NCBI GenBank assembly: GCA_050012755.1
Contig: JBEKGO010000020.1
Span: 1 to 46,587, forward strand
DNA length: 46,587 nt
From: Candidatus Bathyarchaeia archaeon
GTDB lineage: Archaea > Thermoproteota > Bathyarchaeia > Bathyarchaeales > Bathycorpusculaceae
Direction of reading: 5' to 3'
The position numbers and the translations under genes were made by a program. Below, one piece after another: positions 1 to 46,587 of the stretch; the first letter of the stretch is position 1, and every line of letters starts with the position of its first letter. A model generated the notes under the pieces. That model was not told where the DNA came from. It saw only the letters and a list, made by a program, of their open reading frames with translations, and made no database searches.

Positions 1-9
1 GGGTTGTTT

Positions 10-132
10 TCAAAACCAGCTTTTTGACCGTATTTCTCTGCAAACTTTGCAAACATTAAATACTGCCTCGCTTTCATAGACAATCTCGGTCTCAGTTGAA
101 CTGCAAGAAGGGCATTCATCGTTAGTTTTCAT
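10..132 (-). CDS. small zinc-ribbon protein (40 aa)
   Basis: Read manually, below the ORF-track cutoff: MKTNDECPSCSSTETEIVYESEAVFNVCKVCREIRSKSWF*, with two CxxC pairs. Confidence 0.55.
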   Translation of the reverse strand: MKTNDECPSCSSTETEIVYESEAVFNVCKVCREIRSKSWF

Positions 133-486
133 TTTTAAACACTTTCTAAAATTTGCTTGCGCCTAATCTTTTGGCGTTTCTTTTGGTTTTTCATTTAGTA
201 TTCTCTTGATGGAAGCTTGTAAAACATGCTTTCGTGTTCCAGTTTTTGCGTGTCTTGGTTAATTCTTTGAGGTTTAAGGAAAATAAGTCTTATGAATCAA
301 GAATATGAATCACGCGTTTTCTCCAAGAAATGTCCGTTCTAGTGCAAGGTGGGGCTTCCTAACATGAGCGCCTCATAAGCTTTCTTTCAAACACAAACAA
401 GATGCTTCTTTTCCAAAACAAATCTGCGTCAAGGAAAACAAGAAAAGAAAAAATTTGAAGGATTTTTGCCGATTTCGGTTTTTCCT

Positions 487-1245
487 TCAATTGAGCTTTC
501 GGATTTTTGGTTGTTCCCGGAAATATCTGAAGCTGACTAGCGTTACAAAAGTCGATAGTACTACGACGACTCCGATGGTTAAAGTTTCTGGAATGGCGCC
601 GGTTACGGTTAGAGTTGAAGTTGCACGGTTTCCGCTTGTATCTATTGCCGTAACGGTGTAGGTTCCAGCAGCCACGTTGGGCACAGTAATGCTAGCTGTG
701 AAAGCACCTGAGGCACTCGTGGTTACGCCGGTAGCAGGAGTCACGTTATACTGATAATAAGTGTAACTGGCAGTAAACACTACAGTATAGCCATCCCATG
801 CCGATGTGGTAGAACGGCCAAATGCGCCTGTTACATAGTTTACAAATGGGTTAAGAGCGTAGGTGCTTGAGCTTGTTAGTGTTCCATCGCCATTATCGGT
901 ATAATCGGATTCTACAACGTTGGAGGATGAGGTAACGGTGCAGTGAAAACTAAAGGAACCTGGTTTGAACGGATAATGATTTGCTATGACTGTAAACGGA
1001 CCAGTACCAGTGGGATTGTCAATGGTATGGTTTTCGCCAGTAACTACTACCTCTTGTCCAAATCCTATGCCCACAGCTTGTGTAGCGCCAAAGCCTGTGC
1101 CTGCAACTGACACTGAAGCGCCTGCCGATTGACTTGCCGGTGTCAACGTTATTGATCCAGCACCTGCCACTACGGACATCATAGCCAAAGACATCACTAA
1201 GAAAGCCGTGATACAGGTGATATACGCTTTTGTTTTGTTTTTCAT
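487..1245 (-). CDS. secreted/surface Ig-like protein with PEF-CTERM-like sorting tail
   Basis: N-terminal signal peptide; Thr/Ser/Gly-rich beta body; C-terminal IPE motif, TM helix and basic tail. Confidence 0.75.
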   Translation of the reverse strand: MKNKTKAYITCITAFLVMSLAMMSVVAGAGSITLTPASQSAGASVSVAGTGFGATQAVGIGFGQEVVVTGENHTIDNPTGTGPFTVIANHYPFKPGSFSFHCTVTSSSNVVESDYTDNGDGTLTSSSTYALNPFVNYVTGAFGRSTTSAWDGYTVVFTASYTYYQYNVTPATGVTTSASGAFTASITVPNVAAGTYTVTAIDTSGNRATSTLTVTGAIPETLTIGVVVVLSTFVTLVSFRYFREQPKIRKLN

Positions 1246-1387
1246 TTTTTCGCCTCTTCAAATGATTTTAAAGTAGATATTGTTTGGGTATGAATTTAAG
1301 ATTTGCTAGCCCGATAACTTGCTCACAGCGCATCATAATCGTCTTGACCGAACGTTTGTAGGATTAATTATAGCAGAAATAATTCAG

Positions 1388-2254
1388 TTATGTCAGTGAA
1401 ATTAAAGCTAACCCCGCTATTATCGCTATTACCCCGATTTTTTGATTGCTAACGATCTTTTCTTTCAAGAAGAAATATGCAAGCACCACGGTCACCGCTG
1501 GATATGTCGCCGCTACTGGACCTACTATTGACAAGAATGCGGTTGATATGCTAAAGTTAAATGCTACAAATCCCAGAAGATCAAGCAACCCTGCTGCCGC
1601 AATAAAAATGAAGATCAATCGGGTAGGAAACGAAATTCTTGTTTTGCTGATTTTTGTGTAGGAGAATAGAATTGTGATTGCGGTTATTCTAAGAAATAGA
1701 AGTGCAATGATTGGTCCAAACGAGAGAGCGATTGGTCTTAAAAGAGTGTAGGTTATTCCCCAAGCAACCATTGATATTAAACCGTCTGAAACACCGCTTG
1801 ATCTTCCCAGATGGATGCTTTTTTTCAATTCCGCGAAATTTGTGGATGCACAGAATATTCCAATAAACACGGTAATTATGCCAGCGATTTGCAGAAGCGT
1901 AAGTGTTTCTTGAAAAAGAAAAACAGCCAGAACTGTGGTTATGACTGACCAACTTGCAGATATCGGAGAAACCACTGATACGTTGCCCTTTTGAAAGCCC
2001 CTGTAGAGGAAAATATAGGCGATTATTCCCAAAATTCCTGCTGAAACAGTTATTAAAACTAGCTCGGCGGATAGAGGCGGCGACTTGAAGAATATGATTG
2101 ATAAGATGAGGAGAGGAACGAAGGCCACTAATTGATTGAGGAGTAAAGATGTTTTGTATCCAACTTTGTCTATGGCTTTTTTTGCGAAGAAATCAGCTGT
2201 GCCCCAACTCAACATTGCAGTTATCGCAAAGAGGATTCCAACCGCCAAAGCCAT
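1388..2254 (-). CDS. EamA/DMT family transporter
   Basis: About 10 TM helices in two repeats, each ending in an (F)L(Q/K)E motif. Confidence 0.9.
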   Translation of the reverse strand: MALAVGILFAITAMLSWGTADFFAKKAIDKVGYKTSLLLNQLVAFVPLLILSIIFFKSPPLSAELVLITVSAGILGIIAYIFLYRGFQKGNVSVVSPISASWSVITTVLAVFLFQETLTLLQIAGIITVFIGIFCASTNFAELKKSIHLGRSSGVSDGLISMVAWGITYTLLRPIALSFGPIIALLFLRITAITILFSYTKISKTRISFPTRLIFIFIAAAGLLDLLGFVAFNFSISTAFLSIVGPVAATYPAVTVVLAYFFLKEKIVSNQKIGVIAIIAGLALISLT

Positions 2255-2405
2255 GTCGTCTGAACCTAACTAAAACATGATTTATTTGACTGGAATTTAA
2301 GCTTAAAACAGACAACTTAGATTATGTAAGCCGTAATACACATACTCTACCGGCTTTTCTAATTTGTTGAATTGTTGGCTCTAAAAGCGAACTTGTTTTC
2401 GAGCG

Positions 2406-3380
2406 CTAAATTCCAACAACGTAAACTCTTAGAGCCAAAACAGGCAAAACGGTCACACCAAACAGTATAGAGGATAATGTCATAACCTTCAAAGCCCTAT
2501 TAATGTGGTCTGGCGATATTCCGTGGTCGTCGCCCAAAGTATAGTAACCTTGCTTTTCCAATTGAGTATTCAACGCGCCTGCCATAGCGGAAATTGTCCA
2601 GCCTGCGTTAATGCTGGCAGTTTTGTTGTGGTCTCTTTCTAGAATGCGCCTTGATTCACGCCAGTTTTCCTTCAAAAGAAATGATGCGGCAACCATCAGG
2701 TAAGCTGTTAATCGGGCAGGGATATAGTTGGTTATTGTGTCAAGTTTTGCGCTAAACCAGCCGATGTTTTTGTTTTCGACGTTTTTGTAGCCGACCATCG
2801 AATCCAACGTGTTGACTGCGCGGTAAGCAAATGCGCCTGGCACGCCGAACATGGCGAAGAAGAAGAATGGGGCGGTTACGCCGTCTGTTGTGCTTTCGGC
2901 AATCGATTCTACAGCTGCAGAAATAATTTGTCTTTCACTTAACGTGTTTGGATCTCGTCTGACGATGAAGGGTAGCCATTTGCGGGCTTCTGCCAAATCG
3001 TTCTTCTTGAGAGCCAAAGCGATGGGTTTTGTATAATGACCCATGCCTTTTATTGCGAAAGTAGCTTTGAACAAAACTGCTCCAACAATAATGTAGGCTA
3101 TTTGTCCATAGAGTCCAAAGGATTCTCTAAGCCAGAAAAGCAGCACAAACACAGGGAGCGCCACAATCAGGATTACGATTATGGCAAAGAGCACGCCGTT
3201 TGCTTTTTCAATTCGCGGGTTTGGGTTTTTTATTTTGGGTTTGAGGTAAGTTATTATTTTGCCTATTGCAATTGTTGGATGAATTTTATCAGGGTATTCG
3301 CCTAAGATTGCATCTATTAGAAAGGCGATGAGAAAAATGAGGGCAGAATCAATAAACCAGGAGAAATCAAAAGCAAACAT
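2406..3380 (-). CDS. cbiB: adenosylcobinamide-phosphate synthase CbiB
   Basis: GEYP..HP, ES.AES..DG..AP, YRAVNTLDSMVGYKN and N.IPARL motifs. Confidence 0.93.
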   Translation of the reverse strand: MFAFDFSWFIDSALIFLIAFLIDAILGEYPDKIHPTIAIGKIITYLKPKIKNPNPRIEKANGVLFAIIVILIVALPVFVLLFWLRESFGLYGQIAYIIVGAVLFKATFAIKGMGHYTKPIALALKKNDLAEARKWLPFIVRRDPNTLSERQIISAAVESIAESTTDGVTAPFFFFAMFGVPGAFAYRAVNTLDSMVGYKNVENKNIGWFSAKLDTITNYIPARLTAYLMVAASFLLKENWRESRRILERDHNKTASINAGWTISAMAGALNTQLEKQGYYTLGDDHGISPDHINRALKVMTLSSILFGVTVLPVLALRVYVVGI

Positions 3381-3399
3381 AAGTCAATATCAAACCGCG

Positions 3400-4530
3400 C
3401 TAGTTTTTCACTATCCGCTTCAGAACTTCAATCAACCGCTCATTCTCCACCCGAGTTTTAACTGCTATGCGAACAAAATATTGGTCAACTCCTCTAAAAG
3501 AGGTGCAATCTCGAATTAAAATGCCCTGACTCAAAAGCTTACTTGTTAACTTAGCTGCTGTTAAGCCAGATTTCTTGACGTTAATGAAGAAAAAGTTGGC
3601 GTCTGCAGGATAAATCTTGAAAGAACTAATTTTAATTAATTCCCTCAGCAGTTGTGCTTTTTCTTTTTTTATAAGATCCCTCGTTATCTGCAAATGTTGC
3701 TCATCTTTCAATGCGGCAACAGCAGCGGCCTGTGCTAGACAGTTAACATTCCAAGGAATCTTCGCACATGACAGAAGATTAATAATTTCGGGGGAGGCAA
3801 TTCCGTAGCCGATGCGTAAACCTGTTAAACCAAAAATTTTGGTAAACGACCGTAAAATAAACAAATTGGGATATTTCGTGATTTTGTTAATCATCGATAG
3901 GGCTTTTTCGTTTTCTACGAACTCCAAAAAATCCTCGTCCAAAAAAACAAGCGTATTCTCCTTCATTGCACGCTCAATTATTTCTGTTATTGCGTCTGTT
4001 GAGATGAGCATGCTTGTTGGATTGTTTGGGTTACACAGAAAAACAAGCTTCGCCCCCGCCATTTCACGCAAAAGAATAGAGAACTCAATATTGAAATTGC
4101 TGTTTAGCTTAACAAATTTGGGTGTTTCGCCTGCTTTCCTAACCGCACTCTCGTATTCGCCAAATGTTGGGGCAGGAATAATTACTTTGTCGCCTTTATT
4201 TAGAAATGTTTCAGCGAACAGATACATAAGTTCCGTTGAACCGTTTCCAACAATAACGTTGCCTTTGGTCAATCCGTTGAAATGGCTGGCGATAGCCTGT
4301 CGTAACTCGGTAGAATTCGAATCGGGGTAAGCGGCGATTTGGCTGAAGGCTTTTTTTGCTGCTTCAAGCGCCTTTTTTGATGGACCCAAAGGATTGACGC
4401 TTGAGCTAAAATCCAAAATTTCTTCTCGCGTAAACCCGCTTTTGCCTGCTGCATCTAAGACCTCTCCGCCGTGTACACATGGCTTGAGCTTCTTTATGCC
4501 GTCTCTGACTAAATTCTCTACAGGCTTCAT
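3400..4530 (-). CDS. cobD: L-threonine-O-3-phosphate decarboxylase (PLP class I/II, HisC-like)
   Basis: HGG, DFSSSVNPLG, GNGSTE, CNPNNPT and RSFTKIFGLTGLRIGY motifs; directly upstream of cbiB. Confidence 0.82.
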   Translation of the reverse strand: MKPVENLVRDGIKKLKPCVHGGEVLDAAGKSGFTREEILDFSSSVNPLGPSKKALEAAKKAFSQIAAYPDSNSTELRQAIASHFNGLTKGNVIVGNGSTELMYLFAETFLNKGDKVIIPAPTFGEYESAVRKAGETPKFVKLNSNFNIEFSILLREMAGAKLVFLCNPNNPTSMLISTDAITEIIERAMKENTLVFLDEDFLEFVENEKALSMINKITKYPNLFILRSFTKIFGLTGLRIGYGIASPEIINLLSCAKIPWNVNCLAQAAAVAALKDEQHLQITRDLIKKEKAQLLRELIKISSFKIYPADANFFFINVKKSGLTAAKLTSKLLSQGILIRDCTSFRGVDQYFVRIAVKTRVENERLIEVLKRIVKN

Positions 4531-4796
4531 TTAGCTTCAATCCTTCAGCTACGAGGCTGAAATGCTGAGGTTTCTCTTTAACGTAAATGATATAAATGTT
4601 TGGTTGGGCGGTTTATCCAAAAATCAAAAACACTACTCAAACTCTACATAATATTCCGAGAAGAAAATTATCAACTTGCTAGCTACTTGCGGGATGAAAA
4701 GAATAACTTGATTCCAAGAATATCCTTTGTGGGGTTTTGATCATACTCATTGGAAATGAGTTTGACTTATATTCACATCTTCCTTGTATTTCATTC

Positions 4797-5303
4797 ATGA
4801 AAAAACTCTGGCTGCTCTTAGCATTAATTGTAATCTTGACGGCCCAAGTTGCAGTTGTAGCTTCATTTCGCACTATCAATGTTGACGCTTATGCAAATGG
4901 TCTTACAGCTGTAGTCATCTCAAAAGCTTCCTATGCTAATCTCAGAGTGGAAATTGACATAATCCCCCAAGTTTACAATGGACAATCTAATACAACGTTA
5001 ATATTCCCAAACGGCACGCAAACCGAGATACCTGCAGTTGCTCACTACAAATTCTCAGTAAAATTATCCAGCAATGGACCCTCTTATGGAAGCTTCGCAA
5101 TTCAAGGTTTAGGAATCAATCTTTCTGACAATCATCCAATAGATGCAGAATTCGTATCAAACAGCACCGACTTCCAACGCCTTCTCTCCTTAAATCAATT
5201 CCCAGAAACTTTTCCAGGATTTGACTCGAGAATTTCGGTTTATTGGTTTCTTATTGAAGGAAACGCGCAGGTAAGTGTTCAGGGATATGGTGTTGGACTT
5301 TGA
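4797..5303 (+). CDS. hypothetical secreted protein
   Basis: Probable start MKKLWLLLAL (signal peptide) within ORF 4737..5303; overlaps the next gene by 4 nt. Confidence 0.65.
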   Translation: MKKLWLLLALIVILTAQVAVVASFRTINVDAYANGLTAVVISKASYANLRVEIDIIPQVYNGQSNTTLIFPNGTQTEIPAVAHYKFSVKLSSNGPSYGSFAIQGLGINLSDNHPIDAEFVSNSTDFQRLLSLNQFPETFPGFDSRISVYWFLIEGNAQVSVQGYGVGL

Positions 5304-5968
5304 CAGAGGAGAACCTTAACAGCAAAATGGTCGAGTTCATGAATGCGTTGGATCGGGTTAAAGCTTACAAAGAATTCGCCAATGCGATGGCGGATTTTGT
5401 TATAATTTTTGTGGCTTCATTAGTTGCTTCAGAGGCAGTAAACATTGCCATTAACTTCCTGGACGTTTTTTATGGGGATAGCTTTGTTTATCCAGGAAAT
5501 TCAGTTGTGCTTCCTTTTTACAGTGTTACAATTCTTTTCTTCGGAGTGATTATTGGAGCTTTATGGGTTCGAAGAAAACTGAACTCCGTTGAAATTATGC
5601 AGTGGAAAAGCACATTGAACGAGGGAACTCCAGGCGCATTAAGACTACTGCAAGAAACAAACTGGGAAAAAACCTTTAATGATATAAGGTTCGCCAAACT
5701 CGGATTCGCAGTTTATGGAGCTGTGAAAATAATAGCTTACTGGATATTGGCTTCTATTTTGTTTGGTTTTTTGTCGGGGGTCATGGGAAATATTGCACAT
5801 CTGAGCCTTGACCCAATTTCGCTTTTGGTGATTCCTCTTGTTCTTGTTTTGGTATTAAGCATGAAGGATCTTCGCTATCGTTTTGACCAGGTTGGGCGTC
5901 TTGATTCGCTTTTGTGGGAGCTTCGGTGGTTTGACAGTGAATTCAGGAGAGCCGATTTCAAAGCCTGA
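5300..5968 (+). CDS. hypothetical 4-TM membrane protein
   Basis: Four hydrophobic segments; coupled to both neighbours. Confidence 0.7.
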   Translation: MTEENLNSKMVEFMNALDRVKAYKEFANAMADFVIIFVASLVASEAVNIAINFLDVFYGDSFVYPGNSVVLPFYSVTILFFGVIIGALWVRRKLNSVEIMQWKSTLNEGTPGALRLLQETNWEKTFNDIRFAKLGFAVYGAVKIIAYWILASILFGFLSGVMGNIAHLSLDPISLLVIPLVLVLVLSMKDLRYRFDQVGRLDSLLWELRWFDSEFRRADFKA

Positions 5969-6224
5969 TCTCTATGTCCTGGCAAGGGTAATTAAGACCC
6001 TCAAAGACCACGGCAGAACGAACAAAACTGCACTAGCCACAGCTACGGGTATGTCTTATGATCGGCTTGTAAAGTACCTTGTTTGGATGTCGAATAAAGG
6101 ATTAGTTGAATTCGATTCAAACGATGATGTTTTCCTGACAAAACTTGGAGTAGACACCTATGATGAGCTTGTGAAGTGGATTCTCCAGTATGTTGGAAAG
6201 GTTAAATTTCCCAAATTCAAATGA
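5883..6224 (+). CDS. winged helix-turn-helix regulator (true start probably about 5937)
   Basis: KTALATATGMSYDRLVKYL..M..KGLV and LTKLG wHTH pattern. Confidence 0.8.
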   Translation: MTRLGVLIRFCGSFGGLTVNSGEPISKPDLYVLARVIKTLKDHGRTNKTALATATGMSYDRLVKYLVWMSNKGLVEFDSNDDVFLTKLGVDTYDELVKWILQYVGKVKFPKFK

Positions 6225-6359
6225 TTTCGACCCTTTTTGGGACAAAATCCCGAGTCAATTTATCTGCCTTTGGGTTTGTGGGTTCAATCTTAATAAAAGA
6301 GCCTGAGAATATTCAAATGAACGATTTATTGAAAAATTGCGAACACGAAGGAAGATTCT

Positions 6360-6551
6360 ATGAGTGAGAAATTTGACAAGCAACATAAAGCAAAAGAACT
6401 GAAAGACATGATCCAAAATAGAAAGCCAAGCGAATCAGTAGAGGAAGTTCTAATCAAATACTGTCAACGCCATGGAATCTCAGTAGATGACTGCCGCAAT
6501 TATTACGACAAATTGGTTAAAGCAGGCAAAATTAAAGAAAATAACGTTTAA
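6360..6551 (+). CDS. small hypothetical protein
   Basis: 63-aa ORF with plausible codon usage and an upstream AT-rich promoter region. Confidence 0.65.
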   Translation: MSEKFDKQHKAKELKDMIQNRKPSESVEEVLIKYCQRHGISVDDCRNYYDKLVKAGKIKENNV

Positions 6552-6587
6552 GTTGTAACCCCCGAATTACTTACACGGGTTCAACAG

Positions 6588-7385
6588 TTGAATGAACTTA
6601 TCTTCGTAGGCTTAGGATTAAACGATGAAAAAGGCATCAGCATCAAAGGATTAGATGAGACCAAGAGTGCAGACAGCGTTTTCATGGAGCTCTACACCAG
6701 CCTCATGCCTGACTTTAGCATGCAACGTTTCGAATCCTTGTGCGGCAAAAAAATCACATTAGTTTCTAGACGTGAATTAGAAGAAGAAAATGGATCGGCA
6801 ATTCTTGAAGCCGCCAAGAAAGGCAAAGTAGTGTTTCTTGTTTCAGGTGACCCTTTTATTGCCACAACTCATGTTACTTTGCGGGTTGACGCGGAGAAGC
6901 AGGGAATCAAAACCAAAATTATCCATGGCACATCAATAATTTCAGCCATAGTCAGCTTGTCGGGACTGCACAACTATAAATTTGGAAAAACAGTCACCAT
7001 ACCTTTTCCCGAAAATTTTTCTGAAACACCCTACAATGTTATTGCTCAAAACAAGAATTTTGGTTTGCATACACTTTGCCTTTTAGATTTGAAAGCCAAC
7101 GAAAAACATTTTTTGAGCATCAACCAAGCCATCGCAATGTTACTTGAAGTAGAAAAGAAGAAAAAGCAAGGCATCGCCACCCCGGACACGCCTGCAGTTG
7201 GTATAGCACGGGCAGGAAGCGACAACCCAACTCTGAAAGCGGGTTTTCTCAAAGATTTAGCCATCTATGATTTTGGTGAGCCGCCTTTTAGCTTGATTTT
7301 TCCCGGTGAGATGCATTTTATGGAAGTTGATTCCTTGATTGCTTTTGCTGGTGCACCGGCGGAGTTTAGGAGGTTTACCAAATGA
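6588..7385 (+). CDS. dph5: diphthine synthase
   Basis: FVGLGL, ELYTS, GDPFIATTH, GLHNYKFGKTVT, GLHTLCLLD and HFME motifs. Confidence 0.95.
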   Translation: MNELIFVGLGLNDEKGISIKGLDETKSADSVFMELYTSLMPDFSMQRFESLCGKKITLVSRRELEEENGSAILEAAKKGKVVFLVSGDPFIATTHVTLRVDAEKQGIKTKIIHGTSIISAIVSLSGLHNYKFGKTVTIPFPENFSETPYNVIAQNKNFGLHTLCLLDLKANEKHFLSINQAIAMLLEVEKKKKQGIATPDTPAVGIARAGSDNPTLKAGFLKDLAIYDFGEPPFSLIFPGEMHFMEVDSLIAFAGAPAEFRRFTK

Positions 7386-7669
7386 GTTTAGAAACGCTCG
7401 CTTCGAAGTACATTTCTTCAGCAGAAAAGGTTCTGAAAGACCTTGAACGATCAAAAGTCCAAATTAGCCTAACAGAGGACGCGGTTGGCAACATTTTGCG
7501 TTGGGCAATAGATTATTTGGAGGACGCAAAGTATTATAAAGCTCAAGGCAAGCTTGAAACAAGCCTAACCTCTGTAGCCTACTGTGAAGGGCTCTTGGAC
7601 GCGTTAAGATTATTGGGTGCTGTGAAATTCGAATGGCCAACAAATCAGGAAAGAAAACCGTTGTCTTAG
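7382..7669 (+). CDS. DUF357 family protein
   Basis: YLEDAKYY...YCEGLLDA motif; commonly found next to dph5. Confidence 0.85.
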   Translation: MSLETLASKYISSAEKVLKDLERSKVQISLTEDAVGNILRWAIDYLEDAKYYKAQGKLETSLTSVAYCEGLLDALRLLGAVKFEWPTNQERKPLS

Positions 7670-8094
7670 CTTCAGGCGTTTTTGATCTGCTTCATCTGGG
7701 GCATGTCAGGTTTTTGGAGGAAGCCAAGAAGGCAGGCGGGGAAAACGCGGAGCTCGTAGTTATTATTGCGAGAGATAGCACAGTTGAGAAGACAAAAGGC
7801 AGAAAACCAATAATGTCTGAGGATCAACGTTGTTCATTGGTTGAATCTTTGAAGGTTGTTGATAGAACGGTTCTTGGTTATGAGAGTCTTGATATCGGTG
7901 AAGTTATTGAAAACATAAAGCCAGACGTAATTGCGCTAGGATATGATCAAGAGGATATGTATAGGCAGGTTAGGACTTACTTGGATATGCACAAGTCGAA
8001 CGTTAAGATTGTTAGAATAGGCAAGTTTGGAGAGAATACTTTAGATAGTTCCTCGAAGATAAAACAGAAAATAATCGATAAACTCTCCAAATAA
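7633..8094 (+). CDS. ribL: archaeal FAD synthase (cytidylyltransferase family)
   Basis: GVFDLLHLGH (HxGH), ARD, PDVIALGYDQ and SSSKI motifs; near riboflavin kinase. Confidence 0.88.
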   Translation: MANKSGKKTVVLASGVFDLLHLGHVRFLEEAKKAGGENAELVVIIARDSTVEKTKGRKPIMSEDQRCSLVESLKVVDRTVLGYESLDIGEVIENIKPDVIALGYDQEDMYRQVRTYLDMHKSNVKIVRIGKFGENTLDSSSKIKQKIIDKLSK

Positions 8095-8108
8095 ACCGGT
8101 TATAGCAC

Positions 8109-8714
8109 ATGAACTGTACCAAGTACAAGCCCACCTACATCCTAATCGCATTAAACGTTGCCATCTACATTTATGGAGCAATTGTAGGCGGAGATGCTTT
8201 GACCACTGGCAACAACGTCATTTATCAGTGGGGGCAAGTGAACCTTTTCGTTTTTCAAGGTGCATATTATCAACTTTTCACTTCAATGTTCATTCATGCC
8301 TCAATAGTTCACCTCGTCGGCAACATGCTATTCCTCTTTCTATTCGGTTTAAGAGGAGAAGAAATGTTTTCGCTTCCAGAATTCTTAGGAATCTATCTTA
8401 TCGGCGGTTTGGTAGGCAATCTTCTTTCTCTTTCTTTCGGACCACTGTTTGTTTCAGTTGGAGCTTCAGGCGCAATTTTCGCTTTGTTTGGTGCAGTAGT
8501 GATTTATGCTAGACGCTCCGTTCGGCAATCTATTCTTGGAGCATTAGTTTATGCGTTCTTTCTGTTTTTTATCAATACAGGTGAAGGCGTTAACATTTTG
8601 GCTCATTTGGGTGGCTTAGGTTTTGGTTTGCTCGTTGGTTATTGGTTGGGTACAAGACGTAAACCGCAGGAGCAGTACTCTGTTAAGTACTCTCCTAATT
8701 CTATGCCGTTTTAA
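8109..8714 (+). CDS. rhomboid intramembrane serine protease
   Basis: H..GNM, GASG and AHLGG motifs. Confidence 0.92.
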   Translation: MNCTKYKPTYILIALNVAIYIYGAIVGGDALTTGNNVIYQWGQVNLFVFQGAYYQLFTSMFIHASIVHLVGNMLFLFLFGLRGEEMFSLPEFLGIYLIGGLVGNLLSLSFGPLFVSVGASGAIFALFGAVVIYARRSVRQSILGALVYAFFLFFINTGEGVNILAHLGGLGFGLLVGYWLGTRRKPQEQYSVKYSPNSMPF

Positions 8715-8716
8715 AA

Positions 8717-9421
8717 CTAGGGCTGGATGTAGATTTCCACTTTCACTTTGTTGCCGTCTTTCAGGTTTAATTGTTTTCTGAGGCAGACAGGCGCAATTAT
8801 TTCCAGAACTGAAACGTCATAGTGGCTGCGGAGTGCAGTTATCAGGGCTCCTTTTACCTTGTTGTCGACGGTAGCAGGGTAACATTTCACTAAACCGAAG
8901 GTTCGGTCTTCATTCTTGAAGCCGGGAATTTCGATAGCTGGGTAGGCTTCTATTTCCATCCTTGTCTTAATGTCGTAGTCGCTTGACAATTTCAAATTTA
9001 ATGTGCCCGGATAAGGTTCAAACCCTAGTTTTTCAGTTAGCTGTTTCCGATAAGGCTCCTTTGAAATGTAGTAGGCACCTTCACCTAAGCCTGTAAAAAC
9101 AGTTCCTTCAAGGGTTACTGAAGGCGGATAAGATTTCTCCATCAGCAATTTCAGGTTAGAATAAAGTCTCTGAAGTTCCTTGATTCCAGCGTCTTCAATT
9201 CTGATTAAGCTCCCTTCTGGAGTAATATTTCTCTGTATCCAACCTTTCCGCTCAAGATCTATGAGGTAACGGGAAGCTGTCTGCTGTGAAATTCCAAGTT
9301 TTCCCGCTAAGTATTCGGTTGAGATTTTTGCGATTCGTCTGTAAGCACCCATCTCTGCAAGTTTAAGCAGCATGTAGAGGTGTTGCCAATCATGTTTTTC
9401 ACTCAAAGCTTGATTCTCCAA
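8717..9421 (-). CDS. ribK: CTP-dependent riboflavin kinase with N-terminal HTH (RbkR type)
   Basis: N-terminal wHTH (SQQTASR); GLGEGAYY, PYPGTLN and LEIIAP..LR motifs. Confidence 0.92.
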   Translation of the reverse strand: MENQALSEKHDWQHLYMLLKLAEMGAYRRIAKISTEYLAGKLGISQQTASRYLIDLERKGWIQRNITPEGSLIRIEDAGIKELQRLYSNLKLLMEKSYPPSVTLEGTVFTGLGEGAYYISKEPYRKQLTEKLGFEPYPGTLNLKLSSDYDIKTRMEIEAYPAIEIPGFKNEDRTFGLVKCYPATVDNKVKGALITALRSHYDVSVLEIIAPVCLRKQLNLKDGNKVKVEIYIQP

Positions 9422-9537
9422 CAGATTAGGAAATAAGCGGTTGGATATTTAAGCGGCTCGAAAAAATTTACATCATGTTAACCACGGATAGCTAAATCTT
9501 TAGATCGCCATAATATGATTTGAAATAATTCTAAGAA

Positions 9538-9884
9538 ATGAGGGCGAGAAACAGCAGCATGAACGTTTTTAACGAGATGGGCAAATACTGGGCAGAGATA
9601 GCTGACCAAAACTCAACGGATTGTCAAGTAAAATTCGTAAAAAGCACACTAAAGCCAGATGGGCTTGTCTTGGACCTTGCATGTGGCACTGGAAGGCACA
9701 TAATTCCTCTAAGCAAGGAAGGGTACAACATGGTCGGTTTGGATGTGTCATCAAATCTTCTGAGAATAGCGAAGAAACAAGAAGGAGATGTTCAACTGAT
9801 CAAGGCGGATATGCGGTTTTTGCCCTTCGCGGCTGAAGCATTTTCGGCTGCGGTTAGCATGGACACGAGTTTTGGATACTTGCC
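9538..9884 (+). pseudogene. class I SAM methyltransferase, 5' part, interrupted by the integrated element
   Basis: VLDLACGTGRH, GLDVS and ADMRFLPF motifs; the protein ends ...MDTSFGYLP at the att core, then stops 7 codons into the element. Confidence 0.9.
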
Positions 9885-9934
9885 TTACACATCAATCCAA
9901 TCTTAGATTCTTCTTCTGAAATTTTTTCAGTCAT
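9854..9934 (-). pseudogene. int(N): N-terminal fragment of the split integrase
   Basis: ATG at 9934 with upstream GAAGGT SD-like motif; MTEKISEEESKIGLMCKASIQN runs through the att core in the same frame as int(C) on the circle; stops at 9854 in the integrated state. Confidence 0.75.
9867..9884 (+). repeat. attL core GAGTTTTGGATACTTGCC
   Basis: Identical to 14891-14908; the flanking bases differ on both sides. Confidence 0.95.
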
Positions 9935-10068
9935 TGTTTTACCTTCTTGAAGTATTGTTCTAATGCTTGGTTGATTATTTTTGACATGTCGCCTTTGTAT
10001 CTGTTTTGTTCTCTTAGTTTTTTTTCGTTTTCTGGGGTTATGGTGAATGTTAATTTTTTGTTTTCCAT
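9931..10068 (-). CDS. ribbon-helix-helix (CopG-like) regulator, 45 aa
   Basis: Read manually: MENKKLTFTITPENEKKLREQNRYKGDMSKIINQALEQYFKKVKQ*; alternating beta strand followed by a S.II..AL..Y helix; SD GAAGGT; ATGA overlap with int(N). Confidence 0.78.
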   Translation of the reverse strand: MENKKLTFTITPENEKKLREQNRYKGDMSKIINQALEQYFKKVKQ

Positions 10069-10092
10069 TTTGGTTTTACCTTCATTTATTAA

Positions 10093-10129
10093 AGGTATAA
10101 TGTAATAGTGGTATATATGTATTATACCT
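10093..10129. promoter_or_regulatory. putative promoter/operator of the RHH-int operon
   Basis: 9-bp inverted repeat AGGTATAAT / ATTATACCT with a 19-bp spacer containing TATATA (10112-10117). Confidence 0.55.
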
Positions 10130-10451
10130 CTATGTAAGATTTTTTTTTAATTGTTTCTGCTGATTGATGCTTTGCTTCGATTGGCTTTGCGTGGGGTGTT
10201 GCCTGTCTTGGTATGGCTTAGGGCATTTGTTTGAGTTGCTTAGCTTTGCGGTTTTTGCAGTTCTACGTTTACGCTTCTGCCATGCTTTCCTTTGCGCTTG
10301 TTTGTCTTTGCGGTGGGTTCGTGGCTGGTTTTTTTAGGGTTGCCCTTTTGTTATTTTATTTTTATTGTTTTTTTGTTAGGTCGGTGTCGTTGTTGTGTTC
10401 TTTCTTTATCGGTTCGACACACAAGGCACCCCTCTTCACGGAAGGTACGGT

Positions 10452-10504
10452 AGGGAACCCTTAGATGATGGGCTCGCTCGAGCCCTGATCTGACGCGGTT
10501 CCCT
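10452..10504. other. GC-rich nested hairpin, candidate replication origin
   Basis: AGGGAACC/GGTTCCCT outer stem, AGAT/ATCT middle stem and GGGCTCG/CGAGCCC inner stem in a noncoding AT-rich region. Confidence 0.55.
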
Positions 10505-10895
10505 GTTTATTCTTTTCTTCTACCCTATTTTTTGTTTTTGTTGGCTGTGCGCATCGGTTTTGGTGAGAACGGCTTTGCGTATCGGCTATCTTGAATTATA
10601 AGATTGCTTTATTTATGTTGTATTACATGTGATTGATTTAGTTGTTTGTGGTTTTTCTGCCGTGTTGATGTATATCAAGCTTTATTACTAGCGATTGCTT
10701 GTTAGGTTAGTGTGAGTATCTTGATAGCTTTCAGTAAGGTAAGTTTAAAATTTGGCTGTCGGAAAGGTACTTGTTATGGTTTGATTTTGTCTTCGCTTTT
10801 TTGGAAGAGTTTAGGTAGTAGTTTTTTGGGTAAGTTGGTTGTTAAGTCGATATTTGTCCGTAGTCTTTGTGGAATACGATTGACGGGTTTGTTGG

Positions 10896-11156
10896 GTGTC
10901 CGTTGGTTCGGGTTCTGTGAGGGCTATGGATATGGAGAAAAATCCTAAGCTTTTTAGTTTTTCTAAGGATGATGCTCGTTCTGTTGTTGGGAATCCTATA
11001 GTTGATAGGTGTCGATATCAGTCACGGAGACCGTGTTTCCATAATGGTCACTGTTCTATTTTTCGGTGTGAGACTTGTTGTGTTGAAGTTTGTTTTTTGC
11101 ATTTGAATCCTTCAGGTTGGTTTCAGAGAAGGAAGTTTAGAGAGGTTGTTTTTTAA
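10896..11156 (+). CDS. small Cys/His-rich element protein (probable start ATG about 10926)
   Basis: CRYQSRRPCFHNGHC...CETCC.EVC..H. Confidence 0.55.
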   Translation: MSVGSGSVRAMDMEKNPKLFSFSKDDARSVVGNPIVDRCRYQSRRPCFHNGHCSIFRCETCCVEVCFLHLNPSGWFQRRKFREVVF

Positions 11157-11340
11157 TGGTTGCTTTTGCTGTTTTTTTGTGTTCCCCTTTTGTTGAGGTT
11201 GTTGCTTTGATGGTTAGCAGTGGCTTTAATCAAAGGCAAACGGTGACTTAGTTGGTTTCTTATATTAGTTTTTCTAATCAGTTCAGTTTTTGTGTTGTAC
11301 GTACCTCTATGTTAGGGTGTTTCTGTAGCATTTTGTCGGT

Positions 11341-12828
11341 TTGTGCTTTGGGAATATTCAACATAGGGGTACGGTGTTTTCACCTATGATTTTGTTTTTT
11401 GCTTTTTTAGCGGTTATGTTTATTGTTTGCTTAATAGTGTTCTGGCTGGCTGTTTTTAATTGGTTTGATAGTCCTTTCTATTCGGATGATTCATTGGGTT
11501 GTCGTTTAGGCGGTGGCTTTTGGTCTTTATATACTAAGATTTTTATTTCTGGTTTTAGGGTATATAAAGCTCTTCGATTTTGTTTTCGAGTGTTTTTGCC
11601 TTTTGGCGGTTTTGGTATTGTAGGCGATAGTGTTGCTTCTGTTGCTAAAAAACGTGTTGTCCATTTTAAAGATGGTACTTTTAAGGAGTACTCGTCTGCT
11701 ACGAAGGAGCAGTTAGATTTTGCTCGGTTGGCTTTTCATGGTGCTGATACGTTGATTGATGATTTTGGTGAGAAAACTGTTTTGGGTTATTTAGGGGGGT
11801 TTGTTGCTCCTGTTATGGATATTAGTCCTACGTTTTTTAGGGATTTGGATTGTAATGGGCATGTTTTTGAAGTTGTTGGGCATGGTATGCCGTTGAATGG
11901 TGATTGTGATGGTTATGTTATGACTAAGGGGTGTTCAAAGGTTGAGCTCCATAAGGAACATGTCGGTTTAGGTTTTTTTCATAAGATACATCATCATTGT
12001 TTTAATTGGCGTTGCCCGAAATGTTTTTTCTATGGAAATGCGGTTCGCTCGGCTCAGCATATTGCTCAGAGGTTAGATAAGAAGTCTAAGGAAACTGGGT
12101 TAGCTGTGGAAGCTGGCATGGTCTCAGTTCCTCCTGTTTTTTATGGCTTGTCCGAGACTGATATGAGAGCTAAGTGTATTGATGCTCTTTTTGCTCGTGG
12201 CTTGTTAGGTTTTGTTTTGGTGTTTCATCCTCTTGCGTATAAATCTTCGCGTTGGGTTGATGGTGTTTTTCATTTGTCGAAATTCTACTATAATCCGCAT
12301 TATCATTGGCTTGGTTTTTTTAAGGAATCTTACGAAGTTTGTCGGAATTGTGAGCATTATAATGAGTGGGGTTCTAAATCTGTTAAGGGGAAAACGAATT
12401 ATAATAATCATGGTGGTTCTGCCTGTTTGAGTTGTGAGCATTTTGAAGGTTTGTCGCGTAGGTTACGTGAGAAGGATAATTTTTTGGTTAAGGTGTTCAG
12501 TAAACGAGATGATAATCTTTCCGTTTTTCGTACTTGTCTTTACGAATTATCGCATTGTGGATTTGAATCGAATACTAAGCATGTTCATATTGTTACTTGG
12601 GTTGGGAATTGTAGTTCACGTCGTTTTAAATCTGGTTATCAGTCGCAACAGATGTTGTGTCCTGAGGTTGAGTGTAAATCTCCTTTGGTTCGTCATGTTT
12701 ATAGTGGTACTAAGTATGAGATTGTGAAGTTTCGGGATTCGCCTGATTATAAGATGGATGATTGGCTTCCTGTAACCGAGGATGGTAAGGTTGTTTGGTC
12801 TGAGGTTGGTGTTATTAGCGGTGAATAG
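11341..12828 (+). CDS. probable HUH-superfamily rolling-circle replication initiator (possible true start GTG 11590)
   Basis: Zn-binding C..WRCPKC; VFHP (12223-12231); PHYHWLG HUH motif (12298-12306); YELSH putative catalytic Tyr (12541-12555); C-terminal CPxxxC. Confidence 0.72.
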   Translation: MCFGNIQHRGTVFSPMILFFAFLAVMFIVCLIVFWLAVFNWFDSPFYSDDSLGCRLGGGFWSLYTKIFISGFRVYKALRFCFRVFLPFGGFGIVGDSVASVAKKRVVHFKDGTFKEYSSATKEQLDFARLAFHGADTLIDDFGEKTVLGYLGGFVAPVMDISPTFFRDLDCNGHVFEVVGHGMPLNGDCDGYVMTKGCSKVELHKEHVGLGFFHKIHHHCFNWRCPKCFFYGNAVRSAQHIAQRLDKKSKETGLAVEAGMVSVPPVFYGLSETDMRAKCIDALFARGLLGFVLVFHPLAYKSSRWVDGVFHLSKFYYNPHYHWLGFFKESYEVCRNCEHYNEWGSKSVKGKTNYNNHGGSACLSCEHFEGLSRRLREKDNFLVKVFSKRDDNLSVFRTCLYELSHCGFESNTKHVHIVTWVGNCSSRRFKSGYQSQQMLCPEVECKSPLVRHVYSGTKYEIVKFRDSPDYKMDDWLPVTEDGKVVWSEVGVISGE

Positions 12829-12922
12829 TTTGTTTTTTCGACATATTATTTTCCCTTTTTTTTATTTTCCGTTAGGTATTTCTATTGGTAGCTTTGTTGT
12901 GTTAGGTGGTGATTATGGATGA
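12821..12922 (+). CDS. tiny hydrophobic peptide (33 aa)
   Basis: GTG start overlaps the Rep stop and its TGA overlaps the ATG of the next gene (ATGA); MNSLFFRHIIFPFFYFPLGISIGSFVVLGGDYG. Confidence 0.4.
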   Translation: MNSLFFRHIIFPFFYFPLGISIGSFVVLGGDYG

Positions 12923-13431
12923 TACCTTCTAAGGTTTCTAAATCTGTTAAAGGGATTTGCGTTAGCTGTGGTTGTTCTTTGACTGGGAAAAATCGAGATT
13001 TAGCTTTTTGTTTGTGTGAAAATTGTTCTAAGACTAAAGAGGTTGTTCTTGGTCTTGGTTGTTCTACCGTTATCGTTAAAGGTACTTGTGTTGGATGTGG
13101 CTGTGTTTTAACTGGTATGAATAGGTCTTTTGATTCTCATATGTGCAAAAATTGTTTTATGGTTGAATCGGCTGATATTGAGGCTGAAGATAAGGCTGAG
13201 GATTCGTCGTTTTTGGACACGGAAAATTTTGCGAAGTTTCTTGGTTGTGGTTTTTATGAGGCTCAAGACCTTATGGGTGAATTCGTTAAGTATTCGTTGG
13301 TTAAGGTTGAAGAGCGTTTGTCTGTGTTTTTTAAGTGTTCGGTGATTGAAGTTAGAGAGCGTTTGTCTGTATTTTTCAAGTGTCCATTAGATAAGGTTGA
13401 AGAATGTTTGGCTGTGTTTCTTGGTCGCTGA
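12919..13431 (+). CDS. tandem zinc-finger protein with C-terminal helical repeats
   Basis: Two VKGxCVxCGCxLTGxNR...CxNC repeats; (K/E)VxERLSVFFKC repeated; SD GGTGGTGA upstream. Confidence 0.7.
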   Translation: MIPSKVSKSVKGICVSCGCSLTGKNRDLAFCLCENCSKTKEVVLGLGCSTVIVKGTCVGCGCVLTGMNRSFDSHMCKNCFMVESADIEAEDKAEDSSFLDTENFAKFLGCGFYEAQDLMGEFVKYSLVKVEERLSVFFKCSVIEVRERLSVFFKCPLDKVEECLAVFLGR

Positions 13432-13757
13432 GTTTTTTTAGGATTGGTTTTCTTTCCTTTCTTTTTTTATGCTTTTGCATGGTGTTGTTTTACTGCTTTG
13501 GTAGTGGTTTGTAGTTTTCATTTTTTGTGTTTATGTTAAAAGTGTTCTTGTAGATTTTGTTTTATGTTTTGTTCTGCTTGTTGTGTTGTTTGGTTATGTG
13601 TTAAGTTAGGGTTTTTCTCTTGGTGCTCTCTTTTGTTTTCAGTGTGCGAATATTCTTCGAGGGAGCACCGCAACAGAGTGAGGAGCGCACCGAGTTTGTT
13701 TGCGGTCTGGTGGATAAGAGAGCTTTGGGTGATTTGACATTGTTGTGTGTGTTGTTT

Positions 13758-13919
13758 TTATTTTTTGTTTTTCTTTCTTTCGCGTGTTATTTTTGGTATG
13801 TCTTTTGGGTCTATTATTTCCATTATGTATTCAGGTTTTCCGTTTTGGTTGAAGCGTATTATTAGTTCTTCTATTTTTGGTTCGTGTATTTTTTTCCATA
13901 TTTTTTCTTCTTTCTTCAT
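13758..13919 (-). CDS. small basic element protein (53 aa)
   Basis: Read manually: MKKEEKIWKKIHEPKIEELIIRFNQNGKPEYIMEIIDPKDIPKITRERKKNKK*; GGAG upstream; directly downstream of int. Confidence 0.5.
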   Translation of the reverse strand: MKKEEKIWKKIHEPKIEELIIRFNQNGKPEYIMEIIDPKDIPKITRERKKNKK

Positions 13920-13968
13920 ATCTTTTTTCTCCTGTTTGTCATTTGTTGTTTTTTGGTAGTTTTGGTTT

Positions 13969-14908
13969 CTATTTTCGTTTTTTGTATGCTTTTATTGTTT
14001 CTCCGTTGAATGTAAGTTCGGTGTTAATGAATCCTTGTTCTATGAGGTTTATTGCTTCTTCTTTAGTTGATGCAATTTTAACTGTCCATTCTTCTTCGTT
14101 ATTGGTTTGTGGCATTCCGCTTAGGTAGTGCATTGTTGTTTCAAGTTTTTTGTGTCTTAGGTGTGCTTTTACTGCTAATGGGTCTAATAGTTTGTAGTAG
14201 AGTTGTCCGCCTGAGTAGTTTCTAAGGTTTTTTAGTGGTATTTTCTTTAGGTCGGGTTGGCTGTATTTTTGTATAGCTCTTTCTCGTGTTTCTCCCCAAA
14301 CTTGTCCCATTATTGCTGATTTTGGGAATGGGTATTCTTCTGTGTGTTTGGATAGGTATTTTCTTAGCATTTCTACTGTTTGGTTTGTTAGTTTGTATGT
14401 TCCTGAGAGGTGTCCTTTGTGTCCTTGTATGCTGATAATGCCTTGCTGTTGGTCTATTAGGTTTCTTGGTGTGCATTCTAATTCGTGTGGTTCTGCTCCT
14501 ATTTCGGCTAAGATTGTGAATATGCAACAGTATTTTTCGGTTGCTGAATTGATGATTTTTGTTACGTTGTCTTTTGTGGGCATTAGTGGTATTTTGCGTT
14601 CAAATTTGTAGAATGGTTTTTTCCATTGAATGGTGTTTAAGGTACAGAAATAATCGTAGGCGTATGCTAAGCTGTTTTTTGTTTCTCCTGATGTTTCTTT
14701 GCCTTTTTTGGTTTTTAGGTTTGCGATAAAGTTTTTGACTGTTTCGGGGTTCATTAGGTTGGTATATTTGCTTATGAGTTTTAGTGAATAGCTAACTCGT
14801 TTTATTGTGTTATCTGCTTTACCGTCGTTTTTTAATTGGATTAAAGTTTTGACGATTAGGCATGTATCCGTATTGGTTTGGCGTGTACTTGAGTTTTGGA
14901 TACTTGCC
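13969..14908 (-). CDS. int(C): tyrosine recombinase/integrase, C-terminal fragment (first in-frame ATG at 14754)
   Basis: IGAEPHEL, GHKG, KNLRN and LRH...TTMHY motifs; the frame stays open upstream of 14754 through attR (LKNDGKADNTIKRVSYSL core-binding-like helix). Confidence 0.88.
14891..14908 (+). repeat. attR core GAGTTTTGGATACTTGCC
   Basis: Identical to 9867-9884. Confidence 0.95.
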
Positions 14909-15380
14909 CAATGAGCACGATGATGTGCAATGCCTAAGAGCTCTTCGAGAGGTGCTTAAGGACGATGGGATGTTGATTGTTGATGTCTTTAACCGCGAAC
15001 GTCTAATCTCAAAATACCAAACAAATTGGCTAAGGCAGCTTAAGTGGGCTCTCTTACCAATTATGTTTAGGGCTAATCGCTTTGGCGCATGGTTGGTTTT
15101 CCATTTTTTCAAGTGGAAAGAGTACCCTAGCTTTTTTCTTCTGCAGAAACGAACAGTCGAGGCTAATGGTGCGCGACTTCATGATTTATGGGTAATTTGC
15201 AACAAAGAGGATGGGCGGATCAGGGTTTTTGAACATAATGCACGTTTGTACGAACTTAAGCGGTTGCAGGTGTTACTTGAGCAGGCAGGTTTCACCGTCA
15301 AAGCAATTTACGGTGATTATAACCAGCAAAGTCTTAGCCCCAGTTCTAGTCGACTTATTTTGGTAGCCAATTCAGAATGA
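14891..15380 (+). pseudogene. class I SAM methyltransferase, 3' part
   Basis: SFGYLPNEHDDVQCLRALREVLKDDGMLIVDVFN...RLY...LLEQAGF...YGDY; in frame with the 5' part after excision. Confidence 0.9.
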
Positions 15381-15466
15381 ACTAATCTTAAGGGTTTTAA
15401 TGTACTTTTGCACATAAAAGTTATAAGTGCCCATGGGAAGACATTGAAGCTATCCGTGACCGATGC

Positions 15467-16459
15467 ATGAACGCTTGGAAACTTCGAATTTCTATGGCTG
15501 GAACTCTAGCCATCATATTTGGTTTATCTACACTCGTGTTCGCAGTAATCTTAACTGTGGCTGGAATAGGCTTTACCCTAATAGACATAGGAATCCTCGT
15601 GGTAGCCCTCAACATAGGTCAATGGTTGTTAGCACCATATCTTATTGGCTGGATATACAAAGTTAAAGAACTTAGACAAGACGAGAAACCAGAACTGCAC
15701 CAAATGGTCAATGACATAAGCAGAAAAAGCGGAATAGCCGTTCCCAAGCTAATGTTGGCGAACATTCCTCTTCCAAATGCATTCGCATACGGCTCACCAT
15801 TATCGGGAACACGAGTTGCCGTCACTCAAGGGCTTCTTGATTCTCTTGACAGCGGCGAAGTTGAAGCTGTCTTGGGCCATGAACTTGGCCACGTTAAACA
15901 CCACGATGTCCAAGTCATGATGGTAGCTTCTTTCTTACCAGCCTTATTCTATTATATTGGTTACTCCATGATGCTGTCAGGTATGTTTGGTGGAGGACAA
16001 AAGAAAAGCAGCGGAGGCAGCAATGCACTCATAGGCATAGCTTTCATGGCGTTCTCTTGGGTACTAACCTTATTCACATTGTACCTTAGCCGGTTGCGCG
16101 AATACTATGCTGACAGGCATAGTGTTTCAGTGGTTGAAAACGGTGCAGTTAAGCTCTCAACTGGCTTAGTAACAATTGTTGAAGAAAGCAAACGTGGCGG
16201 CCAACAAAAGAAAGAAGACCAGAAAAACCAAAGCTCCTTCAGAGCATTATTCATCACTGACACCAACAGAGCAAGCGCCGACTCTGCAGAACTTCACGCG
16301 GCACAAATTAGAAGCAAACAAGATTTGCTTCGAGACACACTTGCAAAGCAACCAACCAAAGGAGACAAGTTCGTCGAAGTCTTTTCAACTCACCCAAACA
16401 TCATCAAACGACTAAAGGCATTACAAGAATTAAGCATTAATCAAGCAATCAACAGTTAA
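15467..16459 (+). CDS. htpX: HtpX zinc metalloprotease (M48)
   Basis: PNAFAYG, HELGH, SRLREYYAD and STHP motifs. Confidence 0.93.
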   Translation: MNAWKLRISMAGTLAIIFGLSTLVFAVILTVAGIGFTLIDIGILVVALNIGQWLLAPYLIGWIYKVKELRQDEKPELHQMVNDISRKSGIAVPKLMLANIPLPNAFAYGSPLSGTRVAVTQGLLDSLDSGEVEAVLGHELGHVKHHDVQVMMVASFLPALFYYIGYSMMLSGMFGGGQKKSSGGSNALIGIAFMAFSWVLTLFTLYLSRLREYYADRHSVSVVENGAVKLSTGLVTIVEESKRGGQQKKEDQKNQSSFRALFITDTNRASADSAELHAAQIRSKQDLLRDTLAKQPTKGDKFVEVFSTHPNIIKRLKALQELSINQAINS

Positions 16460-16460
16460 A

Positions 16461-17072
16461 TCAAAAATCATTGCCAACTAGGAAAGGATTTTTCCTTTTT
16501 TCTTCACCGATAATGGATGTTGGTCCATGCCCAGGATAAATCAACAAGTAATCAGGCAAGCGTACAAGCTTTTGCAAAGACGCCTGCATGTCTTTCATTG
16601 AGCCTTCCGGAAAATCTGTTCTGCCGATTCCTTCATTAAACAATGTGTCGCCTGTAAAAACGAGCTTCTTGCTTACAAGGCATATGCTGCCAGGAGTATG
16701 TCCAGGCGTAAGCATAACCGTAAGAGATTCATCGTCAAACTTGATTAAGCTCCCGTCTTCTAAAAGGACAGGAGCGGGGAATTTGCTTGTTTCCAATTCT
16801 TCAATCGATGAGGCATCATATTTGTGAATGTAGATGGGAACGTTGTATTTTTCTTGGAATATGACGTCGCCGCTTATGTGATCTTGGTGCCCGTGAGTAT
16901 TGAGTATTAATTTTATTTTTAGTTTTTCTTTCGCGACATAGTCAAAAATTTGTTGGGCTTCAAAAGGCAGGTCTAATCCTGGATCAATTACAATTGCTTC
17001 TTTACCCTTTTCTGAACTAACGACGTAGCAGTTTGTTGACAACATGCCAACAGTGAAGGTTTCAATCATCAT
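16461..17072 (-). CDS. MBL-fold metallohydrolase (glyoxalase II-like)
   Basis: THGHQDH, TPGHTPG, GDTLF..GIGRTD and PGHG motifs. Confidence 0.92.
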   Translation of the reverse strand: MMIETFTVGMLSTNCYVVSSEKGKEAIVIDPGLDLPFEAQQIFDYVAKEKLKIKLILNTHGHQDHISGDVIFQEKYNVPIYIHKYDASSIEELETSKFPAPVLLEDGSLIKFDDESLTVMLTPGHTPGSICLVSKKLVFTGDTLFNEGIGRTDFPEGSMKDMQASLQKLVRLPDYLLIYPGHGPTSIIGEEKRKNPFLVGNDF

Positions 17073-17174
17073 TTTAAATCTACTTCGAGTAATGTATCAT
17101 AACAAAAATAAACTATTTGGCTAAACCAAACTAGTGTTAGTCCAACTGGTTAGCAAGAGTTGTTAAGCTTGGCA

Positions 17175-17414
17175 TTAAAAACCTTGGAAACCGGTGAGTT
17201 TTATGACGCTTCTGCATTTACTACAAGTAATAATCAGTTCGGATAGCTCGCCGTTTACAAGTTTGGTGTCTTCGATTTTATAGTTGTTTTCAGTCTCGTC
17301 TTCCGGTGAGATTGACACTTTGCATTTGGGGCATTGGAAGGAACCGTCTTCTTCGCTATTGGCTAGATTTATTGTGTATGCAGAGTCTCGTTTTTCCAGT
17401 TTTTTCATCATCAT
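17175..17414 (-). CDS. small zinc-finger protein
   Basis: DGSFQCPKC..ISPED...CSKC. Confidence 0.72.
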   Translation of the reverse strand: MMMKKLEKRDSAYTINLANSEEDGSFQCPKCKVSISPEDETENNYKIEDTKLVNGELSELIITCSKCRSVIKLTGFQGF

Positions 17415-17561
17415 TTTCCTTCACATCTTTTTCTTTTTGTTTTTCCAATTAATCATTTTTGTTAATTAACGGTTATGAATTATTAGTCAATATATTTGAT
17501 CTGTTTAAAAATCTGACGCCAAAAAGAGGTAAAACTGGATGTTTGCGATTCATCAGTTTGT

Positions 17562-19478
17562 TCAGTCTCCTTTTTCAAAGCTTTCTGGCGAAATGTAATC
17601 ACCGTATTTTTCTTTAGCTTCAAGCAAGCGTTGACGTTGCAGATACAAAATGCCGAAAAGTTCCAATGGCGTGTCAGTAACGTTTTCTTGGTAAAATCGC
17701 TGCACCCGTTCAATCTTGGCAAGATTTTCCGGAACACGAATAGTGAATTGCTTAATGTAATCTTCCTTCGCGTAGTTTTTGCCCAGCACCTGCTTGAATA
17801 ATCTGCGTAAATCCTCATGTTTTGGAATAAATCCTGTTGGAGTAGCCAAAGCGTCTACTTCGTTATGCACTCTTAGCTCCATCCATTTTATCCAAACATG
17901 TTTATCCTGTGTGCCGTTTAGGTATTTGCCGTTGCCAACTTCTTTTAGGAAATAGTTTACTCCGAAAATGATTGGTCGTTTTTTGAGTTTCCGTCCAAAG
18001 TTCAAGTTGTTGTGAACGTTTTTGCCCATTGGAATTGAAATGAAGTCTTGGATGCTCATCATGTTAATTTCAGGGATTCCCTCTTTGCCGACAGTAGCGA
18101 AAGTGGTTTCTGTTTCAAGTGACGCACCGTAGGCTATTATGCCATGTTCCCAGCTGAAGCTTTGTTGAACTGGCACGTAGGCTTTAGCATCTCGTCCGCC
18201 ATACATTATGCCGGCTAATTCAACACCTAAGGGGTTGTCAAGTTCAGGGTCACAGTTTTTCAATGCTTTAAGCGCTAAGGTGTAGCGGGCGTTCTTATTA
18301 GCTGGTGGGACATCGTTGCCATCCTCGTCTTTTTTGCCTTCAAACCATGCGCCAGTATAGTTGCAACCGTCTTTAGGAAGCTCTTCGCCCATGCCTAGCC
18401 AGTATGGTTTGCCATCCTTAACCAGAATATTTGAGAATATGGTTTCTCCCGGCGCTGTCAGCAGCTTGTAAATCAAAGCATCGTCCTTGGGGTTGACGTC
18501 TTGTACGAGGCCAAATATGCCAGATTCTACGTTAACTGCACGTGCACTAGAATCGACATCTCTTAGGTACGCAATGTCGTCGCCGAGAATAGTCTCGCCT
18601 GGAAGCATAGCAGTTGAGGTTTTTCCGCAAGCGCTTGGAAAGGCTCCTGCAAAGTAGGTTTTGCGTCCGCCTGGACCAAAGACACCCATTAGGAGCATGT
18701 GTTCGGCTAACCATCCTTCGCTGCTTGCTTTACGAATGGCCAAGCGGAAGGCAAGTTTTTTGAAGCCGACAGAGTTTCCAGCATACTGTGTGTTAACACT
18801 ATAAATGGTATTGTCCATCTGGTCGATGTAAATGCATTTTTTATTCCAATCAACACTTACCATGTCACCATTTACTTTTCCAGATGAATGTAGCACGCGC
18901 AAGAAGTCACTTTTTGGTCCCGCCTTAACAAACTGTTCATATCCAGGTCGATAAAGCAGGTTTTCAGAGTGAGCAACGTACCATGAATCTGTACATTGTA
19001 AACCCAAAATAGTGAACACAGAATCTTGGGGACCCAGAGAGACAAAGCGTACAATCATCGTTTTTCCCGCCATTGAATCTCTAAGTATTCCTGTAACTTC
19101 AGCTAAACCTTCTTGGCGGTCCATTTGGTTAAGGGCTTTGCTTAAGGTAACTCCTTTCGGTACGAGATACTTTGTAGCTTGGCGATCTCGCCCTTGGTCG
19201 TGTTCACCGTCGAAATGGACAGTTTGCCCCTGTAGAGTTAAGATTGCTTGTTCTTCGCCTGAGGCAATTGCTTGCTTTCGGATACGTGTAATATCTTCAG
19301 CTGAGTCACTGCATATGAAAATATCCTTTGGGTGGCAGAGGTCATTTTCCTTAGCGATAAATTCGTGAACGTTTGGATTGTTTATCACGCTTAGTTTTTT
19401 GAAGTCTGCTGCGCTAAGTTTCGGTTGAAGCGCCTCGAGATACGGATTCATTATTACTGAATCTACAATTGTTGCCAT
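17562..19478 (-). CDS. pckG: phosphoenolpyruvate carboxykinase (GTP)
   Basis: YAGNSVGFKK, WLAEHM, AFPSACGKTSTAM, GDDIA and NARY motifs. Confidence 0.95.
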   Translation of the reverse strand: MATIVDSVIMNPYLEALQPKLSAADFKKLSVINNPNVHEFIAKENDLCHPKDIFICSDSAEDITRIRKQAIASGEEQAILTLQGQTVHFDGEHDQGRDRQATKYLVPKGVTLSKALNQMDRQEGLAEVTGILRDSMAGKTMIVRFVSLGPQDSVFTILGLQCTDSWYVAHSENLLYRPGYEQFVKAGPKSDFLRVLHSSGKVNGDMVSVDWNKKCIYIDQMDNTIYSVNTQYAGNSVGFKKLAFRLAIRKASSEGWLAEHMLLMGVFGPGGRKTYFAGAFPSACGKTSTAMLPGETILGDDIAYLRDVDSSARAVNVESGIFGLVQDVNPKDDALIYKLLTAPGETIFSNILVKDGKPYWLGMGEELPKDGCNYTGAWFEGKKDEDGNDVPPANKNARYTLALKALKNCDPELDNPLGVELAGIMYGGRDAKAYVPVQQSFSWEHGIIAYGASLETETTFATVGKEGIPEINMMSIQDFISIPMGKNVHNNLNFGRKLKKRPIIFGVNYFLKEVGNGKYLNGTQDKHVWIKWMELRVHNEVDALATPTGFIPKHEDLRRLFKQVLGKNYAKEDYIKQFTIRVPENLAKIERVQRFYQENVTDTPLELFGILYLQRQRLLEAKEKYGDYISPESFEKGD

Positions 19479-19662
19479 TTTTTCACCTTAAATGTTGCCT
19501 GCTCTGTGATTGAAACCCAATGTTTTCAGGTTTAATCCAGATTTTTTTAGCATTTTAATTGCTTTCCTTTCACAGTGGTGCATAAGTCAATTAAAAACTT
19601 TGTGCATGACAAAGAAAAGTTGTGGATTGTATTGTTCTCAAGTTGGTTTCTTTACACATTCC

Positions 19663-20628
19663 CTAAAGTTCGTTTACAGTACCAGGAATTCTAGGGAAAG
19701 GTTGACATTCACCAACGTGTTTAACGCCTGCAATCCACCCTACTAACCGTTCCATGCCGATTCCGCCGCCAGCAGTAGGTTTCAATCGTCCTTCCTTAGC
19801 CATCTTCAGAACTAATGCATAGTTTTCTTTTTTAATTTTGTCACGTTCAATTTTCTTTGAGATTTTGCTATATTCCCATTCACGTTTAGCTCCTGATAGC
19901 ACTTCACCGTACTGTGGCAGGAACAAGTCATAGTTATCCCATTTTCCAGATTTGAAGTCTTCATAATCATAGAATTCTCGTGGAATGTTCATTACCCAAA
20001 CAGGCTCTGTAATGTCTTTGGCTATCCCTGCTTCCCAATCGTCAACACCGTACTTTGCTTCAAGTTCAACGCGGTCATAGACTTTGAAAGGAGCCTTAAG
20101 AGCTTTCAGTGTATCACATCGACAAAGTGTAGTTAATTCACTTTTCATTTCACGTTTCAAATCCTTCACAAGTGAACAGAGGGCATCTTCGACCAAAGTC
20201 ATGATGTCTTTAGAAGTTGCATCTCTTGCTTCAAAATCAAGTTGAGTAAACTCGTAGGTGTGCTTGCCTGTTTTGGCGCGTTCTGCTTTTTCAATGCGTA
20301 TGTTGGGTGAAAGTATAAAGAGTTTCGGGTAGGCGGTGGATGAGGCGACCAGTTTATGGATGATCATGCTTGCTGTGGTTCGTACAGGTTTGCCGTAGAT
20401 GTCTACTTCGATTCTTTTCTCGATGGATGCGCCTGGATCTGGCCAGAGCGGATCAGTGCTTTGGCTTAGGGCTACTGGAAGCAGCCATTGGAAACCATTA
20501 TTCACAAAAGTGTCTGTGAGACTTTTTAGTGAGTAAGTCATAATTTTGCCTATGCAGGCTTTTCTTTCCAATTCGGTTGGAGTAAGTTGATCTAACGGTT
20601 TTGGTGTTTCAATTAATTCTTGTTTCAA
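19663..20628 (-). CDS. asnA: archaeal asparagine synthetase A (truncated AsnRS/AspRS-like)
   Basis: TDPLWPD, SMIIHK, SPNIRIE, H.YEFTQLDFE, GEVLSG..RE and GGGIGMERL motifs; no anticodon-binding domain. Confidence 0.88.
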   Translation of the reverse strand: MKQELIETPKPLDQLTPTELERKACIGKIMTYSLKSLTDTFVNNGFQWLLPVALSQSTDPLWPDPGASIEKRIEVDIYGKPVRTTASMIIHKLVASSTAYPKLFILSPNIRIEKAERAKTGKHTYEFTQLDFEARDATSKDIMTLVEDALCSLVKDLKREMKSELTTLCRCDTLKALKAPFKVYDRVELEAKYGVDDWEAGIAKDITEPVWVMNIPREFYDYEDFKSGKWDNYDLFLPQYGEVLSGAKREWEYSKISKKIERDKIKKENYALVLKMAKEGRLKPTAGGGIGMERLVGWIAGVKHVGECQPFPRIPGTVNEL

Positions 20629-20755
20629 TTTTGATCACTTTACTTAATATGGTGAAAATACACTGTGCAAAGGAGATAATAAATTTTTTATACTAAAACA
20701 TGAACAAATTACGAAAAACACAAGGTTTTATAGCTAAAACATGTAATATTTACAT

Positions 20756-21256
20756 ATGAGCATTAAACTGGATGAAAAAGATATAGCTATACTCAAACTC
20801 GTACAGGAAAACAGCAAGCTAACAGCAAACCAAATCGCCAAAAAAATTGGTTCACCAATAACCACGGTTTTCGCAAAAACAAAACGTATGGAAGAGCTTG
20901 GCATAATAAAACAGTACCGAGCCATTCTTGCCCCTGAAAAATTGAATTTAGGTACAGCGGCATTCATATTGGCATCCGTTTCCTATAGATCAAAATCCGA
21001 TGATACTCCAGTTTCACAAAGAGTTGTTGCTGAAGAGATTGCACGTTTTCCCGAAGTCCAAGAAGTTTACATAATTACCGGTGACTGGGATTTACTGATT
21101 AAACTCCGAGCTGAAAATGTTGATGCCATAGGCAAGTTCGTAGTCGATAAGTTACGGTTAATTAACGGCTTAGAGAAGACACTGACATGCATGGTTTTCG
21201 AAACCGTTAAAGAAACGACAAGTCTGGGACAATCCTTTAAAAGAAACGAGAAGTAG
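20756..21256 (+). CDS. Lrp/AsnC family regulator
   Basis: LDEKD..IL..., E.Y.ITGDWD; divergent from asnA. Confidence 0.92.
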   Translation: MSIKLDEKDIAILKLVQENSKLTANQIAKKIGSPITTVFAKTKRMEELGIIKQYRAILAPEKLNLGTAAFILASVSYRSKSDDTPVSQRVVAEEIARFPEVQEVYIITGDWDLLIKLRAENVDAIGKFVVDKLRLINGLEKTLTCMVFETVKETTSLGQSFKRNEK

Positions 21257-21259
21257 CGA

Positions 21260-21730
21260 TCAAGTCTTAACTTCGGATGAGCTGGAATAGTACAGAAGAG
21301 GCAGCGCCAGGAGGACCGTGTTTTTTCCTTTGGAAGTTAGCGCATACTCCACTCGCAGGGGTGGACCAACAGTTACCTTTCTTGTGATGTAGCCATGTTT
21401 CCGAAGCATCTTAAGCTTGTCTGAGAGGGTGCGGGAGTTAACGGTTAAGATTTTTTTAATTTGACCAAAGCCGATGGCGTCTTTAAGCAGTAGGGTGTAG
21501 AGGATCTCAAGGCTCCATTTCTGAAACAAAAGATTGAAGGTTTCTTGTAGGCTGTCAAGTTCTTTTTTGAGTTCGGTCGGTGTTATTTTTTGGGTTTCTA
21601 TGATTTGCTTGAAGGTTTCTTCAACACCCTTTAAAACCTGGTTCATTCGGGCTTCCACGATTTTGCGGAATTCAGCACTCAAAGTCAAGGGGGCACTCAT
21701 CTGTCTTACACTCAGTGTAGGTTGGCTCAC
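21260..21730 (-). CDS. HxlR family wHTH regulator
   Basis: KWSLEIL, SRTLSDKLK.L and PPLRVEYALT.KG motifs. Confidence 0.88.
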   Translation of the reverse strand: MSQPTLSVRQMSAPLTLSAEFRKIVEARMNQVLKGVEETFKQIIETQKITPTELKKELDSLQETFNLLFQKWSLEILYTLLLKDAIGFGQIKKILTVNSRTLSDKLKMLRKHGYITRKVTVGPPLRVEYALTSKGKNTVLLALPLLYYSSSSEVKT

Positions 21731-21783
21731 TTCACAATTTATAAAGGTTTACTAATACAACAAGGTATACAAATTACATCTAC

Positions 21784-23160
21784 TTGGAGGATAATATCTT
21801 GGAAAAATATGACGCCGTAGTCGTTGGCGCAGGAACAGCAGGCTGCTTAGCAGCAAAAACCATGTCTGAAAAAGGCTTAAAAATTTGCATCATCGAAAAG
21901 AAAAAACGTGAAGAAATCGGCGAAAAAGTCTGCGGCGACGCCTTGGGTGAGCATCATCTTAAATTTTTGGGGCTGGAAAAACCCACAGGCGGCGAGTTGG
22001 AAGCGAAAATTGATGGGATAAAAATCTATTCCCCAGACGAAAACACAGTCTTCACCATAGCCGACAAAGACTTCATCGGTTTCCTTTTGAACAGGCGACT
22101 GTTCGGGCAGTGGCTGCTTAAGAAAGCAACCGACAAAGGTGCACTCCTGCAAGATAACATGAATTTCCGTTCACCCATAATTGAGAAAGGCGCAGTAGCA
22201 GGAATAACTGCGAAAAACATGAAAACTGGCAAAGTTACGGAGATACGAAGTAAGGTTGTGGTTGACGCTACTGGCTATTTTGGCATGGTACGCAAGCAAC
22301 TACCTGCCGAGATGGGCATAGACCGCGATATAGCAAACGAAGATGTGGAAGCATGCTACCGAGAAATTCGCCAACTCAAACAAGAAACCGAAAACACCCG
22401 CTTCTGCGAAATCTACCTTAACCAAAAAGCCTCACCAGGTGGTTATATCTGGATTTTCCCCAAAGGCGGTGCCCGTGTCAATGTGGGCATAGGCACCTGC
22501 ATGCACGAAAACTATCCTAACCCCAAGCAGCAACTCTATGAAACAGCCTTTAAAAGATCAATTTTTGAAGGTTCCACGGTTTTGACTGGTGGCTCTTGGT
22601 TTGATCCTGTACGCAGGCCGTTAGACAACATGGTTTCAAATGGTGTCGTTTTAACTGGTGATGCTGCTTCGTTAGTTAATCCAATTCACGGCGGAGGCAT
22701 CGGACCCTCAATGCTAAGCGGCTATCTTGCAGGGCAACAAATCGTTGAAGCCCTAAACAAAGGAGAACCGACAAAAGAGACACTTTGGGGTTACAACAAA
22801 AAATACATCGACACATATGGCAAAAAACAAGGAACCTTAGACATTTTCAAGATGTTCCTTTTATCTTGTAGCGACGCAGACCTCAACTATGGTATGAACG
22901 AAAAACTGATGACTGAAGATGACGTTCTCAAAGCAGGCATGGGCGACGATTTCCACCTAAATATCACAGAAACCGCAAAACGCGTGTTCCGCGGCATACG
23001 ACGCGTAGGATTCCTCAACAAACTCCGCTTAACCGTTACAATGATGCGGGGACTCAGCGCACACTACAGCACATACCCAACCTCACCCCAAAACTTCGAG
23101 CCATGGCGACTACAAACCGTAAAGCTCATTGAAGAAGCCAGGCACAAACTCGTAGAATAA
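21784..23160 (+). CDS. geranylgeranyl reductase family FAD oxidoreductase (DGGR-like)
   Basis: VVGAGTAG, K.CGD, GYIWIFPKG and GDAA..VNPIHGGGI motifs. Confidence 0.88.
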   Translation: MEDNILEKYDAVVVGAGTAGCLAAKTMSEKGLKICIIEKKKREEIGEKVCGDALGEHHLKFLGLEKPTGGELEAKIDGIKIYSPDENTVFTIADKDFIGFLLNRRLFGQWLLKKATDKGALLQDNMNFRSPIIEKGAVAGITAKNMKTGKVTEIRSKVVVDATGYFGMVRKQLPAEMGIDRDIANEDVEACYREIRQLKQETENTRFCEIYLNQKASPGGYIWIFPKGGARVNVGIGTCMHENYPNPKQQLYETAFKRSIFEGSTVLTGGSWFDPVRRPLDNMVSNGVVLTGDAASLVNPIHGGGIGPSMLSGYLAGQQIVEALNKGEPTKETLWGYNKKYIDTYGKKQGTLDIFKMFLLSCSDADLNYGMNEKLMTEDDVLKAGMGDDFHLNITETAKRVFRGIRRVGFLNKLRLTVTMMRGLSAHYSTYPTSPQNFEPWRLQTVKLIEEARHKLVE

Positions 23161-23244
23161 CCAGCCAACGCGCACTTTCCTTAATTCTTTCTTCTTTTCA
23201 GTCCAGTAAAAGCTTAAATTCCCAGTGTAACATGCGTATCTACG

Positions 23245-23604
23245 GTGAAAAATTTGGTTTACTGTTCAAGCTGTGGAGCACAAATAGCTGACGACGCTTA
23301 TTTCTGCCCAAAATGTGGCACAAAAACCGAAAAGGGCAAAGCTGCAAAAGCAGTTTATCCAGCAGATGAGTTGCGGGATACTTTTTACCAAGTTGGAATA
23401 GAGCTTGAGAAAGTCTTCAACATGGCGGCGCGAGAGACGCATTCAGCTATCCAGAAAGCAAGAGAGAATTGGCAGCAAAAACCTCCTCAGGAGCAAATTG
23501 TTACTTGCACTAAATGTGCTACAAAAAACCCAGAAGGCTCGATTTTCTGTCGTAGCTGCGGCACAAATCTGGCTCCGAATGAAGAGTCGCATGGTAGCGC
23601 TTAG
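23245..23604 (+). CDS. double zinc-ribbon protein
   Basis: YCSSCG..FCPKCG and CTKC..FCRSCG. Confidence 0.85.
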   Translation: MKNLVYCSSCGAQIADDAYFCPKCGTKTEKGKAAKAVYPADELRDTFYQVGIELEKVFNMAARETHSAIQKARENWQQKPPQEQIVTCTKCATKNPEGSIFCRSCGTNLAPNEESHGSA

Positions 23605-23606
23605 AG

Positions 23607-24086
23607 ATGGATGCAAATAGGACACTTATCGCCTACGAGACTAAGGGCGGTGCAACTGAAGAGTCAGCGAGAAAAATCGCTGAAGTTTTGCGTTCAAAAT
23701 TCCAGATTGAAGTTGATTTGGTTGATTTGAAAGAGCAGAAAGTGCCCGACCTAACGCAATACAAAAACGTTATCGTCGGCGGAGGCGTTAGGAATGGCAG
23801 AGTTTACAGTAAAGCAGTAAAGTTTCTTGAAAACGACTTCACTGGGAAAAAGGTAGCTTTTTTTGTTTCTTCCTCTTGGGCTGGTACTCCTAAGCAGGAT
23901 AGCTATGATGCTGCAAAAGCCAAATTTGTAGAAAACACCATAGCGAAGTTTCCAAAAATCAACGCAGTAAGCGCAGAAGCCTTCGGAGGACGCATAAAGA
24001 TTCTTGGTAAGCTCATGTTGGATAATACGGATTTGAGTAAGGTTGAGGCTTGGGCTGAAGAGCTTGGAAAAAAATTCAATCAATAA
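23607..24086 (+). CDS. flavodoxin domain protein (HemG/Flavodoxin_5-like)
   Basis: IAYETKGGAT FMN loop; VAFF; FGG; V.AWA. Confidence 0.85.
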   Translation: MDANRTLIAYETKGGATEESARKIAEVLRSKFQIEVDLVDLKEQKVPDLTQYKNVIVGGGVRNGRVYSKAVKFLENDFTGKKVAFFVSSSWAGTPKQDSYDAAKAKFVENTIAKFPKINAVSAEAFGGRIKILGKLMLDNTDLSKVEAWAEELGKKFNQ

Positions 24087-24276
24087 ACAAATTGGCATAA
24101 AAGCGGAGGCTCTGCTTTGCCCGACCTGCTGCGTGGAATACGTTGAAGTAGAGTTTGACTTTGAAGTCGACGGCGTTATACTAAATAACGTTAAGGCGCT
24201 TAGATGCCCTGCTTGTGAAGAAGAAGTGTTCACACCCCAACAGGTCGAAGAAATTAGAAAACGAATTTCCACTTAA
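24043..24276 (+). CDS. YgiT/MqsA-type zinc finger protein
   Basis: CPTC...NVKALRCPACEEEVFT; start uncertain. Confidence 0.65.
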   Translation: MRLGLKSLEKNSINKQIGIKAEALLCPTCCVEYVEVEFDFEVDGVILNNVKALRCPACEEEVFTPQQVEEIRKRIST

Positions 24277-24345
24277 TTCTTGCCTTTCCTGCGTTTTATC
24301 GAGGCAAATACAAGCGCAATAGAGACTGTTAATGCGATATTCTTT

Positions 24346-24507
24346 TTAGCTGGAGTTTGTGTACCATTTCAAGAGCTCATCAGCAGCTTTTTTGGAACGC
24401 CCAGCATCGACTAGTAATCGCTCAAACCCGAGCTCTGCTTTTTCGCTCTCCTTCGGAATATCCTTTTTTCCTGAAGATTTAGTAGCAACTATATGTTTGT
24501 TTTTCAT
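24346..24507 (-). CDS. small hypothetical protein (53 aa)
   Basis: Read manually: MKNKHIVATK...FERLLVDAGRSKKAADELLKWYTNSS*; GGAG upstream. Confidence 0.45.
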   Translation of the reverse strand: MKNKHIVATKSSGKKDIPKESEKAELGFERLLVDAGRSKKAADELLKWYTNSS

Positions 24508-24970
24508 TTCGATTTTTTCTCCGTGAATGTGTTGTACTCGTGTACAATGTGTCTTCCTAAGACGTATTTTTCACGTCTTCACTGTGATTAAAGCGCCACA
24601 TAAACCCTCGCACATAACTCAAGCATATCAGGAGCCTCATTTGTCGAACACAAAGAACACATTAATACGTAAAATCTTACCCGGGAAGCGATATTCCAAA
24701 CGTACATTTTGTTTGACAGAACCTGCACAACAGATCTTCACAAAAACATGAATTTGCACCATTTCACATAGTAAAATAGTCAGCACTTCTTTTCCGAATT
24801 ATCCGAGCTATCTCTTCCTTTCTGATCAGAAATAAAACAGCCCAGCGGTCTCACTAAATGTAAGACGATAAAGAAAAAAACAGCGACGATAGGTTTTTAT
24901 GTTTGCCTGAAGTCTCTAAGGTGTCACCAACATATATTAAAGGCAAAACAAATTGGATTGATGGACCAAA

Positions 24971-25279
24971 ATGGTAAGAAAAGCGCGAATACGCCTCACA
25001 AGCACAGATTACTCGAAATTGGAAGAGGTATGCGGAGAACTTAGAAGCATCGCCCAAAAAACAGGTGTAAAAATCAATGGTCCAGTACCACTACCGACAA
25101 AACGGCTGCGAGTTCCAGTTCTAAAAGCGCCTTCAGGTGAAGGAACAGCAACATGGGACAGATGGGAAATGCGCATTCACAAACGCTTAATTGACATCGA
25201 TTCAGAAGAACGGGTCATGAGACGAATCATGCGCATACGTGTGCCAGAAGAAGTCCACGTAACAATCGAGCTCATCTAA
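24971..25279 (+). CDS. rps10: 30S ribosomal protein S10 (uS10)
   Basis: [31 protein letters not shown]. Confidence 0.97.
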
Positions 25280-25349
25280 ACATAAAGCAGTTTTTCAAAA
25301 GCTTCTTTTTTGTTTGTGCTTTAGCTCCAGTTCTAAAAAATTCTCTTCA

Positions 25350-26129
25350 TTAGCTGCGATTTCGAAAGCCACCTACAATTGCGTTGCGGGCATGCTTCCA
25401 TAAACAATCAACTTCATCAAACCCCGCTTCCTTTAGCCATTCCAGATGGTTCATAACCGTAGGCGCACCAACAGAAAATATTTTATCGCTTTTTTCAAAG
25501 AAAGTCTTGTAACTTTTGCTGCGGTCGCTTAAAAGCTGTTCAACTTCTTGGAGGCTTTTCTCGACGCCAGTTTTCGTTTTTATCAGGTATTGAAAATCCA
25601 CAAGCCGAGATTTATGATAAATCCTCTCTAGCTCAGAGCCTGGAGGAGAAAAAACATCACAGGAGAGAAAACATCCACTGGGGTTGAGCAATCGGAAAAC
25701 TTCCTGATACAACTCTTTGACTCTGTCAGGGATGGTGTGGGTTACAAAAGAAGATACTACTCCATCATAGGTTCCCTTAATAGTTTGCATCCAATCGGGT
25801 CCTCTCAGGTTGCTTTGTACGAAAGTTACTTTTCCCTCAAATTTTGTCAGTTGCTGTCTGGCATGAGAAAGCATGGCTTCTGAGAAATCCAAGCAAGTGA
25901 GGGATAGGTTTGGGAAAATGTTTAGGAGGGCTAAGCTGAGGGCGCCTGTTCCCGCACCCAGATCGAGCACACGAAGCGCATCGGTTGGTTCAAAGGGCAG
26001 GAATGAAATTAATTTCTGGCGCCATATGTTGCGACCTGCTTCCATGCCTTTATCAGCCATCCAAAAATCAACATATTTTGAGGAAAGGTAACGATTTTTG
26101 AAAGAACCTGAATCTGCCATCATATACAC
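25350..26129 (-). CDS. class I SAM methyltransferase
   Basis: VLDLGAGTG, LDFSEAML and WLKEAGF..VDC.WK motifs. Confidence 0.9.
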   Translation of the reverse strand: MYMMADSGSFKNRYLSSKYVDFWMADKGMEAGRNIWRQKLISFLPFEPTDALRVLDLGAGTGALSLALLNIFPNLSLTCLDFSEAMLSHARQQLTKFEGKVTFVQSNLRGPDWMQTIKGTYDGVVSSFVTHTIPDRVKELYQEVFRLLNPSGCFLSCDVFSPPGSELERIYHKSRLVDFQYLIKTKTGVEKSLQEVEQLLSDRSKSYKTFFEKSDKIFSVGAPTVMNHLEWLKEAGFDEVDCLWKHARNAIVGGFRNRS

Positions 26130-26237
26130 GCCTGTTTGACATTATTATGATCTAATTAATTATTAAAAGGAATTTATGAAACCTTCTGAAATCTGAATCT
26201 TTCTAAAAGGGAAAAAATGTTTCTTTGTTATTTAAGT

Positions 26238-27056
26238 TCAAGGGAATACTTTAAAGTATGTAAATACTGCAAGAATAGCGCTAGGAACGAACGCTAAAGC
26301 CCAAAGTTTCTTGTTGAAGCTGAAAATTTTGTAGCCGTCTAAAATTCCGATTGGTATCAGGTTGAAGACTGCCATGAAAGCATTGATGTAAGCGGCAAAA
26401 AACAGCATGGTAACAAACGAACTAGGCGGTAGAACAACTGCAACTCCTAGAAGCGCCGTAGAGAGAATTAAGTTGATGGCTGGGCCAGCGATGGAAATTT
26501 TGACGATCTCATCACCGTTGGGTTGACCAGCAAGCATCATTGCTCCTGGCGAAATCATCTTAAACGGCAAAAAGACTGAGATCAAGGTTAAAACTGATCC
26601 CCAAGTTGTTAGGCGGAATTCTGCCCATAGACCATTCTTTTGACCAATAATTTTATGGCCAATTTCATGAGCTAGAAAAGAGGCAGTCATTATGACAGCG
26701 AAAATACTCATGACGCCCCAAGACCAAGCAGGGTTGAATACATTGAAATAGTTCTCATATATTCCGATTGAGAAACCGATGCCGATGACAAGCGCTGCTG
26801 CAACGCTTATGTGTTTGAGTTCTTTATGGCTAAAGTAAACATGATGCTCACGCTTGGGCTGACCCAAATTATAGGTGTATTGATAAGAGTTATATGATTG
26901 GGGAGTCATTACTTGTTCTTGTCTTTGTGTACGTGCAGAATTTATTTGTGGACATGAATGGTTTTCTGGTAAACGGTGTGCACTGCAGAATTGTCCCCCG
27001 CAATATTGACAGCGGAATGGAAGAAGAGTTTCTTGGCTGCACACTTGGCATTTCAT
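26238..27056 (-). CDS. AN1-type Zn finger fused to M50 (site-2) metalloprotease
   Basis: CQYCGGQFCSAHRLPENHSC; HEIGH; AGP; FNLIP..LDG. Confidence 0.88.
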   Translation of the reverse strand: MKCQVCSQETLLPFRCQYCGGQFCSAHRLPENHSCPQINSARTQRQEQVMTPQSYNSYQYTYNLGQPKREHHVYFSHKELKHISVAAALVIGIGFSIGIYENYFNVFNPAWSWGVMSIFAVIMTASFLAHEIGHKIIGQKNGLWAEFRLTTWGSVLTLISVFLPFKMISPGAMMLAGQPNGDEIVKISIAGPAINLILSTALLGVAVVLPPSSFVTMLFFAAYINAFMAVFNLIPIGILDGYKIFSFNKKLWALAFVPSAILAVFTYFKVFP

Positions 27057-27211
27057 CTAATTAAAGCGCCTTTCCAAGTATCATGCAGAGGGTGCCTTAT
27101 ATTTTTCTCCTTCTAAGAGAAGAAATTTCCCTGATTTCTCAAGAAGATAAACGCTTTAAAATAAGCCAACTACTATGTGAAGCATAAGGGGAAAGAAAGG
27201 GAGTCTACCGC

Positions 27212-28417
27212 TTGAAGCCGTTTAGCTTTGTCCATGCCGCCGATTTGCATTTAGGCTACTCACAGTATGGACTGGAAGCTAGAAGGCAAGACTTCGATGA
27301 CGCGTTCAAAGAAGTTGTTGACAAAACCATCGAGTTAAAACCTGACTTCATGATTATCGCAGGCGATCTCTTCCATCAACCAAGACCCTCAAACGTCACA
27401 CTAGAAAACACTATACGGAGTTTCAAGCGGCTAAAAGACGCAGGAATTCCGGTTCTAACGGTTGATGGCTCACACGATTCTGCCCCAAACACAATAACAG
27501 GCACAATACTCTACCCTCTTGACAGTGCAGGATTAATTCATCATCTTCCCAGACATAGCGGCGCATGCTGGCGCAAACCGGACAGCTGCTACGTCTACGG
27601 CATACCAAACTTCCACAACAAACACAAAACACAAGAGGCACTGCCAAAGTTCATGGCGGAAAATCCTCCAACACCCCAGGAAAAGGTTTGCAACATTTTT
27701 GTTTTCCACGGCGCTTTAGACTTGCCAAATGTTAAACCACCCTACATTGAAGCTGAACTTACACCTGAGCAACTGCCAGAAGGCTTCAACTATTATGCTG
27801 CGGGCCACGTTCATGAACAGTTCTTATACAAATTCAAAACAGGAACTTTGGCTTATAGTGGCGCTACCGAGACAGCCGATTATAGAGAAGCAAAGAACCA
27901 AAAAGGTTTCCTACATGTCAAGGTCAACGAGAAAGGTGAAGTAAACCCTGAGACTATAGAATTAACATCAACCCGAAAATTCGTAATCATAGACCAAGAT
28001 TTCCCATGCATTTCATCCGCCAAAATTACTGAGTCAGCATTTCAAATGGTAAAAGAAAATGATTCTGAAGGCGCAGTAATAATACCAATTTTAAAAGGTA
28101 CGCTGCCTGCTGAAGCAAGCCGAGGAGAAATTGACATCGCCAAAATTCGAAGTGCAGGCGAGAAAGCTCTGCTCGTTCACCCAATTGTTCTGCTCAAAGA
28201 GAGTGCTGTTTCTGATGAAATAGTGCGTTCAATTTTTGAAAGCGAATTTAAGGATTTGAAAACCAAAGCATTTGAGTATTTTCTGCAGATTTTTTTGGAG
28301 CGTTACAGCCGAGAAGAAGCTGAAAAAATCGCGCATTCCGCATTTAGCCTTATTGAACCCCTAACGCGAAAACAGGATGAAAAAATTAAGCAAGCCATCG
28401 AGGAGCTGGCAAAATGA
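27212..28417 (+). CDS. mre11: DNA double-strand break repair nuclease Mre11
   Basis: ADLHLG, AGDLF, GSHD and GHVH motifs; coupled to rad50. Confidence 0.9.
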   Translation: MKPFSFVHAADLHLGYSQYGLEARRQDFDDAFKEVVDKTIELKPDFMIIAGDLFHQPRPSNVTLENTIRSFKRLKDAGIPVLTVDGSHDSAPNTITGTILYPLDSAGLIHHLPRHSGACWRKPDSCYVYGIPNFHNKHKTQEALPKFMAENPPTPQEKVCNIFVFHGALDLPNVKPPYIEAELTPEQLPEGFNYYAAGHVHEQFLYKFKTGTLAYSGATETADYREAKNQKGFLHVKVNEKGEVNPETIELTSTRKFVIIDQDFPCISSAKITESAFQMVKENDSEGAVIIPILKGTLPAEASRGEIDIAKIRSAGEKALLVHPIVLLKESAVSDEIVRSIFESEFKDLKTKAFEYFLQIFLERYSREEAEKIAHSAFSLIEPLTRKQDEKIKQAIEELAK

Positions 28418-30501
28418 AAATTGAAATTGTTCAGCTCGAAAACATCCGCAGCCACATTAAATCTACAGTGCCCTTCACTTATGGCTTTAACTGCCTCGTC
28501 GGCGGTTTAGGCTGCGGAAAATCCAGTGTACTGTACGCGGTTGATTTTGCCCTGTTCGGTGACTCGATAGGTAGAAGTTTTGAATATTTACTTCGAGAGG
28601 GCGCAGACTCAGGCAAAGTTATGGTTCAGTTTAAACATAGTGGATGCACCTACAAGCTTACTCGAGGATTAAGAAGAAAAGGCAAAAGCATCCTTCAGAA
28701 TTTTGAAGAACTCAAGCTCTATGAAGATGACAAGCTTGTTGCAAGCATGAAAACCGACGCCATTGCTGAACAGCTTAAAGCTATCACAGGTTTAGACAGG
28801 GATCTTTTCAGAGAAATAGTTTGGTTCAGGCAAGAACACCTCAAAGAACTGCTTGATGCTTCACCTCGCGATAGACAAAAACGACTTGATGAATTGTTTG
28901 GTTTATCAGATTATGAGGTTGCATGGAGCAACATTGCTCAATACCAACGTGACTATGAAACCGAAAGACGAATTTACGAAAAAGACCCCGACGTCTACGG
29001 ATTAGAAAAACTCAGCAACGAGTACAATCGGGCAAGCGAAGAATACGTAATTATAGAAATGGATCTTGAAAGCTCAACGCAGAAGTTGACGGTTGCAAAG
29101 AAAGCATTGGATGCAACAGATTCAAAACTTAAAGCTCTGGAGGAAAAAAGACAAGCTATAGAAGAGCTTAAGCGAAAAGAAGCAAGGCTACATGCTGACG
29201 CCGTTAACATGACTAACACTTTGGCTGCATTGACCCAACGTATTGAAGGCAAAAAAACAATTGTAGAAAATTTGCGTCAACGGCAAAGCTCAATTGATGC
29301 TCAAATGAAAATATGCTTGAGCAAACTTGAGCAAGCAGGCCTGCAAATTAACCAGCCAACTGAATCGTTGCATTCATCATTAGTAGCTTTTGATGATAAA
29401 ATCAGCGGTTTGAGGGCTGACCAAGAAGCTACCTCAAGGAACCTTCAGACAGATAAGAAAAGAGCTGTTTCGCTTTCGCAAGAGAGCAAATGCCCACTTT
29501 GTGTTCAACCTTTAGGCGGAGAGTACAAAACCAATCTTCTTTCCAAAATTGAACAAGAAAATAGTGAGCGAGAAAAAACACTCAACCATTTAAGATTAGA
29601 AATTGAGTGTCTACAGAAAACAAAAGCCATGGCTTCCGAAGCCTATTCGAGCCTGCAAACATGCATGACAAGGGCTGAAGAGCTAAAGAATCGCCTAAAT
29701 GAAGAAGAAAACAACTGCAAAAACCTAGCAAGCGAGTTTGAAGACAAAAAGAAACTTGAAGCTGACATCCGAATACAGCTGGAGTTAGCACAATTTGAAA
29801 TTAACAAATTCGATTTATCCGAACTTGAAGCATCGCGAACACAGCGAGAACAGGCCTTTCAGCTATATTACAGATTAGATTCTGAGTTGCAAACAAAAGA
29901 AAGCCGGAAAAAGGACCTCTTCAAGCGTTTAGATGAAATTAAAGAACGAATAAATCTTGCGCAAGAAAAGCTTGAGCGCATGGAGAAAATTAAAAGAACC
30001 GTTGAAGTTTTGGCCGCCATTAGGGATGCTTACCGCAGCATCCAGCCTAAGCTTCGCAGCGAGTTCGTAAAGGTTCTGCGCAATTTTGTCCAGCAGGTCC
30101 TCGACAGCTTGGTCGGTGGCGAAGCACCCATGCTAAACATCGTCATAGATGAAACCTACACCCCATACGTAAAAAGCGATGCAGGCGTAAACCGTGAAGT
30201 TTCAAACCTTTCAGGCGGAGAACGAACGCTTCTAGCTTTTGCTTACCGTTTAGGCTTAGGACAGCTTATTATGCAGTCACGCACTGGTCATGGCTTAAGT
30301 ATACTTCTGCTTGATGAACCCACCGAAAACTTAGGAAGCGAAGACGGCAGCATTGAGCGGTTAGCTGAAGCCATAAGCCGATTCAAAGCCATTGAACAAA
30401 TAATTGCCGTGACCCATAGTGAAGCTTTCGCGGGAAAAGCTGACCATGTGATTACTCTCGAAAAAGAGGCGGGACTAAGCAAAACTTCAATCGAACGGTA
30501 A
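28414..30501 (+). CDS. rad50: Rad50 ATPase
   Basis: Walker A GCGKSS, coiled coil, CPLC zinc hook, LSGGE, LLLDEPT, VTH. Confidence 0.92.
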   Translation: MKIEIVQLENIRSHIKSTVPFTYGFNCLVGGLGCGKSSVLYAVDFALFGDSIGRSFEYLLREGADSGKVMVQFKHSGCTYKLTRGLRRKGKSILQNFEELKLYEDDKLVASMKTDAIAEQLKAITGLDRDLFREIVWFRQEHLKELLDASPRDRQKRLDELFGLSDYEVAWSNIAQYQRDYETERRIYEKDPDVYGLEKLSNEYNRASEEYVIIEMDLESSTQKLTVAKKALDATDSKLKALEEKRQAIEELKRKEARLHADAVNMTNTLAALTQRIEGKKTIVENLRQRQSSIDAQMKICLSKLEQAGLQINQPTESLHSSLVAFDDKISGLRADQEATSRNLQTDKKRAVSLSQESKCPLCVQPLGGEYKTNLLSKIEQENSEREKTLNHLRLEIECLQKTKAMASEAYSSLQTCMTRAEELKNRLNEEENNCKNLASEFEDKKKLEADIRIQLELAQFEINKFDLSELEASRTQREQAFQLYYRLDSELQTKESRKKDLFKRLDEIKERINLAQEKLERMEKIKRTVEVLAAIRDAYRSIQPKLRSEFVKVLRNFVQQVLDSLVGGEAPMLNIVIDETYTPYVKSDAGVNREVSNLSGGERTLLAFAYRLGLGQLIMQSRTGHGLSILLLDEPTENLGSEDGSIERLAEAISRFKAIEQIIAVTHSEAFAGKADHVITLEKEAGLSKTSIER

Positions 30502-30686
30502 GTAAATTGCAAAAAATCGGTTTCTCAAACAGTTCCCTTTATCGTTGAACCTTTACATTTAGCAATAAATTTCAGACTTCTTCAGACAGCTGACCTGTTA
30601 TTTTGATTTTGTAGATTTTTTTGTTTTAGATTCTGGCAAAAGTTTATATCCTCACCTCAAACAATGGCTAATTAAATGGTGATTTA

Positions 30687-31442
30687 ATGAATAACACAAG
30701 CAAGAAAATTAAGATCTCAACTTTATTTTTAATGGCATCCGCACTCTTAATTCTAGCTTTAAATGCAGGCGTTTACGCCCAAACACAGGGTTCTGTGTTC
30801 ATCTACACCTCCGTAGGTGGAACAATCACAGCAAACGGGACAACTGTAGCTGGCGGAAGCACCCAAAGTTATAATGTCGGCACAACTGTTAACTTCAATG
30901 CAGTTTCTGGTACAGGCTTTAAGTTCATAGGTTGGGAAACTGTTACTGCATCTGGCGCTAGCACTACTACTGTTAACCCACTTGCACTCAACATTACCTC
31001 AGGCACATGCGCCATACAAGCAATCTTTATCTCAAGCACAAACACCACAGCAACAGCAACGACAACCGGTGCAACCAGCGTCAGCGTTTTTGGGTCAGTA
31101 GGCGGAACAACGTCTCCATCCGGAGCAATAACCGCTTCATCATACTATAGCAATTACACTATCGGTACAGTTTCTAACTTCCAAGCAACCGCAGGCGACG
31201 GCTTCAAATTCTTATGCTGGGTAACCGCTACAGCAGCAGGAGGCAACACTTACACCACCAATCCATTACCACTAAACCCTACTGGTGCCACTGGCATTCA
31301 GGCAATGTTCGTTCCAACAAGCAGCACCGTTACAGTACCTACAATCCCAGAGTACTCATCTGTAAGCATCATTATAATAGCCGCAATATTAGTTGCCGTC
31401 ACATTCGGAACATTCGCAATCGTAAGAAAAAATAAAAAATAA
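30687..31442 (+). CDS. secreted repeat protein with PEF-CTERM-like tail
   Basis: Signal peptide; two SVGGT...GFKF..W.T....TxNPL.LN...IQA.F repeats (InlB-B-like); IPEYS, TM helix and RKNKK. Confidence 0.8.
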   Translation: MNNTSKKIKISTLFLMASALLILALNAGVYAQTQGSVFIYTSVGGTITANGTTVAGGSTQSYNVGTTVNFNAVSGTGFKFIGWETVTASGASTTTVNPLALNITSGTCAIQAIFISSTNTTATATTTGATSVSVFGSVGGTTSPSGAITASSYYSNYTIGTVSNFQATAGDGFKFLCWVTATAAGGNTYTTNPLPLNPTGATGIQAMFVPTSSTVTVPTIPEYSSVSIIIIAAILVAVTFGTFAIVRKNKK

Positions 31443-31467
31443 ATTTCTTCCTTTCTTTTCTTTTTTT
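31443..31467. terminator. T-rich archaeal terminator between convergent genes
   Basis: Pyrimidine/oligo-T tract immediately after the stop codon. Confidence 0.45.
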
Positions 31468-32575
31468 AACTTATTTTAGCTTCTGAGCAAGCTTTTTCTA
31501 GAATAGCTATCAAGAGACATTTAGTAGAGGGACCTAAGCGGTCTTTGTCGTTACGTTTTTTTTCCACATAGGCAAACAGGTTTTTTTCGTCATATAAGGA
31601 ACACTTTAAAGCTGCCATAATAATTTCCTCAAAAACAGCATTATCAATATTATTCATTTGATCTTTAGGGATCAAGCCCTTTTCCAGATCATCATCAAGC
31701 CTGAGGGCAGCAATAAGGAGCGGCACTATTTTCTGGTCCGACAGAATCAAATCAACTTGTCTCTGAAGTTTCTCAGAGCTCTCAAATTTCACCTTTGCCT
31801 CATCTGCGAGTGACATGATAAGTTCGGATGATATTCCTCTCTCTGCTAATCTCTCCATGAGGGTTCTGTTTGGCGCAAGCTTTTCTTGTTTGCACATGGC
31901 TTCTTTCACCGCTTTCCGCACACATTTGCCAATTAGCTCTCCGAGCAAAGTAAAGGTTCCAGCATACTGTATAGGATCGCCCTTTTTGGTACACGCAACC
32001 ACAACACTGTCGGTTAAGGTTCCAGTAGCAAGATCCCCTGAAAATTGGCTCCTAATGTCCAGTTCTCGCAACGCAACCGTCTTAGCTTCCGTTAATGTCT
32101 TGATGGCTTCAACCATACAGCCCTCTGTCAAATTTCCATCAACTATCAAAATAATGTTTATTGTGCCAACTCGTTCTATTTTGTTTCCTTTAAATGAAGC
32201 TGCAGGTTCACCTGCCGTAACAGCCACTGTTGAGCCAGCTGTCGCAAAAACGGTCAGCACTGTTTTACCGCACATCTCACTGTAAACTGCTAAGTTCTGC
32301 ATCTTGGCAGCAGTCATTAAGGCAACCACTTTTTTTTCTGGAAACTGTAGCCTTTGCGCTTCCTTATTCAAGAATTTTTCAGGGCTCCAGTGCACGTCGG
32401 ACTTGTCGCTACCAGTTCCTTCAGGAACTTGAACGTTAATTATTCCATTTGCCTCGCGCAAACCTCCATTCAATATAGCTGAACTAAGTATCTTCAATGG
32501 AGTTTTTGACCAAATGACAAGGATGTTATCCTTAACTTCGGCAGCAATATCCTCGATTTTCACGTTAAATTTCAT
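31466..32575 (-). CDS. cbiZ: adenosylcobinamide amidohydrolase with C-terminal extension
   Basis: LSSAILNGG, LMTAA, GTINII, TEAK and ATGT.TD motifs. Confidence 0.88.
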   Translation of the reverse strand: MKFNVKIEDIAAEVKDNILVIWSKTPLKILSSAILNGGLREANGIINVQVPEGTGSDKSDVHWSPEKFLNKEAQRLQFPEKKVVALMTAAKMQNLAVYSEMCGKTVLTVFATAGSTVAVTAGEPAASFKGNKIERVGTINIILIVDGNLTEGCMVEAIKTLTEAKTVALRELDIRSQFSGDLATGTLTDSVVVACTKKGDPIQYAGTFTLLGELIGKCVRKAVKEAMCKQEKLAPNRTLMERLAERGISSELIMSLADEAKVKFESSEKLQRQVDLILSDQKIVPLLIAALRLDDDLEKGLIPKDQMNNIDNAVFEEIIMAALKCSLYDEKNLFAYVEKKRNDKDRLGPSTKCLLIAILEKACSEAKIS

Positions 32576-32693
32576 TTGCGGACACCAGCAAGTAGATTTT
32601 GATTGATGTTGGATTCTGGATTATATAAGCGTTAGCTCTGTCAAGCAAAACCCCGCATAGTGGTTAGACTTGGGGATATTTGCTAAATCGCCT

Positions 32694-33542
32694 TTAGATA
32701 GGAATCAAGAACAAGACCATCATCAACGATATGAAAACCGCGTAGAGAACTGGCAAAAGAATGGGCGACTTTTTACTGCGCGCTGAAGCAACTGTCACCC
32801 ACCCCATAGTCAAACACAAAATTCCTAAAGGATTAGCGAAGGCATAGAAACCATAGAGCAGGCTATAGTACAACGGCGAGTAAAGTAGCACGTTTAACAG
32901 ACTTATAGCTTCCATCAGAACGCCTGAGAAAACTATAATTGCACCCACGGCAAGCAAGTAATATCCTGTTTGTCGTCTTTTCCTAACCTTGCTATCGGGT
33001 GTAGTAGATTTTGATGAAAGAGCACCGCTGGCAAGTAGAATAACCCAGCCCACGAAACCAGCACACAACAAAACCGGGCTAATCCAGCCAGTTCTCCAGT
33101 ATATGAGCAACTTCACGATCAAAGAATGCAAAGAAAAGGGGTAAGTAACGTTCAACGCGCCAAAAACTCTGTCGAAAATGAAACCCAATACGCTGACAGT
33201 GAGAAAAGAGAAACCTACTGCGAACAAAGGTTTCTTGACAAATATCCTCTCTTCTTTTTTTAGCCTCACCTGAATCGTTAAGCCAACTATTGCTAGCTCG
33301 ATGCCAACAATGTAACCTGCGAGGAGAAGCCACCCTACATTTAGATTAAACGGCACATTGAAGAAAACCAGCAAAGAATTATAACAAAAAAAGGCAATCA
33401 GGACAAAGCCTACTGTTGGAAGAAACAGGCTGCTAAACCGCAGAAGAGATCTTTGCGAAGCCATGATTCCTATTGAATTTGGCGCTTCGGGTTCCTTAGG
33501 GAGCCAACCTCGAAATTGTTTCAGATATTTTTTAGGGTTCAA
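32694..33542 (-). CDS. multi-pass membrane protein with N-terminal RGWLPKEP motif
   Basis: About 7 TM segments; overlaps the upstream HTH gene by 4 nt. Confidence 0.7.
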   Translation of the reverse strand: MNPKKYLKQFRGWLPKEPEAPNSIGIMASQRSLLRFSSLFLPTVGFVLIAFFCYNSLLVFFNVPFNLNVGWLLLAGYIVGIELAIVGLTIQVRLKKEERIFVKKPLFAVGFSFLTVSVLGFIFDRVFGALNVTYPFSLHSLIVKLLIYWRTGWISPVLLCAGFVGWVILLASGALSSKSTTPDSKVRKRRQTGYYLLAVGAIIVFSGVLMEAISLLNVLLYSPLYYSLLYGFYAFANPLGILCLTMGWVTVASARSKKSPILLPVLYAVFISLMMVLFLIPI

Positions 33543-34021
33543 GATTCCACCTCAGGGAGCAACTTTCCGAAAATGATCTGAGCTAGTTTAGCCGGATGAA
33601 ATTCTGCGGCTTCCGCAATTTCTAAGCCTCTTTCTTTTGCTATGTCAAGCAGGTAGGTTCTAGCTTGTTTCAGAAACAATTCGTCGGTAACATCCTCAGG
33701 GTTGTCGTACCAATACCACACTTTGATTCCGTAATGAGTGCTGTAAGTGATTATCGCTTTTCGTTTGAGGACAGGGTGATATCCCAAGAGTAAGCCCACC
33801 TTCAAGCTTAGTCTTGTAACTTGGAGACCATTAGCTTGGGCTACATCCAACAGAGTTGCTAAAAGCTTGGCTTCCGCCGCCAGTTTCGTTTGATTGACAA
33901 ATTGCCGAGTAGTGTTGAGTTTATCCGCGATGATTGACACGGGGAACCCTTCGTTTAACAACGACCAAACTGTTTTCTGTTTCTGGCTAAGTGGAGCTGA
34001 TAGTGAGCAAGCTGTTCTCAT
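33539..34021 (-). CDS. HTH DNA-binding protein
   Basis: LSQKQKTVW.L...G....IADKLNTTRQFV (sigma-region-4-like HTH); start ATG 34021 within ORF 33539..34174. Confidence 0.72.
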   Translation of the reverse strand: MRTACSLSAPLSQKQKTVWSLLNEGFPVSIIADKLNTTRQFVNQTKLAAEAKLLATLLDVAQANGLQVTRLSLKVGLLLGYHPVLKRKAIITYSTHYGIKVWYWYDNPEDVTDELFLKQARTYLLDIAKERGLEIAEAAEFHPAKLAQIIFGKLLPEVES

Positions 34022-34183
34022 AAGGGTCCAGTAAACACTAAAGTATTTACAAATATTTAAAACTTCACATTCGAAGTAAAAGCTATTTCTTGTTATCAGG
34101 CAGGCTTTCTCCCTCCTAGCTGACGCAAGGCTCTGTGGAGGCAAATGTGAGAAACATACTCTGAGGCTAATCAAAAAAGGGAT

Positions 34184-34825
34184 CTAGTCGATTAAGAGTA
34201 GGGCGAAGGTTTCCGGGTTTTTCTTGAAAGGCAAAGTAAATTTCAATCCAGCTTTTTCCGCAGTAGCCTTAACGTTAACTCCAACGCCTTCTTCAGAATA
34301 ACGTTTCATTGTGGGATGAATGCAGAGCCCTTTTTCCACATTACATTTTTCACAAATTGTACATGATCCAGAGACCAGACCTGTTGCAAGAAGATAACCT
34401 TTTTCAGCAGCTAATTTTTCAAGTTGAATGACGGCGTCACGCAGTTTTTGTGCATCAATTTTCCATGCAGACCAAAAGTTTTCGACTTTAGATTTTATCT
34501 CCTCCGGAATCATTGGGTCATCTGTTTTTGCGAGGTATTTAATCAGTTTTGGATTTAATTGGGCTTGAGATTCAAATTTCATGAAAAGGGCGTAATGGTA
34601 TTCGCTGACAATTTTTCTAAATTTCTCAGGTGTGGGTGCGTAGGGAGGGCAAGCTAAGGTTTTTCCATATTTTTCGCAGCCTAGTTGGCATTTGAAAACA
34701 ACGCGGTCTTCAATAACAATTTTCTTGACAGGAATTATTTTTGCATCTGTAGCACCTAATTTTAATGCGTGTTTTTGAAGAAAATCAAACGAACTTATCT
34801 TGTCATCTTTTGTCATAAAATTCAC
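34184..34825 (-). CDS. DUF2284 metal-binding protein
   Basis: KC..GC..YG....CPP, GSC..C..C.....C.HP and S.E.VG.NV..T motifs. Confidence 0.85.
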   Translation of the reverse strand: MNFMTKDDKISSFDFLQKHALKLGATDAKIIPVKKIVIEDRVVFKCQLGCEKYGKTLACPPYAPTPEKFRKIVSEYHYALFMKFESQAQLNPKLIKYLAKTDDPMIPEEIKSKVENFWSAWKIDAQKLRDAVIQLEKLAAEKGYLLATGLVSGSCTICEKCNVEKGLCIHPTMKRYSEEGVGVNVKATAEKAGLKFTLPFKKNPETFALLLID

Positions 34826-34828
34826 GAT

Positions 34829-35968
34829 TCAAGCAGTTTTTATTTCTGTTCCAAGAAAATTTGAAGATTCCATGTCTGGTTTTTTTGGTTGGTAAATGCA
34901 TGCTGGGTCTTGGTTTAGGCTGTCTTTGGTGTAGATATATGCTCTGGCTCGGCAGCCACCACAAATGGATTTGAAAGTGCATATTCCGCATTTGCCCTTC
35001 AAGTTGTTGCGATCCGCGAGTTTCTTAATTGGCTCGGATGTTCGCATGCGATCCATTATTTGTTGAATACTGTCTGTTCTTATATCACCAAATTCCAAGT
35101 TGAGGGGAGCACAGGCATATGCCTTTCCATCTTCCAGAATCTCCAGCCATTCATTCTTAGTAAGGTTGTCGCACATGCTACAGGTGCTTCTCAGATTTCG
35201 AGAAGGCTCCTTCATCTTTAGCAAGCGGTTGTTGAACATTTCGTAAGGAACAATTAGGATTTTGTCATGTACTTTCTTATTGAGTTCGTAGATTTCTTCA
35301 AGTTGGTTTTCCTTTTGTCGAGGCGAAGGCTCTAGAGGTCCCAACAAACGCAGCTGGTTCTCAACATCTATCGGCTGAGGAATTAACGAAGCAAGATGGA
35401 AACCGCGCGCCCCTAAGTCAATTGCAAGCTGAATTAAGGCAGAAACTTCGTCAACAACATATTTTGTATTGATGACACTTATCGCAAATGGAATATCAAA
35501 CTCTTTGCACAGTTTTGCAGCGTTTATGCTAGCTTCGAAAGCGTCTTTTCCACGCAGTCGAAAATCTGTTTCTTTGAGCCCCGCGAGGCAGACGATTGAT
35601 TTGCAATTCGCCGCAGCAAGTTCTTTTGCCACAGCCCTATCAAAGTGCCAACCGGTAACCTTCACATAAGGCGACAAATTCAACTTGCCAGCAAAGCGAA
35701 TAAGCTCAATGAAATCTTCCCGCATCAGAGGCTCACCAGTCCAACCTGCACCCGAAATAAACAAGTTATCAACACCGAAATCTGCCACTTTTCTAAGCAT
35801 CATCTTTGCTTCGGCAGTAGTTAGCTCGTTGGAAAGTGGTTTTCCATCGCCAAGGGAAAAAGCATGCTTAACCGGGTAAGCCCTTGTGCACGACCAGATG
35901 AAATGGTCTAGTTTTTTTCCTGTTTTCTCTGCTCCAAAAATCAGTCCTTTGTTTGTTTTGGATGGCAT
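34829..35968 (-). CDS. radical SAM/SPASM-like protein with degenerate CxxxCxxC motif
   Basis: GEPLMREDF; SPASM CGIC....ICGGCRARAY...DPAC; N-terminal WSCTRAYPVKHA in place of TxxCNLxCxHC. Confidence 0.8.
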   Translation of the reverse strand: MPSKTNKGLIFGAEKTGKKLDHFIWSCTRAYPVKHAFSLGDGKPLSNELTTAEAKMMLRKVADFGVDNLFISGAGWTGEPLMREDFIELIRFAGKLNLSPYVKVTGWHFDRAVAKELAAANCKSIVCLAGLKETDFRLRGKDAFEASINAAKLCKEFDIPFAISVINTKYVVDEVSALIQLAIDLGARGFHLASLIPQPIDVENQLRLLGPLEPSPRQKENQLEEIYELNKKVHDKILIVPYEMFNNRLLKMKEPSRNLRSTCSMCDNLTKNEWLEILEDGKAYACAPLNLEFGDIRTDSIQQIMDRMRTSEPIKKLADRNNLKGKCGICTFKSICGGCRARAYIYTKDSLNQDPACIYQPKKPDMESSNFLGTEIKTA

Positions 35969-35969
35969 T

Positions 35970-37322
35970 TTAAGTTGGCCTTTTATTATTTGCAATTTCA
36001 ATTGTCTTAGGTTCTTTTTTCGTGTGCCCCGGAATCTCTGTCTGCTTGTGTTTGCACAGATCTATCTTGTCTTGAGATGCGTTAACTAGGGTCGGAAGTT
36101 CAGAAGGGTGATGGATGAATATGGCACCTTTTTCCCTCAATTCCGCAAGTAAGGCAGTTGCTTTCCCACCTGTAAAGTCGCGCTCATCTATTGGAACTTC
36201 ATCGACAACATAGGTCCGTATTCCCTGCTTTACAGCCTCAAGGGCTGCCTCCAAATTAGAAAGATTACCATAACCAAAAGGAACAGATGCTAAGACGACA
36301 ATGGCGGCTTTACTAATCATTTCCAAGTTCGCTTGCTTAGTTTGTTCAGTAATCGGCGAAAAAGGAGCTTCATTTACATTTGGAATTTTCAGAAACTCAG
36401 CTGTCTCATAATCAGTGTCCAGCATATTGAGCACGCCAGCGGTCACTTCGTAGCCCTCATCCATCAGAGCCTTCATTATTAATGTGCCTGTACCTGCTCC
36501 CGCAATGACATGTATTGCGCAGTTCCGCGGCGGAGAAGGCTTCTGAGGAGACAGAAGAGTAACATAAAGAGAATTTGTGACGAGACTTTTCTTGACTATT
36601 GCATCAACTCGGAAAACAGTTTTAATGTTCTCACTTGTTAAAACTTTATCTAAGGTTCCTGCTGCAAATACTTTAGCACCCTTAAGAAGAAGCGCTGAGG
36701 TGCAGTAGCGTGCCGCCAAGTTTAAGTCGTGAATAACAGTCAAAACGATCATGCCTTCTTTGACGCATAATTCTTTGACTAGATCCATTATTTCTATTTG
36801 GTTGATCATATCTAAATGCGTAAGAGGTTCATCCAACAACAAAATTTTGGGTTCTTGAGCTAGTGCACGAGCGATAACGACCCGTTGTTTCTCTCCACCG
36901 CTTAATTCGTTAATGGGTCTATCAGCAAAATGCCAAGTGTTCGTTTTTAACATGGCTTTTTTAACAATAGTCATGTCTTTCTCTGACTCCATTTGGAACC
37001 GCTTCATGTGTGGGTTGCGACCCATCAGAACAATATCGAGTGCAGAGAAGCTAAAACCAATTGTACTTTCTTGAGGAACAATGGCCATATGTTTGGCAAG
37101 GTCTACACTTTTCATGCTGTAAATGTCAGTTTTATCCAGAAATATAGTTCCTTTGTGTGGTTTGAGCGTTCGGCTAATGCTTTTGAGAAGAGTTGTTTTT
37201 CCTGAACCATTTGGTCCGAGGATGCCTACGAAGTCACCTTCTTTAACTGATAAGCTGACATTTTCCAGGATTTTCACTGAACCGTAGCGGCATTCAATTC
37301 CATCCACGTTAAGTAATACCAT
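35970..37322 (-). CDS. btuD: cobalamin/Fe-chelate ABC transporter ATPase with C-terminal extra domain
   Basis: GPNGSGKT, LSGGEKQR, LLLDEP and HDLNLA motifs. Confidence 0.85.
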   Translation of the reverse strand: MVLLNVDGIECRYGSVKILENVSLSVKEGDFVGILGPNGSGKTTLLKSISRTLKPHKGTIFLDKTDIYSMKSVDLAKHMAIVPQESTIGFSFSALDIVLMGRNPHMKRFQMESEKDMTIVKKAMLKTNTWHFADRPINELSGGEKQRVVIARALAQEPKILLLDEPLTHLDMINQIEIMDLVKELCVKEGMIVLTVIHDLNLAARYCTSALLLKGAKVFAAGTLDKVLTSENIKTVFRVDAIVKKSLVTNSLYVTLLSPQKPSPPRNCAIHVIAGAGTGTLIMKALMDEGYEVTAGVLNMLDTDYETAEFLKIPNVNEAPFSPITEQTKQANLEMISKAAIVVLASVPFGYGNLSNLEAALEAVKQGIRTYVVDEVPIDERDFTGGKATALLAELREKGAIFIHHPSELPTLVNASQDKIDLCKHKQTEIPGHTKKEPKTIEIANNKRPT

Positions 37323-37339
37323 GTCCGCTTCCCTCTCCT

Positions 37340-38422
37340 TTAAAGTGAGTAAGTAGTTTTTCTTTTCCTAAGCAAGTAGATAAAGAATGGGGTTCCTGCC
37401 AAAGCAGTTATAACTCCAACTGGCAGTTCAGATGCTCCCGTTGCAACACGAGCAAGAGAATCACAGAGAATTAGAAATATAGCTCCAACAATTGCAGAGG
37501 TGGGAAGAAGAATTCGGTGATCAGGTCCAATAACGAGTCGCGTCATGTGCGGAATAATTAGCCCAACGAACCCTATAACTCCGCTGATGGACACAACCGC
37601 GCCTGTAATTAAAGAGCTAATGAGCAAGAGGATTTGCCTCACTCTTTCCGTGTTTACGCCCAAATGTTGCGCTGTATCATCACCCATAGAAAGCATGTTA
37701 AGATCTTTAGTAAAGAAAAATGCAAGAACAATCCCTATCAAAACAAATGGAAAAACCGCGTATATGTCCAACCAAGTAATGTTGGAAAATCCGCCTGCTA
37801 TCCAAGCAACTATCCCTATAAGAGCCTTACCAGAGCGCAACTCAAACACTGTTTGAATCGCCAAAATGAATATGTTCACAACGATACCTGAAAGCAGAAG
37901 GGTAGTTACCGGCACCTTATTTCCGACACGCGACATAAAATAAACCAGAAAAACCGTCAAAACAGCACCTGCGAAAGCAATTACCTGAAATATTCCAAGC
38001 CCTAGAAAAGTGAGGGCAAGGGAGCCAGCATAAATCGCAGTTAGAGTGTAGCCCAGAGATGCCCCAGCTGAAGCGCCTAAAAGGTAGGAATCAGCCATCG
38101 GGTTTCTAAAGACGCCTTGATACATTACTCCAGCTGCAGCTAAACCGGCTCCTACAATAGCACCTGCCAAAATCCTGGGGAGACGAATTTGTAGAATTAT
38201 GGCTTGATTAACCGTTGAAACTGATGAAGAGTTTATTGAGCCGTTAAGAAAAGGAATTTGCTTGCCCAATATTGTAAGAATCTCTGAGAAACTGATTGGC
38301 GCGTAACCTATGTTTAAGCAAAAGATTATCGTAGCAACCAGCGCTACTATCAAAACTAATAAGATTAGTTTCCATCTTGAAGAGCGCTTCGAATATTTAC
38401 TCTCTACCTTGTCCGTCGCCAT
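37340..38422 (-). CDS. btuC: FecCD/BtuC family permease
   Basis: IRLPR, RNPMAD..LLG.SAGA, GFVGLIIPH and ELPVG motifs; probable start ATG 38422. Confidence 0.88.
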   Translation of the reverse strand: MATDKVESKYSKRSSRWKLILLVLIVALVATIIFCLNIGYAPISFSEILTILGKQIPFLNGSINSSSVSTVNQAIILQIRLPRILAGAIVGAGLAAAGVMYQGVFRNPMADSYLLGASAGASLGYTLTAIYAGSLALTFLGLGIFQVIAFAGAVLTVFLVYFMSRVGNKVPVTTLLLSGIVVNIFILAIQTVFELRSGKALIGIVAWIAGGFSNITWLDIYAVFPFVLIGIVLAFFFTKDLNMLSMGDDTAQHLGVNTERVRQILLLISSLITGAVVSISGVIGFVGLIIPHMTRLVIGPDHRILLPTSAIVGAIFLILCDSLARVATGASELPVGVITALAGTPFFIYLLRKRKTTYSL

Positions 38423-38441
38423 ATCTTGACACAAAAAAAGG

Positions 38442-39431
38442 TTAAGGTGAAGTGGAGTTAAAAAGGTCTGGGTAGAAAGCTTGAGCAGCAACTGCAATAT
38501 TGTCAGCGATTCTAGGACCCGCTTCAGCAAATAAATCTCCGTCCACAATGACTATTCGATTGTTTTGAATTGCACTTATCGAACTCCAGCCTGGCCTATC
38601 TTTAACCTGCTGTACACTTCCATAGAACGGCGTGTCTCCTGGGTTTGCCATGTCGGTTGGTAAAAGTATAACATCAGGGTTCTTTTGAACAACAGTCTCT
38701 GAGCTGACGGTAGGATATTGCTGTGTGACGTTTTCGAAGATATTTATTCCTCCGGCTTTTGCAATTACATCATTAATGAACGACGTTGAACCTGCCGACA
38801 TTAATGGGTCGGGATACCAGACCTCATAGTAAACCAGCGGCTTGGTCTCATTGGCGGCTGCTATCTTAGCTTCTATGGAATCAATTTTATTGTTTATGGA
38901 ATTCACTAATGTCGTAGCGTTTTGGTCTGCTCCTGTCGCTTTGCCAACCATTGTGATGTCTTTGAGTACTCCATTAACATCGTTGGGGTTGAGGACCAGC
39001 ACATTGTAGCCTAGGCTTCTAAGAGTGACAACGTCGGGATCGTTGATGGGTGTTGCGAGAATTAGGTCTGGTTGCAATGAAGCAATGACTTCTTTGTTAG
39101 GTGTAGAAAAGCCTCCAACACTAGTCATGTTGCCGGCGGCAATCCAAGCGGTGAAGTTGTAAGGGTAATGGTCGTAATCGGTTACACCTACAACTTTGTC
39201 GCCCACTCCTACGGCGAAAAGAATTTGAGTGTTACTTGGAGCTAGCGAAATAATTCTTTGAGGAACTGAAGTGAGGTTGGTTGTGGTGCCTTCGTCATCT
39301 ACAACAGATATATTTTTTTGCGTATTTGTTGGGTTTGCAGCTGTGTTGTTGTTAAAGTAAATGAAAGCTCCTGAAATAATTATGATTATAGCTATGATCG
39401 CGCCGATATAGGTAATATATTTGTTTTTCAT
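38442..39431 (-). CDS. btuF: cobalamin ABC transporter substrate-binding protein
   Basis: RIISLAPSNT.ILFA.G, E.V...NPDVI and GPR motifs; probable start MKNKY at 39431. Confidence 0.85.
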   Translation of the reverse strand: MKNKYITYIGAIIAIIIIISGAFIYFNNNTAANPTNTQKNISVVDDEGTTTNLTSVPQRIISLAPSNTQILFAVGVGDKVVGVTDYDHYPYNFTAWIAAGNMTSVGGFSTPNKEVIASLQPDLILATPINDPDVVTLRSLGYNVLVLNPNDVNGVLKDITMVGKATGADQNATTLVNSINNKIDSIEAKIAAANETKPLVYYEVWYPDPLMSAGSTSFINDVIAKAGGINIFENVTQQYPTVSSETVVQKNPDVILLPTDMANPGDTPFYGSVQQVKDRPGWSSISAIQNNRIVIVDGDLFAEAGPRIADNIAVAAQAFYPDLFNSTSP

Positions 39432-39698
39432 TTTTCTTTTAAACCCCTTTAGCTTGGATGGATTATCCAGCCTACCAATATATAAGCTTTGGCTAAAACA
39501 AAGCAAACAGAGCAACCTTCGCGTTTAGGACGATTAGGATAGAATCAAGTATCAAAGAACTAAGAATTAGACCATTTATATGGACGCATGTTTTAAGACA
39601 AGAATCGGAAAAACTTTGTTTGCAACATTTGATTTTTGTTAAGACTAAATTAATTGATGGTTAACTTTAAATGATAAACGGACATTTTTACTCAAAAG

Positions 39699-40982
39699 GT
39701 GTCACCCTTATTGCATGATGCAGAGAATGCTTGGCCATACAAGAATATTGAACATTGGCCTCCTATGACTTACAGAGATAGGGCTCTTCGTACTTCCAGC
39801 GTAATGTCAGATTTTGACGAGTTTCTGAAAACTGAGGGAGCGGTTGATCAAACAAGAGAGTTGCAACCATGGATTCCTTTTTGCGACGGAAAATGTACAT
39901 TTTGTTATTTCCCCGTAAGCTGCGACAAACAGAGCATAGTCCCGTATCTAATTGCATTAAAAAAAGCACTAAGCTTTTACGCAAAACACAATTACATCAA
40001 ATCCAGCGTTTTTAAAGAACTTTATATTGGCGGCGGAAGCCCTACCGTTCTTGCAAATGAGCAAATAACAGATATCTTAGATTTTTGCCGCGACAACTTC
40101 AACCTTAGTAAAGATCATCAGACCAAATTTGCCGCTTGCACAACGAACCTAACCGAAAGAAAAATGCAACTGCTTTCTTCTAAAAAGGTGAACCAGTTAG
40201 ATATTGGAGTTCAAACATTTGATGACAGATTCCGCAAAATTCTGATGCTCCGAGACAGCAAAGCTGAAGTTGCATCCAAACTAAAATATGCTAGAAAGCA
40301 AGGACTTGGTGTTAGCATTGACTTGATGTATAACTTGCCAGGTCAAACGCTAAGGCAGTGGAAGGCAGACATAGAACAGGCATTGGATCTTGAACTTGAA
40401 AGTGTAGATTGTTATCCTTTGGATTTATATCCTGACACTTTTCTTGCAAAGAAAATTGAATCTGGCGAGTTGCCCGTCGCAGGCAATGACAGCATTGAAA
40501 TGCAAATGTATCTTGAAGCTTCAGATATTTTCAGGAACAACGGGTATTATCCTACTTGCCACAATAGATTTTCTCGAGTAAAAGAAGATTTTGAAAAACC
40601 TTCTTCCGAAGTTATAGGTACAGGAGCAGGGTTTTTTATGGGGCATATTGGACGCTTTTTGTATTCTGACTTTGAGAGTGTTCAAGCATATATTGAAGCA
40701 GTGAAAAGCGGCACTTTTCCAATTCAGCGAGTTACCAAACTATCAGTTGAAGATGAGATGCGGAAAGCCATGATGCTCATTTACATCCGGGTTCCTTTGG
40801 ACCGTGAAGTCTTCTACTCAAAGTTTGCTAAGTTTCCTGAAGAAGTATTCCCTGAGGCAATACACCGACTACAAGCTAAAGGCTTAATTGAAACTAAAAA
40901 CGGGAAAATACAACTCACAGAAAAAGGTGATCCTTGGCGGTTCAATGTTGCTTGGGAGTTTTTTGATAATAAATCTCGGTAA
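39699..40982 (+). CDS. HemN/HemW/ChuW-like class C radical SAM protein
   Basis: IPFCDGKCTFC, YIGGGSPT, GVQTF, DLMYNLPGQT and G.GAG motifs. Confidence 0.88.
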   Translation: MSPLLHDAENAWPYKNIEHWPPMTYRDRALRTSSVMSDFDEFLKTEGAVDQTRELQPWIPFCDGKCTFCYFPVSCDKQSIVPYLIALKKALSFYAKHNYIKSSVFKELYIGGGSPTVLANEQITDILDFCRDNFNLSKDHQTKFAACTTNLTERKMQLLSSKKVNQLDIGVQTFDDRFRKILMLRDSKAEVASKLKYARKQGLGVSIDLMYNLPGQTLRQWKADIEQALDLELESVDCYPLDLYPDTFLAKKIESGELPVAGNDSIEMQMYLEASDIFRNNGYYPTCHNRFSRVKEDFEKPSSEVIGTGAGFFMGHIGRFLYSDFESVQAYIEAVKSGTFPIQRVTKLSVEDEMRKAMMLIYIRVPLDREVFYSKFAKFPEEVFPEAIHRLQAKGLIETKNGKIQLTEKGDPWRFNVAWEFFDNKSR

Positions 40983-41151
40983 TATCGAAGGATAAACTTT
41001 TTTTATCCGCAGAAATCGTGCTTAGGTAAGTTTTTATAAAAAATTATGTTGTTGCATGGATACAACCACGTAAGCTTTAAGACAGACAATCATTTACCAT
41101 TTAAATGACTAAACCGATTTTGATGATTTTCGATTTTGAGGAGGTGGATTT

Positions 41152-41343
41152 ATGGAAGCGGAAAAAAGCGGCAAAGTGAAAATAACTTTTGAAGTTGAAA
41201 TAAACCAGGCAGCCATGGACTTAATCAAATCGAACATAGAAATGTTGAGTCAAACAATGCCAGGACTTATTCAAAATTGGAGAGAAGTCATGGCTTCGAG
41301 ACGGGGTCACGGCATGGGCATGATGCATCATGGACAAGAATAA
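41152..41343 (+). CDS. small hypothetical protein with Met/His-rich tail
   Basis: Strong SD GAGGAGGTGG; ends GHGMGMMHHGQE. Confidence 0.72.
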   Translation: MEAEKSGKVKITFEVEINQAAMDLIKSNIEMLSQTMPGLIQNWREVMASRRGHGMGMMHHGQE

Positions 41344-41520
41344 ACTAAAAATCAACCCAACCTTTCTCTTCGGTTAAATATTAGACTTAATTTAGGCGCT
41401 CTACAAGAGGACTTTTGGAAAAAATAGTGTTTACCACCGAGAGAATTTTTGAATTTGCCATTAGTTCACCGAAAACTGGAGGAAATGGTGCTCGCTTACA
41501 ATCGCTTTGTCTAGATCTTT

Positions 41521-41560
41521 GATTAAATCTTAATCTTTCTCTCTTTCGCGAACTCAAACG
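41521..41560 (+). repeat. dispersed GATTAA-N3-TTAATC-TTTCTCTCT repeat, copy 1
   Basis: Related copies at 43884-43918 (reverse), 44550-44564 and 45144-45168. Confidence 0.65.
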
Positions 41561-41767
41561 CTTACGACTACGAACGCTCTCACACTCACCCACGCACGCC
41601 CCCGTGAATCGTGTTTGTCACTGTCTCACTGTATCTGTCTTCCAGTCTGTGTCTGACTCCCTTTAGCATGCGACCGAGTTAATGGCAAAAATATGAATTC
41701 TTGATTCAAAAGCAAACAATTAAACCTTATAAGCTAAAAACAATAAAGGGGTAACAGGTGAAAAGGG

Positions 41768-42367
41768 ATGAAGAAAAAAATCTTCATTTTGGTTTCGCTT
41801 CTGCTGTTGATGTCCATTTCTTGCGTCGCATATCTAAAAACAGTTAAAGCAAACAACAACATAACAATCAACTATAGTTTTTCCTATCCGGATCAAATCT
41901 CGGGTAGTACCCCGCCAGCAGGCTCTGGCTTTGTGGTTGTCGACATGACAATTACTAATAAGGGCTATAGCAGTTTTAGTACTGACCCCACATACTTCAC
42001 AATGGTTGAAACCGGTGACCAATATCCAGCGACTCCTCTTAATAATTACCCTGCACTCAATAATTGGGAAACAGTGACTGTAAACAACGGCGGCACTTAC
42101 AGCGGTTCATTAGCCTATTTATGGAATCCTAGCGTCTACGAAGCCTATGTCACTTTGGATTATAATGGTACAAGCGCAGGACAAAACTACAATATAGTCT
42201 TGAATGCTCAAGAGCACACAGCAACTGCTACGCCTACGCCAACTCTAGCGGTAGCACCTACCACACCTGAATTTCCAACAATTGCCATCTTGGCTGTGTT
42301 CTTAGGTCTATCACTTTTTGCTGTTACATTGATAAGGGTAAGAAAACGAAATATAAGCAACAGCTAA
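41768..42367 (+). CDS. secreted DUF4352-like Ig-fold protein with PEF-CTERM tail
   Basis: Signal peptide; FVVVDMTITNKG...YF; G.L.Y; TPEFP, TM helix and basic tail. Confidence 0.78.
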   Translation: MKKKIFILVSLLLLMSISCVAYLKTVKANNNITINYSFSYPDQISGSTPPAGSGFVVVDMTITNKGYSSFSTDPTYFTMVETGDQYPATPLNNYPALNNWETVTVNNGGTYSGSLAYLWNPSVYEAYVTLDYNGTSAGQNYNIVLNAQEHTATATPTPTLAVAPTTPEFPTIAILAVFLGLSLFAVTLIRVRKRNISNS

Positions 42368-42563
42368 AACCAATCCACCTTCCTTTTTTACTTTCATGTG
42401 CGCTGCCTTGTCCCGAAATCATGCGCTAAAGAAGGTAAATGAAACGCCGGATTCAGCAGCTCAGAATGAGGCTTGTTCTATGGGTTGGAACAGTCCGTTC
42501 TGAAACATAGCATTAAGAGCGTGTTTATGCAACATAATTAATGTAGCTTGGGGCTAAGGAAGA

Positions 42564-43823
42564 ATGGTGCCAACTCTAAGAGGACTGTTGGCAATTGTGA
42601 TAATCGTTATCATAGTCGTTAGCGTAGGCGCCGTTGGCTGGACTCTAATCAACACCCCCAGACAGAACAGCACAAATTCAAGTACATCGACTCCAACATC
42701 GACAGGAACACCAACACCCACAATAAAGCCTGTACCTACGGCAACGCAATCACCGACACCAATACTGCCCGTAGATGTAGTTTCTGTTAATCTTCAGCAA
42801 CCATACAATCCAGGCGGACCAACAATCAATGTTACACTGCGAAACATCGGAACAATACCCATCGTGGCACTTCAAGCGATATTGTCCCTACCCGGACGCA
42901 ACTACACCTACATCTTCAGCGGCGTCTCTTCAAACAGTCCTCTTTTGCCAAACCAAGAAACAACACAGACAGCCACCTTACTCGGTGCTTCATTTAGCTC
43001 TGACCAGACATATCCATTGAGAATCATCGGAGGACAGCAAGACGGCACACCGTTCGATTTCACTACAAATGTAACAATAGCAACATTGACCCCATCACCC
43101 ACACCCATAGAAGTTGCGAGTGGTCTCGAAATTACAATGACAGTTGAAAAAACCTACTACGTCCTCGGCGAACCCATCAACATAACACTTACCATCACCA
43201 ACATCAGCAACCAGACGATAAACTTCACTCACACGGGTCAGGATTTTGATTTTCTGGTTTACAATGACACAAACAACCTCGTATATCAATGGTCAAAAGG
43301 CCGCGCCTTCCCATTGTTTATCACAATAATACCTCTCAATCCCCAACAAAATACCACAGCAACCTACGTCTGGCAGCAAACCTGCAACAACCAATCAAAC
43401 CAAGATACACCGGTCTCGCCGGGAACATACAACATTGTAGGCGAAACAGGTCCAATATACGGACTGCAAACACCGCCAATGCAAGTAACCATAGTAAATT
43501 CTCAGCTTTCAACGCAAGAACAAGCCCGAGACGAGGTTATGTACTATATCCAATCCAGCCATCCCGAGACAACGCAGTTCATGGAAAACCTGAGTTGGAC
43601 TGGAGGACGAACGACTCCTCCAAATCTTTTAGGTGCAGAAACATACATGTACTTCAGCCAAGGATGGAACTTCACTATTAGCTACCCCGTGGTTCCAAAC
43701 GCCATTTACACTATTACAGCAGACTACTCTGCCCCCTCGATAGGCATACCCTACAGGATAACCTGGCAAGGCGCTTGGCAAAACGAAACCATCAACGAAA
43801 CAAGGTACACCTTTGCTCAATAA
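42564..43823 (+). CDS. membrane-anchored multi-Ig-domain protein (BsuPI-like domain)
   Basis: N-terminal TM, PT-rich linkers, GEPINITLTITN...FDFLVY...VYQWS.GRAF...PGTY. Confidence 0.75.
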   Translation: MVPTLRGLLAIVIIVIIVVSVGAVGWTLINTPRQNSTNSSTSTPTSTGTPTPTIKPVPTATQSPTPILPVDVVSVNLQQPYNPGGPTINVTLRNIGTIPIVALQAILSLPGRNYTYIFSGVSSNSPLLPNQETTQTATLLGASFSSDQTYPLRIIGGQQDGTPFDFTTNVTIATLTPSPTPIEVASGLEITMTVEKTYYVLGEPINITLTITNISNQTINFTHTGQDFDFLVYNDTNNLVYQWSKGRAFPLFITIIPLNPQQNTTATYVWQQTCNNQSNQDTPVSPGTYNIVGETGPIYGLQTPPMQVTIVNSQLSTQEQARDEVMYYIQSSHPETTQFMENLSWTGGRTTPPNLLGAETYMYFSQGWNFTISYPVVPNAIYTITADYSAPSIGIPYRITWQGAWQNETINETRYTFAQ

Positions 43824-43982
43824 AACGCTTAACACGCATGCGCGCTACGCACGCATCTCTCAATTCCATAAGAGACCCATACACGTGAGTTCGAGAGAGA
43901 GAAAGATTAAATTTTAATACACACACAAAAGAAAAATGGATTGTTTACTTTAGGTGGATGACGGTAATGAAGCGGCAGTTCA

Positions 43983-44411
43983 TTATACTATTTGTCTTGT
44001 TTGAACAACTGTAGTTCCTGCCCAGCGATCGGTCAATTTTTGGCGGCGGTCAATTCCAGACGTTATGACGGCTATCATCCACTCCACAATCGGTAAAACT
44101 ATGGTGATTTTGCTTATGTTGCGAATGATTGATTTTATGAGTGATATCCTGCCGCCTTTTTCCAATTGAACCTCTAAACCTACGATTTTTTTGCCTATTG
44201 TTGCACCCCAGAAGACGTCTAAGAGAATAAAATAGAGTGCCGAAAGTATTACCCAGCTTAACGCTATAGTGACAAGTCCTCCCTTCGCGATTAACGATAT
44301 TATGACTACAACAATTGCGAGTATTATTGAGTCAATCATGTAAGCGGCTAACCGCATTGTCCAATGGGTAAAGTCTATCGGTGGATTACTGAAAGTTGTC
44401 ATTCGAAACAA
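43983..44411 (-). CDS. RDD family protein
   Basis: RLAAYMID, TIGK...GL, IRN and Q...D..AGT.VV motifs. Confidence 0.88.
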   Translation of the reverse strand: MFRMTTFSNPPIDFTHWTMRLAAYMIDSIILAIVVVIISLIAKGGLVTIALSWVILSALYFILLDVFWGATIGKKIVGLEVQLEKGGRISLIKSIIRNISKITIVLPIVEWMIAVITSGIDRRQKLTDRWAGTTVVQTRQIV

Positions 44412-44634
44412 ACCTCTAATTGGTTTGTTGTTATTGTTATCTAGATGTTAATATTATTTTCTATCAAGCAATTAAGCCCTAAAATGCCACAAACACCTGC
44501 AATTACCGACATTTCGAGATACAGATCAAGCAATAATGAGAAGAAAAAAGATTAAATCTTAATCCAACCAACGACGACTACGGTAATGTGATTGCATAAG
44601 GTTCGGTTGGCAATGGAAGAATAATAATAGTCAA

Positions 44635-44707
44635 TTAACGGTATAGGGGGTAAAAAATAATAGAAAAGTTACCCTCGAAAAAATTATAGTCTAAAACGAG
44701 TATACGC
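44635..44707 (+). repeat. intergenic repeat copy A (AGGGG..GAAAAGTTACCCTCG..AATTATAGTCTAAAACGAGTAT)
   Basis: Near-identical to 46128-46189; partial copy at 46056-46097. Confidence 0.7.
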
Positions 44708-44777
44708 CTAAATTGGAAAAACAAATAAGAAGTCAATAGCTAATCTGATTGTTGTTATTGGCAACGGTGAAGAGAAC

Positions 44778-45131
44778 TTGAGCAAGATTGAAGAAATTAG
44801 AAGAAGACGAAAATTGGCTCATACTCAACTTTTGGCTCTGAAGTCAAAGGTCTATGAAAAATTTCTTCAGCTTGAGGAAGCCACATACGCAGATGGTGCT
44901 TTGAAGAAGAAAGATAAGGAATTAATCGCTGTCGGCATTGCTGTAGCAACTGATTGTGAGTCTTGCATGGAATGGCATGTTGGTGAGGCGGTTAAATCAG
45001 GGGCGACATTTCGTGAGGTTCTTGAAGCTATTGAGGTTGGAATTGAGTTTGGCGGCGGAAAAGCTACAGTTTCAGCGAGATTCGCTTTAGAAGTGCTTGA
45101 CGATATTTTGAAAAACGTAAAAAACACTTGA
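44778..45131 (+). CDS. carboxymuconolactone decarboxylase/AhpD family protein
   Basis: GAL..KDKELIAVGIA...CESC..WH...A...GAT..E..EA. Confidence 0.9.
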   Translation: MSKIEEIRRRRKLAHTQLLALKSKVYEKFLQLEEATYADGALKKKDKELIAVGIAVATDCESCMEWHVGEAVKSGATFREVLEAIEVGIEFGGGKATVSARFALEVLDDILKNVKNT

Positions 45132-45282
45132 ACTGTTCTTTTGGATTAAATTTTAATCTTTCTCTCTCTGCTGTACTGTCGGACGAATTTTTATCACATC
45201 TGTCGAATTAACAGATTTGCTTAATCTCTTAGCTTAATCTGGTGAGAGGTACTAAGAAATGGGGTTACACCTGATTATCAAA

Positions 45283-45843
45283 TCACGCCAGCCTCAGGGT
45301 CATCTCTTGTGTATCTCCATCTGTTGACTTTACTTTCAACCCAAACTTTTCCGCTAGCCCAATCATCCTAGAGTTATCGCTTGACAGCACACAGTAGAGC
45401 TCTTCAAGTTGATAATCTCTGGCAATTTTGATTAGGTAAACCAAAAGTTCTGTTCCCAACCCAACCCCCTGCCAAGCATCAGCAATAACAAGAGCGAATT
45501 CTCCTCGCCTGTCCTTGAGACTAAGTATTAAACGTGCAACGGCAATGATTTTGCTTCCGCCTTTAGGCAGGGCAACTATTGCCATCTCTTGGTTGTAGTC
45601 TAAATCGCAGTATCTCTCGACGGCTTCGTTGGAGAAATCTTTGATTATTTCTAAGAACCTAAAGTGCACGCTCGCAGGAGATAATGCCTTAAAGAATTCC
45701 TTGAACTCTGCATGATCAGTACACTCGATCGGCCTGAAAGTAACGCTAAGACCATTATCCAACGTACGCTGGGTAGTGTATCTTTTTTTCACGGAATCAG
45801 CAAGTTTTTCATCCGCATGGTCGGTTCGCAAAACTCTACGCAT
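45283..45843 (-). CDS. GNAT N-acetyltransferase
   Basis: LS..S..FRF, DY...MAIVA, EFALVIAD.WQG.GLG and N..M..L..KFG motifs. Confidence 0.88.
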   Translation of the reverse strand: MRRVLRTDHADEKLADSVKKRYTTQRTLDNGLSVTFRPIECTDHAEFKEFFKALSPASVHFRFLEIIKDFSNEAVERYCDLDYNQEMAIVALPKGGSKIIAVARLILSLKDRRGEFALVIADAWQGVGLGTELLVYLIKIARDYQLEELYCVLSSDNSRMIGLAEKFGLKVKSTDGDTQEMTLRLA

Positions 45844-46055
45844 CCCTTGCTATGAATTATCTCTTGATACATATGGAAATCAATTTATAAATCATTTTAG
45901 CTTTGAAACCATACGACCTCTCACAATAGTTCCTATTGCACTCCAACTCCACGTTAAGGAGCAACAGTTTTGGTTTTGGAATAAATTTTAATCCCACACA
46001 CACTTACAACGGTTTAAGGTTGTAACATTAGGTAAGGGAGGTAAGTTATAGTTAG

Positions 46056-46189
46056 TTAATGGTATGAGGGGCAAAAAATATAGTAAAACTTACCCCCTGT
46101 TAATTATTAAAATAATACTAATATTGTGAGGGGAAAAATAGAGGAAAAGTTACCCCTCGTAAGAATTATAGTCGAAAACGAGTATGCGC
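46056..46189 (+). repeat. intergenic repeat copies B and C in tandem
   Basis: Two GAGGGG...TTACCCC units; the second matches 44663-44707. Confidence 0.65.
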
Positions 46190-46228
46190 GGTTCGAGTTG
46201 TTGACGCTGGGTTCATAAATCTCTTATT

Positions 46229-46587
46229 TCATAGCGTTTTTATCAGCGTTTCCATGTTGAAAAATGTATTGGCACAACCGTTCTTTAGCAACGGAACAGA
46301 TTGCCAAGGCATGCCCATACTACTCAACCATTCGCCAGACATAAGCACTTCTGCACCGCATGCAACGCCCACAACACCCTCGTACTTCTTCTGCTTCAAA
46401 ATATTAGGCATACAAGAACCCCCAGATAAAACGTAAACGTCGTACCCTTTTTCTCTGGCAATGCGTTCCGCCTTGTTGACACAACAATCAGGTGAGCAAT
46501 GAGCACAAACGTAAGAGGGCGAGTTCGGCTCGAAAACTGCTTGGCATTGACTATCCATGTATTTTCTACAGCAATGGGGAAGGAAAA
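46229..46587 (-). CDS. DUF116 family protein (5' truncated by the window edge)
   Basis: Frame open to the window end (FLPHCCRKY...); C.HC..DC, GGS, GVVGVAC and PL...GC.NT motifs. Confidence 0.82.
   Translation of the reverse strand, partial: FLPHCCRKYMDSQCQAVFEPNSPSYVCAHCSPDCCVNKAERIAREKGYDVYVLSGGSCMPNILKQKKYEGVVGVACGAEVLMSGEWLSSMGMPWQSVPLLKNGCANTFFNMETLIKTL

Follow-up and report, generated by a model that had tools for sequence, protein, structure and literature searches.

According to its ICTV profile, the haloarchaeal virus SNJ1 (Simuloviridae) depends for rolling-circle replication on RepA, an HUH initiator (PMC12642351). SNJ1 itself is a capsid-forming dsDNA virus of 16.5 kb that is kept as an episome. 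Homologues of SNJ1 RepA are also found in euryarchaeal plasmids and in one thaumarchaeal integrated element, and an earlier paper already reports a RepA homologue in the integrated thaumarchaeal element NitAQ6f-E2 (PMC6563490). Rep-Arvir proteins (DUF7845, PF25227) were described in 2026 as archaeal rolling-circle initiators of elements that integrate with tyrosine integrases; they have a TBP-like fold related to Rep_trans, with acidic metal ligands and without an HUH motif (PMC13107129). Two further families that we compared are Rep_1 (PF01446), which includes the RepA of pC194-type plasmids, and the initiators of Microviridae (phiX174 gpA or VP4; PF05840 and PF23343).

Bathyarchaeia are among the most abundant archaea of sediments and peat. 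A survey of their virome reports dsDNA viruses only, and the words "rolling" and "HUH" are absent from it (PMC10541130). We found no rolling-circle or HUH elements for the class Bathyarchaeia in the literature.

We analysed a stretch of 46,587 nucleotides from a Bathyarchaeia genome (contig JBEKGO010000020.1), which we will call the window. A preliminary description, made from the sequence alone, had taken the ORF at 11341-12828 for the replication initiator of a roughly 5-kb circular replicon. We think it about 85% probable that this ORF encodes a single-tyrosine HUH endonuclease, which we will call Rep, and that Rep starts the rolling-circle replication of an integrative element, plasmid-like and 5,024 bp long.

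Homology and predicted fold of Rep

Rep is matched by 671 cluster representatives (50% identity) at E ≤ 1e-3, of which 389 have E ≤ 1e-10; its close homologues number 17. Pfam, PHROGs and NCBIfam have no family for the protein, nor do they give a consistent family across 125 diverse homologues, which counts against the HUH reading. (Pfam's Rep_1 touches one of the 125, with E = 0.0037, and does not match Rep itself at E ≤ 1.) Searching PDB by sequence, with the single protein or with a profile, gave nothing meaningful. The only named genome match is a "Candidatus Bathyarchaeota" MAG, consistent with the bathyarchaeal host that had been guessed.

The 495-aa ORF and every motif that the preliminary description listed for it are present, in the order given there (Table 1). 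In an alignment of the 125 diverse homologues, H296, H320, H322, Y401 and H405 occur in all members, so the HxH and YxxxH residues on which the earlier reading hung are invariant. Y401 is the single invariant tyrosine and lies 79 residues past H322. At the middle position of the HUH motif, at least 117 of the 125 have F, W, Y, I or V. In the putative zinc module, C198, C220 and C225 are invariant, C189 is found in 124 homologues, and H204 and C228 are found in 123 each. Similarly, the inserted module has C334, C337 and C365 in 123 homologues each and C362 in 116, and the C-terminal pair has C440 in 122 and C445 in 120. Given this conservation, the listed motifs are not chance.

A profile for the family aligns to a profile for the SNJ1 RepA family across 197 columns (hhalign probability 98.5%, E = 1.7e-15), and SNJ1 RepA, previously named as an analogue, is a distant homologue. 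(Against the single SNJ1 RepA sequence, the probability is 82.7% and E = 9.5e-6.) The alignment runs from the Zn module through motif 1 and the FH and HUH motifs to YxLSH, and it pairs H320 and H322 with the histidines of PHVH or PHFH in the SNJ1 RepA family. The proposed layout, in which a zinc-binding CPxC domain is followed by HUH and then by a catalytic tyrosine, is also the motif order of the SNJ1 RepA family. Both families have a Zn module ending in CPxC, a motif 1 of the form (E/H)HxxxSxP, (F/Y)H, PHxH and YxLSH, and the host here is archaeal too. The SNJ1 RepA family has five invariant histidines (H155, H156, H196, H251 and H253), and conservation reaches at least 90% at Y305, L307, S308 and H309. 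However, identity across the aligned columns is just ~17%, and a near-length search with SNJ1 RepA returned only 32 relatives, none of which is among the proteins returned for Rep. The Rep family also has an extra CxxC...CxxC module right after the HUH strand and a C-terminal pair of cysteines, which are gapped in the SNJ1 alignment. Furthermore, SNJ1 is a virus with a capsid and has no strand skew comparable to that described below, whereas the element here is a 5-kb integrating one with no recognisable virion genes.

Sequence comparisons indicate that the family is distantly related to Rep_1 as well. Its profile aligns to pC194 RepA across 123 columns (hhalign probability 78%, E = 1.8e-5), including CxxxxCPxC, motif 1 and PHFH (in general, (N/S)PH(F/Y)H). 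A pairwise BLASTP comparison of Rep with pC194 RepA gives E = 0.007, and some ESM Atlas neighbour clusters of Rep carry Rep_1. With full-length pC194 Rep, hhalign aligned the Zn module alone, and the motif-3 region was left unaligned between the two. As here, pC194-type plasmids are small replicons whose main gene is rep, but pC194 is a bacterial plasmid that does not integrate, and its skew is weak. The profile of the family did not match phiX174 protein A (hhalign probability 0.3%). Both pC194 Rep and phiX174 A carry PF23343.

The first model, of the full-length protein, had a mean pLDDT of 69, and its search against all of PDB was swamped by helical matches to the low-confidence N-terminus. 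Because of this N-terminus, the core was refolded, which gave a pLDDT of 90.5 and a pTM of 0.87. In this model, the HUH motif is part of the long strand E165-178, and Y401-H405 lie at the end of helix H243-254. The top seven rows of the all-PDB structural search for the core are SIRV1 ORF119 (2x3g, which we take to be a Rep), two entries for vientovirus Rep, the nanovirus M-Rep nuclease, RepB of pMV158, the Helitron transposase and AAV5 Rep, with Z of 4.2-5.5, a range in which, as the tool warns, the shared feature may be a common arrangement only. A second structural search gave the same picture, with HUH nucleases again in its top seven rows and Z ≤ 5.5. So HUH endonucleases, whose fold had been predicted for Rep, are the best structural matches, with weak scores. 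Ribosomal S6 and other ferredoxin-like proteins are close behind the HUH nucleases in both lists, and Foldseek against PDB found nothing at E ≤ 1e-3 with either model, which counts against the HUH reading. Against viral models (BFVD), Foldseek found four matches at E ≤ 1e-3 (best E = 3.2e-5, probability 1.00), and no other structural matches reached statistical significance. The top four are unnamed models, and all four of the named proteins among the 50 rows are replication initiators (from microviruses, or a protein with an ORF2/G2P domain).

We also considered whether Rep might be a Rep-Arvir protein, which would likewise be an archaeal initiator on an integrating element with a tyrosine integrase. 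We rejected this: PF25227 does not match, HxH is invariant in the Rep family, and the structural matches are to HUH nucleases.

The invariant HxH and YxxxH, the homology to SNJ1 RepA and the best structural matches all support the idea that Rep is a replication initiator. This reading gives a function to a large family that lacked annotation and ties it to initiators that have been studied experimentally.

The integrated element and its genes

The 5,024-bp stretch around rep looks like an element that integrates by means of an integrase: it has direct repeats at both ends and a recombinase-like gene, and in relatives its site is empty. It interrupts a gene for a SAM-dependent methyltransferase. 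An intact orthologue has 282 aa; its residues 13-125 match residues 4-116 of the N-terminal part, and its residues 120-280 match residues 11-170 of the C-terminal part. The parts share a six-residue overlap, SFGYLP, where the halves abut, and the N-terminal part reaches a stop after six codons inside the element. An uninterrupted methyltransferase (282-304 aa) is present in three congeneric genomes. At two related loci (L003 and L004 in our numbering), the same element end follows ATAC(T/C)TGCC.

Table 1. Features of the interrupted gene, the element and Rep. Positions are in the window; aa numbers are residues of Rep, counted from the putative start.
Feature	Position	Strand	Remarks
Methyltransferase, N-terminal part	9538-9906	+	Pfam Methyltransf_25, E = 8.2e-15
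attL, 18-bp exact core GAGTTTTGGATACTTGCC	9867-9884	+	wider repeat 9854-9884
Integrated element	9885-14908		5,024 bp counting one core copy
Element left end	starts 9885		sequence TTACACATCAATCCAA
Ribbon-helix-helix-like protein	9931-10068	-	45 aa; Pfam RHH_3, E = 0.0075, under cutoff
Two overlapping small ORFs	10712-11156	+	78 aa, 10712-10948; Cys/His-rich 86 aa, 10896-11156
Conserved stretch overlapping Rep start, with TTCTTATATTAG	11257-11379	+	90% identity to L003, 121 nt
Rep gene	11341-12828	+	495 aa from first TTG (putative start)
Rep hydrophobic extension	aa 1-~100
Rep subfamily N-domain	aa ~105-185
Rep Zn module (putative)			C189, C198, H204, C220, C225, C228
Rep Zn-like motif HHHCFNWRCPKC	aa 217-228		nt 11989-12024
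Rep motif 1, VEAGMVSVPP	aa 256-265
Rep VFHP	aa 294-297		FH motif, includes H296
Rep NPHYHWLG	aa 318-325		nt 12292-12315
HUH motif codons, H320-Y321-H322	12298-12306	+	both His invariant; on model strand
Rep inserted module, CxxC...CxxC	aa 334-337 and aa 362-365		CRNC and CLSC
Rep LYELSHC	aa 400-406
Motif 3, Y401-E-L-S-H405	12541-12555	+	Y401, proposed catalytic Tyr
Rep C-terminal CPEVEC	aa 440-445		Cys pair C440 and C445
170-aa protein	12919-13431	+	two CxxC...CxxC units
Conserved non-coding block AAAGTGTTCTTGTAGATTTTGTTT	13539-13562	+
Conserved structured element	13625-13723	+	outer stem GCTCTCTT (13625-13632) with AAGAGAGC (13716-13723)
Tyrosine-recombinase-like integrase	13969-14754	-	261 aa, intact; start 137 nt from attR
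Methyltransferase, C-terminal part	14862-15380	+	first ~16 codons from element or core
attR, right core copy	14891-14908	+	wider repeat 14878-14908, 84% identical to 9854-9884

Of the circular replicon that had been proposed, the size was about right, but instead of a free circle we find an element integrated by means of an integrase-like gene and an 18-bp core. The contigs of four metagenome runs hold no circle junction (contigs speak for presence only, and rare circles are possible), and none of the 11 related loci has the terminal overlaps of a circular contig. The element is patchily distributed, being present in 11 of 301 genomes of the class, this genome included. This genome carries a single copy of Rep. 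Peat samples contain the element, and no RNA dataset is listed as containing it. A tblastn search against phage records and plasmid records gave no match. As a side observation, one metagenome run has a weak joint from 9827 to 14971, with a 24-letter side; this may be the empty site of a related strain, and we do not take it as evidence.

The integrase matches NCBIfam XerA_Arch (E = 1.6e-15, 57 bits against a cutoff of 220), Pfam Phage_integrase (E = 1.5e-5, 25.2 bits against 27.1) and the integrase family phrog_1 (E = 1.2e-6); its family matches all fall under the curated cutoffs. It has homologues at the same position in L003, L004, L009 and L011. The ribbon-helix-helix-like protein, with an ORF 71% identical to it in L003, is possibly a copy-number or transcription regulator. 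In a circular form, its gene would be found upstream of the integrase gene, with the attachment site in between. The two small overlapping ORFs have no Pfam family; by blastp, the 78-aa ORF has matches in L003 and L005, and the 86-aa ORF has matches in L004 and L005. The 170-aa protein, whose C-terminal part is encoded by three 45-nt tandem repeats, has homologues downstream of Rep in L004, L005, L009 and L012, and no family in Pfam, PHROGs or NCBIfam.

Strand asymmetry and alternative explanations

The element is 17.8% A, 12.5% C, 24.7% G and 45.0% T, while the remaining window is 29.7% A, 20.9% C, 20.9% G and 28.6% T. Third codon positions, read on the plus strand, are 84% G+T regardless of the direction of the gene. 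For instance, the third positions of rep have fractions of 0.59 T, 0.25 G, 0.11 A and 0.06 C, and those of the integrase, on the opposite strand, are the complement (0.60 A, 0.29 C, 0.05 G, 0.07 T). The GC skew of the element is 0.33 and its AT skew is -0.43. The skews of pC194 (0.14 and 0.05) and phiX174 (0.04 and -0.13) are far weaker. Among 12 genomic copies of rep, eight have a third-position G+T of at least 0.78. In ssDNA phages, codons that end in T are preferred, which has been ascribed to C-to-T pressure (PMC3278643). We propose that the plus strand became G+T-rich because it was repeatedly exposed as ssDNA, and the bias suggests that this strand is often single-stranded. Against this, two intact rep copies in relatives are little skewed (third-position G+T of 0.49 and 0.59). 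A strand bias that does not depend on gene orientation is a simple signature, by which further genomes could be searched for similar elements.

A broader possibility, about which we are doubtful, is that Rep-plus-integrase elements of 3-7 kb are a group of bathyarchaeal replicons that has gone unrecognised, and that their plus strand is mainly ssDNA, whether packaged, exported or long-lived. If this were true, then the ssDNA state would be what makes the strands about as asymmetric as those of vertebrate mitochondrial DNA. These elements would also be the first ssDNA mobilome of Bathyarchaeia, possibly a viral one, and their initiators would be a Zn-rich branch of the SNJ1 RepA/Rep_1 lineage.

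We also considered that the element might be the provirus of a small ssDNA virus, or some other replicon with an exported or packaged plus strand; Rep would still act as an HUH initiator, but would produce ssDNA genomes for packaging. This would fit with a strand bias well above that of even phiX174; with T-rich third positions, a described signature of ssDNA phages (PMC3278643); and with the best significant structural matches, which came from the viral library, where named rows are microvirus initiators. However, we recognised no capsid, coat or packaging gene in the element: besides Rep and the integrase, it encodes only small Zn-finger-like, ribbon-helix-helix-like and unassignable proteins. 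In its relatives, the conserved module is a small Zn-finger protein, Rep and an integrase within 3-5 kb, and there are no relatives among 2.9 million viral contigs. Chance alone is expected to give hydrophobic ORFs in T-rich DNA. One of them seemed conserved, but it overlaps a structure that is conserved at the DNA level (13625-13723), with a reading frame that differs between elements. We consider a viral or packaged element unlikely.

Rep in this genome might instead be decaying or functionally altered, in a resident element that is no longer mobile. Motif 1 is present, as the preliminary description stated, but its histidine, which is found in 116 of the 125 homologues, is replaced by Ala258. 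Also, the arginine that follows the FH motif in 115 of the 125 is replaced by Ala299. These changes could alter the activity of this copy. Several rep copies in related genomes are split or contain stops, and the lack of a circle junction in the contigs would fit with immobility as well, although rare circles are compatible with those data. On the other hand, the Rep ORF, the integrase and both copies of the core are intact here. Alanine or valine at the motif-1 position is common to 16 of the 17 close homologues, which are otherwise evolving as proteins, so this is a trait of the subfamily and not a lesion. And the third-position G+T of this rep, 0.84, is like that of intact copies, while two copies with stops have 0.36 and 0.68. 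So we view decay as quite unlikely.

It is very unlikely that the protein is an IS91-like rolling-circle transposase, with an element that transposes instead of replicating as an episome. The combination of a Zn-binding N-terminal module with an HUH domain is suggestive of IS91, and in one ESM Atlas neighbour cluster of Rep, 15% of the members carry Zn_Tnp_IS91. (pC194 Rep also matches Zn_Tnp_IS91 weakly, and SNJ1 RepA was reportedly found by Wang et al. in 2018 to be homologous to IS91 transposases.) But no Pfam IS91 domain, including PF14319, matches the protein at E ≤ 1 or any of the 125 members at E ≤ 0.01, and the alignment has only one invariant tyrosine. IS91 family members are multi-copy insertion sequences that lack an integrase and direct target repeats. 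In contrast, this genome holds the element only once; it has an integrase-like gene of its own, an 18-bp repeat flanks it in direct orientation, and its site is cleanly empty in relatives. Related elements have a shared end sequence beside a similar short core in different target genes, which is typical of site-specific recombination.

Finally, H296, H320 and H322 resemble the three-histidine metal site of HUH relaxases, but a conjugative or mobilisation relaxase is hardly credible: relaxases have their catalytic tyrosine N-terminal to the HUH motif, while the invariant tyrosine here is C-terminal to it, as in Reps; the homology and structural matches are all to initiators or the Helitron transposase, with no relaxases among them; and the element has no transfer genes.

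Proposed replication cycle and candidate origins

If Rep is the initiator of an integrative plasmid-like element, then the cycle would begin with the integrase, which would excise the element from between the 18-bp cores as a double-stranded circle. Rep would then bind the circle's origin, for which the best candidate is at 13539-13562. The metal site (H296, H320 and H322) and the nucleophile (Y401) are predicted from their invariance, the model and the homology to SNJ1 RepA. H320 and H322, probably together with H296 on the neighbouring strand, would hold a divalent metal, and this metal would polarise the scissile phosphate. Y401 would attack and form a covalent bond with the plus strand (the Rep-sense strand) at its 5' end, with help from H405, one helical turn beyond. 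By the mechanism of the family, a host polymerase would extend the 3'-OH and displace the old plus strand as ssDNA, and Rep would re-ligate it into a circle. The structure at 13625-13723 might prime synthesis of the complementary strand. A probable role of the N-terminal Cys/His module, and of the Cys pairs in the insert and near the C-terminus, is to bind zinc and to help in positioning the DNA.

On this reading, the element is a minimal module of ~5 kb that replicates and integrates itself; its attachment core is mapped, and there are candidates for its origins. Shuttle vectors are usually built from modules of this kind, and we know of no genetic tools for the bathyarchaeal lineage.

We propose the block at 13539-13562 as a candidate double-strand origin and nick region; alternatively, it could be an archaeal promoter. 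It has no mismatches in L004, L005 and L038, two in L003 and four in L007, in elements whose Reps are just ~50-80% identical. On folding, the block forms no hairpin, which counts against an origin.

The structured element at 13625-13723 is a candidate single-strand origin. Its outer stem encloses inner hairpins, and RNAalifold on five elements predicts 25 pairs, of which 8 show compensatory changes. Folded as ssDNA, it has an energy of -17.2 kcal/mol (z = -2.62; 2 of 200 shuffles are equal). Rfam has no family for the element.

The nick sequence of the pC194/phiX174 type, CTTGATA, is not conserved here. An exact copy at 10720 was considered as the origin and rejected, as relatives do not share it at the corresponding position; the other occurrences lie within rep coding sequence. 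The conserved block of the present elements has CTTGTAGA instead.

A third conserved stretch lies upstream of the start of Rep and overlaps it (Table 1). It is more similar to L003 than the coding region is, and may contain a promoter.

The Rep protein and its homologs

We propose that Rep is a distant homolog of the initiators SNJ1 RepA and pC194 RepA (Rep_1), within the HUH superfamily, and that it works likewise; we put the probability that it is an HUH initiator at about 0.85. A preliminary description, made from the sequence alone, had already called it an HUH rolling-circle initiator, and this identity is now supported by invariant motifs and by profile matches to both RepA proteins. The open reading frame and all of the motifs described at that time were found, in the order claimed (see the table).

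A word-indexed search returned 17 proteins, including Rep itself, all of them unnamed or "hypothetical" and none with a Pfam domain. Searching 1.84 billion cluster representatives with a profile brought up 671 homologs at E ≤ 1e-3 (389 at E ≤ 1e-10 and 128 at E ≤ 1e-30), mostly of about 350 amino acids. We aligned 125 of the 150 listed homologs, picking the longer ones, with the core of the window's Rep as the first row. H296, C198, C220, and C225 are identical in all 125 sequences, as are the PHxH and YxxxH residues (H320, H322, Y401, and H405), on whose conservation the preliminary description had made its reading depend. C189 is conserved in 124 members, and H204 and C228 in 123 each. The cysteines of the inserted module (C334, C337, and C365 in 123/125 each; C362 in 116/125) and of the C-terminal pair (C440 in 122/125 and C445 in 120/125) are nearly as constant. 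At two positions, the window's Rep departs from the family: an arginine (115/125 members) is replaced by Ala299, and the motif-1 histidine (116/125 members) by Ala258. The motif-1 change is common to 16 of 17 close homologs, so we read it as characteristic of the subfamily rather than as damage.

Rep has no match in Pfam, PHROGs, or NCBIfam, and PDB sequence searches were empty; tblastn detected nothing similar among 50,697 phage and 72,556 plasmid records. Scanning all 125 members against the family library gave no consistent family, just a lone match of one member to Rep_1 (E = 0.0037). When tested for membership, Rep itself falls outside Pfam's Rep_1 and IS91 domains.

For comparison with known initiators, we fetched the genomes of pC194, phiX174, and SNJ1 by accession. 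The profile of the Rep family matched pC194 RepA with 78% probability (E = 1.8e-5, 123 columns), pairing CxxxxCPxC, motif 1, and (N/S)PH(F/Y)H; pairwise BLASTP of the two proteins covered the same three motifs (E = 0.007). Against the single sequence of SNJ1 RepA, the probability was 82.7% (E = 9.5e-6, 154 columns), and the alignment takes in motif 3 (VVYALSHC in SNJ1 RepA, LYELSHC in Rep). When SNJ1 RepA was itself represented by a profile of 32 aligned homologs, the two families matched with 98.5% probability (E = 1.7e-15, 197 columns), which bears out the SNJ1 RepA-like layout proposed earlier. In the SNJ1 RepA family, the equivalent residues are conserved too: H155, H156, H196, H251, and H253 without exception, and Y305, L307, S308, and H309 to at least 90%. 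Unlike SNJ1 RepA, Rep has an inserted CxxC...CxxC module and a C-terminal cysteine pair. The profile did not match protein A of phiX174. The rolling-circle replication of SNJ1 is described as dependent on RepA, an initiator of the HUH superfamily (PMC12642351), and a homolog is reported from an integrated thaumarchaeal element (PMC6563490).

The full-length model of Rep has a mean pLDDT of 69, with a disordered N-terminus of 140 residues; the core (amino acids 150–495), modelled with the 125-sequence alignment, reached a pLDDT of 90.5 and a pTM of 0.87. Foldseek of these models against PDB gave nothing at E ≤ 1e-3. We then aligned the core exhaustively to 48,161 PDB representatives. The first seven rows were SIRV1 ORF119, which we take to be an HUH Rep (Z = 5.5, 108 of 116 residues aligned), two vientovirus Rep entries (Z = 5.0 and 4.6), the M-Rep nuclease of faba bean necrotic yellows virus (Z = 4.4), RepB of pMV158 and a Helitron transposase (Z = 4.3 each), and AAV5 Rep (Z = 4.2). 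A second-look structural search gave a consistent picture, with wheat dwarf virus Rep in addition. By the tool's own caution, Z scores of 4.2–5.5 may reflect no more than a shared arrangement, and ribosomal protein S6 and ACT domains rank just below; we therefore count these matches of the predicted fold as supportive only. In the model, H296 lies five residues short of the end of strand E139–152, H320 and H322 sit on the partner strand E165–178, six to eight residues from its start, and Y401 is at the end of helix H243–254; this predicted placement is as expected for a three-ligand metal site opposite a tyrosine. We rejected an identity with Rep-Arvir, whose fold differs.

Among predicted viral structures, Foldseek found 4 matches at E ≤ 1e-3 (best E = 3.2e-5, probability 1.00), and 4 of 50 rows were named: three microvirus "replication initiator proteins" and one "ORF2/G2P domain" protein. 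In the ESM Atlas, Rep adjoins unnamed and mostly archaeal clusters, most commonly from Candidatus Bathyarchaeota and Methanobacteriota; lower-ranked clusters have Rep_1 on 17% and 64% of their members and Zn_Tnp_IS91 on 15%.

Roughly the first 100 codons of Rep (11341–11650) are hydrophobic, transmembrane-like, and poorly modelled. In an alignment with the related locus L002, changes in this stretch are largely at third codon positions, so it appears to be translated in the window's subfamily. It is missing from the Reps of two other loci, L003 and L004. Rep may be membrane-anchored, or its translation may begin further downstream of the putative start codon.

Features of the element, of Rep, and of related loci
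Feature	Position	Detail
Integrated element	9885–14908	5,024 bp
Exact cores of direct repeat	9867–9884 and 14891–14908	18 nt, within 31-nt repeat; spacing 5,024 bp
Two conserved small ORFs		upstream of rep
Rep	11341–12828 (+)	495 aa
Zn-like motif	Rep aa 217–228	HHHCFNWRCPKC
Motif 1	Rep aa 256–265	VEAGMVSVPP
VFHP motif	Rep aa 294–297	VFHP
HUH motif	Rep aa 318–325	NPHYHWLG
Inserted Cys module	Rep aa 334–337 and 362–365	CRNC and CLSC
Motif 3	Rep aa 400–406	LYELSHC
C-terminal Cys pair	Rep aa 440–445	CPEVEC
Double-CxxC protein		170 aa, downstream of rep
Conserved block	13539–13562	24 nt
Structured element	13625–13723	~100 nt, ~60 nt downstream of block; 8-bp outer stem and inner hairpins
RHH-like ORF		45 aa, within element
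Tyrosine-recombinase-like integrase gene	minus strand of element	261 aa
Small Cys-rich protein before shorter Rep	L036 6909–7271, L037 7016–7288, L040 3242–3472, L042 6685–7221	

The integrated element

Rep is encoded in a sharp compositional island (about 10,000–15,000; GC skew +0.28 to +0.39, AT skew −0.30 to −0.51) flanked by a direct repeat. On either side are the two halves of one SAM-dependent methyltransferase gene, which three congeneric genomes carry uninterrupted (282–304 amino acids). The N-terminal half (residues 4–116) and the C-terminal half (residues 11–170) adjoin on the intact ortholog, with a shared stretch of six residues, SFGYLP, encoded by the core. The integrase matches XerA (E = 1.6e-15), Phage_integrase (E = 1.5e-5), and phrog_1 (E = 1.2e-6), all under curated cutoffs. 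We read the element as a minimal integrative replicon of the rolling-circle type. Its size agrees with the circular replicon of roughly 5 kb that had been proposed, but the free form does not: the element is integrated, and this is also the form present in contigs from four metagenome runs of peat or wetland origin (both junctions bridged in three runs, X2, X3, and X5, and attR only in X4), with no circle junction in any of them. Family searches recognised no capsid or packaging genes in the element or its relatives; it may be a plasmid or a virus.

The element's end (TTACACATCAATCCAA) is the same in L003 and L004, where it follows ATAC(T/C)TGCC. In L004 (1–580), the interrupted gene is another methyltransferase-like one and the insertion site encodes ...ALEYLP, with a core (ATACTTGCC) and element end identical to the window's. 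So, a very short core recurring in methyltransferase-like genes may be what the integrase recognises. Three 45-nt tandem repeats (13257–13422, 71–72% identical) at the C-terminus of the 170-aa protein encode a recurring ...ERLSVFFKC... unit.

Strand bias and candidate origins

The element is 17.8% A, 12.5% C, 24.7% G, and 45.0% T, versus 29.7%, 20.9%, 20.9%, and 28.6% in the rest of the window. At third codon positions, rep has T 0.59, G 0.25, A 0.11, and C 0.06 (G+T = 0.84), and the integrase gene on the other strand has the exact complement (A 0.60, C 0.29, G 0.05, T 0.07). Thus, the G+T bias follows the DNA strand and not gene orientation, transcription, or coding. Skews in pC194, phiX174, and SNJ1 are much weaker. 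Of 12 genomic copies of rep, 8 have a third-position G+T of 0.78 or more; the two stop-bearing copies are lower (0.36 and 0.68), and two intact copies have 0.49 and 0.59. The bias is common to the whole of metagenome contigs L003, L004, L005, and L009; G+T-richness was also noted in L036–L038 and L040, and at 10000–15000 of the window. Such a pattern, one strand depleted of C and A and enriched in T and G, would result where exposed single-stranded DNA undergoes C and A deamination and G oxidation. It is the Rep-sense strand that carries the bias, the strand expected to be nicked and displaced by a rolling-circle initiator. In single-stranded DNA phages, a preference for T-ending codons is attributed to C-to-T pressure (PMC3278643).

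The 24-nt block is identical in L004, L005, and L038, with 2 mismatches in L003 and 4 in L007. It contains CTTGTAGA, which resembles the CTTG/ATA nick sequence that is annotated at the phiX174 origin and is also present upstream of pC194 rep, where pC194 is nicked. Folding of the block gave no structure, and an archaeal promoter would be an equally simple explanation for it. The structured element is conserved in five elements, with compensatory changes in 8 of 25 predicted pairs, and folds as single-stranded DNA at −17.2 kcal/mol (z = −2.62); Rfam has no family for it. The reading frame of the conserved block in this region differs between elements, so it is not conserved as protein. In each of the four runs, contigs cover the bin 13680–13913 at 3–8 times the depth of the bins beside it, and loose ends lie on either side and at 13606–13726, which fits a conserved module of about 100 nt that is probably common to other elements in the same communities. 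We give about even odds that the block and the structured element are the double-strand and single-strand origins. A perfect copy of CTTGATA, the nick heptamer of the phiX174/pC194 type, occurs at 10720–10726 (+), the start of a 78-aa ORF; we set it aside because related elements do not keep it at the corresponding position.

Relatives of the element

Besides ten metagenome contigs, a single named genome record (a "Candidatus Bathyarchaeota" MAG) has relatives; the viral contigs searched contained none. Matches occur in 11 of 301 sampled genomes of the class, including the window's, which has a single copy. The matching genomes belong to two families of one order (7/48 and 3/12), with none in the other families sampled. 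We found no literature report of rolling-circle or HUH elements in Bathyarchaeia, a virome survey included; the preliminary description had remarked that they are poorly described in this lineage.

Some copies of rep have in-frame stops or are split (L013 in genome G086, L021 and L031 in G190, L023/L028/L032 in G229, and L027 in G094); these are decaying integrated copies. Other relatives encode a shorter Rep (about 340 amino acids) with a conserved small Cys-rich protein (...CSYRK...GRCFKC...) upstream and an opposite-strand integrase downstream, a minimal three-gene module of 3–5 kb.
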